Part shown: in pieces, positions 1-10,317 of the stretch | How positions within the stretch are numbered: position 1 is the first letter of the stretch | How the letters are laid out: each line of letters opens with the position of its first letter | NCBI GenBank assembly: GCA_964648855.1 | Contig: CAZYLT010000039.1 | Coordinates: 1-10,317 of the forward strand | DNA: 10,317 bases | Source: an uncultured archaeon | GTDB taxonomy: Archaea > Asgardarchaeota > Thorarchaeia > Thorarchaeales > Thorarchaeaceae | Direction: 5' to 3' | Made by a program: the position numbers and the translations under genes | Notes under the pieces: generated by a model | Databases searched by the model: none | What the model saw: the letters and a program-made list of their open reading frames with translations, nothing else | Told to the model about the DNA's origin: nothing

Positions 1-2
1 CC

Positions 3-827
3 TTCGAGCAAAAAGACCTGGATGGTGAAGATGCATATACTATTAGACTAGCCAAGAACGCAGATCTGGACTGTCTACTCCAGTTGTATCGAGAAACTGC
101 AGCAAAGTTGATGGTTGCAACCCAAAGAAGCAAGGAATTGTGGTCAACTCAAGAAAAGACCAGAATGCATGAATCTGAAAGATTTCACACAAAAATAATT
201 GAAAGGGATGGTGAAATCTGCGGATATTTCCGTGAGATTATCTCTAAGGAACTCAATGAAGCAAATAACAAGAGAACACTCACGGTTTTTGAAACCGCGA
301 CCCGTGGTCATGACTGTGCTCTTGCCTTGCTAGAATATCTACGAGAAATCAGTTTGAAAAATGAGGTCCAGGAGATTCATCTTCCGGGAACAACCGCTTT
401 CCATCCGAGCAAATTAGCTCTTTCCCTAGGTGGGATAATGACACGAGGCTGGAAATATCAGATCCGAATACCTGACCCTGGTCGTTTTCTCTGGCGAGTC
501 CGACACGCATTAGAGGAACGGCTTGTAGGAAGCCCGTACCAGTCCCTAAGTTTGGATATTGAGATTAATACATATCTTGAGATTCATAGATTGATATTTG
601 GAGATGGAAAGCTTGTCAAAATCGAAACACATCAAAAACCAGTGATAGGATACAAGGGCGCGCTAAGAACACCACCAAGCAAATTTGCTCGTTTGCTATT
701 AGGGGCCTATGGGCTTCATGAGCTTTGCGAATTTGATGCTGACTTTATCGTTGAAGAAAAACATGAAGACCTGATTCAGACTCTTTTCCCAAAGAGAGAA
801 AGCTATCTTTTTCACTACCTCTGTTGA
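3..827 (+). CDS. GNAT-family (Eis-like) N-acetyltransferase, C-terminal part; 5' end lies outside the window
   Basis: Frame is open from position 3 (FEQKDLDGEDAYTIRLAKNADLDCLLQLYRE...), so the track start at 84 is not the real start. YTIRLAxxxDL is a GNAT first-strand pattern. YQIRIPDPGRFL...FARLLLGAYGLHEL...LIQTLFP resembles the Eis-type C-terminal region. TGA stop. Confidence 0.65.
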   Translation, partial: FEQKDLDGEDAYTIRLAKNADLDCLLQLYRETAAKLMVATQRSKELWSTQEKTRMHESERFHTKIIERDGEICGYFREIISKELNEANNKRTLTVFETATRGHDCALALLEYLREISLKNEVQEIHLPGTTAFHPSKLALSLGGIMTRGWKYQIRIPDPGRFLWRVRHALEERLVGSPYQSLSLDIEINTYLEIHRLIFGDGKLVKIETHQKPVIGYKGALRTPPSKFARLLLGAYGLHELCEFDADFIVEEKHEDLIQTLFPKRESYLFHYLC

Positions 828-858
828 AATTGCCGTCGGTATACGCGATGTGAGCATC

Positions 859-1236
859 TTACTCACACAAATCGCATATCTCTATCTCTACAGTCAATTC
901 TGACCCACATGGACACTTGGCATTAATTGGAAATGTTTTTGGCGTACCAATTCCAATCTTCACATCCTGTTCAGCCGCTGAGTCAATTAGTTTCTGCATA
1001 TTTTGTACCTTATAGTCTGCAAATCCCGTGACGAGATTGGGAATGGAGATGTCATTGATCCAGTATACATAGCGATTACACTCTTCACCCGGATAAGAAG
1101 ACAACAGGACATGCGTTGAGTCTCCGCATGCGCTACACTTCAAATCTGCGTGGTGATAGTCAGGTGCCTCCGGCGCGGGGAGTTCTAAGGAATTCTTTGA
1201 TTTGCAGAAATAGCAATAGTACGTGAAATTCACCAT
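859..1236 (-). CDS. Cys-rich zinc-ribbon hypothetical protein (125 aa)
   Basis: ATG start, TAA stop; CYFC, CSAC, CPC and CDLC motifs; fills the gap between neighbouring genes. Confidence 0.75.
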   Translation of the reverse strand: MVNFTYYCYFCKSKNSLELPAPEAPDYHHADLKCSACGDSTHVLLSSYPGEECNRYVYWINDISIPNLVTGFADYKVQNMQKLIDSAAEQDVKIGIGTPKTFPINAKCPCGSELTVEIEICDLCE

Positions 1237-1436
1237 TACAAATCAAATCCTTTCTTAGCCATGCCTTTCACCTTGTTATGGGTATCCTCCGTTGCCGCAA
1301 AAAGATGTTCTGGCGACCCATACGCGAAATTCCAATGAGATAATAAGGTACGCTGACGCACGATATCAATGGACGTTGGCTCAGATTGCAAGTGTCATTA
1401 GGCGCATCCAAACTACTTTCCTTACTAGTGGTTTTC

Positions 1437-1574
1437 TTGACAGAGAATTATGAGCATGAAGTAGGCCCATGTGAATGTTGCGGGTGTTTGCATCCTCAGT
1501 TTGGAAAAGTGTTTCAGATAGCCAACGATAAGGTATGTATTGAATGCATCTTGAAACGAATAGAAACTCGCTAG
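1437..1574 (+). CDS. putative small zinc-finger protein (~45 aa)
   Basis: From TTG at 1437: MTENYEHEVGPCECCGCLHPQFGKVFQIANDKVCIECILKRIETR; two Cys knuckles (CECCG, CIEC); GTGGT just upstream; otherwise empty intergenic region. Confidence 0.5.
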   Translation: MTENYEHEVGPCECCGCLHPQFGKVFQIANDKVCIECILKRIETR

Positions 1575-1670
1575 ATTCTCCTGATTTTCAAGAACCATCA
1601 AAGATATTATCAAGCAACACGCAAAATAATATGCCAGACCAAATTCGAGCATCTGGTTATGGTGTATATC

Positions 1671-2432
1671 ATGAAAAAGAGAGTTCAGCCTCATTTACGA
1701 GTTGGAGTGGACGATGTAGAGGAAATTGTTCTCATTGCTGGTAATCCCGATAGAGTTCCAAAAATTGCAGCAAAAATGAAAGACGCTGAAGAAGTCGCCC
1801 GTTATCGGGGTTTTGTTACCTATAGGGCTTATACGCCAAAGGGCATACCCCTCAACATCTCAGGCACTGGCATCGGGACGCCCTCTACTCATATTTGCGT
1901 GGAAGAATTTGCAAACGTGGGTGCGAAGACATTCATCAGGGTTGGATCTTGTGGGGGAATCAGCCTGGACGTACAAACTGGTGATGTAGTAGTACCTACC
2001 GCCTGTGTCCGCGATGAACGTACAAGTCTAAATTATGCTCCCATGGAATATCCAGCAGTTGCCACACCGGAGCTCTATACCGCATTATATGATGAAATCA
2101 AGAAGCTCTTGCCACATGATAGGGTTCATTCGGGGATTTGCTGGACTAGCGATGTCTATTACGTTGGTGAGGGCAAAAATCAGTTAGATATTTGGACCAA
2201 GGCTAAGGTCAAATGCGTCGAGATGGAGAGCTCAATGCTTTACGTTTTTGCACAGACCAAAGGATTGGAAGCTGCTTCGATTCTTGCCTGCGATGGCAAC
2301 TTGCATACCGGCCAAAAAGGAGAGCAGGAAGATGAAACGGAAGAAACGGGCGAACAGAACCCCCTCATGATTGAGGCGGTAGAAAAAGAAATAGAGGCCA
2401 CCATAAGCGCCATTGATAGGCTGTACAGTTGA
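1671..2432 (+). CDS. udp: uridine phosphorylase / NP-I family nucleoside phosphorylase
   Basis: QPHL, AGNPDRV, GTGIGTPS, FIRVGSCG, VRDERTS, TSDVYY and VEMESS are PNP_UDP_1 motifs. Start taken at MKKRVQPHL (1671; 1659 also possible). Substrate specificity is not certain. Confidence 0.88.
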   Translation: MKKRVQPHLRVGVDDVEEIVLIAGNPDRVPKIAAKMKDAEEVARYRGFVTYRAYTPKGIPLNISGTGIGTPSTHICVEEFANVGAKTFIRVGSCGGISLDVQTGDVVVPTACVRDERTSLNYAPMEYPAVATPELYTALYDEIKKLLPHDRVHSGICWTSDVYYVGEGKNQLDIWTKAKVKCVEMESSMLYVFAQTKGLEAASILACDGNLHTGQKGEQEDETEETGEQNPLMIEAVEKEIEATISAIDRLYS

Positions 2433-2466
2433 GTTTCTGAGTTGATAATCGGAGTAGGGACTAATA

Positions 2467-3111
2467 TTGTCATCAGGCAAAGCAGATTCATCTCAGCAAA
2501 TGGGAACAAAGTCATATCTCGTCATGAAGGCTGATGCAGAAGAGGCTCTAGAATTAGCGGAGGAGTGGTGGGATGAAAAGGAAATTCCGAAGTATGTTCA
2601 TGTGCGAGGCCTGAAACGAGAAGAAATGAGTGAGTTTGTCGATCTATATAACCGTGCATTTCTTGCCTCTCCAGACCCCTTCTGCCCACTGACTGAAGAA
2701 GATGCCAAAAAGATGGAAACTGAGGGTATTTTTGTGGCTGAAATATGGGATTCTCTTGTTGGGTTCATTGCCTGTTTTGTTGAGAAGGAAGAGGATTCAG
2801 TTTATGGTGAAATAACTGGTCTTGGGGTGGCACCTAGTCGTAGACGTCGAGGCGTTGCAACGGCTCTGATTCGTAGATCCTCTGAATACTTCATTGATGC
2901 TGGGGTTGAACAAGTCTATACCGAGATATATGAAGAGAACACCCCCTCATTGATGTTGGTGCAGGCTTATGGATTCAAAGAGGTGGGTAGAAGGGAAATC
3001 CCAACCGAAAACCCTCCTGGGGAACCCGCTCCTGAGCAACCTGGCGGAAAAATCATGCGCCGTTTAGGGCTCATCAACCGCCAAGGTTGTGAAAATTGCA
3101 GGGACATATGA
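2467..3111 (+). CDS. GNAT-family N-acetyltransferase (RimI-like core)
   Basis: Motif A ITGLGVAPSRRRRGVATALI and motif B NTPSLMLVQAYGF; C-terminal CENC. Start uncertain (TTG 2467 or a later ATG). Confidence 0.88.
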   Translation: MSSGKADSSQQMGTKSYLVMKADAEEALELAEEWWDEKEIPKYVHVRGLKREEMSEFVDLYNRAFLASPDPFCPLTEEDAKKMETEGIFVAEIWDSLVGFIACFVEKEEDSVYGEITGLGVAPSRRRRGVATALIRRSSEYFIDAGVEQVYTEIYEENTPSLMLVQAYGFKEVGRREIPTENPPGEPAPEQPGGKIMRRLGLINRQGCENCRDI

Positions 3112-3248
3112 GATTCCCCCATTTATTCTTGTCAATATGCTCACTAAGACGGAATTCATTAAACCTAAATACAAATCCTGAATCTGAGAAAACAATGTCC
3201 TCAAATCGTGGAGTGGTTGGAACATCTTCCTGAATGTGTGGTGCAAGA

Positions 3249-4475
3249 ATGACAATGAAATACGATGTCATTATTGTTGGTGCGGGGCCAGCAGGGTCAA
3301 CGGCAGCCTACGAATCTGCTTCCAATGGTCTAGATACACTTCTATTGGAAAAATTCTCTTTGCCTAGAACTAAACCATGTGGCGGAGCTGTTATGCAGCG
3401 TGCGCTAAATGTAATTGATAAGAGAATTCCATCAGAAATAATTGAGAGAAAAATATTCGGTTTGAAATTCGTTTTTCCAGACTATGAAGAGGCAGAGTTT
3501 GTATCCAAGAAGAAAATTGGTATCACCGTGTTCCGTAGCAGATTTGATGAGTTTTTAGCACGACGGGCAGAATCTGCTGGAGCAACTCTTCTTGAAGAAG
3601 CAGAGGTTGTAGATGCTTCTGTTGACGATGAATGCGCCACTGTCAAATTGAGAGATGGTCGAGAGTTTGGAGGTTCTTATCTTATCGGGGCGGATGGAGT
3701 AAACTCGATAGTGAGCAGGTCATTGGGCCTTCGCCCAAAGAGGAAGAGCCCCCATAGTGTTGGATTAGGAGTGGAGACTAACGTTCATGTTGGGGAAGAA
3801 AGTGTTCTAGAGGCTATGAAGGGGCACCCGGAAGTGTTGCGTATACTTCCAGCCGCGAGTAGAATCAGCTATGGATGGGTATTCGCAAAGAAAGAACATC
3901 TGGCAATAGGTGTAGCTGGTGCAAGCGCCCACATGCACCCATTACGACCCATCTTCAATCAATTCCATAAGCGGATGGAGAAGTATCTGGGAATCGAGAT
4001 TCCCATAGAGAAACGCTATACACACTTCTTGGGCGGAAGAGGTGTGCTTGGACCTAATGTATGCAAACGGGCAGTCTTGGTTGGAGACGCTGCGGGCTTT
4101 GTTGACCCTCTAATGGGTGAGGGTATAGCATACGCAATGCGGTCTGCTGTACATGCTGTAAATACTATACAGGAATGCAAAGAAAAGGAAGAAAGCTCTT
4201 CTAAGCACCTCATGAAATACCATGACTCTTGTAAGAAAGAATTCGGGGCCAATTTCCAACTAGCCGAGTGGTTCGGATTACGAGGGGCATCATTTGCTGA
4301 GTGGCTTCTGAAGAAGGCAGAAGGTCATGAGATTTCTGCCAAAATCTTGGCTGGTCTAGCACGTGGAAACTTTGGCTACGCCCACCTTCCTCTAATCATT
4401 TTACGAGAGCTTCCCTCTGAGCTTCCTATGTTAATTGAGAAGATAGTCCGTTCACGCATCAGTTTCCAACAGTGA
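3249..4475 (+). CDS. geranylgeranyl reductase family FAD-dependent oxidoreductase
   Basis: DVIIVGAGPAGS FAD-binding fold, KPCGG, RSRFDEFL, IGADG, YGWVF, GDAAGFVDPLMGEGI. GTGGTG precedes the ATGs at 3249/3255. Confidence 0.9.
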   Translation: MTMKYDVIIVGAGPAGSTAAYESASNGLDTLLLEKFSLPRTKPCGGAVMQRALNVIDKRIPSEIIERKIFGLKFVFPDYEEAEFVSKKKIGITVFRSRFDEFLARRAESAGATLLEEAEVVDASVDDECATVKLRDGREFGGSYLIGADGVNSIVSRSLGLRPKRKSPHSVGLGVETNVHVGEESVLEAMKGHPEVLRILPAASRISYGWVFAKKEHLAIGVAGASAHMHPLRPIFNQFHKRMEKYLGIEIPIEKRYTHFLGGRGVLGPNVCKRAVLVGDAAGFVDPLMGEGIAYAMRSAVHAVNTIQECKEKEESSSKHLMKYHDSCKKEFGANFQLAEWFGLRGASFAEWLLKKAEGHEISAKILAGLARGNFGYAHLPLIILRELPSELPMLIEKIVRSRISFQQ

Positions 4476-4492
4476 AAGATTCTTAGGACGCC

Positions 4493-5518
4493 ATGACTCT
4501 CAGAACTTGGTCGCAAAAGATGCCCAGAGCCCTCATCCCTATTCTACTACTGGTCATTGTCAATCCTAATCCTGTATTGAAACAAGAATCCTATGAACTG
4601 AACTTCGATGGCACCTCTGCATTCGAACATCTTGAAGCCCAATGTGCATTTGGTCCACGTCCTCCGGGATCTGACAATCTCAGTAGGTGCCGGGAATATA
4701 TCATTGAACAAATAGAGTCATTCGGTTGGGCTGTTGAACTACAGAATTTCACGTATCGTGACACAAAATGCGTGAATATCATTGCAAGAAGCCAGAATCC
4801 GAATAAATCTCGATTCATCTTAGGGGCCCATTATGATACTCGCCCACTTGCAGACCAAGATTCCGCAATGGAGAACCGTACTCTGCCTGTCTTGGGTGCT
4901 AATGATGGAGCTAGTGGTGCAGCCGTTCTGCTAGAGCTTGCAAATTCACTGCCGCAAGATAGCAGGTCAGTCGTTGAATTCGTCTTTTTTGATGCTGAAG
5001 ACTCAGGACAGATAGATGGATGGGACTGGATTGTTGGATCGAGAAAATATGTAGAATTACTAAGTGAACAGGACAAAACAGCTATTCGAGGGATGATTTT
5101 GGCTGATATGGTGGGCGATGCATCATTGCGGATTCCTCGCGAAAGGGCTTCAACAGATTCGTTGCAGGATGCCATATGGGAAGAAGCTGACAAACTAGGA
5201 TACAGTGACATATTCTTGGATACAGCTGGCGGTTCTATAATTGATGATCATAGACCATTTATTGATGCTGGAATTCCAGCAGTCGACCTCATTCATTATC
5301 CCTTCCCATGGTATTGGCACACGCGAGCAGACACACCAGACAAATGTAGTGGAGAAAGCCTTGAGGCAGTTGGTAGGGTTTTGGAGAGCTTCCTGCACGA
5401 GCAACAAGTGGGAACTACTGGGTTTACACCTGATTTTCCCATCCAACTCGAATGGCTGGTTATCATTGCAGTTCCGGTCATCGCCGCTGTAGCCATTACT
5501 GTCTACCGACGTAGATGA
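4493..5518 (+). CDS. M28-family zinc metalloenzyme, glutaminyl-peptide cyclotransferase-like, exported and C-terminally membrane anchored
   Basis: GAHYDTRP, GANDGASG, FFDAED, DMVG, DDHRPF, WHTxxDT; hydrophobic N-terminus (ALIPILLLVIV); C-terminal TM helix ending in RRR. Confidence 0.88.
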   Translation: MTLRTWSQKMPRALIPILLLVIVNPNPVLKQESYELNFDGTSAFEHLEAQCAFGPRPPGSDNLSRCREYIIEQIESFGWAVELQNFTYRDTKCVNIIARSQNPNKSRFILGAHYDTRPLADQDSAMENRTLPVLGANDGASGAAVLLELANSLPQDSRSVVEFVFFDAEDSGQIDGWDWIVGSRKYVELLSEQDKTAIRGMILADMVGDASLRIPRERASTDSLQDAIWEEADKLGYSDIFLDTAGGSIIDDHRPFIDAGIPAVDLIHYPFPWYWHTRADTPDKCSGESLEAVGRVLESFLHEQQVGTTGFTPDFPIQLEWLVIIAVPVIAAVAITVYRRR

Positions 5519-5972
5519 ACCACACAGACTTTTATCGTTTTGATACATTAACTACAGTGAACGCCTCTAAGTGGTGTTCTAACTTGGAGCCTAGTCTTCT
5601 GTACAGGGCCTCAGGAAACAATCCTGCTCTGACAGCCCTTGCTATTGACTTCAAGTGTAAGCGACTAGCATGCGGTGTAGCGAATGCAGAAGATATCCTT
5701 CCTGATACAAGAAGGGGGGAACCTCAACGCGTTATCAACGGGCATGAGGGGATTATATCTGGCCTTCAATTCATAAGAAGAACGCCTCGCGCCTTATGAG
5801 TTCCAGCTGGGATAGAACACTGCGAATATAGGACTCGGCTTCATGCGAACTATGTTCCTCCTGTACATGTAGGAATGGCATATCATTTGATATTTTGCAT
5901 CCGTCGGGTGGTCACATATGAACAACCGATTTTACGGGTTCTCTAATCTCCTGGATAATTGCTCTCCAGTGA
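5515..5972 (+). pseudogene. WD40-repeat protein pseudogene/remnant
   Basis: First frame: ...LTALAIDFKCKRLACG...DTRRGEPQRVINGHEGIISGLQF. After a -1 shift near 5772-5795: KKNASRLMSSSWDRTLRI*DSAS (TAG 5829-5831 where the WD tryptophan is expected) ...LHPSGGHI*TTDFTGSLISWIIALQ* (TGA 5919-5921; final TGA 5970-5972). Confidence 0.75.
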
Positions 5973-5984
5973 ACAGCAATGTCC

Positions 5985-6521
5985 CTATTTTTCCAAACGG
6001 ATATCGACATCAAAATATCCCTCTTTGTTCCACTTGAAACGTACCCGCTCAAATTTCTTTTTACCGGTTCGAATTTCTTCTAAAACTTGGGCATTCTTGT
6101 TGCGGCTATATTTGTCAAATGGCAACGGAACTTCTTCTTCTGAAGTCTTAATAATAATGGCCTTCTTTCCAACTTCAACTATTGGTGTAGAAAACCTCAA
6201 CTCACCCTCTTCAAAAGATGGAACCTTGTCCCGTAGGTTTCGAAGATATTTTGCCTGTGCCTTATGTCTTCGAATTTCAAGCCTAGCAGAGGTCAGTACA
6301 TCTTGGAAGTATTCAGGACGAACATCAAATTTTCCGTAGAATTTGTTTCTCAGCCCCTCCAAGATTTCTTCCTGATTACGTGGAGGCTCTCCGAAGATCG
6401 CAACAATAAGGTAATTGGTTGCACCTGCATATTTTTCGAGTTCAGCATCGACAATATCCTGCTTCTGTCGAGTGAGTGGAACAGTAGATAGTTCTACTAC
6501 TTCAGTTTCTGTGTCAGACAT
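5985..6521 (-). CDS. hypothetical protein resembling the N-terminal (WED+REC) half of TnpB/Cas12f, lacking RuvC (178 aa)
   Basis: Start at MSDTETE (ATG 6521). Pattern: strand VVELSTVP, helix LTRQKQDIVDAELEKYAGATNYLI, helical region LRNKFYGKFDVRPEYFQDVLTSAR, basic linker, PSF, then a beta-rich end (IIIKT..VPLPF..ERVRFKWNKEGYFDVDIRLEK). The CDS is solid; the family call is pattern recognition only. Confidence 0.6.
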   Translation of the reverse strand: MSDTETEVVELSTVPLTRQKQDIVDAELEKYAGATNYLIVAIFGEPPRNQEEILEGLRNKFYGKFDVRPEYFQDVLTSARLEIRRHKAQAKYLRNLRDKVPSFEEGELRFSTPIVEVGKKAIIIKTSEEEVPLPFDKYSRNKNAQVLEEIRTGKKKFERVRFKWNKEGYFDVDIRLEK

Positions 6522-6594
6522 CTGCTTCACACAATAATCAGATGGAACATACCTAATCAATTTAGTTCTTGGAGAAATCTCTACCGAAATCTAT

Positions 6595-7617
6595 TCACAG
6601 TCTATTTACAATGAACGTCGCTTCACCGATTGCTCTCTCAATACCCCTAGGCTGCATGTCATAGCCTCCATATTCGGAAATAATCTCATCATAGAACTCC
6701 TTTTCGTTCTCTCTGAGGAATTCTAGAAGTGAATCTTCTTGTTCAAAAGATGTGTCAGAAAGCATGAGTAGTGCCATCCCAATCATGGGGATGCATCGTC
6801 TGATTTCCAACATTGCTAATTCATTGTCACCATTTATGGTCAGCCCATTTGCACCATAGTAATACCGTTGTGCCTGAGTGAGTAGAGCTATAACTTCTTC
6901 TTCTGTTCTATCTTCCCGTTCAAATCTCTCCACGGCCTCGATAAGCCATTTCTTCAAGTCATCAAGAATTGTCATAAGCCGGTTTTCACTGACGCCTTTG
7001 AGCTTAAAGGCTCGTAGAAACAGCTGAGATGAAACTGGGTCTAGCATTCTTAGCTCTGAGAAAACCTCTGCGGGTTTGATGATGGAGAAATTGTTGTTCC
7101 GCATTAGGACCAGCCTAGCTAGTCTGAGAATACCCAAGCGCATAGCATAGCTAGCGCTAGCCGTGTCCCCCTTTTCTAGGAAAACCTTGGCACAGCCAAA
7201 TGATTCTAGAATGCTTTCTTTTTCTCTCTCCATCACTTCCTCAGGCCATGTATAGTCCTGCACACGAGTGAGCCAATCGGCCAGTAGTTGGTCAGGGTCA
7301 TATTCAATCCGTGCACTACGTAGCCTGCTAATCACACCAGCAACTTCGAATGCATCAGTGGCTTCGTGTTGGAGGACAACCTCTATGCCCTCTGGTGTCA
7401 TGAAGTCCATATCTATGAGCACTCCTTTATGACGCGCGATTAATCTTGCTGGAGCTTCATCCTCATTCCAAATGATAGCAATATCTAGGTCCGAGCTTAT
7501 TGTTGCTGTCCCGCGAACGTAAGACCCATACACGAAAATCCCCCTGACCTCTTCACGTGACTTCCATTCTTCTACGGTATCTTGTAATGACTGTTCAAAT
7601 TTACGACGCACATCCAT
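6595..7617 (-). CDS. Pol-beta superfamily nucleotidyltransferase (MNT/KNTase-like) fused to two HEPN-like helical domains
   Basis: hGSYVRG-x5-SDLD signature plus third Asp (IDMDF); C-terminal helical segment duplicated. Start 7617 (7620 or 7635 also possible). Confidence 0.8.
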   Translation of the reverse strand: MDVRRKFEQSLQDTVEEWKSREEVRGIFVYGSYVRGTATISSDLDIAIIWNEDEAPARLIARHKGVLIDMDFMTPEGIEVVLQHEATDAFEVAGVISRLRSARIEYDPDQLLADWLTRVQDYTWPEEVMEREKESILESFGCAKVFLEKGDTASASYAMRLGILRLARLVLMRNNNFSIIKPAEVFSELRMLDPVSSQLFLRAFKLKGVSENRLMTILDDLKKWLIEAVERFEREDRTEEEVIALLTQAQRYYYGANGLTINGDNELAMLEIRRCIPMIGMALLMLSDTSFEQEDSLLEFLRENEKEFYDEIISEYGGYDMQPRGIERAIGEATFIVNRL

Positions 7618-7779
7618 CACGGCTGAAATACACATCCTGGCAAGTTGAGGAATACTCTAGACTACTATATACCTCTTACAATAATATGACTTTGCCCTGT
7701 GTATCTACGTCTGAAATCCCTAACGGCATCCGACAGTGATTAATAGGGGAATCTATCTGTGTTTCTTGAGGATGATTGT

Positions 7780-8481
7780 TTGACTCGCATCGATGGTAGA
7801 AATAATGACGAATTGCGCCCAGTTACAATCCAACGTGACTATCTCAAATATCCGGAGGGCTCTGTTCTGATAGCCACTGGAGAAACAAAGGTGATATGCG
7901 CCGCAACAGTTGAAGAGAGCGTTCCGAACTGGTTGAATGGACGTGGAGAGGGCTGGGTGACAGCGGAGTACGCAATGCTCCCTCGAGCAACTGACGAACG
8001 AACGAACCGATTTCGCCATAGTGGGAGGGCAAGGGAGATACAACGCATGATTGGCAGGTCTCTGCGTGCTGCTGTGGACATGGTCAAATTGGGAGAACAC
8101 CAGATTCGGATAGACTGTGATGTGATTCAGGCTGACGGTGGTACTCGAACTGCGTCTGTTACGGGGGGTTATGTTGCGCTTGTTGATGCTCTTCGGTACA
8201 TGGTAGATATGAACATGATTCCAGATATGCCGCTGAATGGCAACCTCGCTGCAATCAGTGTGGGCGTTGTAGATGGAGACCCTCTCTTGGATCTCTGTTA
8301 TGCTGAGGATTCAGTTGCTGACGTTGACATGAATATTGTCATGCTTGATGACGAGTTTGTTGAATTACAAGGTACTGGCGAAAACTCAACCTTCGACCGA
8401 GATGTCCTAGATGACATGCTAGAACTGGCTCAAAGAGGGATTCAAGAGCTCGTAGAAATACAGCTCTCCTCTTGGCAATAG
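7780..8481 (+). CDS. rph: ribonuclease PH (bacterial type)
   Basis: RxDGR..ELRP, GWVTAEYAMLPRAT, SGRxxEIQRMIGRSLR, CDVIQADGGTRTASVTG, DLCYAEDS.ADVDMN, ELQGTGE. TTG start at 7780 preceded by GAGGATGA. Confidence 0.95.
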   Translation: MTRIDGRNNDELRPVTIQRDYLKYPEGSVLIATGETKVICAATVEESVPNWLNGRGEGWVTAEYAMLPRATDERTNRFRHSGRAREIQRMIGRSLRAAVDMVKLGEHQIRIDCDVIQADGGTRTASVTGGYVALVDALRYMVDMNMIPDMPLNGNLAAISVGVVDGDPLLDLCYAEDSVADVDMNIVMLDDEFVELQGTGENSTFDRDVLDDMLELAQRGIQELVEIQLSSWQ

Positions 8482-8504
8482 CCCATATGTACGCATTCAA
8501 CTCT

Positions 8505-8912
8505 TCATTTCATGCGTCTGCGCAGAATCTCGAAAACAGCTATTCCAGTAGCAATCAATGCTGCGGCAATCGCTAGCTGAAATGATGAAGTGCAAAGATT
8601 TTCATCATCGGTTTCAATCCCATGCTAACAGAAATAGTTCGACCTTTTCTTCATGATAATTTTATCATGGTCCTCTATCACGCTCGTGTTGAAAGACCCA
8701 GAGATTTCCATTGAAGCTTGGTCGGAATCCCACTCAACCCAATCCCGAGGGCTCATATCCTGAAATACGTGACTCGGAAGAATTGGGATGAAAGCGAAAT
8801 CAGCCAAGTGGAGGTATGATGTGGTTCTGAATACCACCGCCGGTTTGTTCTTCAAATGCGGCTTGAGCGTAATGTTTATCTTCACATAACTGGACGACAA
8901 ATATGCTCTCAT
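8505..8912 (-). pseudogene. remnant of a C-terminally membrane-anchored protein, interrupted by an in-frame TAG
   Basis: The 95-aa ORF stops at TAG (8625-8627), but the frame continues for 39 codons, HGIETDDENLCTSSFQLAIAAALIATGIAVFEILRRRMK, to TGA at 8505-8507, giving a TM helix plus basic tail. Confidence 0.55.
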
Positions 8913-8984
8913 TGAGTAGAGGCGGTCTTATGCGATGGCTCTCGAAAGGTCATTGTGACACCGTTCTATGAACCTCGATGTATA

Positions 8985-9020
8985 GCAAGCTTTAAATCGC
9001 GAGCGCAATTGGCTCGCGGA
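8985..9020 (+). promoter_or_regulatory. putative archaeal promoter of the 23S rRNA transcript
   Basis: TTTAAA at 8991-8996 followed by a GC-rich spacer; structured leader starts ~25-30 nt downstream. Confidence 0.55.
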
Positions 9021-9351
9021 GCGCACACAGCTGTGATGCCTCATAGCGTGTGTTTGGTCCGATTCCAGCATATTTTTGCTGGTTGAACGACCATCGGGAC
9101 CAGACGTAATCATGGAGTCATTTCCGGTGGAGGACCGTCAATACATCCCCTTGGTGCCGTGCACCCCTGTTTATTTGCAGGTAAAAGAGGCGAGATGTGG
9201 CGATTGCAGAGGATGAAGGCAGATCATATACACTGTAGTGTATGAAAACTCGATACAAATTCCAAACTAAATTAGATTAGGTTATTACAATCCTTGGCTG
9301 TTCAGCGTCAGCTGCGCAACAGGTATTACGTTGCCGGCTGCATGACTAGAA
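9021..9351 (+). other. structured 5' external spacer / leader of pre-23S rRNA
   Basis: Non-coding, with a series of stem-loops at 9023-9053, 9054-9103, 9143-9198, 9228-9243 and 9309-9340. Confidence 0.6.
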
Positions 9352-10317
9352 CTGCAAATGCTGTACAGCTGCTGGTGGATGACTTGGTTGGTTAACTGAT
9401 GAAGGGCGCGACAAGCTGCGATATTCTACGGGTAGGCGCATGAAGCCGTTGATCCGTAGGAACCTGAATAGGACTTCCACATGTGGGTTAATACCCTGCA
9501 TGATTCCAGGGTCAAATCTGGAAGGGGAACGCTCGGAATTGAAGCATCTTAGTACGGGCAGGAACAGAAATCAACTTAGAGATTTCCCGAGTACTGGCGA
9601 AAGAAAGGGAAAAAGGCCAAACCGAATCCGAGAGCGAAGAGTTCTCGGAGATGTGGTGTGAGGGCCTGAACATTACATGCCGACGCATCTAAGCCAAAGT
9701 CGTCTGGAACGACGCGGCAGAGAGGGTGATACCCCCGTAGGCGTAAACTGCGGGCATGGTTCAGGATCCCGAGTAGCATGGGTTGGACATCTCGTGTGAA
9801 CGTCCCAGCCGCAATCTGGGAAGCCTAAATATTCAACCAAACCGATAGTAGACTATGTAGCGCGAGCGAAAGTTGAAAAGTGCCGCGGAAGCGGGGTGAA
9901 AAGCACCTGAAACCAGTAGTTTAAACAAAGGATGCTGATGAAAAGAGAAGATGCTCTGAGAACGAATCAGGAGGGATCCTGTAGTAGGACCAGAGCGGAT
10001 CGAATCAGCATCATCCGTCTTGAAACACGGGCCAGGGAGTTCATGTACGTGGCGAGGATAAGGCGTCAAGCCGAAAACGAAGGGAAACCAACAAGTCCGC
10101 AGCCTTCGGGCGAGGGACGGGGTGTGAAAAGTGCCCGTAGTCACAGACATGACACGAGAAACCAGTCGATCTAGGCCTGGTCAGGGTGAAGCCGGGCGAA
10201 AGCTCGGTGGAGGCCCGAGAGGGTTCTGACGTGCAACTCGCTCCGTTGAACTGGGCCTAGGGGTAAAAGGCTTATCTAGACTGGTGATTGCTCGTTCTCC
10301 GCGAAGTTGGTCGTAGC
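9352..10317 (+). rRNA. rrl: 23S rRNA, archaeal, 5' portion (runs off the window end); 5' end approximate
   Basis: Conserved LSU blocks: GGTGGATG (9374), GATGAAGG..CAAGCTGCGATA, GAAGCATCTTAGTAC, CTAAATA..ACCGATAG, GTGAAAAGCACCTGAAACC, archaeal CCGTCTTGAAACACGGGCCAGGGAG, GTTCTCCGCGAA. Confidence 0.97.

What the first reader, a model, noticed from the sequence alone, without database searches (positions are those of the whole stretch)
5985..6521. Stand-alone RuvC-less TnpB/Cas12f-like protein: candidate domesticated RNA/DNA-binding factor
Seen: an intact 178-aa ORF whose order of elements (N-terminal strand, long helix ending in ATNY, helical bundle, basic linker, PxF, beta-sheet ending YFDVDIRLEK) stops where the RuvC-I GxDxG strand would follow in TnpB. 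No RuvC or Zn-finger remnant was recognised downstream, and no tnpA or IS-end hairpins nearby. Known: IS200/IS605 TnpB and Cas12f use WED/REC for TAM recognition and guide binding, and nuclease-dead derivatives such as TldR keep an inactivated RuvC. Inference: complete loss of the nuclease lobe in a clean, non-mobile context suggests domestication into a regulator or nucleic-acid-binding module with a guide RNA in trans, or none.
Basis: partly seen in the sequence, partly recalled or inferred. Interest (0 to 1): 0.8.

Follow-up and report, generated by a model that had tools for sequence, protein, structure and literature searches.

The report
Nuclease-less TnpB recognition half, domesticated
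A small, conserved, single-copy gene of one family of Asgard (Thorarchaeota-type) archaea encodes only the DNA/RNA-recognition half of the transposon nuclease TnpB; the cutting half is gone, so a piece of an RNA-guided nuclease seems to have been kept as a host nucleic-acid-binding protein whose job is still unknown.

Summary
The ORF is real. It lies on the minus strand at 5985-6521 and encodes 178 aa. No Pfam, NCBIfam or PDB sequence search named it. An AlphaFold model (pLDDT 91.9) superposes end to end on the WED+REC lobe of Cas12f and TnpB (Z 13.2 and 10.4). The 30 best chains of 48,161 are all Cas12, TnpB or Fanzor, and the next chain scores Z 4.9. Profile comparison with archaeal full-length TnpBs gives 97.6% probability over 168 columns. 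The protein stops at the WED/RuvC boundary, and only 19 bp separate it from a convergent gene, so no RuvC or zinc-finger remnant remains.

It is not a lone truncation. One intact copy sits at the same syntenic place in 79 of 85 genomes (16 of 16 genera) of one family, and in 0 of 315 other genomes of the phylum. dN/dS is about 0.17. Mobile TnpBs in the same genomes vary from 0 to 45 copies.

The sister-family outgroup has the neighbouring nucleotidyltransferase but not this gene. A near-invariant ATTGATTAG box lies 30-35 nt before the start codon in 19 of 23 loci, so the gene probably has its own promoter. Function is inferred only: nucleic-acid binding without cutting.

This scan reached the same reading for this family on other genomes. 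I found no paper describing it.

The parts
5985..6521 (-). CDS of the 178-aa recognition-lobe-only (WED+REC) protein derived from TnpB
   Evidence: ORF. AF2 model pLDDT 91.9. Fold matches Cas12f/TnpB N-lobes. hhalign against archaeal TnpB 97.6%. Orthologues in 79/85 genomes of the family.
6483..6500 (-). WED strand beta-1 (residues 8-13), followed by the conserved L-T-R-E-K-Q turn
   Evidence: DSSP on the model. V14, L16 and K20 are invariant in the alignment.
6252..6470 (-). REC helical bundle (residues 18-90, three long helices), inserted between WED beta-1 and beta-2
   Evidence: Same insertion point as in ISDra2 TnpB (PMC10097598). Eight genera carry a ~50-aa insertion between helices 2 and 3.
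5994..6203 (-). WED beta-barrel strands 2-7 with a flanking helix pair (residues 107-176). Conserved S111, P134-x-D-K-x-x-R140, R159-x-R161, G168, R175
   Evidence: The superposition ends at TnpB residue 175 of 8h1j_A.
6552..6561 (-). Conserved box ATTGATTAGG, 31 nt upstream of the ATG. Probably the gene's own TATA-like promoter element, possibly an operator
   Evidence: Within 2 mismatches of ATTGATTAG in 21 of 23 orthologous loci, ending 30-35 nt before the chosen start codon in 19 of them. Not enriched genome-wide.
6595..7617 (-). Upstream co-directional neighbour: 340-aa KNTase-like nucleotidyltransferase (pol-beta NTase head plus helical bundles). Conserved neighbour; a functional link is not shown
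   Evidence: Pfam NTP_transf_2. AF2 pLDDT 91.5. Foldseek hits to ANT(4')/KNTase and HalB. Adjacent in all 23 loci. Present without the WED/REC gene in outgroup G025.
5572..5966 (+). Convergent downstream WD40-type gene, broken in this assembly. It leaves only 19 bp after the WED/REC stop, so no room for a guide RNA or RuvC remnant
   Evidence: tblastn of the 299-aa orthologue of the sister genome: N-terminal part at 5572-5828 and C-terminal part at 5793-5966 in another frame, with about 495 bp missing. Intact ~298-aa gene in most other loci.

Best explanation
The gene encodes an immobilised, domesticated derivative of an archaeal TnpB that keeps only the recognition lobe. That lobe is the WED oligonucleotide-binding barrel with the REC helical bundle inserted in it.

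Shown here:
- The fold and the sequence profile place it with the N-terminal lobe of TnpB/Cas12f.
- RuvC, the zinc-finger (TNB) domain, the transposon ends and any adjacent guide-RNA space are gone.
- It is a single-copy, syntenic gene under purifying selection in one Thorarchaeota-type family.
- It most likely arrived after that family split from its sister, downstream of a pre-existing nucleotidyltransferase gene.

Inferred:
- It cannot cut. It acts by binding nucleic acid.
- In TnpB the TAM DNA duplex sits in the WED-REC cleft, whereas the guide-RNA scaffold also needs the missing RuvC surface. So the most likely mode is guide-independent reading of a short double-stranded DNA motif, or of a structured nucleic acid, as a regulator or chromatin-type factor.
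- It is probably transcribed from its own conserved promoter box.

My odds: TnpB-derived recognition lobe about 0.9; domesticated host gene about 0.85; binds nucleic acid without a cis-encoded guide about 0.5.
For: Fold:
- AF2 model pLDDT 91.9, pTM 0.85.
- Foldseek against PDB: the top 35 hits are all Cas12f, TnpB or Cas12k, best E 7e-7.
- An exhaustive aligner over 48,161 chains puts only Cas12, TnpB and Fanzor in the top 30. Values are Z 13.2 to AsCas12f residues 0-209 and Z 10.4 to ISDra2 TnpB residues 1-175. The next chain scores Z 4.9.
- ESM Atlas TM 0.72-0.76 to TnpB clusters and to clusters carrying the archaeal MJ0013 domain.

Sequence:
- The family profile finds only 22 proteins among 1.8 billion. 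One is a genuine 389-aa TnpB, collinear, E 6.7e-4.
- hhalign 94.8% to that protein and 97.6%, E 3e-12, over 168 columns to a 27-member archaeal TnpB alignment.

Domestication:
- 79/85 genomes of the family and 16/16 genera carry the gene, against 0/315 in other families. There is one intact copy per genome in all but one, and no stops.
- The gene order RNase PH / NTase / this gene / (WD40) / M28 / FAD / GNAT is the same in all 23 loci examined.
- dN/dS is 0.165 at dS 0.86.
- Mobile TnpB copies vary from 0 to 45 per genome.
- Outgroup G025 has the NTase but a 102-aa membrane protein downstream of it.

Plausibility of nucleic-acid binding:
- Orthologues have pI 9-10.6.
- Invariant basic residues are K20, R159, R161 and R175; R97, K137 and R140 are conserved in at least 90% of sequences.
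- The roles of the domains in TnpB come from PMC10097598.
Against:
- This genome's own protein is near neutral (pI 7.8), unlike its orthologues.
- I could not map conserved residues onto the TAM cleft, because no residue-level superposition was available.
- Sequence similarity to TnpB is remote (about 18% identity). The four resident TnpBs of this genome do not match at all.
- hhalign places the last strand (GYFDVDIR) on the RuvC-I motif (GYxSIDxN) through two 7-residue gaps. The structural superpositions instead end about 15 residues before the catalytic Asp. The exact truncation point is therefore unsettled.
Confidence: 0.7

Rival explanations
1. RNA-guided but nuclease-less. The lobe still loads a guide RNA encoded elsewhere in the genome and targets DNA for repression, as TldR or Cas12m do.
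For: - In Cas12f dimers the second protomer contacts the guide RNA largely through its N-lobe. Several solved chains show only about 195-200 ordered residues, and these match this model best (7wju_B, 9nzp_B, 8dzj_B).
- WED strands contact omega-RNA stem 4 in TnpB (PMC10097598).
Against: - In TnpB the scaffold and pseudoknot are held between WED and RuvC, and the heteroduplex channel is formed with RuvC. Both are missing here.
- There is no non-coding space next to the gene: 19 bp downstream and 46-272 bp upstream.
- No Rfam family matched in the window apart from LSU rRNA.
- No conserved RNA was sought elsewhere in the genome.
Confidence: 0.12
2. Subunit of an RNA 3'-end module. The lobe recruits a nucleic-acid substrate to the upstream KNTase-like nucleotidyltransferase, opposite RNase PH.
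For: - NTase and this gene are adjacent and co-directional in all 23 loci. RNase PH is divergent from them in most loci.
- The NTase is almost confined to the same family (80/85).
Against: - The whole ~8-kb region is syntenic, so adjacency is weak evidence.
- The outgroup keeps the NTase, with RNase PH about 3 kb away, but has no WED/REC gene.
- A conserved box at a fixed distance from the start suggests a separate promoter.
- The NTase's nearest folds are small-molecule and oligo-dA enzymes (ANT(4'), HalB), not RNA tailing enzymes.
Confidence: 0.1
3. Anti-transposon decoy. The lobe competes with resident mobile TnpBs for their TAM sites or omega-RNAs and so dampens transposon activity.
For: - Most genomes of the family carry mobile TnpBs (35 of 40 genomes at 90% completeness or more).
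- A recognition lobe without a nuclease is the classic design of a dominant-negative protein.
Against: - Five genomes that are 91-95% complete have the gene but no TnpB TNB-domain match.
- The four resident TnpBs of this genome (557-623 aa) show no profile similarity to it in the N-lobe.
- The nearest TnpB relatives come from other archaeal phyla.
Confidence: 0.06
4. Not derived from TnpB. It is either a decaying fragment, or an independent or ancestral OB-plus-helical-bundle protein that only resembles the TnpB N-lobe.
For: - Pfam, NCBIfam and PDB sequence searches give no hit.
- Short 'transposase (fragment)' ORFs of the same fold are common in databases.
Against: - Fragment: about 80 intact, same-length, syntenic orthologues and dN/dS 0.17.
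- Independent origin: profile-profile probability 97.6% with a collinear alignment, and an exclusive fold-match list with a gap from Z 7.1 to Z 4.9.
- Ancestral: confined to one family and absent from the sister family at the same locus.
Confidence: 0.03

Closest known systems
TnpB of IS200/IS605-type elements (ISDra2 TnpB, PDB 8H1J/8EXA; by sequence the archaeal 'MJ0013-domain' TnpBs such as P0026)
   Same: The whole protein equals the TnpB REC lobe. It is a seven-stranded WED barrel with the REC bundle inserted after strand 1, and it is collinear with TnpB residues 1-175.
   Different: - No RuvC, no TNB zinc finger, no C-terminal domain, no omega-RNA locus, no transposon ends and no TnpA.
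- Single copy and immobile.
- REC has three long helices rather than four.
TldR (TnpB-like nuclease-dead repressors) and other exapted inactive TnpBs (Altae-Tran et al. 2023, PMC10691335; PMC10705468)
   Same: TnpB-derived, immobilised, kept by the host and unable to cut.
   Different: Those keep a mutated RuvC lobe and a neighbouring guide RNA. Here the whole nuclease lobe is deleted and no guide locus adjoins the gene. My searches of the held papers found no description of a stand-alone recognition lobe.
Cas12f (AsCas12f 8DZJ, SpCas12f 9I8Y), second protomer of the asymmetric dimer
   Same: These are the best structural matches (Z 13.2; Foldseek E 7e-7). In several maps only the N-lobe of protomer 2 is ordered, and it serves as an RNA/DNA-holding module.
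   Different: Cas12f protomer 2 is a full-length nuclease chain and is linked to CRISPR. No CRISPR array or partner nuclease is linked here, and the zinc-finger insertion of some Cas12f N-lobes is absent.
Other nuclease-less TnpB halves noted earlier in this scan (Acidimicrobiia, a bacterial secretion operon, a hot-spring phage)
   Same: The same design: recognition lobe only, conserved rather than decaying.
   Different: They are independent lineages in different contexts. They are AI notes, and I did not re-test those loci.

Membership tests
TnpB / Cas12 superfamily (RNA-guided nucleases) | N-terminal recognition lobe: WED OB-barrel with inserted REC bundle | tested here: met
   AF2 model plus Foldseek, VIA-align and ESM Atlas. 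hhalign 97.6% to archaeal TnpBs.
TnpB / Cas12 superfamily (RNA-guided nucleases) | RuvC (RNase H-fold) domain with D-E-D triad | tested here: not met
   The protein ends at the WED/RuvC boundary. No PF01385 match. 19 bp separate it from the next gene.
TnpB / Cas12 superfamily (RNA-guided nucleases) | TNB / zinc-ribbon domain (PF07282) | tested here: not met
   No match in any of 24 family members. The protein has no cysteines. The genome's PF07282 matches lie on other contigs, in full-length TnpBs.
TnpB / Cas12 superfamily (RNA-guided nucleases) | Guide (omega/cr) RNA encoded at the 3' end of the gene or next to it | tested here: not met
   No non-coding space downstream. No Rfam match. A guide encoded in trans was not searched for.
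IS200/IS605 mobile element | Multiple or variable copies, subterminal hairpins, TnpA partner | tested here: not met
   One copy at one syntenic locus. No flanking inverted repeats. No Y1 TnpA in the genome.
TldR-type nuclease-dead TnpB repressors | Retained but inactivated RuvC lobe plus an adjacent guide RNA that targets a promoter | tested here: not met
   RuvC is absent, not mutated. No adjacent guide locus.
Pfam PF27234 (MJ0013, N-terminal domain of archaeal TnpBs) | Match to the family HMM above its threshold | not testable with these tools
   The model is not in the local Pfam copy. Indirect evidence: TM 0.75 to an Atlas cluster in which 92% of members carry PF27234, and the TnpBs matched by profile all carry it.

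The most novel reading that the evidence does not exclude
This would be a guide-free DNA-motif reader made from the TAM-recognition lobe of TnpB. On this reading the conserved ATTGATTAG box, which contains TTGAT and sits 30-35 nt before the start codon, is a relic of the ancestral transposon's target/TAM site. It would now serve as the operator through which the protein controls its own promoter and a small regulon. That would be a new class of archaeal transcription factor born from an RNA-guided nuclease.
Probability: 0.15. Interest if true: 0.8.

Novelty: new variant of a known kind. Interest (0 to 1): 0.6.

Why it matters
Known domestications of TnpB (Cas12 effectors, Cas12k, Cas12m, TldR) all keep the two-lobed body and a guide RNA. 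A recognition lobe kept on its own, across a whole archaeal family, would show that the WED/REC module can work as an independent nucleic-acid-binding unit. That would widen the list of what transposon nucleases are recycled into.

It also offers a natural minimal TAM/PAM-reading domain of about 180 aa for structural and engineering work, and adds a lineage-specific factor to Asgard archaeal biology. The function is still unknown, so the value depends on the binding experiments.

Tried and rejected
- Pfam, NCBIfam, PADLOC and PDB sequence searches with the single protein, with every family member and with the profile gave nothing meaningful.
- hhalign against the four resident TnpBs of this genome found no similarity.
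- Complex prediction of the NTase with this protein returned 'no answer' (score 0.00). This counts neither for nor against binding.
- PF27234 could not be run locally.
- I asked whether the ATTGATTAG box is a common promoter or a multi-copy operator:
  - The exact 9-mer occurs 35 times against 39 expected.
  - Position-weight-matrix hits are no more frequent than with column-shuffled matrices, and only slightly more often 28-38 nt before ORF starts (3 against 0-1).
  - A crude k-mer scan of upstream regions gave no sharp general promoter consensus.
  - A few other genes carry the box at promoter distance. I did not follow them into other genomes, so promoter and operator readings cannot be separated.
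- I considered reading the last strand as the RuvC-I strand, as the hhalign tail suggests. I rejected this as the primary reading because two full-length structural superpositions stop about 15 residues before the catalytic Asp.
- I did not attempt a REC-lobe phylogeny to find the donor clade. At about 18% identity it would not be reliable.

Full report
**What is there**

The window is archaeal: a 5' part of an archaeal LSU rRNA lies at 9351-10317. The nearest named homologue of the target is a hypothetical protein of a 'Candidatus Thorarchaeota archaeon'.

The finding is a minus-strand ORF at 5985-6521 of 178 aa. The plus strand at these coordinates is full of stops. A longer 191-aa reading from TTG at 6560 is listed, but the extra residues are not conserved in orthologues. 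That TTG also lies inside a conserved DNA box. I therefore take the ATG at 6521 as the start.

**Fold and homology**

Single-sequence and per-member searches of Pfam, NCBIfam, PADLOC and PDB sequences gave nothing.

An alignment of 24 orthologues (A1) gave an AlphaFold model with mean pLDDT 91.9 and pTM 0.85. Its elements are one strand, three long helices, a linker, then six strands with two short helices.

- Foldseek against the PDB returned only Cas12f, TnpB and Cas12k chains in the first 35 rows, best E 7e-7.
- An exhaustive alignment to 48,161 representative chains put only Cas12, TnpB and Fanzor chains in the first 30 rows. It gave Z 13.2 to AsCas12f residues 0-209 and Z 10.4 to ISDra2 TnpB residues 1-175. 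The next, unrelated chain scored Z 4.9.
- The ESM Atlas search gave TM 0.72-0.76 over residues 4-178 to TnpB clusters and to clusters carrying the archaeal TnpB N-terminal domain PF27234.

According to the ISDra2 structure paper, WED is residues 1-12 and 117-176 and forms a seven-stranded barrel with a flanking helix. REC is residues 13-116, inserted after strand 1. RuvC begins at residue 185 with catalytic D191 (PMC10097598). The model therefore equals the complete recognition lobe and nothing more.

Sequence evidence agrees. The family profile, run against 1.8 billion representatives, found only 22 proteins. One of them is a genuine 389-aa TnpB (PF01385 + PF07282), matched collinearly at E 6.7e-4. 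hhalign gave 94.8% to that protein. It gave 97.6% (E 3e-12, 168 columns) to an alignment of 27 of its archaeal relatives, which itself matches solved Cas12f and TnpB at E 1e-24.

One detail is unsettled. hhalign places the terminal GYFDVDIR on the RuvC-I motif of those TnpBs by opening two 7-residue gaps. The superpositions on full-length chains instead stop about 15 residues before the catalytic Asp. Either way, at most one strand of RuvC survives.

**Not a fragment**

- In a sample of the phylum, 79 of 85 genomes of one family (16 of 16 genera) carry the gene. All but one have a single copy, and none has a stop. The six genomes without a match are 65-88% complete. None of 315 genomes of other families has it.
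- All 23 loci I fetched show the same order: RNase PH, then divergently the nucleotidyltransferase, this gene, a convergent ~298-aa WD40-type gene (absent in two lineages), an M28 peptidase, an FAD oxidoreductase and a GNAT.
- dN/dS against the sister genome is 0.165 at dS 0.86. More distant pairs are saturated at silent sites.
- Mobile TnpBs in the same genomes range from 0 to 45 copies.
- This genome has four full-length TnpBs of 557-623 aa on other contigs, two broken ones, no Y1 TnpA and no stand-alone RuvC half.
- No hairpins flank the gene.
- The only longer relative, P0016 (377 aa), sits at the same locus. It carries a C-terminal helical-repeat extension, not RuvC.

**Origin**

The one sampled genome of the sister family has a 30%-identical orthologue of the nucleotidyltransferase, with RNase PH nearby. 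The gene downstream of that NTase is a 102-aa membrane protein. The simplest history is therefore this: a TnpB element inserted downstream of the NTase in the ancestor of the family, then lost its nuclease lobe and became fixed. This rests on a single outgroup genome.

**Surroundings and function**

The neighbouring 340-aa NTase folds confidently (pLDDT 91.5). It resembles kanamycin/ANT(4') nucleotidyltransferases and the oligo-dA synthase HalB. Its substrate is unknown. The complex prediction gave no answer.

Between the NTase stop and the start of this gene (46-272 bp), 21 of 23 loci carry a box within two mismatches of ATTGATTAG. In 19 of them it ends 30-35 nt before the chosen start codon. 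In this window it is at 6552-6561. Comparable conserved boxes precede the NTase and RNase PH genes. The plainest reading is that the gene has its own promoter. That weakens the 'operon with the NTase' idea.

The box is not enriched in the genome. It contains TTGAT, which is the TAM of ISDra2. A TAM-relic operator is therefore possible, but it is untested.

In TnpB, the TAM duplex lies in the WED-REC cleft, while the guide scaffold and the heteroduplex channel also need RuvC. The orthologues are basic, with pI 9-10.6, although this genome's copy is at 7.8. Together these make guide-independent binding of DNA or structured RNA the most likely activity. This is inference, not observation.

**Known or new**

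Exapted, inactive TnpBs and TldRs are described, but they keep the RuvC lobe and a guide (PMC10691335, PMC10705468). Full-text searches for RuvC-less or truncated natural TnpBs, and for Asgard + TnpB + WED, found no description of this family.

Earlier follow-ups in this scan reached the same reading for this family on two other genomes. They also noted independent nuclease-less TnpB halves in other lineages.

I class it as a new variant of a known kind. The identity is well supported and the mechanism is open.

Noticed in passing
window 5572-5966 (+): The convergent WD40-type beta-propeller gene is broken here. It is intact (~298 aa) in most related genomes. About 495 bp coding for residues ~86-241 are missing, and the two remaining parts are in different frames. 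This is either a real pseudogene or a collapse of WD repeats in the assembly.
   Followed up: partly
window 7759-8481 (+): A bacterial-type RNase PH (PF01138 + PF03725) in an archaeal genome. It is conserved at this locus across the family and is also present in the sister-family outgroup. The listed GTG start probably lies too far upstream, because a conserved promoter-like box (GTGATTAATAGG) falls just downstream of it, inside the 5' end of the listed ORF.
   Followed up: partly
window 6595-7635 (-): A 340-346-aa nucleotidyltransferase with a pol-beta head and two long helical bundles. It is fold-similar to ANT(4')/KNTase and to HalB. It is almost confined to this family plus one sister-family genome, and its substrate is unknown. 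Orthologues start at MDVRRKF, so the true start is probably 7617, not 7635.
   Followed up: partly
about 50-80 nt upstream of the NTase start in L003-L022 (not clear in the window itself): A strongly conserved box AGATAG(C/T)TTTATTGA precedes the NTase gene in most genera. A CTATTAAT box on the other strand precedes RNase PH. Promoter-like elements seem unusually well conserved in this lineage.
   Followed up: no
G000 contigs C4, C21, C19, C28 (loci L024-L027): Four large TnpB-like proteins (557-623 aa, about 46% identical to each other) with long, divergent N-terminal regions and long C-terminal tails. The genome has no Y1 TnpA.
   Followed up: partly
L032 5001-6134 (protein P0016): A divergent orthologue at the same locus carries a ~185-aa C-terminal extension of helical repeats (repeated DRPWE...VPRIA units) fused to the WED/REC lobe. 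In that lineage the WD40 gene is absent.
   Followed up: partly
window 9351-10317 (+): A 23S rRNA gene starts here with no 16S gene in the preceding 9 kb, so the rRNA genes appear unlinked.
   Followed up: no
G000 C17:9510, C8:43758, C55:2266, C5:94945 (gene starts): A few unrelated genes carry a close copy of the AGATTGATTAG box 31-48 nt before their start codons. They could be chance, a promoter subclass or a small regulon.
   Followed up: no
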